Assembly: GCA_030390025.1 (NCBI GenBank)
Contig: CM059432.1
Span: forward strand, 93,684,001 to 93,748,000
Direction of reading: 5' to 3'
DNA: 64,000 nucleotides
Source: Squalus acanthias
Lineage: Eukaryota
Shown: piece after piece, positions 1 through 64,000 of the stretch
Layout: the number at the start of each line of letters is the position of its first letter
Position numbering within the stretch: the first letter of the stretch is position 1
Position numbers and translations under genes: made by a program
Notes under the pieces: generated by a model
The model's database searches: none
Seen by the model: the letters and a program-made list of their open reading frames with translations, nothing else
What the model was told of the DNA's origin: nothing

Positions 1-1153
1 GCCCCCCTCACGCTCAAGTATCTTCGGGAGAGGGAGCAGAGGCAGCGAAGAAGTCAAGAAGATACGCGCAGAGAGAGGAGGAGGAGGAGGGCCAGGGGGC
101 TCTCCACAGGAGGCCTTACCCACCTAGAGTCTTCTGAGAGCACTTCTCTTATATCCACTTAAGCGAAGAGCAGTGTATTAGGATGCTCTGCTTCACCAAG
201 GAGGTGGTCACAGAACTCTGCCACCTCCTGCAACCAGACCTGCAGCCTGAGCTCCTAGTGGCAGTCAAAGTCACCGTGGCCCTCAATTTCTTTGTCAGCA
301 GTTACATCCAGTCTGTAGCAGGAGACATAGCTAACATCTCACAGTTCGCTGTCCATTGCTGCATCTGGGAGGTCACTGAGGCTTTCTACACCAGGAGAAG
401 GGACTACATTTTCTTCTCTCTCAGCAGAGAGAAGCAGGACGAGTGCGCATGTGGCTTTGCCAGGATAGCGGGCATCCCCATGATGCAGGATGCCATCAAC
501 TGCACTCACGTGGCTTTGCGGGCACCGCATAACAATCCTGAGATCTCCTATAACTGCAAAGGCTACCACTCACTTAATGTGCATTTGGTGTGTGACCACA
601 CCCAGCACTTCCTGATGGTCAGTTCCCGCTATCCTGGCAGCAGCCATGATGCCTTCACCCTGCGTCAGTCTGATGTGCCAGCAATCTTCCAGCCACCACA
701 TAAAACTCGAGGGTGGCTGCTCGGAGACAAGATTCTATCCGCTCTGCACTTGGCTCATGATTCCTCTCCGCAACCCCAACACTCATGCCCAGCACTCATA
801 TAATGAGACTCATGCTTCCACCAGGAACATCATCAAGCAGACCATCGAGCTACTGAAGCAACAGTTCCACTACCTTGACCACTCGGGAGTAGCCCTCCAG
901 TAGTCGGCAGAGCGGGTGTCCCATTTCGTGGTGGTCTGCTGCGTGCTTCACAACTTGGCCATCATGAAGGTGTAGCCATACCACCAGGGATTGGGGGACC
1001 ACCTCAGGAGGAGGATGAGGGAAAGGAGGAGGAGGAGGAAGAGGAAGATGAGCAAGAGGAAGAGGACAAGTAGGAAGGGAGGAAGCAGGAAGCAAATCCT
1101 CCTTCCAAAGGACTGTCCGTGAACGCCTCATCAGACTCCGATTCCAACAAATG
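1..1153 (+). pseudogene. Harbinger (HARBI1-like) DDE transposase, disrupted
   Basis: Motifs AINCTHV (first catalytic D replaced by N), YPGSSHD, WLLGDK and RNIIKQTI, plus an acidic tail. Frameshift near 730 and stops near 135 and 901. Confidence 0.9.
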
Positions 1154-1367
1154 AAACCCCAGATCCCCGTTGCTCACCACATCCCCATCATACCATCCCT
1201 TTGTCACAGAATATTACAGCATCCTCCTGGGCACAAAGCTGAAATGAGAGTCACCACAAAAGATTCCAAACAAAATTAACAAATTTGTCAAAAATCAATT
1301 GAAACATACAATATGAACTAATTACGCTTGTGCAATTCCTTAGTGCCCATCATTCGTGTGCCTTTTC

Positions 1368-3161
1368 CTACTCTAGTGCTCCCACAGTGGCTGCAGCATA
1401 GCTGGTGGAAGGCTGCTGACTTTCTGTGGGGGAGACTGCAGATGGCCTTGCAGGACGACCTCGAGCAGCTGTGGCCCGAGAAGGCTCGGCTGTAGACATC
1501 ACCACCTCGGCATGGGAGGCAGCAGTCTGGGCTGGCTGGCTGACAGGCAGCAGCAAGGGCAATGACGAAGTGGCAGAGGTCGGAATAGGAATGCTGTCAT
1601 CCTGAGAGAGGACAGCAGGGTCCTGCTCCACTGACCCACTGCCACTTATCCGGCGCAGAGCCTCAGCATTCCTAGCAATCTGTTGGAGCACAGATTGCTG
1701 GGCTGCTGTGACACCCTGCAAGCCAAGTTCGACAGTGGTAAACGTAGCCATGATGGCAGCAGTCTGAGCATGGGTGGCATCAAGCTGAGATTGCATGAGA
1801 GCAGTCTGAGCTTGGATGATATCAACCTGAGACTTCAGGAGAGCGCACTGCACTTCTGCTGCAGCACTAAGACTTTGGGTCGCTTCCACCTGTGCTGCAA
1901 TGGCAGCCGCGACATCGCCAATCACATGCAGCATCATGTCTGGGTCGACACGGTCTCTTCGGGAGTTTTCCATCATTTCCAGCCTGAAAATCCTGGGCTC
2001 CAAACTCTGCACAGAGCCCCGTGCAATGTTGGAGGCGGACTCCTCCATGCTCCGTGACATTGCCAGGAGGCTTTCTGGCAGGCTTGCCATTGCACTTAGC
2101 AATTCGGTGTGCATGCCCATCACTTTTCTTCTGAAGGCCGCTCCATCGAGGTCCTCATCCGAGTCCTGTGCAGAACTTGTGCATGAACTCGCCCTTCCAG
2201 GAGCTACTCTTTCCCTTATGCCCGGTGCCTCACCCTGTGCAGATCCCACTACTACACTAGCCTCTAAAGTATGCGCAATGCCAGTTTCGGGGACAGGCTG
2301 TCCGGGTGTTTGGTCTTGATTACCTGAAAGCAGAAAGGCACAAGAGTTGGATTTTAGTAAAGGGAGGGGCAGGGGAAGCAAGATATGCATGCATACAGCA
2401 TCAGCAGCTTGAAAGTGAGAAGAGATTGTGGGATGAGGGGGAAGTGGGATGTGAGATGAAGCATTAGGAATGAGCATACCATTGCTGTCCCCAAGGGATT
2501 CAACCTCGTCGGTTGCCACGGCCTCTATTATCTGCCGTCCATTGATCTCCAGCACTCTCTTGTCCAGCTGGCTGTGGTCCTGGATGGCAGCCTGACCCCC
2601 CGCCTGTCTGCCGCTGCTCCCTCCGATTATGCACGACCTTGGCCTGCAAGAGAAAGAGAAGTACGTCAGTGAGTGTGCTGCAATGTGTTTGGGTGATGTG
2701 CCTGCCATGGTTAAATAGCTGTCAGTGTGTGCAAGGTGTGAGATATGGGTGTGAGTGTTGCAACAATGATAAGGTTGTGAGAGTGAAGTGAAGCTCTGAT
2801 TGTGAGGTGTGAGTGGTGATAGGTAGAGATTGTTGGTAGGTGAGTGCTGGGGGTGTCGTGCATTGAGCAGTGTGTGAGGCTTGTGGTGGAGATGATGGGA
2901 TATGGCATTTGCTGAAGCCTTCACTCACCTGACCTGCGTGTGAGGTAATCATACATCTTGCGGCACTGGATGGTTGACCACAGTGCTGGCCGTCACATAA
3001 TCGGCTATCTCCTGCCAGAGCCTTCAAGAGGTGTGTGGCGAGGACTTCCTGTCAGTGTGTGGGAAGAGGACAGCCTGCCTCCTTTCCATGGCCATGACCA
3101 GTGCCTCAAGAGCCATGTTGTAGAATCTGCGGGCTGTCTCCCTTTGCTGAGGCTCCCCCAT
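1368..3161 (-). pseudogene. Harbinger Myb/SANT-like DNA-binding protein gene, 3 exons (3161-2929, 2643-2480, 2323-1368), disrupted
   Basis: Exon 1 reads RF..ALEALV..ERRQAVLFP..LWQEIA; GT-AG introns; exon 2 reads AKVVHNRREQRQTGGG; C-terminal AVLSQDDSI and QQPSTS motifs shared with copies at 24.5 and 27.3 kb. Confidence 0.85.
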
Positions 3162-3616
3162 TTGTTTGCATTGCCGTTTTCTTCCAGCTGCAGTTGTGAG
3201 TGTCTTGACAATGAGGTGCTGTAGCATCAATGCACCTCCCCTTTAAGTACTGAATAAAGCCTGTGCCAGACATGACTGGGAATTAGACTGGACCTGATAT
3301 TTGCCCACCTGTTGAGCGGTAAGCTAGTGAGCAGCGGTTTTAGCGCTGAGATCAAGACTACAATAATGTTAATGAAGACTGAGCACGAATTTTGCGTGCT
3401 ACCTAGACTATTTTGACCTGGCGCAGCTTAACATCGTTGGGCCTTAACACTGCCCGTTTCATGGCCACATCCAATTTCTAGGCCAGTATCTTTTATTTCA
3501 GCATAATAACCACAAATAAAAGTGTTTAAGCTGAAAAAGTTTGACAGCCAATTCAGTATTTCCCAGGTACTATGAGGAAATGGAGGTACAAAATATCTGA
3601 CAATCTGGAAAGACTT

Positions 3617-3969
3617 GTTAATAGTACATTTACATTTAGAATGTTTTTTCTTTTTGGGTCCCTCATGGCTGTTCACAGCTGTGCTCTCTCTGTCAGCCAG
3701 AGGAGAGTATTTGGACCTCAGGCTTTTCTAGAGCTTCTGTACAGTGAGTGGGGACTTCTCCTGCCCGTTTACCTTCCCACTGGAATGCTCCTTTATGATG
3801 AAATGCTCTAAATAGTGGCCCACCTGAGCACTCAATGTCCAATCTAAGAACTGACACTCCTCATCTTGGCAAATATAAAAATCAGCAAAGGGTCCTTCTG
3901 GAGGCACTAGGCTGCACAGATGCTTCTTTTTGTAAGCATTCGGCATCTTTGAGGGATTATGAAATGCAA
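3617..3969 (-). pseudogene. Candidate terminal exon of an unidentified disrupted host gene
   Basis: Non-repetitive, protein-like frame AFHNPSKMPNAY...GPFADFYICQDEECQFLDWTLSAQVGHYLEHF..QKL*KSLR...PKKKKHSKCKCTIN. AG acceptor at 3971-3970; TAG at 3730-3728. Confidence 0.5.
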
Positions 3970-3973
3970 CTAG

Positions 3974-6950
3974 GAACATAGAAACAGGAGTAGGCCATTC
4001 AGCCCCTCGAGCCTATTCAATGAGATCATGGCTGATCTGCGACCTAACTCCATATACCCGCCTTTGGCCCGTATCCCTTAATATCTTTGGTTAACAAAAA
4101 GTTATCAATCTCAGATTTAAAATTAACAATTGATCTAGCATCAATTGCCATTTGCGGAAGAGAGTTGCAAACGTCTACCACCCTTTGTGTGTAGAAGTGC
4201 TTCCTAATTTCACTCCTGAAAGGTCTGGCTCTAATTTTTAGACTATGCCCCCTAGTCCTAGAATCCCCAACCAGCAAAAACAGTTTCTCTCTATCTACCC
4301 TATCTGTTCCCCTTAATATCTTGAAAACTTCAATCAAATCACCCCTTAACCGTCTAAATTCCAGGGAATACAACCCTCTTTAGTGCCATTATTTTCTTCA
4401 TTACTGTTAGTTTACTTACGTTAATTTTATTGAGTCCCTGTCCCCAATTCAATATTAATTTCCTTGGGATTTCTGGCATGCTATCCTCTTTTACTGTAAA
4501 TACTGACACAAAGTAATAATTCAACATGTCCGCCATTTCCTTATTATCAGTTTTTAAGGGGCCAACATTGCTCCTGACTACCCTCTTTTTCCTAATGTAA
4601 TTGTAAAAATTCTTTGTATTGATTTTGATATCCCTTGCAAGTTTCTTTTCATACTCCCTTTTTGTAGCTCTATCTGTTTTGTGACCTTTTGCTGTTCTTT
4701 GTATCTTTCCCATTTGCCAGGATCTGTGCTATTTTTTGCATTTTTGTACACTTTTTCTTTTAGTTTTATGCTGTCCCTTACCTCTTTAGTCATCCATGGC
4801 TTTTTTTTTTGGCAAGTAGAGGTCTTGCCCCTTAGGGGTATAAACTGGTTCTGTATCACCTTAAATTCTTTTTTGAACATCTCCCACTGATCTTCTGTTG
4901 TTTTACCCATTAACAGATTTGCCCAGTTTACTGTGGACAGTCTCTGCCTCATCCCATTGAAGTTGACTTTACCTAAATCTAGAATCTTAGCTGTTTCATG
5001 TTTCTCCATTTCAAGCGCTACGTTGAACTTGATCATGTTATGATCACTATTGGATAAATGTTCACGCACAGTTAGGCTGTTAACTTAACTCTGGCTCATT
5101 ACTAAATCTAATATGGCTTTCCCCCTTGTTGCCTCCAGGACATTTTGTTGCTGAAAAGTATCCCGGACACATTCAAGAAATTCACTACCTTTCTGACAGG
5201 TAGTCTGCTTATCCCAATCTATATGAAAGTTAAAATCCCCATTAAAACCACTCTGCCTTTACTACACGCTTGTCTAATCTCTGCATTTATATAATCTAGC
5301 ACTTCACAGCTGCTACCAGGGGACCTATACACAACTCCCAGTCTTAAATCCTTTCCTATTTCTTAATTCTACCCATAAAGTCTCCACTGCCTGCTTACCT
5401 CTCTTTATATCCTTTCTTATCATTGAAGTGATTTCATCCTTAATCACTAAGGCTACTCCTCCCCCTCTGCCATTTTCCCTATCTTTCCTGTAGAACTTAT
5501 AACCTGGTAGTTTTCCCTTTACCTGTAATGCCTAAAGCACAATTTCTGACTGTTACCCTACTTTCTTCCCTTTCATTTGTTTTTGAACTACTAGTTGTAC
5601 TACAATTTCCACCTGAGCCCTCCCCCCCCCCCCCCCCCCCCCATTTACTAGTTTAAAGTCCTTGTGACCGTACTATTTATTCTTTCCGTTAGGACCCTGG
5701 TCCCAGACTGGTTCAGGTGGAGCCCGTCCCAACGGTACAGTTCCTTCTGTCCCCAATACTGGTGCCAGTGCCCCATGAAATGGAATCCCTCTTTCCCACG
5801 CCACTCCTTTAGCCACATGCTCACTTCCCTAATCAGCTTATCCCTATGCCAATTTGCATGTGGCTCAGGTAATAATCCAGAGATTATAACCCTTGAGGTC
5901 CTGTTCTTTAATTTAGCTCCTAGTTCCTGATACTCCCCAAACAGGACCTCGTGCCTACTCTTCCCTATGTTGCTGGTCCCAACATGGACCACAACGACTG
6001 GATCCTCCCCCTCCCTCTCTAAAATCCTTTCAAGCCGGTTCGAGATGTCCCTCATCCTGGCACCAGCTAGGCAACATACCATGTAGGACTCTCCATCTTG
6101 CTTAGAAAGGATGCTTTCTGTTCCCCTAATTATAGAATCTCCTACAACTACCACATTATGCTTCCTCTCCTCCTCTTCCTCCTCCAACTTTGGACAGCCT
6201 CCTGCTCCAAAGTGCCATGGTCCGCATTCTGACTGTCCTTCCGACAGTCTTTATCCTTATCCTCACAGGTAGCAAGTACATTGTACCTGTTGGATAGGAT
6301 CAGTTTCTGTGGATCCTTGTTCCCTTTCTTACCTGGGTTCCCCTTACTCTACACACTATCGGTCACACCAACCCCATTCTGATCCTGCACCTCTCTACGA
6401 GGTTGTGACTGAAGTCTGAAGCAAACTGTCCAGATACTCCTCCCCCTCCCTTATGTGTCAGAGTGTCTCCAACTCGCACTCCAGCCCAATGACTCTGAGC
6501 TGGAGAGACTCGAGACGGATACATCTACTGCAGATGTGTTCGCTCGGGACAGTCTCGCTGTCCACAAACTCCCACCTTGGGCAGTCCAGACACACAACCT
6601 GCTCTGCCATATCTTAGTCTAACCTTATTTTATTTATTTAAATAGTTAAAGTCTTTATTCAACAATTATTTATAGTTATATTAACTAGTTTAGCTAGTTA
6701 AGTTATTAATTTAATAAAGTGCGTTATAGTTTCCCAGCTCTTAGTTTAAACGACTGCCCTAGCTTAGAGAGAAAAAACGTTAATACTCACCAACCGTTCA
6801 CCTCCCTGTTGTCCTGTGACATCACTCCTTTTTTTTTGCTGTTTTTGAATTCACCGGATTTGTACTGCCGCCACCTTACCTCCCGCTGTATTTATCTGCC
6901 TCAGCTGCTGCCGACTCCTCGCAGGTCCGCACTGTCCTCGGTCTCCCACT
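3974..6950 (-). mobile_element. CR1-clade LINE with ORF1 and endonuclease, RT domain deleted
   Basis: ORF1 from ATG 6610 (MAEQVVCLDC..HICSRC zinc finger/zipper; SGNH esterase GDS..HVGT..DGLH at 6187-5648), APE remnants, and a jump from pre-RT to the C-terminal tail near 4377. CR1 3' tail at ~3974. Confidence 0.9.
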
Positions 6951-6959
6951 GTATTAAGC

Positions 6960-8900
6960 ATTAGCAGCAGGCCTTTTCCTTCATCAAAACATTAGCAAAC
7001 ACTCACAGCTCTGTAAACACTCCATCCCATTGCCAGCCTGTAACTGGAGGCTCTCCACCATCTCCCACAGGTGTATCTGTCCGAGAGTTGCAGATCTTGC
7101 TTCCTCTTCTGTCTGCTGAGCGGCCTGGTGCTGGCCATTCCTCCACCCTTGGTTGTCCTTTGCCTCTAGTTGTGCAGCTGTTTCTCCTGTAGATTCACAC
7201 ATGGTACAGACTATTTTGTAATGTGTTTTTTTTTAATTCGTTCATGGGATGTGGGCGTCGCTGGTAAGGCCAGCAATTATTGCCAATCCCTAATTGCCTT
7301 TGAGAAGGTGGTGTTGAGCCACCTTCTTGAACCACTGCAGTCCGTGTGGTGATGGTACTCCCACAGTGCTGTTAGGGAGGGAGTTCCAGGATTTTGACCC
7401 AGCGACGATGAAGGAACGGCGATATACTTCCAAGTCAGGATGGTGTGTGACTTGGAGGGGAACTTGCAAGTGATGGTGTTCCCATGCGCCTGCTGCCCTT
7501 GTCTTCTAGGTGGTAGAGGTCGCAGGGTTTGGGAGGTGCTGCCGAAGAATCCTTGGCGAGTTGCTGCAGTGCATCTTGTAGATTGTACACACTGCAGCCA
7601 CGGTGCGCCGGTGGTGGAGGGTGTGAATGTTTAAGGTGGTGAATGGGGTGCCAATCAAGCAGGCTGCTTTGTCGAGCTTCTTGAGTGTTGTTGGAGCTGC
7701 ACTCATCCAGGCAAGTGGAGAGTATTCCATCACACTCCTGACTTGTGCCTTGTAGATGGTGGAAAGGCTTTGGGGAGTAAGGAGGGGAGACACTCGCCGC
7801 AGAATACCCAGCCTCTGACCTGCGCTTATTGCCACAGTATTTATGTGGCTGGTCCAGTTAAGTTTCTGGTCAATGGTGACCCCCACAGGATGTTGATGGT
7901 GAGGGATTTGGCAATGGTAATGCCATTGAAAGTCAGGGGGCAGTGGTTAGACTCTTGCTTGTTGGAGATAGTCATTGCCTGGCACTTGTGTGGCGCGAAT
8001 GTTACTTTCCACTTATCAGCCCAAGCCTGAATGTCGTCCAGGTCTTGCTGCTTGCGGGCATGGACTGCTTCATTATCTGAGGAGTTGTGAATGACACTGA
8101 ACACTGTGCAGTCATCAGCTAACATCCCCACTTCTGACCTTATGATGGAGGGAAGGTCATTGATGAAGCAGCTGAAGATGGTTGGGCCTAGGACACTGCC
8201 CTGAGGAACTCCTGCAGCGATGTCCTGGGGCTGTGATGATTGACCTCCAACAATCACAACCATCTTCCTTTGTGCTAGGTATGACTCTAGCCAGTGGAGA
8301 GTTTTCCCCTGATTCCCGTTGACTTCAGTTTTACTAGGGCTCCTTAATGCCACACTCGGTCAAATGCTGCCTTGATGTCAAGGGCAGTCACTCTCACCTC
8401 ACCTCTGGAATTCAGCTCTTTTGTCCATGTTTGGACCAAGGCTGTAATGAGGTCAGGAGCCAAGTGGTCCTGGTGGTCCACCCAGGTGTATGCAGACATT
8501 CCCTTGTGAACAAGCCAGCGTGACCATGTGGTGATGAGTCATGCTTCCAGCAGCATTCCAACATCTGCATGGGAGCTTGTGCCCTCATTCACCTTGACCA
8601 GTATTTTGACAGCTTTAAAATCTTTCCAGCACTAAATGGCTAATCGTGTGGTGGTGAAGTTACTACCGTCCCACCCCAGTACCACCTCCATCCAGGCGGC
8701 ATAACTCCCTGGGTGCCAAAGAGTCTTTACCTTCTGGCCCTAATGTCTGCCAGAAATTTCTCTTACCAATGTTCAAATGCGGTTACAACTTTTGCTCTCT
8801 CAGTTCTCCTTCTTACTGACCTTTTGTTCCTGTGGACACTTCAGCCTTTCAACAGCTGCGGCCTGCCCCAATTTCCCTCCTTCCCACCTTGGGGAAAATG
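6960..8900 (-). mobile_element. Highly degraded Harbinger Myb-gene remnant interrupted by a LINE
   Basis: Exon-2-like EKQLHN*RQRTTKGGG after a CAG acceptor (~7187), and exon-1-like FLADIRARR*RLF..WMEV..CWKDF followed by a GTGAAT donor (~8590-8760). Confidence 0.5.
7226..8475 (-). mobile_element. 5'-truncated CR1/L2-group LINE (poly(A)-tailed family distinct from the CTATG-tailed CR1s)
   Basis: [27 protein letters not shown] motifs; poly(A) at 7226-7234; same family as 61613-62280. Confidence 0.85.
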
Positions 8901-9501
8901 AAGACAAATCTGGATATGCACTCGGGTGTACTACAAAAGCTCTTCCTGATTACGTCATTGGGACCTGGCTGCAATTTTTACTAGGTGGCTTGAGTGGGAA
9001 ATGGCAGTGAGTTTCCCGCCAGGCTAACCCAGCGAGGAAGTAGAGTGGGGCCTGAAGAGGCCTGAAAGCATAAGTTTTAAATCGCTTTTTACAATGCCCT
9101 CGTGGGCCAAAAGCAGAAGGAGTGACCCCACAAAGAAATCTTTGGCCTTCCCGGCGGCAGCCAATTTAACCAGTAACAAGTCGGATAGCCAGGTGGTGAA
9201 GCCCAGTCTTTGCTTGCTTACGCCTTTTATAGGTCGATTTCAGTGATTGGTGGCTGGTGTCATCGCCAATAAAAGAAGGAAGCAAGTGCCCCCAATTAAA
9301 GGGGCACAAACAATAAACCGTAAATTAAACCGAATTTAAATGAAACTTAAATCAAATCAGAATTTTGTTTCCAGGGGTAATGAAGCACTCCAGTCCCTCC
9401 GATGCCCACCGGTCGCGGAAGGCCTCAAACGTACCGGCAGACACCGCATGCTCGATCTCTAAGGACACCCAGGCGCGAACATAGCCGCAGAAGAGAGGCA
9501 G

Positions 9502-10592
9502 GCAGCATGGATACGAAATTGGCTACGTGACAGGAAACAGAGAGTAGTGGTGAACGGTTGTTTTTCGGACTGGAGGAAGGTATACAGTGGTGTTCCCCAG
9601 GGGTCGGTTTTAGCAACACTGCTTTTCTTAATATATATTAATGGACTTGGACGTGGGTGTACAGGGCACAATTTCAAAATTTGCAGATGACACAAACTTG
9701 GAAGTGTAGTGAACAGTGAGGAGGATAGTGATAGACTTCAGGAAGACAGAGACAGGCTGGTGAAATGGGCGGATGAAATTTAACGCAGAAAAGTGTGAAG
9801 TGATACATTTTGGTAGAAAGAATGAGGAGAGGACGTATAAACTAAATGGTACAATCCTAAAGGGGATGCACGAACAGAGAGACCTGGGGGTATGTGTGCA
9901 CAAATCATTGAAGGTGGCAGGGCAGGCTGAGAAAGCAGTTAAAAAGGCTTACGGGATCCTGGGCTTCATGAATAGAGGTATAGAGTACAAAATTGTGGAA
10001 ATTATGATGAACCTGTATAAAACACTGGTTCGGCCCCAACAGGAGTATTGTGTCTAATTCTGGGCACCACACTTTAGGAAGGATGTGAAGGCCTTGGAGA
10101 GGGTGCAGAAAAGATTTACGAGAATGATTCCAGGAATGAGGGACTTCAGTTATGTTGATAGACTGGAGAAGCTGGGGTTGTTCTCCTTGGAGCAGATAAG
10201 ATTGAGAGGAGATTTGATGGAGGTGTTCAAAATCATGAAGGGTCTGGACAGAGTAGATAGAGAGAAACTGTTCCCATTGGCAGAAGGGTCGAGAACCAGA
10301 GGACACAGATTTAAGGTGATTGGCAAAAGAACCAAAGGTAACGTAAGAAAAAACTTTTTTACGCAGCGAGTGGTTAAGATCTGGAATGCACTGCCTGAAA
10401 GGGTGGTGGAGGCAGACTCAATCTTATCTTTGAAAAGGGAGTTGGATAAGTATGCGAAGGAAAAAATTTTGCAGGGCTACGGGGAAAGGCTGGGGGAGTG
10501 GGACTAGTTGAGGTGCTCTTGCAGAGAGCCGGCACGGGTTCGACAGGCCAAATGGCCTTCTTCCGTGCTGTAACTATTCTATGATTCTATGA
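9502..10592 (+). mobile_element. 5'-truncated CR1 LINE inserted in Tx1 ORF2
   Basis: [12 protein letters not shown] and CR1 C-terminus; ATTCTATG x2 tail. Confidence 0.92.
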
Positions 10593-11609
10593 CTCTGTGT
10601 ATACATGGAACACGGACTCCTCCAGACTGCAGAAATTGCAGGCGGCCTGGGAGTCCGTGAACCTACTTCAAAATTTGTTGCACGGGACTGCTCCATGCAG
10701 CACCCCACACGCCAAGTCCCCAATAGAAAAGGGGAGGACTCCCGCGTAGAGAGCCCTCCACTGGGGACCCCTGCCTCCGCCGAATGGCAAGATGGCATGC
10801 CAAGGAGTGTCCGGACAGCAGACAAGGAAAACAAAGTGGAGAGTGATCATAAACAGCTCCCGCCGTGCAGAGTGGAAAGGCACGGAAGGGATCTCTGAGA
10901 GATGGCTCAAGCTGTGAGGCGCTGGCTCCCGAGGGAGGGGCCCTGGCGCCGATGAGAAATTCTGTCCGAAGGGGGTGAGCTCAGTCGGGATCGTTCCACA
11001 CGCTTGAGCTTCCTCGACACACCTAGTGGAGTCAGGGCCGAGCGCCTCTTTTAGCATCTCAATAGCTTTGGCCGCAGACTGGATGCCGTGCCAAGACATG
11101 CGCTGTGCCAGCTCCTCTGGCGACATCCAGCCCACTCCTCCGCCATCCAGTACATCCCTGACTCTTGTCACCTTGCCAGCCAGGGCCATCCCCTCCATCA
11201 ACCACCTGAAACCACGGTCATGGAGGTACGGATTCCTGAGCAGCAGCTCCCGGAGGCTAGCTGCCACTCCTGACAGGGGAGAACTCCAGCCGGAGGCGAC
11301 CATGTTCCAGATCCTGATCAGTTCCTGGTAAAAGACAGGAAGCTCCTGCAAGGAGGCATGGCTACACTAAAATTTTATAAACAGGACCTGCATGTCGTAA
11401 TTAAGGCCATGCAGTTGGCGGAAGAAAAACATCGCCAGTGCACACCATCTAGGAGGATCCTTAACATACAGGTATCGCTGCAGGGTCTGAAGATGGAAAG
11501 TCGCAGCCTGGGTACACACGCACACCAGCACCTGACTGCCCTCCCTAAGCGGGAGACTCAGAACCGCAGCAGAGACCCAATGCTTCTTTTTGTCCCAGGA
11601 GAAGTCAAC

Positions 11610-14281
11610 ATGGCTCCAGGGTGACCAAGGCTGGGAATTCAACATCCAGGGGTATTCAATATTCAGGAAGGACAGGCAAAAAGGAAAAGGAGGTGGGGTA
11701 GCATTGCTGGTTAAAGAAGAGATTAACACAATAGCAAGGAAGGATATTAGCTCTGATGTTGTGGAATCTGTATGGGTAGAGCTGAGAAATACCAAGGGGC
11801 AGAAAACGTTAGTGGGAGTTGTATACAGACCCCCAAACAGTAATGCTGAGGTTGGGGATGGCATTAAACGGGTAATTAGAGATGCGTGCAATAAGGGCAC
11901 AGCAGTCATCATGGGTGATTTCAATCTACATATAGATTGGGCTATCTAAGTTAGTAACAATACTGTGGAGGAGGAATTCCTAGAGTATATACGGGATGGT
12001 TTCCTGGACCAATATGTCGAGGAACCAACTAGAGATCAGGCCATCTTAGACTGGGTATTATGTAATGAGAAAGGATTAATTAGCAACCTTGTTGTGTGAG
12101 GCCCCTTGGGGAGGAGCGATCATAATATGATAGAATTCTTCATTAAGATGGAGAGTGAAGTAGTTGACTCAGAGACTGCGATCCTGAATTTAAATAAAGG
12201 AAACTACGATGGTATGAGGCGCGAGTTAGCTAGGATGGATTGGGGAGCGTTACTTAAAGGGTTGACGGTGGATAGGCAATGGTGAAGATTTAAAGATCGC
12301 ATGGATGAACTACAGAATTTGTTCATCCCTGTTTGGCATAAAAATAAAACAAAAAAGGTGACTCAACCGTGGCTAACAAGGGAAATTGGGGATAGCATAA
12401 GATCCAAGGAGAGGACATATAAATTGGCCAGAAAAAGCAGCAAACCTGAGGATTGGGAGCAGTTTAGGATTCAACAAAGGAGGACAAAGGGATTAATAGA
12501 ATATGAGATTAAGCTTTCAGGGAACATAAAAACTAACTGTAAAAGCTTCTATAGATATGTGAAGAGAAAAAGATTGGTGAAGTCAAGCGTAGGTCCTTTG
12601 CAGTCAGAATCAGGGGAATTTATAACGGGGAACAAAGAAATGGCAGACCAATTAAATACATACTTTGGTTCTGTCTTCACAAAGGAGGACACAAATAACC
12701 TCCCAGAGATGTCGGGGAACATAGGGTCTAATGAGAGGGAGGAATTGAATGAAATCAGTATTTGTAGGGAAATGGTGTTAGGGAAATTGATGGGATTGAA
12801 GTCCGATAAATCCCCAGGGCCTGATAATCTACATCCTAGGGTACTTAAGGAAGTGGCCCTAGAAATAGTAGATGCATTGCTGATCATCTTCCAAAATTCT
12901 ATAGACTGGATTGGAGGGTAGCTAATGTAACCCCACTATTTAAAAAAGGTGGTAGAGAGAAAAACAGGGAATTATAGATCGGTAAGCCTGACATTGGTAG
13001 TGGGGAAAAGGTAAATCATGCTTGACTAATCTACTGGAATTTTTTGAGGATGTACTGTTAGAATAGATAAGGGAGAACCAGTGGATGTGGTGTATTTGGA
13101 CTTTTGATAAGGTCCCGCATAAGAGATTGGCGTGCAAAGTTAAAGCACATGGGATTGGGGGTAAGGTACTGACTTGGATAGAGAACTGGTTGGCAGACAG
13201 GAAGCAAAGAGTTGGAATAAACGGGTCTTTTTCCGAGTGGCAGGCAGTGACTAGTTGCATACCGCAGGGATCGGTCCTTGGACCCCAGCTATTCACAATA
13301 TATATTAATGATCTAGACAAGGGAACTAGATGTAATATCTCCAAGTTTGCAGACGACACAAAGCTGGGTGGGCATGTGTGCTGTGAGGAGGATACAGAGA
13401 AACTTCAGTATGATTTGGACAGGTTGGGTAATTGGGCAGATGCATGACTGATGCAGTATAATGTGGATAAATGCGAGGTTATCCACTTTGGTGGCAAAAT
13501 CAGGAAGGCAGATTATTATCTGTACGGCAATAGATTGGGAAAAGGGGAAGTGCAACGAGACCTGGGTGTCCTTGTGCACCAGTCGCTGAAGGTAAGTATG
13601 CAGATGTAGCAGGCGGTTAAGAAGGCAAATGGTATGTTGGCCTTCATAGCGAGAGGATTTGAGTACAGGAGCAAGGATGTCTTGCTGCAGTTGTACAGGG
13701 CCTTGGTGAGACCACACCTTGAGTATTGTGTGCAGTTTTGGTCGCCTTATCTGAGAAAGGATGTTCTTGCCATGGAGGGAGTGCAACGAAGATTCACCAG
13801 ACTGATACCTGGGATGGCAGGAATGACATATGAAGAGAGATTGGGTCGATTAGGCTTATATTCGCTAGAGTTTAGAAGAATGAGAGGGGATCTCATTGAA
13901 ACTATAAAATTCTAACAGGACTAGACAGACTAGATGCAGGAAGGATGTTCCCGATGGCAGGGGAGTCCAGAACCAGAGGTCACAGTCTAAGGATAAGGGG
14001 TAAGCCATTTAGGACTGAGATGAGGAGGAATTTCTTCACCCAGAGAGTGGTGAACCTGTGGAATTCTCTACCACAGAAGGCAGTTGAGGCCAATTCATTA
14101 AATATATTCAAGAAGGAGTTAGATATATTTCTTAAGTCTAAAGGGACCAAGGGATATGGGGAGAAAGCAAGGACAGGGTACTGAATTTGGATGATCAGCC
14201 ATGATCACATTGAATGGCGGAGCAGGCTCGAGGGGCCAAATGGCCTACTCCTGCTCCTATCTTCTATGTTTCTATGTTTCT
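11610..14281 (+). mobile_element. 5'-truncated, degenerate CR1 LINE inserted in Tx1 ORF2
   Basis: APE (TWLQGDQGW..GDFN) through RT, with several stops; TTTCTATG tail. Removing it rejoins Tx1 IQKKL|VDF. Confidence 0.92.
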
Positions 14282-16561
14282 AAGCTTCTTCTGTATCTTA
14301 GCGATAAACTCAGGGGGAGATATCAAAGTGACCAACAGTATACCACAGTATAGCGACCACCAGTTGATTTATGACCAGCGCTTGACCCCTGTAGGACAGC
14401 ACTTGGAGCAATCCTGTCCATCGCCCTAGATCAGCGGTGACTTTGGCCTCCAGCTCTTGCCAGTTCACCGGCCAGGCTTCCTCAGCAGGGCTACGGTAGA
14501 CTCCCAGGTAGAGGAGATGAGTGGTGCTCCAGGCAAAAGGCCTGAGCTCCTCCGGCAGGCGGTCCACCCGCCACTGACCCACCAGGAGTCCAGAACATTT
14601 CTCCCAGTTGATCTTCGCAGAGGACACGGAAGAGATGACGTGCTGGCACTCACACATCCTCTATAAGTCAACAGGATCTGTGACCATGAGGAGCACGTCA
14701 TCAGCATAAGCCGAGAGGACAACCTCCACGCCTGGCCCTTGCAGAGCCAATCCCGTCAAGCTCTTCCGCAAAAGGCGCGGGAAAGGCTCCACGCAGATGG
14801 CATATAACTGGTCTGACAAGGGGCATCCCTGATGCACCCTCGCCCGAAGCAAAGGGGTGCCGTCAAAGACCCGTTAACCTTAATCAGACACTCCACAGAG
14901 ACGTACAGAAGTCGGATCCAGGCGACGAAATGTGTCCCGAACCTGAATGAGCGCAGAGTCCCGAAGAGGTACTCGTGATCCACCCTGTCGAACGTTTTCT
15001 CTTGATCCAGGGAAAGGAAGGCAACCGATAGACCAGCCCTCTGGGAATAGTGGACCAGGTCCTGGACCAGATGGATGTATTCGTGGATGGTCCGGCCCGG
15101 GACCGTGTAGGACTGGTCGGGGTGGATCGTGTGGGCCAGCACGGTGTCAAGGCGAGCAGACGTTACCCTGGCAAAGATCTTGTAGTCCGTGCCGAGGAGG
15201 GAGACCGGGCGCCAGTTCTTAGGTAGGAAGAGATCACTCCTCTTAGGCAGCAGGATGATGATTGCCCTGCACTAAGAGAGGGGCATCTCCCCGGTCGCCA
15301 GACTTTCCCCCAGGACCCGCGCGTAGTCACCTCCCAGGACGTCCCAGAACACCCTGTGGAACTCCACGGTCAACCCGTCGAACCCCAGGGACTTGCCCCT
15401 CGAGAGCTGGCTGTGGGTACCAGTCAGCTCCGCCAGGCTTAGCAGAGCATCAAGCTGTTCGGTGCCCTCCGGGCTGACCTTTGGCAGGTCCTCCCACAAA
15501 CCTCTGCGAGCATCCTTGCTGGACGGATCCGGAGAGAACAGAGCCCTGTAATAGACACAGGCCTTGGCACTGATGCCCTCCGGATTTGAGACCAAGGATC
15601 CGTCATCAGCCAGCAGCCCCAAGAGCTGCTTGAGGACCACCTGCCTTTTTTCCAGCGAGTAGAAGAAGGGGGAGCCGTGGTCCAGGTCTTGAAGGAACTG
15701 GATCTGCGACCTGATGTACGCACCTCGGGACCCGACCAGCTGCAGGTCCTTCAGCGCGCCCCTCTTATCTTCGTACACCTTCCACAGGGCCAGGTCTTCG
15801 ATAACTTGACCGAGACGGGACTCCAGGTCGAGCACCTCCTTCTCCAACCGCCCAACCTGGGCCTTCTGTCTTTTGGTCGACCCCCTCGCATACTCCTGAC
15901 AGAAGAGACGGACGTGAGCCTTGCCCACATCCCACCATAGCCACAAGGTGGTGACCCAAGCACAGCACCGGCCGCATGGAAGCCGCCAGAACGCGGGAGA
16001 CGTAAGCCCGGGAAATGTAAAGGCGGTCGTTTCTGGACCTTCCTCCTCCAGACTTCATGTGAGTGAAGGTGCTGGAGTCGGGATGGAGATTTCGCCAGAC
16101 GTCCACCAAGTCAAAGGACCCGACTAGATCCCTCAACTTCCTCATCGCCACCATGCTGCACCAGAGCGGTCCTTCGCCTCGAGGGTGCAGTTGAAATCCA
16201 CCCCCCCACCGAGGATAATGCATCCGCTGGAGTCGATGGAGCCTAAAAGAGTGGGCACTTCTTCAAAGAAGCGCACTTGCTGCGCACCGGTCCGGGGAGC
16301 GTACACGTTCACTAGGTGGAGCGGCACATCCCCTAGGCCAACAGTGAGATGGAGCAAGCGGCCTGGCACTGGCTCCTTGACCCTCAAGATCTTCAGCCGA
16401 AAATGTGGGGCAGCAAGATAGCAAGAAGTGGTAGCGAGGTGGCTCATGCAGATCTCCCCTTGCCATTTCAGGAGCCACGTAGCCTCATCTCCCTGAATGG
16501 TGTGGGTTTCCTGCAGGAAGCACACTACATACTTCCCTTCCTTAAGAACCGAGAAGTTAAT

Positions 16562-17303
16562 GGCCCGAAAATTAGACCTAATACGCGAGAGTACGCACTG
16601 TGTACTCTCACGTTTTAGGTCTCCAATTGTCGGTTTCCAGCATGCACTGCGCATGCGCGGGAAACCGGCACTTCGTGAACTCAAAAGGGGGCGGTTCCTA
16701 AGTGAACCGCGTGCGCGCTACAGGCTGCGCGCACGCAGTGCACTTAGTGCTTTGAACGCGCAGGTAAGCATGGAAGATTTTACACATAAAGAAAGGAGGC
16801 GTAAGACCCTCTTTTAACAAGGTAAGTAGTTAATTAAGTATTATTTTAAAAATTTTTCATCAGGTTTATCTTTTTTAGAGACTTTAAAGAAAGGTAAGTT
16901 TATTTTTATAACTTTTAAAAAGATTTAAAAATTTTTCAAAAAATTAAATTTTTGTTTAAAGTGGTTAATTTATTTAACTATAGTTATTTTATTAATGTGA
17001 TGGTTTTTTTTAAATTTAATTGAGGTTTAGCTGTTCTTTTGGGGGTAAGTTGTATTCATAGCATTGACAGTTCTCCTGTCAAAACTATGAATGAAAGATG
17101 GTGTGCTGCCATTGGCTCTAACTGAATCACGTGATCCCAGAGCTCGCACGAACTAACTGCGTCTGTGGGTCACGCAAGCACTGCACAGCTGCAGCCTTGA
17201 AACTAAAGTTCGTGTGGGCCCGGAGGGAAATGGTAGGCGCGCAGTGAGATATCGCGGGGAAGCCTTACCCCCGCTGGAACGCTCAGTGTTTAATTTCTGG
17301 GCC
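16562..17303. mobile_element. Non-autonomous Harbinger-type element (MITE), structured family, copy 1
   Basis: TIRs GGCCCGAAAATT and AATTTCTGGGCC; AAT TSD (16559-16561, 17304-17306). Removing the element and one TSD restores the Tx1 ORF2 frame (..RCRVINFSVLKEG..). Confidence 0.92.
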
Positions 17304-17695
17304 AATAACTCTGCAGCGTGTCTCTCTGCTGCCGTTGATGTTAAGGCTGGCTATGGTTACCTTCATGACAAGAGCATAGTGCAACCTCTACTTAACCCTA
17401 CTGTGGGGAGCGGAGTCTCTTGTTACCCTCCACTCCCTCTGCAGCCCAGTGAGGATCGTCTTGAGCTGGCGCAGCTCGTGGTGGCTCACGGCCTTGCCCA
17501 CGCTCAGGCTCTTAGCAGCGGAGCAGACGGACCTGATGAGCAGCGCCAGCTCCGACCATGTCTAGGGCCAGCTGTACTTTATTGCGACGACCCAGGCAAC
17601 CGACCAGAAAATCCTGGAGCTCCTCAAAGGGAATGAGGGGAGCTTCGGTAGGGAACACGAGGATATCCACAACCTCACTGGTGATGGACTCCAAA

Positions 17696-19244
17696 AGAGT
17701 ACTTAAAGAGGTAGCCATGGAAATAATGGATGCATTGGTTGTCATCTTCCAAAATTCTATAGATTATGGAACAGTTCCTGCAGATTGGAGAGTGGCAAAT
17801 GTAACCCCACTATTTAAAAAAGGAGGGAGAGAGAAAACAGGGAACTACAGACCGGCTAGCCTAACATCAGTAGTAGGAAAATGCTAGAGTCTATTATAAA
17901 GGATGTGATAACAGGACACTTAGAAAATATCAACGGGATTAGACAAAGTCAACATGGATTTATGAAAGGGAAATCGTGTTTGACAAACCTATTGGAGTTT
18001 TTTGAGGATGTAACTGGTAGAATAGATAAGGGAGAACCAGTGGATGTGGTGTATTTGGATTTTCAGAAGGCCTTTGATAAAGTCCCACATAAGAGGCTAG
18101 TGTGCAAAATTAAAGCACATGGTATTGGGGGTAATATACTGGCATGGATTGAAAATTGGTTAACAGACAGGAAACAGAGAGTAGGAATAAATGGGTCTTT
18201 TTTGGGGTGGCAGGCGGTGACTAGTGGGGTACCGCAGGGATCGGTGCTTGGGCCCCAGCTATTCACAATATATATCAATGATTTGGATGAGGGAACCAAA
18301 TGTAATATTTCCAAGTTTGCTGACGACATGAAACTAGGTGGGATTGTGAGTTGTGAGGAGGATGCAAAGAGGTTTCAAGGTGATTTAGACAAATTGAGTG
18401 AGTGGGCAAGTACATGGCAGATGCAGTATAACGTGGATAAATGTGAAATTATCCACTTCGGTAGGAAAAACAGAAAGGCAGAGTATTATTTAAATGGTGA
18501 TAGATTGGGAAATGTTGATGTACAAAGGGACCTGGGTGTCCTTGTACACCAGTCACTGAAAGCAAACATACAGGTGCAGCAAGCAGTTAGGAAGGCAAAT
18601 GATATGTTGGCCTTCATTGCAAGAGGATTTGAGTACAGGAGCAAGGATGTCTTACTACAGTTATACAGGGCCTTGGTGAGACCACACCTGGAGTACTGTG
18701 TGCAGTTTTGGTCTCCTTACCTAAGAAAGGATATACTTGCCATAGAGGGAGTGCAGCGAAGGTTCACCAGACTGATTCCTGGGAAGGCAGGACTGTCATA
18801 TGAGGAGAGATTGGGTCGACTAGGCCTGTATTCACTAGAGTTTAGAAGAATGAGAGGGGATCTCATTGAAACGTATAAAATTCTGACTGGGCTAGACAGA
18901 CTGGATGCTGGGAGGATGTTTCCCCTGGCTGGGGGCTCTAGAACTAGGGGTCACAGTCTCAGGATATGGGTTAGGATATTTAGGACTGAGATGAGGAGAA
19001 ATTTCCTCACTCAGAGGGTGGTGAACCTGTGGAATTCTCTACCACAGAAGGCTGTGGAGGCCAAGTCACTGAATATATTTAAGAAGGAGATAGGTAGATT
19101 TCTAGACGCAAAAGGCGTCAAGGGGTATGGGGAGAGAGCGGGAATATGGTATTGAGACAGAGGATCAGCCATGATCATATTGAATGGTGGAGCAGGCTTG
19201 AAGGGCCGAATGGCCTACTCCTGCTCCTATTTTTCTATGTTTCT
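17696..19244 (+). mobile_element. 5'-truncated CR1 LINE inserted in Tx1 ORF1; RT nearly intact
   Basis: 424-aa ORF 17881-19155 with [14 protein letters not shown] and FADD; TTTCTATG tail. Flanks rejoin as Tx1 GDN|LES. Confidence 0.93.
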
Positions 19245-21963
19245 AATTGTCCCCACTGCCCTCCACCGAGTCGCCGTCCTCCGCCAGCGGCTGACCTGCG
19301 TACCGCACAGTGAATTTCTCGGCCGCAGCAGCCGGTCCCACCTCTGACACGATCCCACCCCCCAGGATCGACGGCAGAGGAATCCTCCCTGGGCTCCTCT
19401 GGGGGGCCTCGGTCGGAGGGCGGTAGCAGTTCAGGGCCTCCCTCTGCCTCAGGCACCGGGCCGTATGGTGAAACCGGGGAAAGAACCATCCCAAGTTCCC
19501 CCAACACACCCGGCACAAAGGTGAGAGATGGAGAAGGAGGGGCATCCCTTTACCCGCTGCCACCCACTGACCCAACAGGCAGGGGGTTTCTATTAAAATC
19601 ATCGACCAGGGGGATGTCAGGGTATGGCTGGGCGAGCTTAAAGTCACCAGCTTCGCCCACCCCAGCCTCCAGGATGCCCGACCCAGCGACGAGTGACGGT
19701 GTTATTTTGGGCGGATCTGTGGCCCTCCCCATGGGTAGGGTTTCCTTCCCACCCCCGGGAGGCACAGACTGGACAGATGGATCTGTCTCACCCTCCCGAA
19801 GGATGGGCGACTCCCGCTGACTGTGCGTGTTGGTGGTTGGGGGGGGGGGGGGGGGGCCGCAGGACCCGTGACGGGCGCCTTCTCCTCTTCCACGGAGGGA
19901 CATGGGTCCTCCTCCGTTTCCAAGGAGTGGCGCCTTTGTCTCTTCCTCCCGGAGGGGTGCAGAAGGAGGGAGACCTTCATGTCAGCAGAGGTGTCCACCT
20001 CCACATCCTCCTTCTCTTCCTGGCTCCCGATCCCGAGCCTGACCACGGGTGCAAGTTTTCCACAGAAGCGGGCACGATCGTGGGCTCGGGCACGGGATCG
20101 CTTGCTGGCACAGGATCCCGATTGAGTGTGGCTATGGGACCGTATGCACTCTCCGGGGAACTCGGCCCGAGATGTTTAGTATTCCTCCGTGCCTTTATTC
20201 TGCGCGGATGCTCTCCGATGCTCTCCCCCCTCCCCGCCAGAGGCTACGATGACATTGGCCTCCGACGTTGACCGCGCATTTGGTGTTACTGGCGCTGGGA
20301 CGGGTGCAGTGGCGGTGCTAGGGCCAGCCTTGGCCACCTTAGTTGTTTTGGTGGCCTTGGAGGCATAGCAGTTTTTACATACATGGCCCATCTCCCTGCA
20401 GGCGTGACACCGCACATCGTCTGATGTCCAGAAGACGTGTTAGGAAGTCCCCTGGTGGTTAACTATGAATCCACCCTCTGTGTCCTCCTCCCTCGCCAGC
20501 TGAACGTAAAGCTGGCGCCGGAAGGAGAAGACATGATGGAGTCTGGCCTCCCTGAAGCCAAGCGGGATCGGCGCTATCCCCGACCTCACCTCCCCCAGTT
20601 GATGTAGATGGGGGAGGAGGAGCTCACTGGGGATAAAGGGCAGGACATTGGATAAAACAATTCGCTGCGCGGTGGCCTCGAGAGAATTCACCGGCAGGAA
20701 GGTCCTGCCCATCGTGAGCCCCGCTCAGACCTCAGGATGAACGCAACCTTTCTCTACCTTTTCAAGGCAGCAATGATGGCTAAATGGCCGACACCCCAGC
20801 CATGGCTTTGACGCACGCCTCGATGGTCATGTTGGGGTGAGTGTAGCTCTTTACCCCATGTTCTTTGGTGATAAGGGTGAAAGGTGACAGGGCAGCAGGA
20901 GCATCTCTAGCTGCCATGCCCGCATATGTCCTTGCTTGCCCCTTCACCGTTGAAGATGGAGTCGCCAATGCTGTTAATTAAGGGCTACACTCACCCCAGG
21001 TTTTAGGCCTGAAATTAATATGGGCTTTCTTTCAAACAGAGGGGTTTTAGAAAAAAAAGGAAAAAACGCATCTCCCACTGTGATGCCAGGATGGGAGAGG
21101 CGCCTTCTCATCTCTGCTCAAAAAAGGTAAAGGAAACAACAATAATAACAAAGGGAGAGGTTGCCTCTCAAGAGTGAGAGAGGGAAGGAAGGAGGGAGGC
21201 TGCAGAGGTGGGGTCACCACTCAAAACGGGCCTCGATGGGTGGGTGTGTTGCAGGGGTGCACTTTCCAGTTGTTAAATACAAGTCTTTAGGATCTTCCTG
21301 GTAGGGGGAGGGGATGTCTTCACTGGGACAGCTGAAACTGCCCAGGCACAGTCCTCCACCAAGTCTTGTTAATGGGAATAGAAAGAAAAAACTTCACCCA
21401 GGCAGCTTCAGCTGTCCCAGGCCAGGCAATTGGAGGGCGGTGGGGGGGGGGGGGGGGCGGGAGCGGGGTAGCAGTATTTATAAGTGTGTGCAGCCTAGTT
21501 GATCACACACATACACCCACACCCACACCCCTCACGATCTTTCAGCCTTTATCTTCTCTCCTCCCCCCACCTACAGGTAATAGTCTTGCAGAGAAAGTGC
21601 GCCAACACCCACCTTACGTTGATCTTTGGTTGGTAGTCGTCTCCCTGCTTCCAAGTAAATGCTATTTTCTTCCGGTTGTTGTAGAAGTTGTAGTTGTGGT
21701 TCTCCCTCACTCTCCCTCTCCTAATACAGAAAGCAAGCAAGCAAATTGCTCCCCTTCGCTCTACTCTCCAGCAGAGCCAGTAGAAATACTAAAGCCTAGT
21801 CTTTGGAAGCCTTTATTCACAGAGACACACAGTACATACTGCGCGCCACCACCCTTCCACCAACCACCCCCCCCCCCCACCCCACCCACCCCCCACACCC
21901 CCAACATCAGTTCCTCTTCTATTTCTATAGATGGCCTGGCCCCAAGAATCAGGTACAACATAC

Positions 21964-22102
21964 AGTCTCAGTTGAACGAGTCAGCAGGTCAATCACTCCA
22001 GCTGTTACAACCACCTCGCTGGTCCACGGTTCTGTCATGTTTAGCTAGGATATGTGGAGCTGTTCCAGCAATAATTTTAAATTACTCCACGAAACAGAGT
22101 AA
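21964..22102 (-). pseudogene. Candidate internal exon of the unidentified disrupted gene
   Basis: TGTTTTACAG acceptor and GTATGT donor; frame YSVSWSNLKLLLEQLHIS*LNMTEPWTSEVVVTAGVIDLLTRSTET, with TAG at 22047-22045. Confidence 0.5.
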
Positions 22103-22878
22103 CTGTAAAACATTTTCAAAACTACTACTTCAATTGCAAAGTATGAGACTACACAATTATCATGATCTTGGTTATAGTCAGGTATATTCAAAGTAAAGTT
22201 AGAGGACAAATTTTAAAAGCTTTATTTATATAAAAGGACTGATTCCCTAGTTGGGTGCTCCCAGCATGAAGCAGTGCTCACTGGGAAAGCAATCAGGAAA
22301 TTTTCTTCCTATTTAAATCAGTGGACGGAAAATCAGGCACTGTGGGCCCTCGACATCTTGACCTGTGCTCCCTGTGAGTTCCACCCCATGCTACGAATAT
22401 CTGATTGGGGAATCAGTCCTCATGTTTAGATTAGTATTTTCAAAAGAGAGGCTACATATGTATGTATGTATGAAAGAATAAAAAATCAGCCATTTCAAAC
22501 ATGACAGACTGTTTTGATTATACACCTATTGTAGCTGTTCTTTATGTTCAAATTACAAATATTCTGTAGACTTAGAAACATATCAAGCTGAGAGAGAGGC
22601 AGATAGAGGCCAAGACAGAGACAGTAAACAACATTTTCTGAGAGCCTACATCACTGATGCAGTGGTAGCTCACTGGAAGATTGCAGGTAGTGCTCCTGTA
22701 ATGTTCTGATCAGCGGCCACTGTGTGCAAGGTCCCAACAGTGGCACAGCGTCTCAGAACATTTCAACAGAAGGACAGAGAGAAAAAGACAGAAAATGTAT
22801 TTTCTTAATTTGAGTTTTTAAAGTGAATTTTGAAAATGTCTTTGAAAATTTATTGATAGCTAAAAAATGAAAACATTT

Positions 22879-24955
22879 GGGCCAGGAATTCCCATCTACC
22901 CTCTGCTGATTTTTTTGGGCAAAAGTGGGGTGAGTGGGTGGGGACAGAAAATGGATCTGGACTGTGTTCTGCCATGTCCCCATAACAGGGCCTGCTGGCA
23001 TACAATCTGCCTACCCATGTGTGGGTGGGAAGCAGACTGAAGCAGCGATATTTAAAGAGCTCCCCACCTCCATTAAGGTAAGTCTCTGGATAATTGTTTT
23101 TGGCTGCTGGGGATTTTGAGAGCTATTTGTTGACTGCTATGGCAGTTTCTGTTGCTAAAGAGCGTGGAGAGTTTATTTTTGGCTGCAGCTGCGCTGTTTT
23201 ACTTCATTGGCTGCAGGAAAAGAAGTGAATGTTGCTGGGATTACCATTGAGGCTGTCACATCAGCGGCAACAGCAGCACAAACATGTGAAGGCTCAAAGA
23301 AGAGGGTCAAGGAGGCCTTACAGCAGGCGGGTGCTTTACAGCAAGATGTCTTACATCAATATGGAGGAGCAGTGTAAGAAGAGGGTCCACTTCAGCAGGC
23401 AAGCAGTCATTGATCTATTGTAACAGGAATTGGAGCCAAATATCAGGACACACAAAACAGTGTGATGGACACAGTGGCCTTCAACTTCTATGCCATAGGC
23501 TCATTCCAGGCTGCAACAGGTGACATAGTAACATTAGTCAGTTTGCTGTCCATACGGTCATCAAGCAGTTGACGGATACCCTCTTCGTAAGGAGACAGCA
23601 ATACATCACCTTCCCCACAGAAGCTGCTGATTAGGAGAAGAGAGCTCTCGGATTTTCCCGTATGGCTAGGTTTCCCCAGGTGCAAAGTGCTATTGACTGT
23701 ACGCACGTTGCCCTGCTTTGTTCGTGTCAAGAATCATCCATTTTTTCCATCCATAACAGAAAGGGGTTCCACTCACTAACTGTTCAGCTGGTCTGTGACC
23801 ACAGGTAGCGAATAATGCATGTCTGTGCTTTTTTCCTGGCAGTAGTCATGATACCTTCAAACTGCGCCAGTCCTCGATACTCCCTGTCTTCGACCCAGAC
23901 CAGCAGGTGTCAGGCTGGCTCCTTGGAGATAGAGGGTATCTTGTCTACACCTGGCTCATGACTCCTGTCAGGAAACCGGCACAGGCCCTGAGCGTTGATA
24001 CAATGAGAGCCACACACAAACCAGAGCTTTAATTGAGCAATCTTTTGGTGTCCTCAAACAAAAGTTCCTGTGACCAGACCAATCCAGAGGAGTTCAGCAG
24101 TATAGCCCCAAGCGAGTCTCCAGATTTGTAATGGTTTACTGCATGCTGCACAGTCCTGCTATTCAGAGGGGCCGAGCCTTGCAGCTGCCGCAGAAGGAAG
24201 AAGTGGAGGAGAAAGATGAAGAGGGGGACGACCAAGGCTGAGCAATCCTGCCAGCTGTCAGAGCTGTAAGGCAACAAATTATTAAGGAGAGATTCTCCTA
24301 AGCAAACCCTCCTCCAGCACACAACAGTCCCACTATCTGACCCACTTCTTCCACCCACCTTCTGAATGTCCTCCAACACTACTACCTCATGGGTCTTCCT
24401 CTTACATAACTAAGAATATGAGGAACAACATCAATGCACAAAAAACTCTTTATTTAACATCCTGTACATTGTGGATTTAACAACCTTTCCTTCTCTTAAT
24501 ATTGAAATGAAATTACCTTAGTGAAATCCCGTAGTGCCTGGCAAATGTTAGTCCAGTGTTCCTATGAGATGGTTCCCTGGTCGCAAGAGCCTGGGAGGTG
24601 GAATGCTGCTGATCATCCACTGAGGGCACATGAGATGCCTGTGGTGCACGACCTCGAGCAGCTCTGGCTTTCGAGGGCCTGGCTGCAAACTGCTGTGTCT
24701 CGGTGTCAGCCGGAGCAGTCTGGGCCAGCTGGCTGTATGGGACCAATAAAGGCACTGGGTCAGAGACTGGCAGGGGAGCAGGCATGCTGTCATCCTGAGA
24801 GAGGACAGCATGAACCTCTCCCATGGAGCCAATGTCACTGTCATGGGGCTGCGCCTCTACACTCCCTCTGCTCTGCGTGAAAACAGAGTGAAGGAGTGTA
24901 GTAATGCTCTGGAAGTCCCTATCCATGCTCTCCACACTTCTATCTAAAAGCACTG
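22879..24955. mobile_element. Degraded Harbinger transposon, copy 2
   Basis: Left TIR GGGCCAGGAATT; fragmented transposase (+, ~23229-24300; AIDCTHV, WLLGDRGY); Myb-gene C-terminal remnant (-, 24513-24953; AVLSQDDSM). Confidence 0.85.
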
Positions 24956-24959
24956 TTGT

Positions 24960-25190
24960 ATATCAGTGGATTAGACACTGGGAACTGGGTTGAAATTCAG
25001 TTCAGACTGAAGGGATGAAAATCTCCTCAGTATGCCGGCTGCAAGAGTCCTTTGTGAAGTGAGTTTGGGCAGTCTTAATCCAGTTCCTAGTGGGAATGGG
25101 CCTACAGTACAAGACTATCCCTAATTCAGAAATTTCACTCAGAGAAACGACAGAATGGCTGGTGTGGGAAATAGAGAAATGTCACACGGG
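24960..25190 (+). mobile_element. LF-SINE-like ancient SINE fragment
   Basis: GTGAAGTGAGTTTGGGCAGTCTTAATCCAGTTCCTAGTGGG resembles my recollection of the LF-SINE core, preceded by degenerate tRNA A/B boxes. Not database-verified. Confidence 0.5.
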
Positions 25191-25811
25191 TGCAGTAGGG
25201 AGTGCTTTTCTGAGGTTGGGGCTAAGGCATGTTGTTGGTGCACAGTAGAGGGGGGTTTCCTCCATTTAGCTGTGGTATCCACAATATGGGAGTACTTGAT
25301 GCTGATACTGGGTGCCTAAAATAGGATAAGTTCCATTTGTCAGAACTAATATTTCTCACCTTGATGAGCACTAAAATTTAATAACAAATGATAATAAAAA
25401 GAGAAAAGAAATCCAAAGTGGTGTGTGCTGAACTGTATAGTGAAAGACAGGGGGGAGAAATTCAATATTGCCCCGTTTGGGGCGCGATTATCGGCCGGGC
25501 GCAAAGTTTAGCGCCTGGCGCTAATTATCGCCTCCAACTGCAAACTTGGCTTTTATTGCCCCTAGAGGTGATTGGAGCGCTAAATCAGGCGCTGCACACC
25601 TGTCTTAAGGCGCAAAGGCCAAGGAGCGAGGCGCTAACTCAGAGCGCGGGCGCAGCGCAGGTGATGTCAGTTAGCGATGGAACACAGACACACTGGCGCC
25701 AGACAGTTCTTCAAGGGGAGGGTCGATCTTGCTCTCCAGCCACACCCTGCTCATTGGAGCCTTGAATCTTGGCCTGGAGAGACCTGTGACTACATTTTCC
25801 AGCCAAGGACT

Positions 25812-27621
25812 ATGGAGAGGGTGAGAGAACGAGCTCAGCGCTTCAGCGAGCGGGCCTTGGAGGCTCTGGTTGGCGCGGTGGAGCGCAGAAGATCTATATT
25901 CTACCCTGAGAGTGGCAGGAGGCCTTTGCCGCAAGACTACAGAAGAGTGTGGAGGGAGGTGGCTCAGCACGTCTCCTCCAGGAGCATGGTGACCAGGACC
26001 CATACTCAATGTCGCAAAAAGTTCAACGACCTCACTCGGGTCGTCAGGGTGAGTGGCTGTTTTTCGATATCCCTCCATCTCAACCTCACTATATGGCCAG
26101 AGGGACTTAAAACCCCAATGCCCAACACTCATCCAACACCTATGGCCCTCTCATGAAACACACATGCACATTCCACACTTTGCATACAGTAAGGGCTATT
26201 CAACTATAGGAGGCACATCAGGCAAGACCATGGCTGCATACAGTAAGGGCTATTCAATTATGGGAGGCACATCAGGCAAGACCATGGCTGTATATTTACT
26301 CAGACGCCATCCTTTTTCTTGCAGGCCAAGCTATCTCATAATAGGAGACAGCAGCAACGGACGGGTGGAGGGCGGCCTCAGCTGCAACCCCTCAGCGATC
26401 TTGAGGCGCGCGTCCACAGGATTGTGGCAAGCCAGGTGATCGGTCCCGTCGCCCCTGGAGAGGCCGACCCCGTTCAGCACAGCAATGGTAAGGTCATCAG
26501 CTTTTCTCCTCTCTCATTCCACTTGTCCCTCACAACACCAGCCTTTGACACTTTCAATCCAACTTACTAAATCGCTGCACTCCTTCCTCCCTTACTGCCC
26601 CTCTGTCCTCACGCTAAAGCCACTCTTGTACCTCCCTGCTTTCAGATGGTGTTTCACCAGCTGAGGAGACGGACCCTGAAGCTGCCAATGGGAGTGAAGC
26701 TGCAGGCGAGGAGGAAGAGGAAGCCGGAGCATCAGTGCCACCCTCTCCCGAGGAAGCCTATGCCCACACTGGGAACACGTCTTCCCTGGAGGGGAGCAGG
26801 GGGAAGGGTCTGATGAGGGTGAAGCTCCAGGACCCAGCGGGCTGCAGCAACGCAATGTGGCTAGGGAAGCTCGGGGGCCTTCTCCCCAGAGGGAGAGTAG
26901 GCCAGCGAGTCCTGCTGCACTGGACGCAGAGGAGGAGCGGCTCATCGCTGAAATGAACACCCAGGCGGTGGACATGCACACTCAGCTCATGGGTGCAGTG
27001 GGAAGGGTGCCCGAATGCATTGATGCACTGGCAAGGAGTGGGGAGCACTTCGCTGTAGCACAGGCGGATGCCATACTAAAGCTTAGTGCTGCAATTCAGT
27101 CACTGGTTGCCGTGATCCCCTCTCAGACTGCTCTCATGCAGACTCAGATTGAGGCCACGCAAGCACTGACTGTTGCCATTGTCGCTGGTTCGGACATATT
27201 TCCCCGGGGCTCTCACCGCGCCGCAGCAGGCCAGTAATCTGTGCTCCAGCAGATTGCTCTGGATGCTGATGTGCTGCCCCGTGGGAGTGCCAGTGTGTCG
27301 GTCGAGCAGGGAGTTGCTGTTCTCTCTCAAGATGACAGCATTCCTGCTGCCACCACTGTCACTTCCCCATTGCACTTGCCACCGCCTGTAGCCCAGACTG
27401 CTGCCGCCCATTTTGAGTTGGTGCAGTCTGCAGCCGGGCCCTCCAGGCCCAGAGCTGGTCAAGGCCGTCCTTCAAGGGCATCTGCAGTCTCAGGTTCTGA
27501 CAATCAGCAGCCTTCCACCAGCCTTGCTGCAGCCACTGGGGCTCCATTACGGAGGAGCAGTAGGGTGGGAAGGGGGGAAGTGCGCAAGGGAAGGAGATCA
27601 CCCTCGAAGGGCAAAAAGTAG
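25812..27621 (+). pseudogene. Harbinger Myb/SANT-like gene, 3 exons (25812-26048, 26325-26487, 26646-27621)
   Basis: MERVRERAQRFSERALEALV..WREVA..QCRKKFNDL; GT-AG introns of phase 0 and 1; one frameshift near 26810 and TAA at 27235-27237. Confidence 0.9.
26181..26288. repeat. 54-bp tandem duplication in Myb-gene intron 1
   Basis: TGCATACAGTAAGGGCTATTCAA..GACCATGGC twice, with two differences. Confidence 0.95.
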
Positions 27622-27932
27622 GAAGTGTGACGAAATGTTGGTCAATTTTTTATTAAAGGCCGAGGTTCGTGTTCAAACTTTTGTTTCGTGTTTTGGACAT
27701 TATCTCCAGGTTGTGAGAACCAGTTATGTTAATGAATGATTTTTTGTGATTGTTTCTATCAGTTTGTCATGAAGAAATGACACACACAGAGTTTGTGAAA
27801 TAAAGAAGTTTTTGTATTCAAAATGTACAGGTTTGGCCTTTGGAATCATTGCTGCCTTGGCCGGCTTAGGGGTTGCGGGTTGGTTTCATTCATGTTGTTC
27901 TCCATGCCAGAAGCCATTTCGTCAGTAGGGGC

Positions 27933-29080
27933 CTAGAAGCGGCTTGTTATCAGTCATTGACGGACAGCCCTTGCAGTTTCAACATTGTGGGCCTCCCTCC
28001 CGCCTTGGTGCTGCTGATGATCATCCTCCTCCTCTTCCTCCTCCTCCGGTGGTGCTCCAAGGCCTGGTGGCATTGGCTGGGTCCTGAGGATTGCCAGGTT
28101 ATGCAGCATGCAGCGCATAACTATGAAGAGGGAGACTCGCTCAGGCGAGTACTGCAGGGCTCCTCCTGAGTGGTCCAGGCAGCGGAACCGTTGCTTGAGC
28201 ACGCCGATCGTCTGCTCAATGATGTTCCTGGTGGCAAGATGGCTCTCATTGTACCGCAGCTCAGCAGGGGTGTTAGGGTTACGGAGCAGTGTCATCAGCC
28301 AGGTACACAGTGGATAACCCTTGAACCCGAGGAGCCAACCACTTGGCTGATGCGGTGCCTGGAAAAGTTCTGGCACACCAGTCTGGCGCAGGATGAAAGC
28401 ATCGTGGCTGCTGCCAGGATAGCGGGCATTGACAGCGAGTATCAGCTGTCTGTGGTCACAGACCAACTGGACGTTTAAGGAGTGGAACCCCTTGCAGTTT
28501 CGGAAAACCTCTGCATTCTCATGCGATGCCTGCAATGCCACATGCGTGCAGTCAATGGCGCCCTGCACCATGGGGAAGCCCGCTATCCTCGCAAAGCCCA
28601 ATGCGCGTTCATGCTGCTTGGCCCGGGTCATCGGGAAAGAGATGTACTGGCGTCTCCTTTTATAGAGGGCATTTGTGACCTGACGGATACAGCAATGGAC
28701 CGCGAACTGGGAGATATTGGCGATGTCCCCAGTAGCTGCTTGAAAGGAGCTGGTGGCATAAAAGTTCAGAGCCACTGTGACCTTCACTGCCACCGACAGA
28801 GATGTCCTGGTCCTCAGTAGAGGCTGCAGATCTGGCTGCAGCAGGTGGCAGAGCTCAGTGACCACCTCCTTGCTGAAGCGCAGCCTGCGCAAACACTGCT
28901 CCTCAGATAAATTAATGTCGGAGAATTGTTGCCAAAATACCCTGGGAGGGTAAGGTCTCCTGTACAGAGGCCTGCTGGCCCTCCTCCGTCTGGTCATGAT
29001 TGCCACTCTCTCTCTGCGTCTCTGTTGCCCCCAATTCTGCAGGTGCAGGACGACGCCCCGAATCAGTGCAGCCCCCTCAG
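27933..29080 (-). CDS. Harbinger DDE transposase, almost uninterrupted ORF but catalytic D2 replaced by F
   Basis: GAIDCTHV, YPGSSHD, WLLGFKGY, RNIIEQTIG. Premature TGA at 27956-27954 lies 7 codons before the natural TAG. Start codon uncertain. Confidence 0.9.
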
Positions 29081-30452
29081 TCTCTTGGTAATCGAAGTAA
29101 TGAAGGTCAAATCCAAAAGTGCCAGCAAAGTGATGCTCAGTAGCCAAAACTACTTCACACAGCGTTGACTCTATGCAGAAGTCTCTCCTCTCTCTAAGAA
29201 TCTCTCTTTCTGTCAGAATGAGTGGTGCAAAAATGTCTACCACAGAAAAAGCCAGGAAGAGGCCGCCTTTAAATAACACTCCCCCAGCCCCTCACCGACT
29301 GGGAAATGTTTCAGTCTCCCTATCGTTGCTAGCACCAGGCGAAAAGGAGGGGGCGCCACTCAATATCCGGTCCGGGGCGCCACAAGGGCGTTGCACGCTC
29401 GGCTGATGTCAAGATCTGCGGGCACAGGAGATCGGGGCGGTAGTGTTTAGCACCGCCGCAAAATGTCTGGTCAATTTCGCGAGCGGCGCAGACATCGCCG
29501 CGCCCGGGCGCTAGTTGCTTTGCGCCCCATTAGCGCCCTCTTAAGGCGCTAACGGGAGGCGCAAACCAACCGAATTTTTCCCCCAGGGTATTTTAATAAT
29601 GTGAAAGATTTCCGTTTTTCAGTAAATGCTGAAAGGTGCAAAAGTAATATCAAAGGACCTGAGAGTGACAGTTTGTGCTGGTTCTTAATGTTCTCTCTCA
29701 GTTGAGCTCAGTCATGACAGACACGTTTAACAGCGATATGGTTATTTTGTCAGCTCTTGAAAGCTTAACTCCAAACATGTTATAGTAAAGTATTGTTCAT
29801 CTTAAAAATATATAAATCAAGACATTAATTATTTTAGTGAAAGCTTTTCTCCATCCAGATTTTTTTCCCATCAAGTGGTGAAATTAACCTTTTAAAGGAT
29901 TGTTCTAAGAACTCACTCCTTTTAGAATACTTTTATGATCCTGTAAGTACATCTTGGTGACATGCCAACTTCCAGGGTTAAACATTAATTACAGCCTTTC
30001 AAAACGGATCCAGCACATATACTTTTACCAGTGCATTCTTGTGCAGGTATCTGAAGCTTGCTTATAATCTTTAATACTATCAACCTCAGAATTATGGGAT
30101 AAATTTTGGAATTCAGTGCTCCTGGCCGTAGAGTTTTTTCCACTAGGAATATCCACTGGGAATTCAGGTGTGTGGCGTTCACAATTTTCCCTCCCTTAAA
30201 ACAAATGGACAGAAAATTATCGGCCTGTGTGCTCAAATTCCTGATAGGTGCTTCCAGCATCTGAAGCTCTGTGCTGGGAATACTGAAGAAAAAACATACC
30301 CCTACGTGTTTTCCCCAAGGATTCTACAATACCTACTTTGGACATTGTCTACTGGCTTTAGATGGGAGTCAGCTGAAAAAAAATACTCTCTCTTTTCCCT
30401 AGTTTTCTCCCTCTGCTCCTCTCCTGAAGGCATTGACATTTTGGTGGAATAT

Positions 30453-31834
30453 GGTAGCATAGTGGTTGTGGTACTGGACTAGCAATCCAGAGGTTCATAG
30501 AATCATAGAACCTTACAGAACAGAAGGAACCCATTTTTCCCGTCATGCCTGTCCTGTTTCTTTGAAAGAGCAGTCGTGCCTAATCCCACATCCCCGCCTT
30601 TTGTCCGTAGCCCTGTAAGCTCCTCATCCTCAAGTACCTGTCCAACTACCTTTTAAAATTATTTATGGAATCAGCTTCCACCACCTTTTCAGGTAAAGCA
30701 TTCCAGATCACGGCAACTCTGAGTGGAAAAATTTCTCCTTATCTCCCCTCTAGATCTTTTGCCAATGATTTTGAATCTATGACCTCTAGTTATTGACCCA
30801 CTCACCAGAGGGAATAGTTTTTCTTTATCTATTCTATCAAAACCTCTCATCATCTTGAAAACCTCTATTAGGTCACCTCCTAACCTTCTCTGTTCCAAGG
30901 AGAACAGTCCTAACTTTTCCAACCTCTCCTCATAACTCAAGCTTGTCATCCCTGGTAACATCCTGGTAAACCTCCACTGTACCCTTTGTAAGACCTTTAC
31001 ATCTTTCCTGAAGTGTGGTGCCCAGAATAATCCACAATACTCCAGCTAAGGCCTAACCAGTGATTTATAAAGCTCTAGCATGATCTCTTTACTTTTATGT
31101 TCTATGCCTCTATTTATAAACCCAAGTAACCCATATGCTTTTTTAACCACCTTATCAACTTGCCCTGCCACCTTTAAGGGTGCGTGTATATGGACACCAA
31201 GGTCTCTCTGCTCATTTACACTTTTCAAAATCGTGCCATTTATAGTATACTGTCTTTCCATATTAGTCCTCACAAAGTGCATTACTTCACACTTCTCCGC
31301 ATTGAACTTGATCTGTCATACTTCTTCCCATTTCACCATCCTGCCTATGTCATCCTGAAGTCTACAACTATTCTCATCACTATCTACTATGTTGCTAAGT
31401 TCCCTTGGGGAACACCACTGCAAAACACTTCCCAGTCTGAAAAACATCCATCCACCACCACCCTCTGCTTCCTGTCACTGAGCCAATTCCGTATCCATAC
31501 CGCCACTTTCCCCTTAATTCCATGGGCTTCCATCTTCTTAACAAGCCTCCTGTGTGGCACTTTGGTGAGTTGTGAGTTCAAATCCCACCAAGGCAAGTTG
31601 GGAAATTGAATTCATTAAATCTGGTGATTATGATAAAATAACCATGAAATCTGCTGGATTGTTGTAAAAACTAGTTCACTATTGCCCTGAAGGAAAGGGA
31701 GCCTGCCACCTGGCTTGGCCTACATGTGAATCTAGTCCCACAGTACATGCTTGATTCTTAATGTCCTGAGGCATAGGCAATAAATGTGGCCTTGCTAGTA
31801 TCACCCACATCCCAAGAACAAATATAAAAAAAAA
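30453..31834 (+). mobile_element. tRNA-derived SINE split by a CR1 insertion
   Basis: A-box-like TAGCATAGTGG at ~30455, B-box GTTCAAATCC at ~31575, LINE-derived 3' tail and poly(A) to 31834. Confidence 0.8.
30495..31563 (-). mobile_element. 5'-truncated CR1 LINE with internal deletion
   Basis: CR1 RT and tail peptides; (ATTCTATG)2 tail at 30495; sequence between GVPQG and the FADD region is missing near 31400. Confidence 0.9.
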
Positions 31835-31879
31835 CTTGGAACCCTCAGTGTCGGTAGGGTATTCACCCACAGTCAATCT

Positions 31880-32060
31880 AGATCCAGCCAATTCAGTGTT
31901 CACATAGGTCTATTTGCAGCAGAAGTCACAAGATAGCAAACTAGACTGGAACCATGAATGATTTTTTTCTTTCCTCTGCTTAATCCAGGAGGTACTAAGA
32001 TTAATCACAGCCCCTCAACCTCTGCCGTGGTTGAGATTAACCAATGCAGAATCAACTGAG
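31880..32060 (-). repeat. Old SINE-like interspersed repeat fragment
   Basis: Reverse-strand similarity to 53320-53650 and 60920-61290. Confidence 0.4.
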
Positions 32061-33646
32061 AATCATAGAATCATAGAAATTTACAGCACAGAAGGAGGCC
32101 ATTCGGCCCATTGTGTCTGTGCCGGCTGAAAAGGAGCTATCCAGCCGAATCCCACTTTCCAGCCCTTGGTCTGTAGCCCTGTAGGTTACGGCACTTCAAG
32201 TACATATCCAAGTACTTTTTAAATCTGTGAGGGTTTCTGCCTCTACCACTCTTTCAGGCAGTGAGTTCCAGACCTCACCACCCTCTGGTGAAAAAAGTTC
32301 TCCTCAACTCCCCTTTAATCCTTCTACCAATTACCTTAAATCTATGCCCCCTGGTTATTAACCTCTCTGCTAAGGGAAATAGGTCCTTCCTATCCACTCT
32401 ATCTAAAATCCCTCATACTTTTATATACCTCAATTAAGTCTCACCTCAGCCTCCTCTGTTCCAAATAAAACCACCCTAGCCTATCCAATCTTTCCTCATA
32501 GCTAAAATTCTCCAGTCCTGGCAACATCCTTGTAAATCTCTTCTGTACCCTCTCTAGTGCAATCACATCTTTCCTGTAATATGGTGACCAGAACTGTAAG
32601 CAGTGCTCTAGCTGTGGCCTAACTAGTGTTTTATATCGTTCAAGAATAACCTCCCTGCTCTTATATTCTATGCCTCGGCTAATAAAGGGAAGTATCCCGT
32701 ATGCCTTCCTAACCACCTTATCTCTTTGTCCTGCTACCTTCAGGGATCTGTGGACTTGCATTCCAAGGTCCCTCTGTTTCTCTACATTTCTCAGTATCTT
32801 ACCATTTATTATTGCCTTGTTAACCCTCCCTAAATGCATTACCTCACACTTCTCCAGATTGAATTCCATTTGGCACTTTTCTGCCCACCTGACCAGTCTA
32901 TTGATATCTTACTGCAGTCTACAGCTTTCTTCCTCACTATCAACCACATGACCAATTTTTGTATCATCTGCAAACTTCTTAATCATGGCCCCTACATTGA
33001 AGTCTAAATCATTGATATATACTACAAAAATCAAGGGTCCTAGTACTGAGCCCTGCAGAATCCCACTGGAAACAGCCTTCCAGTCACAAAAACACCCGTC
33101 GACCATTACCCTTTGCTTCCTGCCACTGAGCCAATTTTGGATCCAACTTGCCACTTTCCCTTGGATCCCATGGGCTTTCACTTTCTGACCAGTTGGCTAT
33201 GTGGGACCCTGTCAAAAGCTTCGCTAAAATCCATGTAGACTACATCAAATGCGCTACCCTCATCGAACCTCTTTGTTAACTCCTCAAAAATTCAATCAAG
33301 TTAGTCAGACACGACCTTCCCTTAACAAATCCATGCTGACTGTCCTTGATTAATCTGTGCCTTTCTAAATGATGATTAATACTGTCCCTCAGAACTTTTT
33401 CCAATCATTTGTTCACCACCGAGGTTAGGCTGACTGGCCTGTAATTACTCGTCTATCCCTTTCTCCCTTTTTAAACAGCAGTACAACGTTGGCAGTCCTC
33501 TGGCACCACACCTGTAGCCAGAGAGAATTGGAAAATGATGGTCAGAGCCTCCGCTATTTCCTCCCTTGCTTCTCTTAACAGCCTGGGATACATTTCATCC
33601 GGGACTGGCGATTCATCTACTTTCAAAGATGCTAAACCCCTTAATA

Positions 33647-35670
33647 AGAACATAAGAAATAGGAGCAGGAGTAGGCCATTCGTCCCTTCGAGCCTGCTCC
33701 GCCATTCAATGAGATCATGGCTGATCTTTTGCCTCAACTCCATTCACCGGCCTTATCGCCATATCCCTTGATGCCCTTACTAGTCAGAAATCTATCGACT
33801 TCTGTTTTGAATATACCCAATGACTGAGCCTCCACAGTCCTCTGGGGTAGAGAATTCCAAAGATTCACCACCCTGTGTGTGAAGAAATTTCTTCTCATCT
33901 CAGTCCTGAATGGCCTACCCTTTATCCTGAGGCTGTGGCCCCTGGTTCTAGACTCCCCAGCCAAGGGAAACATTCTCCCAGCATCCACCCTATCAAGCCC
34001 TGTAATAATTTTGTATGCTTCAATGAGATCCCCTCTCATTCTTCTGAATTCAAGAGAATACAGGCCTAGTTTACTCAATCTCTTCTCATACGACAGTCCT
34101 GCCATCCCAGGAATCAATCTCGTGAAGCTTCGTTGCACTCCCTCTATGGCAAGTATATCCTTCCTTAGGTAAGGAGACCAAAATTGTACACAGTACTCCA
34201 GGTGTGGTCTCACCAAGGCCCTATATAATTGGAGTAAGACTTCTTTACTCCTGTACTCAAATCCTCTTGTAATGAAGGCCAGCATACCATTTGCCTTCCT
34301 AATGGCTTGTTGCACCTGCACATTCACTTTCAGTGACTCATGTACAAGGACACCCAGGTACCTCTGCGCATCTGCATTCCCCAATCTTTCACCATTTAGG
34401 AAATACTCTGCCTTTGTTTTTTCTACCAAAGTGGATAACTTCACATTTATCCACATTATATTCCATCTGCCATGTTCTTGCCCACTCACTGAGCCTGTCG
34501 AGATCCCCTTGAAGCCTCTTCACATTCTCTTCACAACTGACTCTGCCACCTAGCTTTGTATCATCAGCAAATTTGGAAATGTTACATTTAGTCCCCTCAT
34601 CCAAATCATTGATATAGATTGTGAATAGCTGGGGCCCAAGCACCGATCCTTGCGGTACCCCACTAGTCACAGCCTGCCATCCTGAAAAAGACCCGTTTAT
34701 CCTTACTCTTTGTTTTCTGTCTGTTAACCAATTCTCAATCCATGCTAGTATATTACCCCCAATTCCATGTGCCCTAATTTTGTTCACCAACCTCTTGTGT
34801 GGGACCTTATCGAAGGCCTTCTGAAAATCCAAATACACCACATCTACCGGTTCCCCTTTGTCTACTCCACTAGTTACATCCTCAAAGAACTCCAAGAGGT
34901 TTGTTAAACAGGATTTCCCTTTCATAAATCCATGTTGACTCTGCCCAATCTTACTATTAGTTTCTAAGTGCCCAGTTATTGCATCCTTTATAATAGATTC
35001 CAGCATTTTCCCAACTACTGATGTGAGGCTAACAGATCTGTAGTTCCCCATTTTCTCTCTCCCTCCTTTTTTAAATAGCGGGGTTACATTTGCTATCCTC
35101 CAATCTGCAGGAACCGTTCCAGAATCTATAGAATTTTGGAAGATGACAACCAATGCGTCCACTATCCCAATGGCCACCTCTTTCAAAACCCTAGGATGTA
35201 GGTCATCCGGTCCTTGGGATTTATCAACTTTTAGTCCCATTAATTTTGCTAGTACTGTTTTTTACTAATAATAATTTCTTTAAATTCCTCATTCTCGCCA
35301 CACCCTTGGTTTTCTCGTATTTCTGGGAGGATTTTTGTGTCTTCCTCCATGAAGACAGAAACAAAGTATTTATTTAATTTCTCTGCCATTTCCTCATTCC
35401 CCATTATAAATTCTCCCATCTCTGACTGTAAAGGACCTACATTTACCTTTGCCAGTCTTTTCCTTTTCAAATACCTATAGAAGCTTTTACAATCCGTTTT
35501 TATATTTTTCGCTAGTTTGTGCTCATATTCCATTTTCCCTTTCTTTATCAATTTCTTGGTCCCCCTTTGCTGATTTCTAAAAAGATCCCAATCCTCTGAC
35601 CGCTTTTTCTGGCAACTTTATAAGCTTCCTCCTTTGACTTAATACCAGCTTTAATTTCTTTTGTTAGCCA
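33647..35670 (-). mobile_element. Nested 5'-truncated CR1 LINE
   Basis: RT ORFs 35240-34389 and 34489-33734; TAATA TSD at 33642-33646 and 35671-35675. Confidence 0.92.
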
Positions 35671-35733
35671 TAATATTTCCTCTCTCACTCTGTTTATCTC
35701 ATCTAATATTTCACACTCCTCTTTAAATACAAT

Positions 35734-36344
35734 GGGCTGGATTTTCATTGACCCGTGGAGGTGGGTTTGGAGGCGTGTGGGGGGTTAAAATTGCGAAAAC
35801 TGGTGGGCGGGCACAAGTCCGCCTCCATGCAATTTTCATGAAATCGTGTCTGCTGGTCCTGACTGCGTCCCGCCTTTAAGAGATGGGATAGGCTGTTAAG
35901 GCCCTTAACAAGCACTAAATTGGCTCTATAATGCCATTTTGAAAGGCTTTTGTGATTTTAACCCTTGTTGTACGTGAAGCACGCCTGTTCTGAACCACGA
36001 TTGTGAAACCTGGCGGGAGCACATTTGTCTGTCTGTCTCTCTCTCTCTCAGGTGGTGTAAAAATATGTGGGAGCAGACTTAGGGCTGTTGCTTATTTTGC
36101 AGGTCCTCTCACAGCAAAGGCCAGGCAGTCTTTGTAGACCTTCAATGCAGCAGGAATGATGACATCATCAAAGGCGACTTTCAGACTGAAAACACTAATT
36201 GGTTCATGGGTTCCCACATGCTGGAACTCAATTGCCCAATTAGGTGAAAATTGCATAAATCTCCCACATCCAATTGCAGTTGGGAGGATAACACGAAAAG
36301 TGGATGACACGACCCCAACCCGCTCCAGTATCAAAATCCAGCCC
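35734..36344. mobile_element. Harbinger-type MITE A (611 bp)
   Basis: TIRs GGGCTGGATTTT and AAAATCCAGCCC; AAT TSD. Confidence 0.92.
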
Positions 36345-36386
36345 AATGACTGCATTGTCCCTCTCTTTTGTGAAGACAGACACAAA

Positions 36387-37125
36387 GGGCTGGATTTTGT
36401 CTTGGGGTTGGGTTGGGGTCATGTCATCCGCCCGCCTGAAATTGGATGTGGGAGATTGATGCAATTTTCACTTAATTGGGCAATTGAGTTCCAGCATGTG
36501 GGAACCCATGAACCAATTCGTGGTTTCAGTCTGAAAGTCGCCTCTGATGATGTCATCATTGTAGGTCAGAGACTGCCTGGTCTGGTCTCAGAGATTGCCT
36601 GGCCTTTGGTGTGAGAGGACCTGGATGCAAAATGCAGCATCTCAGCAGAGAGAGAGAAAGAGAAAGAGAGAGAGAATATTTTTTCCATCCAGGTCCTCTC
36701 ACAGCAAGGCCAGGCAGTCTATGAAGACATTCAATGCAGCAGCATCAGAGGCGACTTTCAGACCTAATACTACCACTACCTTCATCACATCTCTGTTGTA
36801 ATAGTGGACCTGCAGCTGATAGTCAACTATCCACTTGTGCTCCCGCCAGGTTTCACTGGCGTGTTTCACATCAGGCGTACTTCACGTTGGAAAAGGGTTA
36901 AACTAGCTAAAACATTTCAAAATGGCATTACAGAGCCAATTTAGGGCTTGTTAAGGGCTTTAATGGCCTCTCCCGCCTCTTGGAGGTGGGACGGAGTCGG
37001 GAACACCTCACACGATTTTATCAAAATTGCGTGGAGGCGGGTTGGAGGCGGGACCCCCGAATCTGCAACTTTAACCCCCCACACGCCTCCAAACCCGACT
37101 CCACGGGTCATTGAAAATCCAGCCC
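36387..37125. mobile_element. Harbinger-type MITE B (739 bp), same family as A, opposite orientation
   Basis: Same TIRs; AAA TSD; reverse-complement similarity to A, with an extra internal duplication. Confidence 0.92.
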
Positions 37126-37859
37126 AAAGTATTCATTAAGAACCATAGTACATCTTCCGCCTCAACACACAGGTGACCTTTTTGGTCTCTAATAGGCCCT
37201 ATACTTCCTTTAGTTATCCTCTTGCTCTTTATGTATTTATAAAACATCTTTGAGTTTTCCTTGATTTTACTTGCCAATATTTTTTCATGCCCTCTCTTTG
37301 CTTTCCTAATTTCCTTTTTAATTTCACCCCTTATTTAGCTCTCGGTATCTGACATAAACTTCCTTTTTTTTGCCTTATCCTACCCTGTATGCCCCTTGAC
37401 ATCCAGGGGGCTCTAGATTTGGGAGTCCCACCCTTTTTCTTTGTGGGAACGTATTTGCTTTGAACCCTCACTATCTCATCCTTAAATGCCTCCCACTGCT
37501 CTGACACTGATTTACCTGCAAGTAACTGTTTCCAGTCCACTTGTGCTAAATCTCATCTCAGCTTAGTAAAATTGGCCTTCCCCCAATAGAGAACTCTTAT
37601 TCCTGGTCTACCTTTGTATTTTTCCATAACTACGCTAAATCTAACTGAATTATGATCACTACCACCAAAATACTCTCCCACTGATACCCCTTCCACCTGC
37701 CCAGCTTCATTCCCTAAAACCAAGTCCAGAGCCGCCCCCTCTTGTTGGGCTTGCTATGTACTGGCTAAAAAAGTTCTCCTGATTGCATTTTAAGAATTTT
37801 GCATGGATTTTTCATTTAGCTTAGGTTCCTCAGCTGAATTCCTGATTGCAGGCAAAAGA

Positions 37860-39074
37860 CTGCCCACTGTTGCAGCTTCCCATTTTAGATGGGTGCATCA
37901 GAGAGCCTGGGGTCGTGCCTGCTCAAGAAGACCTTGCCCTGCGGCGAGCTAGCACCTGTGGCGTCCAATCGCCCTGCCCTAGCTCCTGTGCACTTGTGCC
38001 CGGTGAGACACCACTCCTCTAACCTAGCCTCTAAAATTTGTGTCGTGCCAGTATCTGAGCTAGTGATTGCGAGAGTCAAATCGAGTGATGGTGCATCTTC
38101 CTGAAGGCTCACCTCCTCTTCCTGCACTGGCACAGGGGCTTCCCCATTCTCAGAAGCTGAAATGAAGGAGAAGGATAAGGAATAAAAACAGAAAATGCTG
38201 GAGAGGGAGAAGGGTTAGCTTGTGATGTGAAGGAAGAACAGAGAGAGAGAAGTTGGTGGTGAAAGCATCTGCAGCTTGTCATGCAGAGTATGTGGGCTGA
38301 GAGAGAAGTCAGAAGGGACAAAGAGGATTAGGTATGAAAAAGCCCTGTGCCCCATCTCCTCCAACGGTGCCAGTCACCACGGCCTCGACTCTGCCCCTAC
38401 CTATGATAGCAAGCATGCATTCTTCAAGGGGGAGAGGGTGTGTAGACAGCTGTCTGGAGCTGTGTGCCACCTTCTCCTGCAAAAAAGAATGAAGAGTGTT
38501 CGGGAGAATTTTGGAGAATGTAGCTATCATGGAGGAATAGATGATAGTCAGTATGTGAGTTGAGTTGTGGGTAAGTGAGGGTTGTAGAATGTGAGTATGA
38601 GGACGGGGGATGTAGTGAAGTGTGGTGCAGTGATAGGTGATTGGATGTAATGCTCCTTGACATTCACGTGCTCTGTAATTTCTTCCCACTGATGGCAGAG
38701 TAGAGACCTGGAGGACTTCCTGGCTCCCGTGGGGGAAGAGCTGGTCCCTCTTCCAGTCCACTGCCTGCAGTAGAACCTCCGAAGCAGCATCAGAGAAGCT
38801 TGATGCCATCTCACTAGTTGCTGCAGCCATATCTTTACTCAGAACTGACTGCAGCCAGAATGCACCTCCCTTTAAGAGTTACTGGATGCTTTAAAGTGGC
38901 ATCAGAGATGCCCAATATCCAGCCTGCCCTACGGGCGTGCAGCCAATGAGTCACACTGGGTGCACATCTGCGTGATGATAATGATCAGGCAGCGTGGATA
39001 TTATGTGCTGCTTGAGTCACTTGCAACAGGCGTATAGCGTGCGCCCCAACCCCTGAGCGCCCGATTTCTAGGCC
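37860..39074 (-). mobile_element. One-ended Harbinger remnant with degraded Myb gene
   Basis: TIR GATTTCTAGGCC at 39063-39074; ATG 38830 MAAATSEMASSFSDAASEVLLQAV..LFP; exon-2-like EKVAHS after TTGCAG. Confidence 0.75.
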
Positions 39075-39168
39075 ATGGAATTTGCGTTCACCACTAGATC
39101 CAGTCATGCAAACACTTCCTTTTATTTGGCTGAGTCTGAGTGGAGGTAATTCATGCAAATGAAATAAT

Positions 39169-39911
39169 GGCCCAGAAATTGATCCCGCGACGCGAGAGTA
39201 CGCACTGCGTACTCTCGCGTATTCCCTCTGCAATTGCCGGTTTTCTGCATGCCCTGCGCATGCGCTGAAAACCGGCAATTGCTCTTTTGAAAAGGGGGCG
39301 GTTCCTCGGTGCATCGCGTGCGCGCTACAGGCTGCGCGCACGCTGTGCACTTCATGCTTTGGACGTGCAGGTAAGTACTGAAGATTTTAGAAATGTAAAA
39401 AGGAGGAGTAAGACCCACTTTTAACAAGGTAAGTAGTGAATTAAGTATTTTTTGAATTTTTTTTTACAGGTATATCTTTTTTAGAGACTTTAAAGACAGG
39501 TAAGTTTATTTTTATAACTTTTTAAAAGATTTTAAATTTTTTCAAAAATTTAATTTTTTATTTAAAATGGTTAATTTATTTAACTATACTTATTTTATTA
39601 ATGTGATGGTTTTTTAAAAAAATTTAATTGAGGTATAGCTGTTATTTTGGGGGGTTGTAAGATTCATAGATTTCACAGCCGTGCTGTGAAACTTATGAAT
39701 GGAAGATGGTGTGCTGCCATTGGCTCTAACTGAGTCACGTGATCCCACAGCTCGCACGAATTCACTACGCCGGTGGGATACGCAAGCACTGCCCGGCTGA
39801 TGTCTGGAACATCAAGTTCGTGCGAGCTGGATCTGAAAAAGCACAAGCGAGGTGAGAGATCGCGGGGAAGGCTTACCCCCGCGGGAACAGAGCGAGATCA
39901 ATTTCTGGGCC
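39169..39911. mobile_element. Structured Harbinger-type MITE, copy 2
   Basis: TIRs GGCCCAGAAATTGATC and GATCAATTTCTGGGCC; flanks AAT/ATT; collinear with 16562-17303. Confidence 0.92.
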
Positions 39912-40392
39912 ATTAATGTAAAGTCAATACGAAGCTTGCACCCTTTGGATGAGGTGGATAGCTTCTCATGATTCCCCATAGTCACACACTGCAATTGGAA
40001 GATGTCTTTCTCCAGTGGAAGCCAAATGCACAGCTATTGATGCATGAATAATATATCTTACCTCCTTGTGATTGTGTCATTTTAAAAAAAGTTCTGCACT
40101 ATACCAGTTTTACTTTTTAATTGCATAATTATTTTATAATCTCTGCATGTCATGGTTCAAGATTTGTGACTATTTGGCCTGGAAGGGATTTTTGGTTTAA
40201 GCTATAATATGTAAACCATAATACGTTTTTAATGTGAAGTCTGATTTAGGATTCTAAGGATTGATTCCCAAAGGAAATTGACAGAGAAAAAAGGCTGGAG
40301 AAATTGAGACAAAGCGGGATTAGGTATGTGAATGAACTCTCCCAAAAAGAGAGGGGCCAATCATTGAAGCTGTTACCCATATCAATTTGGGT

Positions 40393-43300
40393 CATAAGAA
40401 CACAATAACATAAGAAGTCGGAGCAGGAGTAGGCCACACGGCCCCTCAAGCCTGCTCTGCTATTCAATCAGATCATGGCTGATCTTCGATCTCACTTTCC
40501 CACCCAGTCCCCATATCCCTTGATTCCACTAGAGTCCAAAAATCAGCCTTGAATATACTCAATGATTCAGCATCCACAGCCCTTTGGGGTAGAGAATTCC
40601 AAAAATTCACAACCCTCTGAGTGAAGAAATTCCTCCTCATCTCAGTCTTAAATGGCCGACTCCTTATCCTGAGACTATGTCCTCTAGTTCTAGACTCTCC
40701 AGCCAGGGAAAACAACCTCTCAGCATCTACCCTGTCAATCCCCTCAGAATCTTATATGTTTCAATGAGATCTCCTCTCATTCTTCTAAACTCCAGAGAGT
40801 AAAGGCCCAATCTACTCAATCTTTCTTCAAAGGACAACCCTCTCATCCCAGGAATCAACCTTTGTTTCACCCCCTCGAAGGCAAGTATATCCTTCTTCAG
40901 ATAAGGAGACCAAAACTGTGCACAGTACTCCAGGTGTGGTCTCACCAAAGCCCTGTACAATTGTGGCAAGACTTCCTTACTCTTGTACTCCAACCCTCTA
41001 GGAATAAAGGTCAACATGCCATTTGGCTTCCTAATTGCTTGCTGTACCTGCATGCTAACTTTCTGTGTTCCTGTACAAGGACACCTAAATCTCTCTAAAC
41101 ACCAACATTTAATAGTTTCTCACCATTTAAAAAATATTTTGTTTCTCTATTCTTCCTACCAAAGTGAATAACCTCACATTTCCCCACATTATACTCCATC
41201 TGCCACCTTCTTGCCCACTCACTTAACCAGTCTATATCCCTTTGCAGGTTCTTTGTGTCCTCCTCACAACTTACTTTCCCACCTAGCTTTGTATCGCCAG
41301 CAAACTTGGATACATTACACTCGGTCCCTTCATCCAAGTTATTAATATAAATTGTAAATAGCTGAGGCCCAAGCACTGATCCTTGCGGCACCCCACTAGT
41401 TACAGGCTGCCAACCTGAAAATGACCCATTTATCCCTACTCTCTGTTTTCTGTCGATTAACCAATCCTCTATCCATGCTAATATATTACTCTCAACCCCA
41501 TGAGCCCTTATCTTGCGTAACAACCTTTTATGTGGCACCTTATCAAAAGCCTTTTGAAAATCCAAATATACTACATCCACTAGTTCCCTTTATCTACCCT
41601 GCTAGTTACATTCTCAAAAAACTAATAAATTTGTTAAACACGATTTCCCTTTCATAAAACCATGCCTAATCATATTATAATTTTCTAAGTGCCCTGTTAC
41701 CACTAATGATGGATTCCAGCATTTTCCCAATGACTGATATCAGGCTAACTAACCTATAGTTCCCTGTTTTCTCTCTTCCCTCCTTTCTTGAATAGCGGGG
41801 TTACATTTGCTACCTTCTAATCCACTGGAACCTTTCCAGAATCTAGGGAATTTTGGAAGACCACAAGCAATGCATCCACTACCTCTGCAGCCATCTCTTT
41901 TAGAACCCCAGGATGTAGGCCATCAGGTCCAGGGGATTTGTTGGCTTTTAGTCCCATTAGTTTCTCAAGAACTTTTTCCCGACTGATCATAATTACTTTT
42001 AGTTCCTCAATCTCATTAGCCCCTTGATCCCCACTATTTTTGGTATGCTTTTTATGTCTTCTACTATGAAACCAGATACAAAATATTTGTTTAAAGTCTC
42101 TGCCATTTCCTTATTCTCTATTAGAATTTCTCCTGTCTCAGCTTCTAAGGGACCAATGCTTACTTTTGCTACTCTCTTACTTTTTACATACTTGTAGAAG
42201 CTCTTACAATCTGTTTTTATATTTCTTGCTAGTTTACTCTCATTTTATTTTCTCCCTTTTTATCAATTTTTTGGTCAGCCTTTGCTGGCTTCTAAAGCTC
42301 TCCCAATCCTCAGGCTTACTACTATTCTTCACAACATTATAAGCCTTTTCTTTTAATCTAATCATAGAATCATAGAAGATAGGAGCAGGAGTAGGCCATT
42401 CGGCCCCTCGAGCCTGCTCTGCCATTCAATGAGATCATGGCTGATCATCCAAATTCAGTACCCTGTCCCTGCCTTCTCCCCATATCCCTTGATCCCTTTA
42501 GCCTTAAGAAATACAGTATAGCTAACTCCTTCTTGAATATATTGAATGAGTTGGCCTCAACTGCCTTCTGTGGTAGAGAATTCCACAGGTTCACCACTCT
42601 TTGGGTGAAGAAATTCCTCCTCATCTCTGTCCTAAATGGCTTACCCCTTATCCTTAGACTGTGACCCCTGGTTCTGGACTCCCCGGCCATCGGGAACATC
42701 CTTCCTGCATCTAGTCTGTCTAGTCCTGTTAGAATTTTATAAGTTTCAATGAGATCCCCTCTCATTCTTCTAAACTCCAGCGAGTATAAGCCTAATCGAC
42801 CCAATCTCTCCTCATACGTCATTCCTGCCATCCCAGGTATCAGTCTGGTGAATCTTCGCTGCACTCCCTCCATGGCAAGAACATCCTTCCTCAGATAAGG
42901 CGACCAAAACTGCACACAATACTCAAGATGTGGTCTCACCAAGGCCCTGTACAACTGCAGCAAGACATCCTTGTTCCTGTACTCGAACCCTCTCGCTACG
43001 AAGGCCAACATACCATTTGCCTTCTTAACCGCCTGCTGCACCTGCATGCTTACCTTCAGCGACGGGTGCACACGGACACCCAGATCTTGTTGCACTTCCC
43101 CTTCTCCCAATCTATTGCCATTCAGATAATAATCTGCCTTCCTGTTTTTGCCACCAAAGTGGATAACCTCGCATTTATCCACATTGTACTGCATTTGCCA
43201 TGCATCTGCCCAATCACCCAACCTATCCAAATCATACTGGAGTTTCTTGGCATCCTCCTCACAGCACACATGCCCACCCAGCTTTGTGTCATCTGCAAAC

Positions 43301-44281
43301 TTGGAGATATTACATCTAGTTCCCTCGTCTAGATCATTAATATGTATTGTGAATAGCTGGGGTCCTAGACCGATCCCTGCGGTACCCCACTAGTCACTGC
43401 TTGCCACTCGGAAAAAGACCCGTTTATTCCAACTCTTTGCTTCCTGTCTGCCAACCAGTTCTCTATCCAAGTCAGTACCTTGCCCCCAATCCCATGTGCC
43501 TTAACTTTACACGCTAATCTCTTATGCGGGACCTTATCGAAAGCCTTCTGAAAGTCCAAATACACCACATCCACTGGTTCTCCCTTATCTATTTTACCAG
43601 TTACATCCTCAAAAAATTCCAGTAGATTAGTCAAGCACGATTTACCTTTTGTAAATCCATGTTGACTTTGACCGATCCTGTCACTGTTTTCCAAGTGCTC
43701 TGCTATTACATCTTTTATAATGGACTCTAGCATTTTCCCCACTACCGATGTCAGGCTTACCGGTCTATAATTCCCCGTTTTCTCTCTACCACCTTTTTTG
43801 AATAGTGGGGTAACATTAGCTACCCTCCAATCCATGGGAACTGTTCCAGAGTCTATAGAATTTTGGAAGATGACCAGTAATGCATCTACTATTTCTAGGG
43901 CCACTTCCTTAAGTACCCTAGGATGTAGATTATCAGGCCCTGGGGATTTATCGGCCTTCAATCCCGTCAATTTCCCTAACACCATTTCCCTACAAATACT
44001 GATTTCTTTCAGTTCCTCCCTCTCATTACTATCCTTAACTACTAATACTATCCTTAACTTCTTTAGTTAGCCAAGGAGGAATCACTTTTCCCGTGGAGTT
44101 TGTATTTCTCAATGGAATGTATATTCGTTGAGAATTTTGGAATATTTCTTTAAATATTTGCCACTGCTTATCTACCGTCATACCTTTTAATCTAATTTCC
44201 CAATCTACCTGAGCCAACTCACCCCTCATACCTATGTAATTGGCTTTATTTAAGTTTAAGGCTCTAGTTTCCATCGGGTCA
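40393..44281 (-). mobile_element. Host CR1 LINE, degenerate, 5'-truncated
   Basis: CR1 ORF2 peptides on both sides of the nested copy; tail at ~40393. Confidence 0.9.
42363..44028 (-). mobile_element. Nested CR1 LINE
   Basis: RT ORFs 43985-43365 and 43269-42445; very similar to the 11610-14281 subfamily; CTAAT TSD. Confidence 0.92.
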
Positions 44282-44517
44282 ATAGTGAGATCTTTAACAA
44301 ATCCAATAGTTCCACTAAACATACACACATGGCATGTTGCGATGGCTGCATTAATGTGAGCCCAGCACGGTTGGCTGACACAAACCTACTCCAAAAAATT
44401 AGGCAGCTCAACTGGCTAATCCCAAGCAAGGAGAGATGAGGGAGGGTCAGAAGTTAAGCTATTGGCTTCTTGCCCAGCTAAGAAAAATGAAAAACTTGCT
44501 CTAAAGATGGAGACTGA

Positions 44518-45938
44518 GGGCGCGATTTTCCCAATGGAGGCGGGTTGGATGCGGGTTTTGGTTTGGGTAGGTTCCAAACCCGCCTCCACTGAGAGGTGAG
44601 AAAAATTTGCAATTTTCCCCTAATTAGCCAGTTGACTTCAGAGGTGTGGGTTCCCCTGGGCCAATTAGTGTTTTGGGACTGAAACTCTCCTCTGCTGACG
44701 TCACTTATCCAGCTTCATTTAAGGGCTGTTTGCTGCCTTGGCTCATTCCACTGTTTTTTGGTCGATGCTGCACCACCTCCAAGCTGTTATTTCATTGCAG
44801 AATGGCCAGCTCCAAGGCAAGGACCTCCCCGAGGTTCTCGGATGAGGCGCTGGGTATGCTGGTTGAGGGAGCGAGAGCCAGCAGGGAGGTGCTCTTCCCC
44901 TCATCTGGGAGGAAGAGGCCTCCCAAAAAAACCAAGACTGTGTGGGTCCAGCTGGCAAGGGATATAACCTCCAGATCTGTGTACAGATTGGGTGATTGTT
45001 TTTGTTTATTGATGAAATGCCATCCCTGTGGGAATGTATTAAAATTAGGTGATGGCAAACTGTTGGTGTGATGGCATCTGTTATTTCAGCTTAGGCAGCT
45101 CCACATTGCGGGCTCCGCGACACTTGCATGGTCAGGTTGGTGGTCAGAGTGAAAGGCGGCCAAAGAGTCATGTCCATTGTTTATCATGTGTTGAGAAGGA
45201 GCCAAGCACATGTGCCACAATGGGCAACCTATGTAAATCTGGCCAGGATGAGTGCATTCCTTGCACGACGTGCTTCCATGCACTGGCGCCTTCTGCCCTG
45301 TGCAGCATCAGGTGGGTGAGCAGGAGGTTGGGGCTCCTGCTGCTGTCCTGCCTGGTTCTGCTGCTGCCGTGGCTGCTCCTCATCCGAATCTGAGATCCAT
45401 GGTGAAAGGAAATAAATGGTTCCCATGCTGCTGACAGATACCTCCATTGGGGAAGCGCTCAGTCCAAGCGGGGAGAGGGTCTTCCAAGGAGGTCCCACAG
45501 TTGAGAGATAGAAGCTGCAGCACCTCCGACTTTGGTAGGCCTGCTAAAAGTGCTGAAAGACCTTTGGAAAGTTCTGCCATCTGCAACTGCTCCCTGATGA
45601 AAGCTCCGTTTTAATGGTGGAGCTGCAGCTGTGAGGAGGCCACCCACTTGTCAACCCACCAGGATCAGCTGGCGTGGTTTAGGAGGGTCGTGGAACACGC
45701 TGAAAATGTGGCAAAATAACAAAGACCTGTCAAAATAGGATTGTAGAGGAACTTAACTACTATTTAAGGGTCTTAACTAACTCTGCCGACTGATGGAGGT
45801 GGGACCGAATCGCGCCCATCAAACCCGCCTCCGGCAAAATTGCGCGGAGGCGGGTTCGGAACCCGCCCTCAGTTTTTGCCATTTTACCAACTGTCTCGCC
45901 TCCAAACCCCGCCTCCTCGGGGCTGGGAAAATTGCCCC
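44518..45938. mobile_element. Internally deleted Harbinger element
   Basis: TIRs GGCGCGATTTTCCCA and TGGGAAAATTGCCCC; Myb N-terminus from ATG 44802 (PRFSDEALGMLV..REVLFP..W); Q/R-rich transposase-like N-terminus on the minus strand near 45400. Confidence 0.85.
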
Positions 45939-46776
45939 GAGAGCTGATAAGTTGGTCAAACCCAGAAAGAGAGAAAGCTCTCTCTGCAAGCATTGTGAAC
46001 TAGATTCAGGGAGAATGCTAGTCTGAAAAGTGTATTTAGCGCAATGGTAAGGGTAGTGTGGTGTGCTTTGTTATTTTCTGTTATGAGAAACATTACAAAA
46101 TAAGTAGAAATTCACTATAGTTAATCTGTTATTTTACATATTATATAAAAATAAATTAGCTTATTGATTGGACTTGTCTCACTAAAGTGTTCATCAATCC
46201 ATATTTCAGAAGAGAGGAGAAATGCACATGGGGAACTGCAAAATGCAAGTACCCAATTGCAAGAACATTGGGTTTTGGTAATCTGACAAATATATGTCAA
46301 GACACCAGACAAATCCTTAACCCTCTCACTTAAATCCTCAATAAGGAACTATCTGGGGCTTTCCCCCCGTCACACCACCATGTCTCCCCCCACCTCCCCA
46401 TAGTTATATATAGTTGTATACAGGGTCACCTAGCAGTTTGAACAATAAATAATTAATAGTTACTTTACAAAATTAATAAGAGGTTCGAGAGGCAAATCAG
46501 TGTATCAGTACATTAACGGAATCACTGACTATTAGACTATAAATGAGCTCAGTGTCTGAGACTGTTATAAATTGGTGAGATTAAATTAGGATTAACTCCT
46601 GAGATAGTTGACAGATTAACAGCATTAGATAGCCAGTCTATTGATTAGATTAGAGTTTATGTGCTGGTGGTTGGAAATGTTTCCACATTTTATATGATCT
46701 CATCCTCATGAACAGTGTGATTGAGTTAATCTTCCTCTCCTGGGATGGTGGTGTTAGGTTCCAGAGTGTTGAGTTA

Positions 46777-49700
46777 GAAACATAGAAAAATAGGAGCAGG
46801 AGTAGGCCATTCGGCCCTTCGAGCCTGCTCCACCATTCAATATGATCATGGTTGATCCTTTATCTCAATACCATATTCCCGTTCTCTCCCCATACCCCTT
46901 GATGCCTTTTGTTTCTAGAAATCTATCTATCTCCTTCTTAAATATATTCAGTGACTTGGCCTCCACAGCCTTCTGTGGTAGAGAATTCCACAGGTTCATC
47001 ACCCTCTGAGTGAAGAAATTTCTCCTCATCTCAGTCCTAAATGTCCTACCCCGTATCCTGAGACTGTGACCCCTCGTACTAGACCCCCTAGCCAGGGGAA
47101 ACATCCTCCTTGCATCCAGTCTGTCTAGCCCGGTCAGAATTTTATACGTTTCAATGAGATCCCCTCTCATTCTTCTAAACTCTAGTGAATACAGGCCTAG
47201 TCGACCCAATCTCTCCTCATACGACAGTCCTGCCATCCCAGGAATCAGTCTGGTGAACCTTCGCTGCACTCCCTCTATGGCAAGTATATCGTTTCTTAGG
47301 TAAGGAGACCAAAACTGCACACAGTACTCCAGCTGTGGTCTCACCAATGCCCTGTATAACTGTAGTAAGACATCCTTGCTCCTGTACTCAAATCCTCTTG
47401 CAATGAAGGCCAACATACCATTTGCCTTCCTAACTGATTGCTGCACCTGCATGTTTGCTTTCAGTGACTGGTGTACAAGGACACCCAGGTCCCTTTGTAC
47501 ATCAACATTTCCCAATCTATCACCATTTAAATATTACTCTGTCTTTCTGTTTTCCCTACCAAAGTGGATAACTTCACATTTATCCACGTTATACTGCATC
47601 TGCCATGTATTTGCCCACTCACTCAACTTGTCTAAATCGCCTTGAAGCCTCTTTGCATCCTTCTCACAACCCCTCCTAGTTTCGTGTCGTCAGCAAACTT
47701 GGAAATATTACATTTGGTTCCCTCATCCAAATCATTGATATATATTGTGAATAGCTGGGGCCCAAGCACTGATCCCTGCGGTACCCCACTAGTCATCGCC
47801 TGCCACCCCGAAAAAGACCCATTTATTCCTATTCTCTGTTTCCTGTCTGTTAACCAATTTCCAATCCATGCCAATATATTACCCCTAATCCCATGTGCTT
47901 TAATTTTGCACACTAACCTCTTATGTGGGTCTTTATCAAAGGCCTTCTGAAAATCCAAATACACCACATCCACTGGTTCTCCCTTATCTATTCTACCAGT
48001 TACATCCTCAAAAAACTCCAGTAGTTTTGTCAAACACGATTTCCCTTTCATAAATCCATGTTGACTTTGTCTAATCCCGTTGATATTTTCTAAGTGTCCT
48101 GTTATCACATCCTTTATAATAGACTCTAGCATTTTCCCTACTACTGATGTTCCCTGTTTTCTCTCTCCCTCCTTTTTTAAATAGTGGGGTTACATTTGCC
48201 ACCCTCCAATCTGCAGGAACTGTTCCATAATCTATAGAATTTTGGAAGATGACAACCAATGCATCCACTATTTCCATGGCTACCTCTTTTAGTACTCTGG
48301 GATGCAGATTATCAGGCCCTGGGGATTTATCGGCTTTCTGTCCCATTAATTTCTCCAGCACTATTTTTTTACTAATACATATTTCCTTTAATTCCTCCTT
48401 CTCACTGGACCCTTGGTTCCCTAGCATTTCTGGGAAGTTATTTGTGTCCTCTTCCCTGAAGACAGAACCAAAGTATTTGTTTAATTGCTGAGCCATTTCC
48501 TTGTTCCCCATTATAAATTCTCCCATTTCTGACTGTAAGGAACCTACATTTGTTTTCACTAATATTTTTCCTTTGACATACTTGTAGAAGCTTTTACAAT
48601 CCGCTTTTATGTTCCTTGCAAGTTTACTCTCATAGTCTATTTTTCCCCTCTTAATCAATCTCTTGGTCCTTTTTTGCTGAATCCTCAGGCTTGCTACTTT
48701 TTCTGGCAACTTTATAGGACTCCTCTTTGGATCTAATACTATCCTTAATTTCTTTTGTTAGCCATGGTTGGGCCACTTTTCCTTTTGTGTTTTTGCGCCA
48801 GAAAGGAATGTATAACTGTTGCAATTCATGCAGTCGTTCCTTAAATGTTAGCCATTGCCTATCCACCATCATGCCTTTTAATGAAGCTCCCCAATCTATC
48901 ATCGCCAACTCACTCCTCATACCTTCGTAGTTTCCTTTGTTTAGATTTAGGACCCTAGTTTCGGATTGGACTTCTTCACTTTCCATCTTAATGAAGAATT
49001 CTATCATGTTATGGTCACTCTTCCCTAAAGGACCCCGCACAACAAGATTATTAATTAACCCCTTCTCATTGCACAATACCCAATCTAGGATAGCCTGTTC
49101 CCTAGTTGGCTCCTCAACGTACTGGTCTAAAAAACTCATCTCGTACACATTCCAGGAATTCATCCTCCACAGTATTATTGCTAATTTGGTTTGGCCAGTC
49201 TATATGTAGATTAAAGTCACCCATGATTACTGTAGTACCCTTGTTACATGCATCTCTCATTTCCTGTTTGATGCCATCCCCCACATTACCACTACTCTTT
49301 GGAGGCCTATAGACAACTCCCACCAATGTTTTCTGCCCCTTGGTGCTTCTTAGTTCCACCCAGACTGATTCTACATCTTTATTTTCTGAGCCAATATCCT
49401 TTCTCACTAGTGCTCTGATTTCATCCATTACTAACAACGCCACCCCACCTCCTTTTCCTTTTTGCCTGTCCTTCCTAAATATCGAATATCCTTGGATATT
49501 CAGCTCCCAGCCTTGTGCAGTTGATGTAGTCTACATGGACTTCAGTAAGGCTTTTGACAAAGTCCCGCATGGGAGACTGGTCAAGAAGGTAAGAGCCCAT
49601 GGGATCCAGGGCAATTTGGCACATTGGATCCAAAATTGGCTTAGTGGCAGGAGGCAGAGGGTGATGGTCGAAGGTTGTTTTTGTGACTGGAAGCCTGTGT

Positions 49701-51750
49701 CCAGTGGTGTACCGCAGGGATCGGTGCTGGGTCCTTTGCTGTTTGTAGTGTACATTAATGATTTAGATATGAATGTAGGAGGTATGATCAGTAAGTTCGC
49801 AGATGACACGAAAATTGGTGGAGTGGTAAATAGCGAGGAGGGAAGCCTCAGGCTACAGGACGATATAGACGGGTTGGTCAGATGGGCAGAACAATGGCAA
49901 ATGGAATTTAACCCTGAAAAGTGTGAGGTGATGCATTTTGGGAGGACTAACAAGGCAAGGGAATACACAATGAATGGTAGGATCCTAGGGAGGACAGAGG
50001 ATCAGAAAGACCTTGGTGTGCATGTACATAGATCCCCGAAGGCAGCAGGACAGGTAGATAAGGTGGTTAAAAAGGCATATGGGATACTTGCCTTCATTAG
50101 CCGAGGCATAGAATATAAGAGCAGGGAGGTTACGATGGAGCTGTACAAAACGCTAGTTAGGCCACAGCTGGAATACTGTGTGCAGTTCTGGTCGCCACAC
50201 TATAGGAAGGATGTGATTGCATTGAGAGGGTGCAGAGGAGATTCACCAGGATGTTACCTGGGCTGGCGCGCTTCAGCTATGAAGAGAGACTGGACAGGCT
50301 GGGGTTGTTTTCCTTAGAGCAGAGAAGGCTGAGGGGGGACCTGATTGAGGTGTACAAAATTATGAGGGGCATAGATAGGGTAGATAGAAAGGAACTTTTC
50401 CCCTTAGAGGGGTCAATAACCAGGGGGCATAGTTTCAAGGTAAGGGGCAGGAGGTTTAGAGGGGATTTGAGGAAAAACTTTTTCACCCAGAGGGTGGTTG
50501 GAATTTGGAACTCACTGCCTGAAAGGGTGGTAGAGGCAGGAACCTTCACAACATTCAAGAAGCATTTAGATGAGCACTTGAAACGCCATAGCATACAAGG
50601 CTACGGACCAAGTGCTGGAAAACGGGATTAGAATAGATAGGGCTTGATGGCCGGCGCAGACACGATGGGCTGAAGGGCCTCTTTCTGTGCTGTATAAATC
50701 TATGACCCTGCAGCCATGTCTCCGTAATCAGAATTATATCGTATCCGTTTACATCTATTTGCGCTGTTAATTCGTCTACCTTATTACGAATGCTTCGTGC
50801 ATTGAGATACAGTGCCTTTAGATTTGTCTTTTTAACATTTTTAGACATCTTAACATTTTTTTGTACTATGGCCCTACTTGTCTTATTACCATTTTTTCTT
50901 ACCCGGACCCTATTTGTTAGTGCACTCTTTTGTTTGTACGCTCTGTCCCTTCCTGACACAATCTGGTTATCCTTACCCCAATCAATTTCCTGCACTGCTT
51001 CCTTGTCTTTTCTCTTTAGCATTCTAGATTTCTCTCCAACGGGACCCTCCCCCCGCCCCCGGCCTTATTTAGTTTAAAGCCCTATCTACCTCCCAAGTTA
51101 TTCGATTCGCTAGAACTCTGGTCCCAGCATGGTTCAGGTGTAGTCCGACCCAACGGAACAGCTCTCTCTTTCCCCAGTACTGGTGCCAGTGGCCCACGAA
51201 TCGAAACCCACTTCTCCCACACCAATCTTTGAACCACGCATTCATCTCCCTGATCCTATTGACCCTATGCCAATTTGCTCGTGGCTCCAGTAATAATCCA
51301 GAGATTATGACACCTTTGTGGTTCTGCTTTTTAATTTAGTCCCTAGCTGCTCAAACTCTCTCAGCAGAACCTCTTTCTTTGTCCTACCTATGTCGTTAGT
51401 ATCTATGTGGACCACGACAACTGGATCCTCCCCCTCCCACTCCAAGTTCTTCTCCAGGAGATGTCCTTTACCCTGGCACTGGGTAGGCAACATAGCCTTC
51501 GGGACTCACGCTCCTGGCTGCAGAGAACAGTGTCTATCCCCCTAACTATACTGTCGTCTACTACAACCACCTTCCTTTTTACTCCCTCCACTTGAATGGC
51601 TTCCTGTACCACGGTGCCATGGTCAGTTTGCTCGTCCTCCCCGCAGTCCCCGCACTTGTCCACAAGGGTTGCAAGAACCTCGAATCTATTGGATAAGTGC
51701 AGGGACTGAGGCTCATACAATACTACCTCCTGGATCTCCATACCTGCCTC
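46777..51750 (-). mobile_element. Near full-length CR1 LINE (ORF1 esterase remnant plus ORF2), interrupted
   Basis: SGNH remnant 51740-51070, LNARSI..ETWLQG APE start, RT and tail at 46777. Confidence 0.92.
49516..50704 (+). mobile_element. 5'-truncated CR1 LINE inserted antisense in the host CR1 endonuclease domain
   Basis: Begins at AVDVVYMDFSKAFD; FADD; CTATGA tail; splits host ETWLQG|QGW with no TSD. Confidence 0.92.
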
Positions 51751-51809
51751 ACTCGAGTTGATGAGTCCCCTTCGATAGTGGAGTTATCTGTTCCACTCAG
51801 ATCCTTTAC

Positions 51810-51934
51810 CTGTAACTGGCTTGTATACCCATACAATCTGACTTATATAATCTCTTGCATTCTGTCCTGGATATACTTACACTTGTAACGGTACCTTTCT
51901 ACATCTGCATGGTAAAGATTACTACAGAAGAAGA
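51810..51934 (-). pseudogene. Candidate internal exon of the unidentified disrupted gene
   Basis: CCTTTCTAG acceptor and CAG|GTAAAG donor; FFCSNLYHADVERYRYKCKYIQDRMQEII*VRLYGYTSQLQ, with TAA at 51845-51843. Confidence 0.5.
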
Positions 51935-53319
51935 CTAGAAAGGACAGAGAATCTACATGTAACAAAACAAAAAAAATCTTATTCTAACTAAACAAAGAGA
52001 ATATGAATGTGCTGAGCACCCTCTTACCTACCTTAAATTAAAAAATGTTTTTCCATTCAATTGATCAATGTGAGTGACACATATGTCAGAAAGGTTTAAC
52101 CTCTTTTGGTGTCAATCACTTCTAACAGCCATGCGAGTAATCTGGAACACTCCTAAGTTAATGAGGCATGGATACCTAGGTAAGTCAAGTTCCACCTTTA
52201 GTCCCCTAAACTTTCAATTTTTTTTTAACAAAGGGTCCTACAGATAAGGCATGACACTAATGAGCTATCCCTGAGCAAAATCCTTAATGCTGGCCTCTTA
52301 TCACTGGTAACGAATGTGCTGTTTATATAAGCCATCCTCATGCTTTTAATTAGTTTCAAATTCCCAGCATTCACTTTAACTATCGACTCAAATTTCTTGG
52401 ACACCGTTAAGCTGAAACTTCATTTTGAGAACATATTTCAGGCAATTTACAGGGCATTTTTCCTGCACAATTCAAGGAGTTTCTCATTATTACGGTTATC
52501 AGGTCACGCTATTGTGTAACTAGATTTTGGGCAGTAAAGGAAAAGTCCTGAATGTAAGGGATGCAGGATCCACTTATGGGAGATTGGTGATACTGAACAC
52601 GAGAGAATATCTATTGCAGATCCAAAATCTGCAAAAGTGAGGTTTGAATAAATATGTAATTTCATGATTTCTGTCCACATCTATAAATAGCACCTCTATG
52701 GAGAGATAGATGAGAGAGTATTGGGTAGAGATAACCATGTAACATTTTCTTTTTAAAACATTAAAGGGTTCAGAATAGGGTAGGCAGCAGAACAGTGTAT
52801 GTTACCACGAGGCAACACATTTCTATTGACTTTCATTTACCTTTTTTTTAATTTAAAAGTGAAATTCTCTCTTTTTGATGTATTTATTTCTCATTATCCT
52901 TTCCCAAATCTCCAAAAATCTTGATATCCACTTCCGAAATTCCCCCTCATCTTAGTGGCCATTCTTTTCATTACAGAAATTGCCAGTCCTCCTTAGACCC
53001 ACTATAGATCAGTTTTTATGTGTATGTCATCGATCATTTTCAATATGAAATAATTTAGAATGGAGCCTAAGCCAGTGTTCTGATGTTATAAAAGTGGTTT
53101 ATTAATTGCACTAGAAATTCAAGTATCAGACAGATCACTTTCATAATGATATTAGAAAACTTAAATAGGTAGTGTTTTGAATTCTTGCCCGATTTACATT
53201 TTAAGAATGCTGAATTGTTTGAGTGATATTGCAGGATTTTTCACTGTTCCATTAGAAAACAGAAGATATTGTTTAAAACTTTGGAGACTCCTGTTAAAAA
53301 TGGGTATCTACCCACCTTA

Positions 53320-53650
53320 TGTATGAAAGTTCCAGGCTGATTCTCAGTTTGTGCTAAATTAACTGCGGACAGCAATTCGGAGTGCGACTACTGGCTTCGA
53401 TGCTACTGGGTTAGGGAGGGGCAGAATCAGCCAGGGCTCCAGCTCCTGATCATTATCCAGTGATTCCTATTAGAAAGTGCATGTGTGGATGTTGGGTGAG
53501 CACAGGACCAGGTATGGTGTGATGCCCCCCATCTATTGAATAGCTTGGTGACATTCACTGGCAAGGTTTGCAGATGAAGAATAGTCACTTGGGTGAGGTG
53601 GAGGGTGGACACTGCCTGTGGAACCATACCCCATCAGTGCCTTCAGGAGA
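53320..53650 (+). repeat. Old SINE-like interspersed repeat
   Basis: Diverged similarity to 60920-61290 (GGGAGG..AATCAG..GGTTCC..GTGCATGTGTG..GTGGAACC..CCCCA). Confidence 0.55.
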
Positions 53651-54013
53651 GGAAAAAGGAGAAAAAAAGATGTAAAATTGGGGGGGTGATGGAGGGGAAT
53701 CCAGCCGAACAAGCCAGTGATACAAGTAACTTGTGGAAACACAGGTTTATAGTAGTATATTGTTTTGGTGAGATACTCTGGTTTCTCTTCAGGTCATTGA
53801 TACTTGGAGAGACTTTTCATATCCTTAATTATAGTATGAACTTGAATCCATCTTCTCAACCTTGGTTGATTTTTGCTAATTCTAACCCATATTGATAAAA
53901 TATATAGTAATCTGGGGGTGGCTTGGTGACAAAGCACATGAGTGTACTAACACTCTCTACTATGTGACCATGAGGACTCTCACTCTTAATAGCTCACATA
54001 ATGATTTCTCTAC

Positions 54014-54163
54014 CTCAGCCAAGACAACTGTGGTGAGGCACCAAGTGGATGTGATGTGACCTGTACTGCTGTTACACATCTGCTGGCAACAGGCTCAAAG
54101 CAGTAGGGACTGAAGTCAGAGAATAGGCTACATGTCCACCCTCTTGATAAATATATGAGAGAT
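54014..54163 (-). pseudogene. Candidate 150-nt internal exon of the unidentified disrupted gene
   Basis: TTTTAAATAG acceptor and GAG|GTAGAG donor; phase-1 frame LSYIYQEGGHVAYSLTSVPTALSLLPADV*QQYRSHHIHLVPHHSCLG*, phase-compatible with the 51.9-kb exon. Confidence 0.45.
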
Positions 54164-55418
54164 CTATTTAAAATAACATACAAAATGGAAGGGAACAAAG
54201 AGACCTAGGAAACTGAAATGTGAGTTTTTTGTTGGCAAAAAGATCATATGGGGATTTATTGTACCATCATTGAAGGGTTATTAGAATTCAGGTACTCTCT
54301 CAGAGTGGAGTCTAACATTAGAAAAATCCAATGAAACTAATAAACTAACTGGGCTTTCCAGTGCAATAGTCCTTCAGTGCAACTCAGCATCTTCAGGATA
54401 AGTTAGAAGAAAATAGGATTGCAGCAATAGAAAGGGCACACATATATTGAGATTTGATAAAAATATTTCAGTATTTATAGATGAAAGGATTTCAGCCTGT
54501 AAGGGTGAGTTAGAGCAGTTCTTTTCCAAGTGGCATAACTAATATTCATGAATATAAAAGAGTTGTAAGTCACAGATACTGCAGACATATGAGGGTTACG
54601 ATTATGATCCCCTCTCACATGAGTGAAAGATTGCCTGGAACCTAATCTTATTGGCAAGATATTCTGCTTATTCTATGGCTGGGCCTTAAGGCTATCCTAA
54701 AATTAATTTTGGAACAGCACATACTGACACCAACCACTAAATGCTATACATAAAACTCAAATTAGGTTAGAAGTCTAAAGGACCAATCTGAAGGTTTTCT
54801 GTTCATATTCTAAGCTGTCTTCATTGTTGGATGAAAATCAACATGAAGTTATTTTTTTCTATTTTGTGATACCTCGAAGGGATCCTATCTTGGTGAAAAA
54901 ATGCTTTCAAACCTTTTTGTTTCACGTGAAAATCCAGAAAAGCTGCGCACTATTTTCATCAAAATAACATTGCATACAAGTGACACAATGATACATTTTT
55001 GCTGAGATTTGTGTCATTGCATTTTGTGTCTATAAACAAATAAAGATTTGATACATTGGCTGAAAATGCTATCCCTTTAAAGAAATTTACACATCAGTTC
55101 CATATTCTCTTGCACTTACTGTGGTAATTGTAAAAGTGCTCACCCTCTGACTTGCAGCTGATTTTGACGTTATTGGGTTAGGCCTGGTTTACACCGGCAG
55201 CCAACATCCTTAAAGCAGCCTGCCTCTGGGTGGCCAGAGTGCCCACCTGTTTCAGACGATGTAATTCGGGGTCCTATGACAAATAGGAACCTGATTGCAA
55301 TTTTGATGGACAACTGGCTAAAGCCTGCACCCTGAACATTCTGCCAGGTTTTACAGCAGAAAAGGCACCAAAAAGTTAAGGTTAAAATTATTTTTGTATG
55401 CTCAGGAGGAACAGGAGT

Positions 55419-56400
55419 CTTCTTCTCTTCCCACTCCTGTACTGTTACCTCTGGAGTCCCCCAAGAATCTATCCTTGACCCCTCTTCTTCCTCATCTACA
55501 TGCTGCCCCTCAGACATGTCATAAGGCTCCACATGTACACTGATGACACCTCTCTTGACCCCTCCACTATCTCTGCATTGTCAGCCTGCTTGTCCAACAT
55601 CCAGTCCTCTCTTTGGCCCCCGCCACAAAATCTGTATCATCGCCACCAATTCCATCCCTCTCCCCAGCCATTGTCTCAGGTTAAAACTGATTGTTCGCAA
55701 CCTCAACATCCTATTTGATCCTGAGTTGAGCTTCTGATCCTATGTTCTTTCCATCACAAAGACTGCTTACTTCCACCTCCCTAACATCACCTATTCTCTG
55801 CCCCACCTCAGCTTATCTGCTGCTGAAAGCCTCATTCATGCCTTTGTTACCTCCAGACTTGACTATTCCAATGCTCTCCTGGCTGCACTCCCATCATCCA
55901 CCCTTCATAAACTTCAGCTCATCTAAAGCCCTGCTGCCTGTATCCTAACCTGCATCAACTCCTGCTCACCAATCACCCCAAAGCTCGTTGACCTACATTC
56001 CCCAATTTTAAATTCTCATCCACGCTTTCAAATCCCTTCATGGCTTCGCGCCTTGCTTTCTGCAACTTTCTCCAGCCCTACAACCCTCCGAGAACTCTGC
56101 GTTCCTCCAATTTTGGCCTTTTGTGCATGCCCCACTCTCTTTGCCTCACCATTGATGGTTGTGTCTTCAGCTCCTAGACCCCAAGTTCTGTAATTCCCTC
56201 CCTAAAGTCTCTGCTTCTGCATCTCTCTTCTCCTATAAGACCCTCCTTAAAACGTATCTTTTTGGCAGAGCTTTAGTCACCCCTCCTAATATCAACTTCT
56301 TTGGCTCAGTGTCAATTTTTGTCTGATTACACTTCTGTGAAGCACATTGGGATGTTTTTCTACGTTAGAGGCGATATATAAATGCAAGTTATTGTTGTTG
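55419..56400 (+). mobile_element. Degraded L2-clade LINE, 3' portion
   Basis: GVPQES-IL and YTDDT remnants, SRLDYSNALL motif, and tail ATATAAATGCAAGTT(A/G)TTGTTG. Confidence 0.85.
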
Positions 56401-56561
56401 AAAGAAAAGAGGGCTTCCAATAAAAATTAAAAAAATTCCCCAACAATCAAAATCCTTCTGTTTCACCAGGGTATGGCTGAGAGAAAACCCATGGTGCATG
56501 ATGGTAGTAATCAGCTCCAGTCCAGGAACACCAATCTATTTATAATATAAGCAGAGATCTA

Positions 56562-56899
56562 GGGGGCGATCTTCAAATACCGCAGTCTTTTCTCATCTGG
56601 TGCGATGTTCAGGCAGGACTGTAAATGGGCCCACACTTGCCCGTTTCAGGCAGAAGTTTATTTAAATATGAAAATCGCAGTCTTGTGCTGTTGTAGGACT
56701 CCAATTGCAATTTTGAAGTACAAATGGGCAGAGTGCTCTGCCAGTCTGTGCTCGACCCCTCTGGAATTAACTCTTCCCCACCCCACCCCCAGCCTGTCCC
56801 GATGGTCGGCTGCATTCAAATAAGGCCCGAACCTCAAAATAGTCCAGGCGGCGCAGCCACTCTGCCAACTGTATTGAACGAAAGTTGAAAATCCTCCCC
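56562..56899. mobile_element. Harbinger-type MITE (338 bp)
   Basis: TIRs GGGGGCGATCTTCAA and TTGAAAATCCTCCCC; CTA TSD on both sides. Confidence 0.75.
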
Positions 56900-58789
56900 C
56901 TAGAACTTTATTCAGATTACAGCTAAGAGTATCTTTTGCACTTATGGTCGCTGGTCCAGAAGTCGAAAGTGAGTGTGACAAAAATGTGTCGTAGCTTTTC
57001 TTCATTAGGCTAGACTCAGTAGGTATCCCTTTAAATCTAGTTACAGTACATATGGGGGGGTGAATTTCCAGAGATTCTCCCACTTATCCACTGTAATTTC
57101 AGTGGAAGAGCTACGTAAAACCCAGAAAAATGGCGGACCATCGGGAGAACCCATGGAAATTGGTGGATCCAATCAATAATAATTAAACCAAACACTTTCC
57201 TTTGGCTTCTTGAATTTTCAAAGTTGACAGTTCTCATGATACCCCCCAAGAAATTTAAAAACAGCTGCAGTTAAAGAAAAGGGCGAACTAGTGTCCCAGC
57301 TGAATTCAGTATTTCTTTTGTGAGGTCCATTCAAACTAGTTTGGAGTTTCCTGGCCCACGCCCCTTTTACATCAATTGCCTTGTAAAGGGCAAGTGGATG
57401 ATCTGCCCCGACAAGACCATCCAGAAACTTCGGCGCTAGGCTGGGACCTGGTATAACCAGGTTTAGTTTATGAGTGTCCTGGCAGATGTCTGCGAGTCCT
57501 TTCCTTTTCATACTTCACAAGTTTAGTTTCTGCTTTGCACTAATATGAGAGTGTAAATTGGATGCCAAGGCCCAAACCGACTCTGAAACAAAGTGGAGTA
57601 CGACTACCTCCTCCAAGGAGTCTCTCTCGCTCAGCTTCCTTCCAGTGTCAGGTCAGGCTCTCATGACTGGATTCAGGCTGTATTTAAACTGTAACTGCAA
57701 CAGCAGTGAACAGCCAAACCACTTTACACTGACATTACAGTTGGAGCATGATTGCTCCTTTCGATATTTAAAAATAGAAATTCCAAACTGAAGCAACCAG
57801 AGACAAGATTGATATGCAGCTTACACAACACCACATGCACAAGAGTTGGCAGGTACACAGCTATGCCAGAATTAAGTGACTATTGTATTCAGATCCATAC
57901 ATTAACATGAAAGTGGAGAGCATCTGGTAATACCTACTGTGATAATGACCATGGTTATTCTAGTGTGATTGTCAAAGATGAGCCTCCTAAACATGGTTTA
58001 GTTACTATATTTATAGGGCTATTTTAGTATAGCCTAGTAGAGTCAACAACTTCATCTTATTTCTCAACCAGAGCATGCATTAATCAGTTTTATAATGTGA
58101 GCCGCAAGATGGGACTTAAATTAAAATTTTAGGATGAATTTCAACAAAGCTTTTTACACCCAGTTTTTTTATAAAAAGGTTCCACATTGCAGTAGTATTA
58201 TACATTTCTAAAATACTGATGCACCATACATCAGTATGGGATGCCAAGATAGTTCATTATGTGCCTATAAAATGTGCATGTGATGACAGTGGATAGAACA
58301 TTTTAAAGTATTCCAATCAGAACTGAGATAGTCCAGTGTCAGGAGCAAAAGTGAAATATCAAAACCGAATAATAAATATTAATTACTTAAAGTAAAGTAC
58401 TTTCCCTTCAGATGAAATGGGAAATCAGTAACTGATCACTATAATTATATGGTAGAACGTAATTTATAAAAGTGTGACTGCTAAGCTGTTAAATGTACAG
58501 CACATCCCAGCTCAGTGCCACGTTCAGATTAAAAACAGACATGGAATGAAAGACTGGAGTGGAGTGTTCATTCCCTGTTTTACTATCTCAAGATAATATG
58601 CAAAAATGTATTTATGTTGTCATTACATCACAAAACATGAAATTTAAATAGCCAACAGTTCAATACTTTCACTGCTTCTTTTCTCCTTCCATCTCTCAAA
58701 GCCAACAAGGAAAGCTCAGGGATGATTTACTTTTATGGTCAACGGGGCTCTTGACCAGGCCTGTCCTTCTACCCTGACCCCTCAGTCCT

Positions 58790-59680
58790 CACCTTCACCA
58801 CATTCGTTAGGTCATCTGTTATATCTGCCAATTACAACCTGATGCCATCACCAAACTTTCCCTCCCACTCCATCACCCTTACTTCCAGATGGACTTCTGG
58901 CACCTTCCCATGTAAACACAAGAGATGCAATACCTGCCCATACATTTCATCCCACAGTTGTCCAGGGCCCAAACACACCTTGAGTAAAGCAGCAATTTAT
59001 GTGTACTTCCTCTAATCTAGTACACTGTATTCACTGCTCATGCTGCGGTCTCTTCTACACTGAGAAAACCAAATACAGATTAGGTGACTGCTTTGTTGAA
59101 CACCTCTTATCTGCAAGTGCAACCCCGAGCTACCTGTGCATTGGGACTGTTAACTCCTCCTCCCATTTCCACTCTGACCTCTCTGTCATTGGTCTCATTC
59201 ACGGTTTGAATGAAGCCCAATGTAAGCTTTAAGAACATTTCATCTTACTCTGAGGCAACATGCAACACTCTAGTCTTAACATTGACTTCAGACTTTAGCT
59301 ATATCCTTATTTTCAAACCGGTTTTAATTTCAAACCCCCATGTTTTCATCTCTCTCATTTTCTCACATTTCCACAGGCATCCCGCCTCCTTAGCTATTTA
59401 CACACCCTTTGTTTATTTAATGTCTTAATGCTTTTTATATCCATTACTTGACTGAGATGATCTGTAATATAATTCCATCCATGATTCCTTTGCGCTTGTC
59501 TGTTTAGATATCGTTCCCCTTCCTCTTTTTCGGATTGTATTAATATGCCTGTCTGCCTTTTTTTCAGTTCTATGGAAGAATCTGTACCCAAGACTTAAAT
59601 TTTGCTGTTCTTTTCAAAAGTGCTAAGTGACCTGCTGTGTGTTTCAAGTATTTTCTATATTTGTTTTGATTTCTGTCATC
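58790..59680 (+). mobile_element. Degraded Penelope-like element (GIY-YIG endonuclease end)
   Basis: RCNTCP..CTSSNLVHCIHCSCCGLFYTEKTKYRLGDCFVEHL matches the Penelope GIY-YIG pattern. Confidence 0.8.
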
Positions 59681-60197
59681 TGTGGTATTTTGCTTTTTAA
59701 TAAGATTTTAAAATAATTTTGTTTCAGACTTATGGCATAACCAATACAGCTAACAATCAGTTGAATACACGCAACCCCACATGTAGACTGCTGGGGGGGG
59801 GGGGAATATTCAAAACTTATAGCAATGCACAGATGTAATATCAAGAGGGCATTCTCTGATCTGTACCAGTTCCCAAAACAATAAAATGCAGTATTTTGTT
59901 TTTTTATATGAAGCACAATATTTCTGTAGAAAATTCAGACACTCCATTTAAAAAAAACAGAACTTTTTTTTCGTATGGCAATTCTGAAGAAGGATCATGC
60001 TATAAATTTCTTCGCCCTTTGAAAACACTGGAACCAGGAATGTGTGTGCATATGCAGCAATAGGCATACTGAAATCTAAGAGAATTTACTGTTCTCTTGT
60101 GTTCTCACTGAATGTGCACAATAATATGTTGTACTTAACTGACCCACATAACACCAAAAAAAAGCTATGTAGCATGAAAGTTCATGTAATTAATGAA

Positions 60198-60282
60198 CTC
60201 AGCCATGATCATATTGAATGGCGGAGCAGGCTCGAAGGGCCGAATGGCCTACTCCTGCTCCTATTTTTCTATGTTTTCTATG
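60198..60282 (+). mobile_element. Extreme 3' fragment of a CR1 LINE
   Basis: Near-identical to the 3' UTR and tail at 19166-19244. Confidence 0.9.
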
Positions 60283-60919
60283 AAATCTTAGTTCTTGCAT
60301 AGGTTTTTTTCTTCAATACCATAGTAAAGTAAATGAATGTACCGTATTTAAAAAAAGAAAACTGCGTGTCAACGCCAAATTTATTTTAGAAATATGACAT
60401 TTCCTTATAAAATAATAGAAGCTAAAACCAACCATTTCAGATTGATGAATAAACAAAATTCAGACCCAGAACAATTCCATTTACCCGATTGACTATAACC
60501 AGGTTGAGGGACAACTCAAACCACAATAGCAGTATAAATGGGCAATTTTTCAACTTTGCACTGCTGGCAGTGCATATTGAAAATTTAGTTGCACAATGCA
60601 CACCATTTAAAATAATAGCGGGAGAATTATGCACTGAACGCACCCAAGTGTCCAATATGTGTTGCTTTTTAAACCCCATCTCAACGCCAGTATTTGTTAA
60701 AACAATAAGCCTGTGAACATTGTGTGCAGAGAAGTGAAACACTTTTTCCACTTCTTGCACCTAATGTTGTATCACATACTCCCAGGTCAAGTATAGAGCA
60801 ATGTGCTGCAAAGTAAAGAGAATTTTACTCTGCTCCAGTAATGTGAACCACTAACCCAGTCCCACACTCCTTTTAGATACAATAATATACTTATGAATTA
60901 TACTGTTAGAAAATTACCA

Positions 60920-61290
60920 TTCTGGCTCAAAGGATTTAGGCAGTGAATAGCTGAGCAATACGAAGGTCCTGGCTTAAAACCTGGTCTGTACCGAGTCAGC
61001 TGATCTCAGTGGTAAGGATGCTATAATTGTCTTCAATACCCCAGGTTAAGGAGGAGAAAATAATAAAATCAGATATGGTTCCCACAATCTGTGCTGGAAG
61101 TGTGCATGTGTGCATATTAGGTGACAACAGGATTGAGCTTAGTTATGATACTCTTCTCCCCGATACCTCCATAGAATAACCTACCAACAATTAACGGGAA
61201 AGTGCAACATGAATAAATGGCCGTTTGGCACTGGAAGCTGCGTATGGCCATAGAACTCTACCCCAGCATGAGTCGGTGCTTTCAGGAGGT
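60920..61290 (+). repeat. Old SINE-like interspersed repeat
   Basis: Similar to 53320-53650, with a degenerate tRNA-like head. Confidence 0.5.
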
Positions 61291-61612
61291 AAGAAAATTG
61301 TTGAGGGGGGGGGGGGAGGGAAAGGTAACTATTCTGTTAGATTTCTAAAGTCTTGATACAGTACCAAATGAATTTCTTGGCCAAATCCTTGCTTCAGATT
61401 TCCAAGTAGATCATAAGAAAATTCCAAAGCAAGTATACCTATTATAGGGTAGGTTTTACAAATTTGCGCTCCCAGTGCAGAAATATTTATGCTGGAAGCA
61501 CACACATCAGGAATTCAGGCAGGGACATCAACAGGTCTGACAGGATTTCCCATCTCTGCACTTAAATTTCTGATTTCCTTCCCAGTACATGAAGCTCTGT
61601 GCCTGGAGTTTT

Positions 61613-62280
61613 ATTCTATTCATTCATGGGATGTGAGTGTCGCTGGCAAGGCCATCATTTATTGCCCATCCCTAATTGCCCTCGAGAAGGTGGTGGTGAG
61701 CCTCCTTCTTGAACCACTGCAGGCCGTGTGGTGAAGGTACTCCCACAGTGTTGTTTAGGAGGGAGTTCCAGGATTTTGACCCAGCGCCGATGAAGGAACG
61801 GCGCTATATTTCCAAGTCAGGATGGTGTGTGACTTAGTGGGGAACTTGGAGGTGGTGGTGTTCCCATGCGCCTGATGCCCTCGTCCTTCTAGGTGGTAGA
61901 GGTCGTGGGTTTGGGAGATGGTACACACTGCAGCCACATCGCGCCGGTAGTGGAGGATGTGGTGCCGATCAAGTGGGCTGCTTTGTCCTGGATGGTGTCG
62001 AGCTTCTTGAGTGTTGTTGGAGCTGCACTCATCTAGGCAAGTGGAGAGCATTTTAGCACACTCCTAACTTGTGCCTTGTAGGTGGTGGAAAGGCTTTCAG
62101 GAGTCAGGAGCACCCAAAAAAAAATTAGGGGGAACATTGGTCAGGAGGTGAGTCATTCGCCACAGAATACCCAACCTCTGACCTGCCCTTGTAGCCACAG
62201 CATTTATGTGGCTGGTCCAGTTAAGTTTCTGGTCAATGGTGACCCCCAGGATGTTGATGGTAGGGGATTTGACGATGGTA
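61613..62280 (-). mobile_element. 3' fragment of the LINE family seen at 7226-8475
   Basis: Collinear with 7236-7920, with internal deletions. Confidence 0.9.
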
Positions 62281-63890
62281 ATTAATTCATAAAAGGCAAA
62301 ATACAAGTTCCAAAAACGAAAAAAAAACCATCAGTGGCAAATGTTATTCTAAAATGTTTACATTTTAATTAGAAAAAGTCTTTTTTCAGACAAAAGTAAA
62401 TTTTCTGATAAAGATTTAGTCTAACAGTGATCAAACCAATTATAAAAGAGAATAAAATACGTTCAAATAATCCAATTCAAATTTATACGTATTGTGTCGA
62501 TCACCAAACGTTCATACCAAAACAATGACAACTAATTTGAGTGTAAGCGGGGCTTACATAACATCACCACAGGCTTGACACATGAACACAGAGCACTGGC
62601 ATAGACTAGGGTGAAAACACTTTGATATATGTGTCCGATTACATGTATGAAAATTTTAATCATATTTTCTAAACTTTGAGCTGGGCAAGACAACTTAATC
62701 TGAATTCAAAACTAACAGTAAATTTTACAATTATTCAGTTTTTAATTCAAAATATTTACAGGCAAGTATCCATCTAAAATTTTACCATAAGAATTATCAG
62801 ATAGCTGCTTTAAGGAGAGTTTTTTTTTATATAAGTGCAGACAAAGTGTTAAGAGCAGCAGATCATTGGAATGCATTGCTCCATTGTTAAGTTGCAAGGG
62901 GTCCAGATTTTGTTCCAAAGCTCTTTTAGGGATATGGCAAGTATTTTTTTTGAGTCAGGAGCCTTGCTGTCGTCAGGTTCTGCTGCTATTTATCCAAATC
63001 CACAACTCAAGCTTTAATTTAACAAAGATACTGTATGCAAATCTATCTAATTACATCATATTCTCTGTTAAAAGCACTAAACATTAATTGATACTCATCT
63101 TCTGTTACCATTATAGAATGAATATGTGGTAGAAAGGAGTCTGCGCATACGTTACAAAGTATGCCTTCTGCACCATTAGCTGGTATAAAGTAAGACCAAC
63201 ATGTGATATAGGCTATACAAAAGTTGTCTTTGCTTCCCTTAAAGAAACTTAGATAAAAGGAACAGTGGTACAAAAAACAAACACCAACAGTAATTGTTTT
63301 CTTTTTAAGAATGCTTAAAAATCAGGCATAAAAATTGCTCCAACTAAATTAGCAACATTTCTGTGGGCAGGTGTCCATTCAAAAGAATAGATATCAAAAA
63401 TACTCAAATGCTTATTAAATCCTATTCCTAAAGGCTTTTAATGCAAGTGGCTCATTTGCTACCACAGAATATAGTCAAAGAGACTGCAGTGGCAGGCCAA
63501 GACATTAAAAGCAACTTTATTTTTAAATAAACTTTAAAAAGCTGTAACACACCACTCAAAGTATGCCACAAATACATTATTGCACCATACAGGGATTAAA
63601 GCATTAATAACACTTGAAATGTTCAATTACATAATTTATCCTGTTGTCCCAAGTGGCCAACCCTACTATTAAATCCTTATACAGTGCAACAATTTACCCT
63701 AAATATATTAGATTATATACACTGAGACAGAGAAAAAAATAGGATTCTTCATACAAATTGTAAAAAGGAACAGAATTTAAAGACAAAATATATAAGGGTA
63801 ACATTTATTAATGCAGTCATCTATATTAGACAGAAGTCCTTTACAAAAACAAAAGGGAAAATGGGAAACTAGCATTAAATTAATTCTGCC

Positions 63891-64000
63891 TCAACTACAG
63901 GTTATACTTTCCAGGTTTTGCTCTGTTTCAGCTGCCATTGCTGCAGCTTGCAACTGCTCTGTCTCACTAGCAATCACACTTGTAGACACTTGTTTGCGTT
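63891..64000 (-). CDS. Probable C-terminal coding exon of an unidentified host gene, running off the window
   Basis: RKQVSTSVIASETEQLQAAAMAAETEQNLESITCS* followed by ~1.6 kb of repeat-free AT-rich 3'UTR-like sequence with AATAAA (minus strand, ~63516-63521). Confidence 0.5.
   Translation of the reverse strand, partial: RKQVSTSVIASETEQLQAAAMAAETEQNLESITCS

Follow-up and report, generated by a model that had tools for sequence, protein, structure and literature searches.

The window, by which we mean the whole 64-kb stretch of DNA analysed, is a patchwork of LINEs and Harbinger-type transposons. It holds two copies of one short element on the plus strand, copy 1 at 16562..17303 (742 bp) and copy 2 at 39169..39911 (743 bp), with 82% identity over 756 alignment columns; these are the coordinates and lengths that an earlier note on this DNA had given. 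The left terminal inverted repeat of copy 2 (39169..39184, plus strand) pairs with a right one of Harbinger type (39896..39911, minus strand) at 16/16 positions, the figure for copy 1 being 13/16, and the right end has 11/12 letters in common with the Harbinger-type ends at 3484 and 39074. A DDE_Tnp_4 match at 138-803 in the window is taken to belong to the same element as the 3484 end. Copy 1 sits in the endonuclease part of a minus-strand LINE ORF2, which it interrupts between MKVTIASLNINGSRETRCRVI and INFSVLKEGKYVVCFLQETH. Because the Ile codon of the bordering LINE frame is doubled (...RCRVI, then INFSVLK...), the ends of copy 1 and its 3-bp target duplication AAT are fixed; its flanks AAT/AAT are an exact duplication within palindromic target flanks (AGTT-AAT-AACT), and the flanks of copy 2 (AAT/ATT) agree in 2/3 letters. 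Among the LINE domains nearby, RVT_1 was matched downstream at E 2.7e-18 and Exo_endo_phos merely at E 0.016. Coding capacity is absent from both copies, the longest ATG frames being 54 aa in copy 1 and 62 aa in copy 2. Such terminal repeats and 3-bp duplications are given for Harbingers in the available text of two reports, along with a requirement for a transposase and a Myb-like protein (PMC9179366, PMC9392472). From its terminal repeats, its 3-bp target duplication and its lack of a coding frame, therefore, the element is a non-autonomous Harbinger-type transposon (a MITE), and its interior is unusually structured and rich in signals.

No cognate autonomous or parent element was found within the 64-kb window, where the coding Harbingers have no interior similarity to it. 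One of these (25451-29585) has two genes, a Myb-like frame on the plus strand and a 445-aa stop-free transposase frame on the minus strand, with Pfam matches to DDE_Tnp_4 and Myb_DNA-bind_5 and flanks CAG / GGG; a TTTAGCGCC-like 9-mer occurs 8 times, in either orientation, at both its ends. A Harbinger-type MITE with arms of about 300 bp (81% identical) occupies 35734-37125; a second inverted-repeat element is nested in it at about 36100-36623, and its right part resembles 45604-45932. A decayed Harbinger remnant of the Myb side (about 37800-39074) ends 94 bp short of copy 2, and the gap 39074-39169 contains two ATGCAAA motifs, presumably octamer-like. A TTTAAAG/TTTAAGG-like motif, possibly a common core promoter, is located 170-315 bp inside 5/9 Harbinger-type ends (3484, 22879, 29587, 39074 and 44518). 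An isolated long hairpin (19 bp, loop 27) was seen at 51644-51708 within a LINE-like stretch. As for host exons, Pfam returned 0 matches in 114/148 non-repeat frames of the window.

The interior of the element opens with hairpin H1 (39190..39220), a palindrome with a 1-nt centre. The earlier note had described a perfect 15-bp stem here; the 15 complementary pairs exist, but since they surround a 1-nt centre, a single strand can form only 14 bp with a 3-nt loop. The perfect 16-bp stem, the GCGTGCGCGC stem and the stem at 39662-39700 that it listed are all present. H2 (39230..39282) adds to its 16 bp an inner stem of 6-7 bp and has one internal compensation, H3 (39309..39350) has an invariant 10-bp stem with an 8-nt loop, and H4 (39662..39700) consists of two stems flanking a 2x2 internal loop, with one internal compensation and a loop that is not kept. 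Loop sizes of H1 to H4 are 3, 5, 8 and 3-5 nt. Further right, a nested long helix of 13-15 bp (39748..39829, arms 39748-39762/39815-39829) encloses inner hairpins that differ by copy, and a short G/C hairpin, H6 (39862..39882), adjoins the right end with 6/6 pairs identical between the copies. Copy 1 has two perfect, private extensions lacking in copy 2, one of 8 bp on H1 (16574-16581/16615-16622) and one of 4 bp on H3.

The strength of this folding was compared with the rest of the window. Ten strong hairpin loci were found in the 64 kb: the two copies account for 7, the ends of a further Harbinger-type element for 2, and other sequence for the last. Segments of 200 nt were preferred for z scores, the whole-element values (−6.9 to −13.8) being inflated by the GC/AT patchwork and based on 20 shuffles. 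The first 200 nt gave z of −7.3/−9.2 (plus/minus strand) in copy 1 and −9.8/−10.6 in copy 2, compared with −2.8 to +0.9 in 25 random windows and +1.0 to −5.7 in 9 other Harbinger-type ends. The last 200 nt of copy 1 were unremarkable in structure (−0.7/0.0). Folded as DNA, the stems gave z of −3.5 to −7.6. The hairpins are real and well beyond chance, and the ordered set is unusually strong.

We then examined how far pairing is kept between the copies. Watson-Crick pairs fill 84 of the 90 stem columns in copy 2, and 73/84 are still Watson-Crick in copy 1. Both sides changed in 4/84 pairs, compared with 0.38 expected for 20 randomly placed differences (P about 1.5e-4); pairing P values of this kind are optimistic, since the stems were defined on copy 2 and picked because both copies show them, and since differences occur in clusters. 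Two of the four lie inside continuous stems and bear out the internal compensations cited earlier, 39244:39268 in H2 (T-A vs C-G) and 39674:39688 in H4 (C-G vs G-C), which alone give P about 0.05; the remaining two are outermost pairs adjoining a copy 1 mismatch. As a general statement, however, the claim that the differences between copies are compensatory fails, with 11/84 copy 2 pairs losing Watson-Crick pairing in copy 1. Internal-loop geometry is conserved in H3 and H4, and the 2x2 loop of H4 stays put in both copies although its letters differ. Stem positions differ at 28/180, compared with 63/224 in unpaired linkers (p 0.003, for stems picked as visible in both copies), and loop positions at 4/36. 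The terminal inverted repeats, 740 bp apart, have 2/16 pairs (13 and 15) altered on both sides between copies. If the linkers, at 34%, show the free rate, constraint must act on the stems (16%), the loops (11%), the middle of the element (11%) and a promoter-like block (4%) alike, the 73 kept pairs exceed the 40 expected, and the 4 double changes are unexceptional against 3.3 expected. If instead the 11% of the middle is the baseline, the linkers are hypermutable and the double changes alone stand out.

Pairing that persists in this way could reflect selection on an RNA. The plus strand of the element would be transcribed from the element's own promoter or by read-through, and its hairpins, together with three U1-type splice donors, would aid its persistence, for example by splicing the element out, blocking early polyadenylation or evading silencing. 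The 73/84 kept pairs, the 4 double changes and the conserved internal-loop geometry of H3 and H4 speak for such a role, as do the presence of the 3 donors on the plus strand only, the lack of AATAAA anywhere on the plus strand of the element, and a 3′ helix that folds better on that strand (−18.4 vs −11.4 kcal/mol in copy 1 for the helix alone; −69.2 vs −54.7 for the consensus fold including it). Among 23 listed sequencing runs, 20 carry part of copy 2 and 14, from 10 studies, carry at least half of its words; the share reaches at least 0.59 in organisms A and B and 0.43 in organism C, and the run with the largest share may be the source sample. For eight runs classed by guess as RNA, from two studies, the share is 0.44-0.59; these are contigs of uncertain type that give neither strand, ends nor level. 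Two runs recorded as RNA hold 0.13 and 0.06, which we do not count as evidence.

Other observations weigh against a selected RNA, and we consider it unlikely. The strand bias of G-U pairs, which the earlier note had proposed as a check, did not appear: on the plus strand the two copies together have 7 G-U, 5 A-C and 8 other oppositions (p 0.39, at low power). Both strands fold equally well, and composition-controlled z does not differ between them, the 3′ helix region included. No GNRA or UNCG loop was found among the hairpins. Rfam, another check proposed there, gave 0 matches at gathering score across the 64 kb, with sub-threshold ones only, and 0 up to E 5 within the 3′ part of copy 2; the matches of H2 are generic and pre-miRNA-like, on both strands, at 15-26 bits against cut-offs of 63-124. 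No ribozyme, C-box or Pol III B-box motif is kept at positions common to both copies. Using what we take to be the catalytic patterns, we found neither an HDV-type loop motif within the proposed pseudoknot nor a hammerhead core at any position common to the copies, and a scan of the 3′ part for bacterial promoters and terminators gave 0. Should the NRF1-like and GC-box motifs described below form the promoter, transcription would moreover start downstream of H1 and H2.

The pseudoknot had been proposed from a 13-bp match between 39748-39760 and 39817-39829, which is indeed perfect in copy 2. Both mismatches in copy 1 are G-U compatible, as had been said, in the register of that copy (17142-17154/17207-17219), but the homologous 13 columns add an A-C mismatch. 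The stem that would have to cross this match has 7 bp in copy 2 but only 4 in copy 1, and with a folding program that does not score pseudoknots its probability was 0 in all four nested ensembles, so the pseudoknot itself is not borne out; the 13-bp pairing forms as a nested helix of 13-15 bp that closes other hairpins. Freeing the arms of the crossing stem would cost 4.2 against 12.2 kcal/mol of stacking in copy 2 and 8.4 against 9.2 in copy 1, before any pseudoknot penalty, and by these estimates copy 2 could therefore form a pseudoknot, whereas copy 1 is unlikely to. RNA-specific signs are weak overall. Of the proposal that the element carries a transposon-borne structured ncRNA under selection, the pairing kept above chance survives; the absent G-U bias, the equal strands, the lack of an Rfam family and the unsupported pseudoknot tell against the rest, and a structured ncRNA is the less likely form of a selected structure.

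Several further signals had been overlooked previously: three donor motifs, a block resembling a promoter, and a T/A period of 10 bp within the middle of the element. The donor motifs, which match the 5′ splice-site consensus, lie at 39368..39504 on the plus strand (AGGTAAG at 39369, 39427 and 39498) and are kept in both copies; three at offsets 200, 258 and 330 compare with 0.06-0.08 expected (0/500 shuffles), and we regard them as candidate splice donors. Of 9 other ends, only the coding Harbinger end at 22879 has a donor at a similar offset, 199 compared with 202 here. Both copies also keep a CTAAC that resembles a branch point, followed some 20 nt later by an AG (39725-39750), and a pyrimidine-rich acceptor is kept in both at offset 302-303 (39455-39483). 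A spliced form of the element is possible on these motifs. That three donors are strand-specific argues that RNA of the element matters at some stage.

A motif at 39295..39301 on the plus strand, which we take to be GC-box-like, is identical in both copies (p 0.03-0.06 against piecewise shuffles), and H2 contains at 39256-39265 a presumed NRF1-like core; both lie 5′ of the donor motifs. The most conserved block of the element (39701..39747, minus strand) is largely unpaired and carries inward-facing motifs that we assume to be YY1-like, CCAAT-box-like and E-box-like. It differs at 2/47 positions (45/47 identical), compared with 61/177 in unpaired sequence elsewhere. The E-box gave p 0.006 and the CCAAT box 0.03-0.04; single p-values ranged from 0.006 to 0.18, with 11 patterns tried. 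Between these parts lies an AT-rich middle (39433..39643, 84% A+T), in which T versus A recurs every 10.0-10.25 bp in each copy (p 0.003 and 0.007, the best of 4 signals tried); 30/269 positions differ between copies across 39369-39639. DNA bending through phased A-tracts was considered and rejected, the combined AA/TT/AT signal not being periodic (p about 0.4). Antisense polyadenylation signals in the middle number 3-4 against 1.7-2.1 expected, which is not significant. In the available text of a study of mPing, the authors raise the possibility that nucleosomes inside the element draw its ends together, and internal MITE sequence is reported to affect mobility (PMC9921582).

Signals of this kind could also have been captured from the host, Harbinger ends enclosing a CpG-island promoter, first exon and piece of intron as in a Pack-type element. 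The 5′ part has a CpG observed/expected ratio of 1.25-1.29 together with the promoter-like motifs and donors, and animal elements with terminal inverted repeats do capture host DNA, according to the part of one report available (PMC8277862). We nevertheless find such a capture highly improbable: the coding Harbinger ends of the window are also CpG-rich, and neither the hairpins nor their upkeep would be explained. A MITE that keeps promoter-like and splice-donor-like signals could rewire host transcription at its landing sites.

Binding sites for the Myb-like partner protein had been named as another possible source of the stems, and we asked whether the hairpins are merely inverted pairs of one such motif in double-stranded DNA, with the compensations arising by chance. 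Presumed letters of the Harbinger3_DR Myb motif fit the H1 arms at 8/9. A consensus drawn from the arms has 9-10 matches per copy, compared with 2.5-2.8, in a test that is circular. A blind test for a repeated 9-mer was null in 3/4 ends of the element and marginal in the fourth (2/100 shuffles); with partner arms removed, it was marginal in 1/6 settings (1/60) and null in 5/6. The same test recovered a repeated 9-mer in both orientations in 4/4 control Harbinger-type ends that were re-tested, at 0/100 shuffles each, these being the clearest 4 of the 9 ends in an earlier 9-mer scan. The Harbinger3_DR Myb-like protein does bind a 9-bp subterminal motif, as given in the accessible part of one report (PMC9710019). 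The stems of H2 and H4, where the internal compensations lie, contain no Myb-type motif, and the 4 double changes stand against 0.38 expected. A repeated 9-mer therefore does not explain the stems, and we rate this account as very unlikely. Since the Myb-site reading failed, the element stays unusual.

How the two copies came to differ bears on the same question. Their transition/transversion ratio is 0.55, compared with 2.3 for CR1 pairs of like divergence, and CpGs kept and decayed number 27:7, compared with 5:17 and 6:16 in two such CR1 pairs. Adjacent differences number 43 against 23.5 expected. A transversion-rich spectrum (0.57-0.89) also appears in 4 other Harbinger-type comparisons, and so transversion-rich, CpG-sparing divergence is a family-wide signature of mutation or selection. 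Across the window, Harbinger-type pairs are transversion-rich (0.55-0.9) and CpG-sparing, with CR1 at about 2.3 and another LINE pair at 1.5. Differences fall within a perfect local stem of at least 7 bp of one copy in 38/102 cases, compared with 10/196 for CR1 and about 21% for other Harbinger-type ends; the 38/102 partly restates hairpin density. Post-insertion decay, we infer, does not account for most of the 18% divergence. The two copies most plausibly belong to separate subfamilies whose split came before mobilisation had ceased: CpGs have survived, and the differences occur in clusters and are rich in transversions.

Template switching can make or mend perfect stems and compensatory changes in one step, according to the available text of two reports (PMC8794818, PMC8604942), and in grasses, repair that follows transposon excision is reported to increase the mutation rate of neighbouring sequence (PMC5023962). 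By analogy, template switching or repair may act inside the element. Palindrome correction, which the earlier note had itself named as a threat to its reading, fits the strand symmetry, the terminal double changes, the private extensions and the absent RNA signs. A closing stem of RNA or of single-stranded DNA would also explain the terminal double changes.

In a related account, the hairpins would be selected as single-stranded DNA or cruciforms that form in excision, end pairing or repair copying and so raise transposition or amplification. Near-perfect, strand-symmetric Watson-Crick stems with z of −3.5 to −7.6 as DNA are what it would produce; compensation also occurs in H2 and H4, where motifs do not repeat, and folding is stronger than in any of the 9 other ends. 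Yet those other Harbinger-type ends moved with much weaker structure, stem bases have been gained and lost copy-specifically, and we know of no single-strand step in DDE transposases of the Harbinger kind. We hold this account to be quite improbable. Joining the two ideas, the non-autonomous members of this transposon family might be under selection for an RNA that folds and is bound by U1, or for a single-stranded DNA fold equivalent to it, with an ordered scaffold of four hairpins and three donors; compensatory change along transposing lineages would keep the scaffold, which would aid movement or escape from silencing. We put this forward as doubtful and tentative. If true, a DNA transposon would possess its own structured nucleic-acid cofactor, and dependence of a DDE element on a folded nucleic acid would be unexpected to specialists.

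The reading that we prefer, with a probability of about one half, is that of a MITE whose inverted repeats stay matched at the DNA level; such upkeep is more likely than a hidden functional RNA. The element would be a PIF/Harbinger MITE that relies for its movement on a transposase and a Myb-like protein supplied in trans, and its interior a compacted regulatory kit of the parent Harbinger. The left part would comprise an inward-facing CpG-rich promoter, a short first exon and a donor-rich intron, and the right part a second inward promoter, with an A/T spacer phased with the DNA helix between them. The inverted repeats would be DNA features, namely protein-binding sites of symmetric sequence together with the DNA adjoining them. 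As replication or repair copies the element, template switching by fold-back would keep the arms matched, occasionally lengthen them, and alter both terminal repeats together, and selection would act on copies staying mobilisable rather than on a discrete folded RNA.

In favour of DNA-level upkeep, both strands are alike, there is no wobble bias, and the 1-nt centre of H1 cannot be closed by a single strand. Double changes affect 2/16 pairs in the terminal repeats compared with 4/84 inside, and copy 1 has its private extensions (8 and 4 bp). The divergence is transversion-rich, CpG-sparing and clustered. Little of the most conserved stretch is paired, and its motifs are promoter-like; loops differ at only 4/36 positions, the end at 22879 has its like-placed donor, and the T/A period is present. 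Against it, the case has two copies only, with no template-switch event polarised or demonstrated, and the internal loop of H4 persists although arm correction should erase it. Stems differ less than linkers, which fits selection on pairing, and the 3′ helix favours the plus strand. There is also no repeated 9-mer at the ends and no parent element in the window, the p-values of the promoter motifs are modest, and the three donors sit on one strand only. If DNA-level upkeep is the right reading, the element would be a clear natural case of RNA-like covariation in DNA without RNA function, a caution for ncRNA screens of transposon-rich genomes, and a family in which palindrome upkeep could be measured across many copies.

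Exact-pattern scans of viral contigs and prokaryote genomes gave no copy, and metagenome pattern scans gave 0 and 3 matches, the 3 fitting a 20-24-nt pattern alone, as by chance. Such an element is not described in the literature searched; Repbase, Dfam and most subscription papers lay outside that search, so it may be catalogued already.

Among known systems, HDV-like and hammerhead ribozymes, as we understand their features, resemble the element in the 7-bp stem of copy 2 whose loop can pair downstream, and differ in that the element has no conserved catalytic motif. MITE-derived pre-miRNAs, again going by what we take to be their features, are matched by H2 in size, but the miRNA matches of H2 are far below cut-offs and on both strands. 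Stems made by template switching at quasi-palindromes are alike in perfect arms, double changes, clustered multi-base differences and one-step stem gain; in the available text of these reports they are described for RNA genes and yeast DNA, and here they are inferred from two copies (PMC8794818, PMC8604942, PMC3820800). Harbinger3N_DR of zebrafish (PMC2836001, PMC9710019, PMC3016246) and mPing of rice (PMC2836001, PMC9921582) have in common with the element short terminal repeats, a 3-bp target duplication, the absence of a coding frame, palindromic target flanks and an interior that possibly tunes mobility. Unlike them, as far as the accessible parts of those reports go, the element has no statistically repeated 9-bp subterminal motif, and its four long hairpins, long helix, three donors and phased A/T core make up an interior not so described there. 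The coding Harbingers of the window (25451-29585; ends 3484, 22879, 39074, 44518 and 45937) are like it in terminal repeats, CpG-rich ends with some hairpins, transversion-rich divergence and, in one, a like-placed donor; they fold less strongly than it does (best z −5.7), have clear repeated 9-mers in 4 ends and show no similarity to it in the interior.
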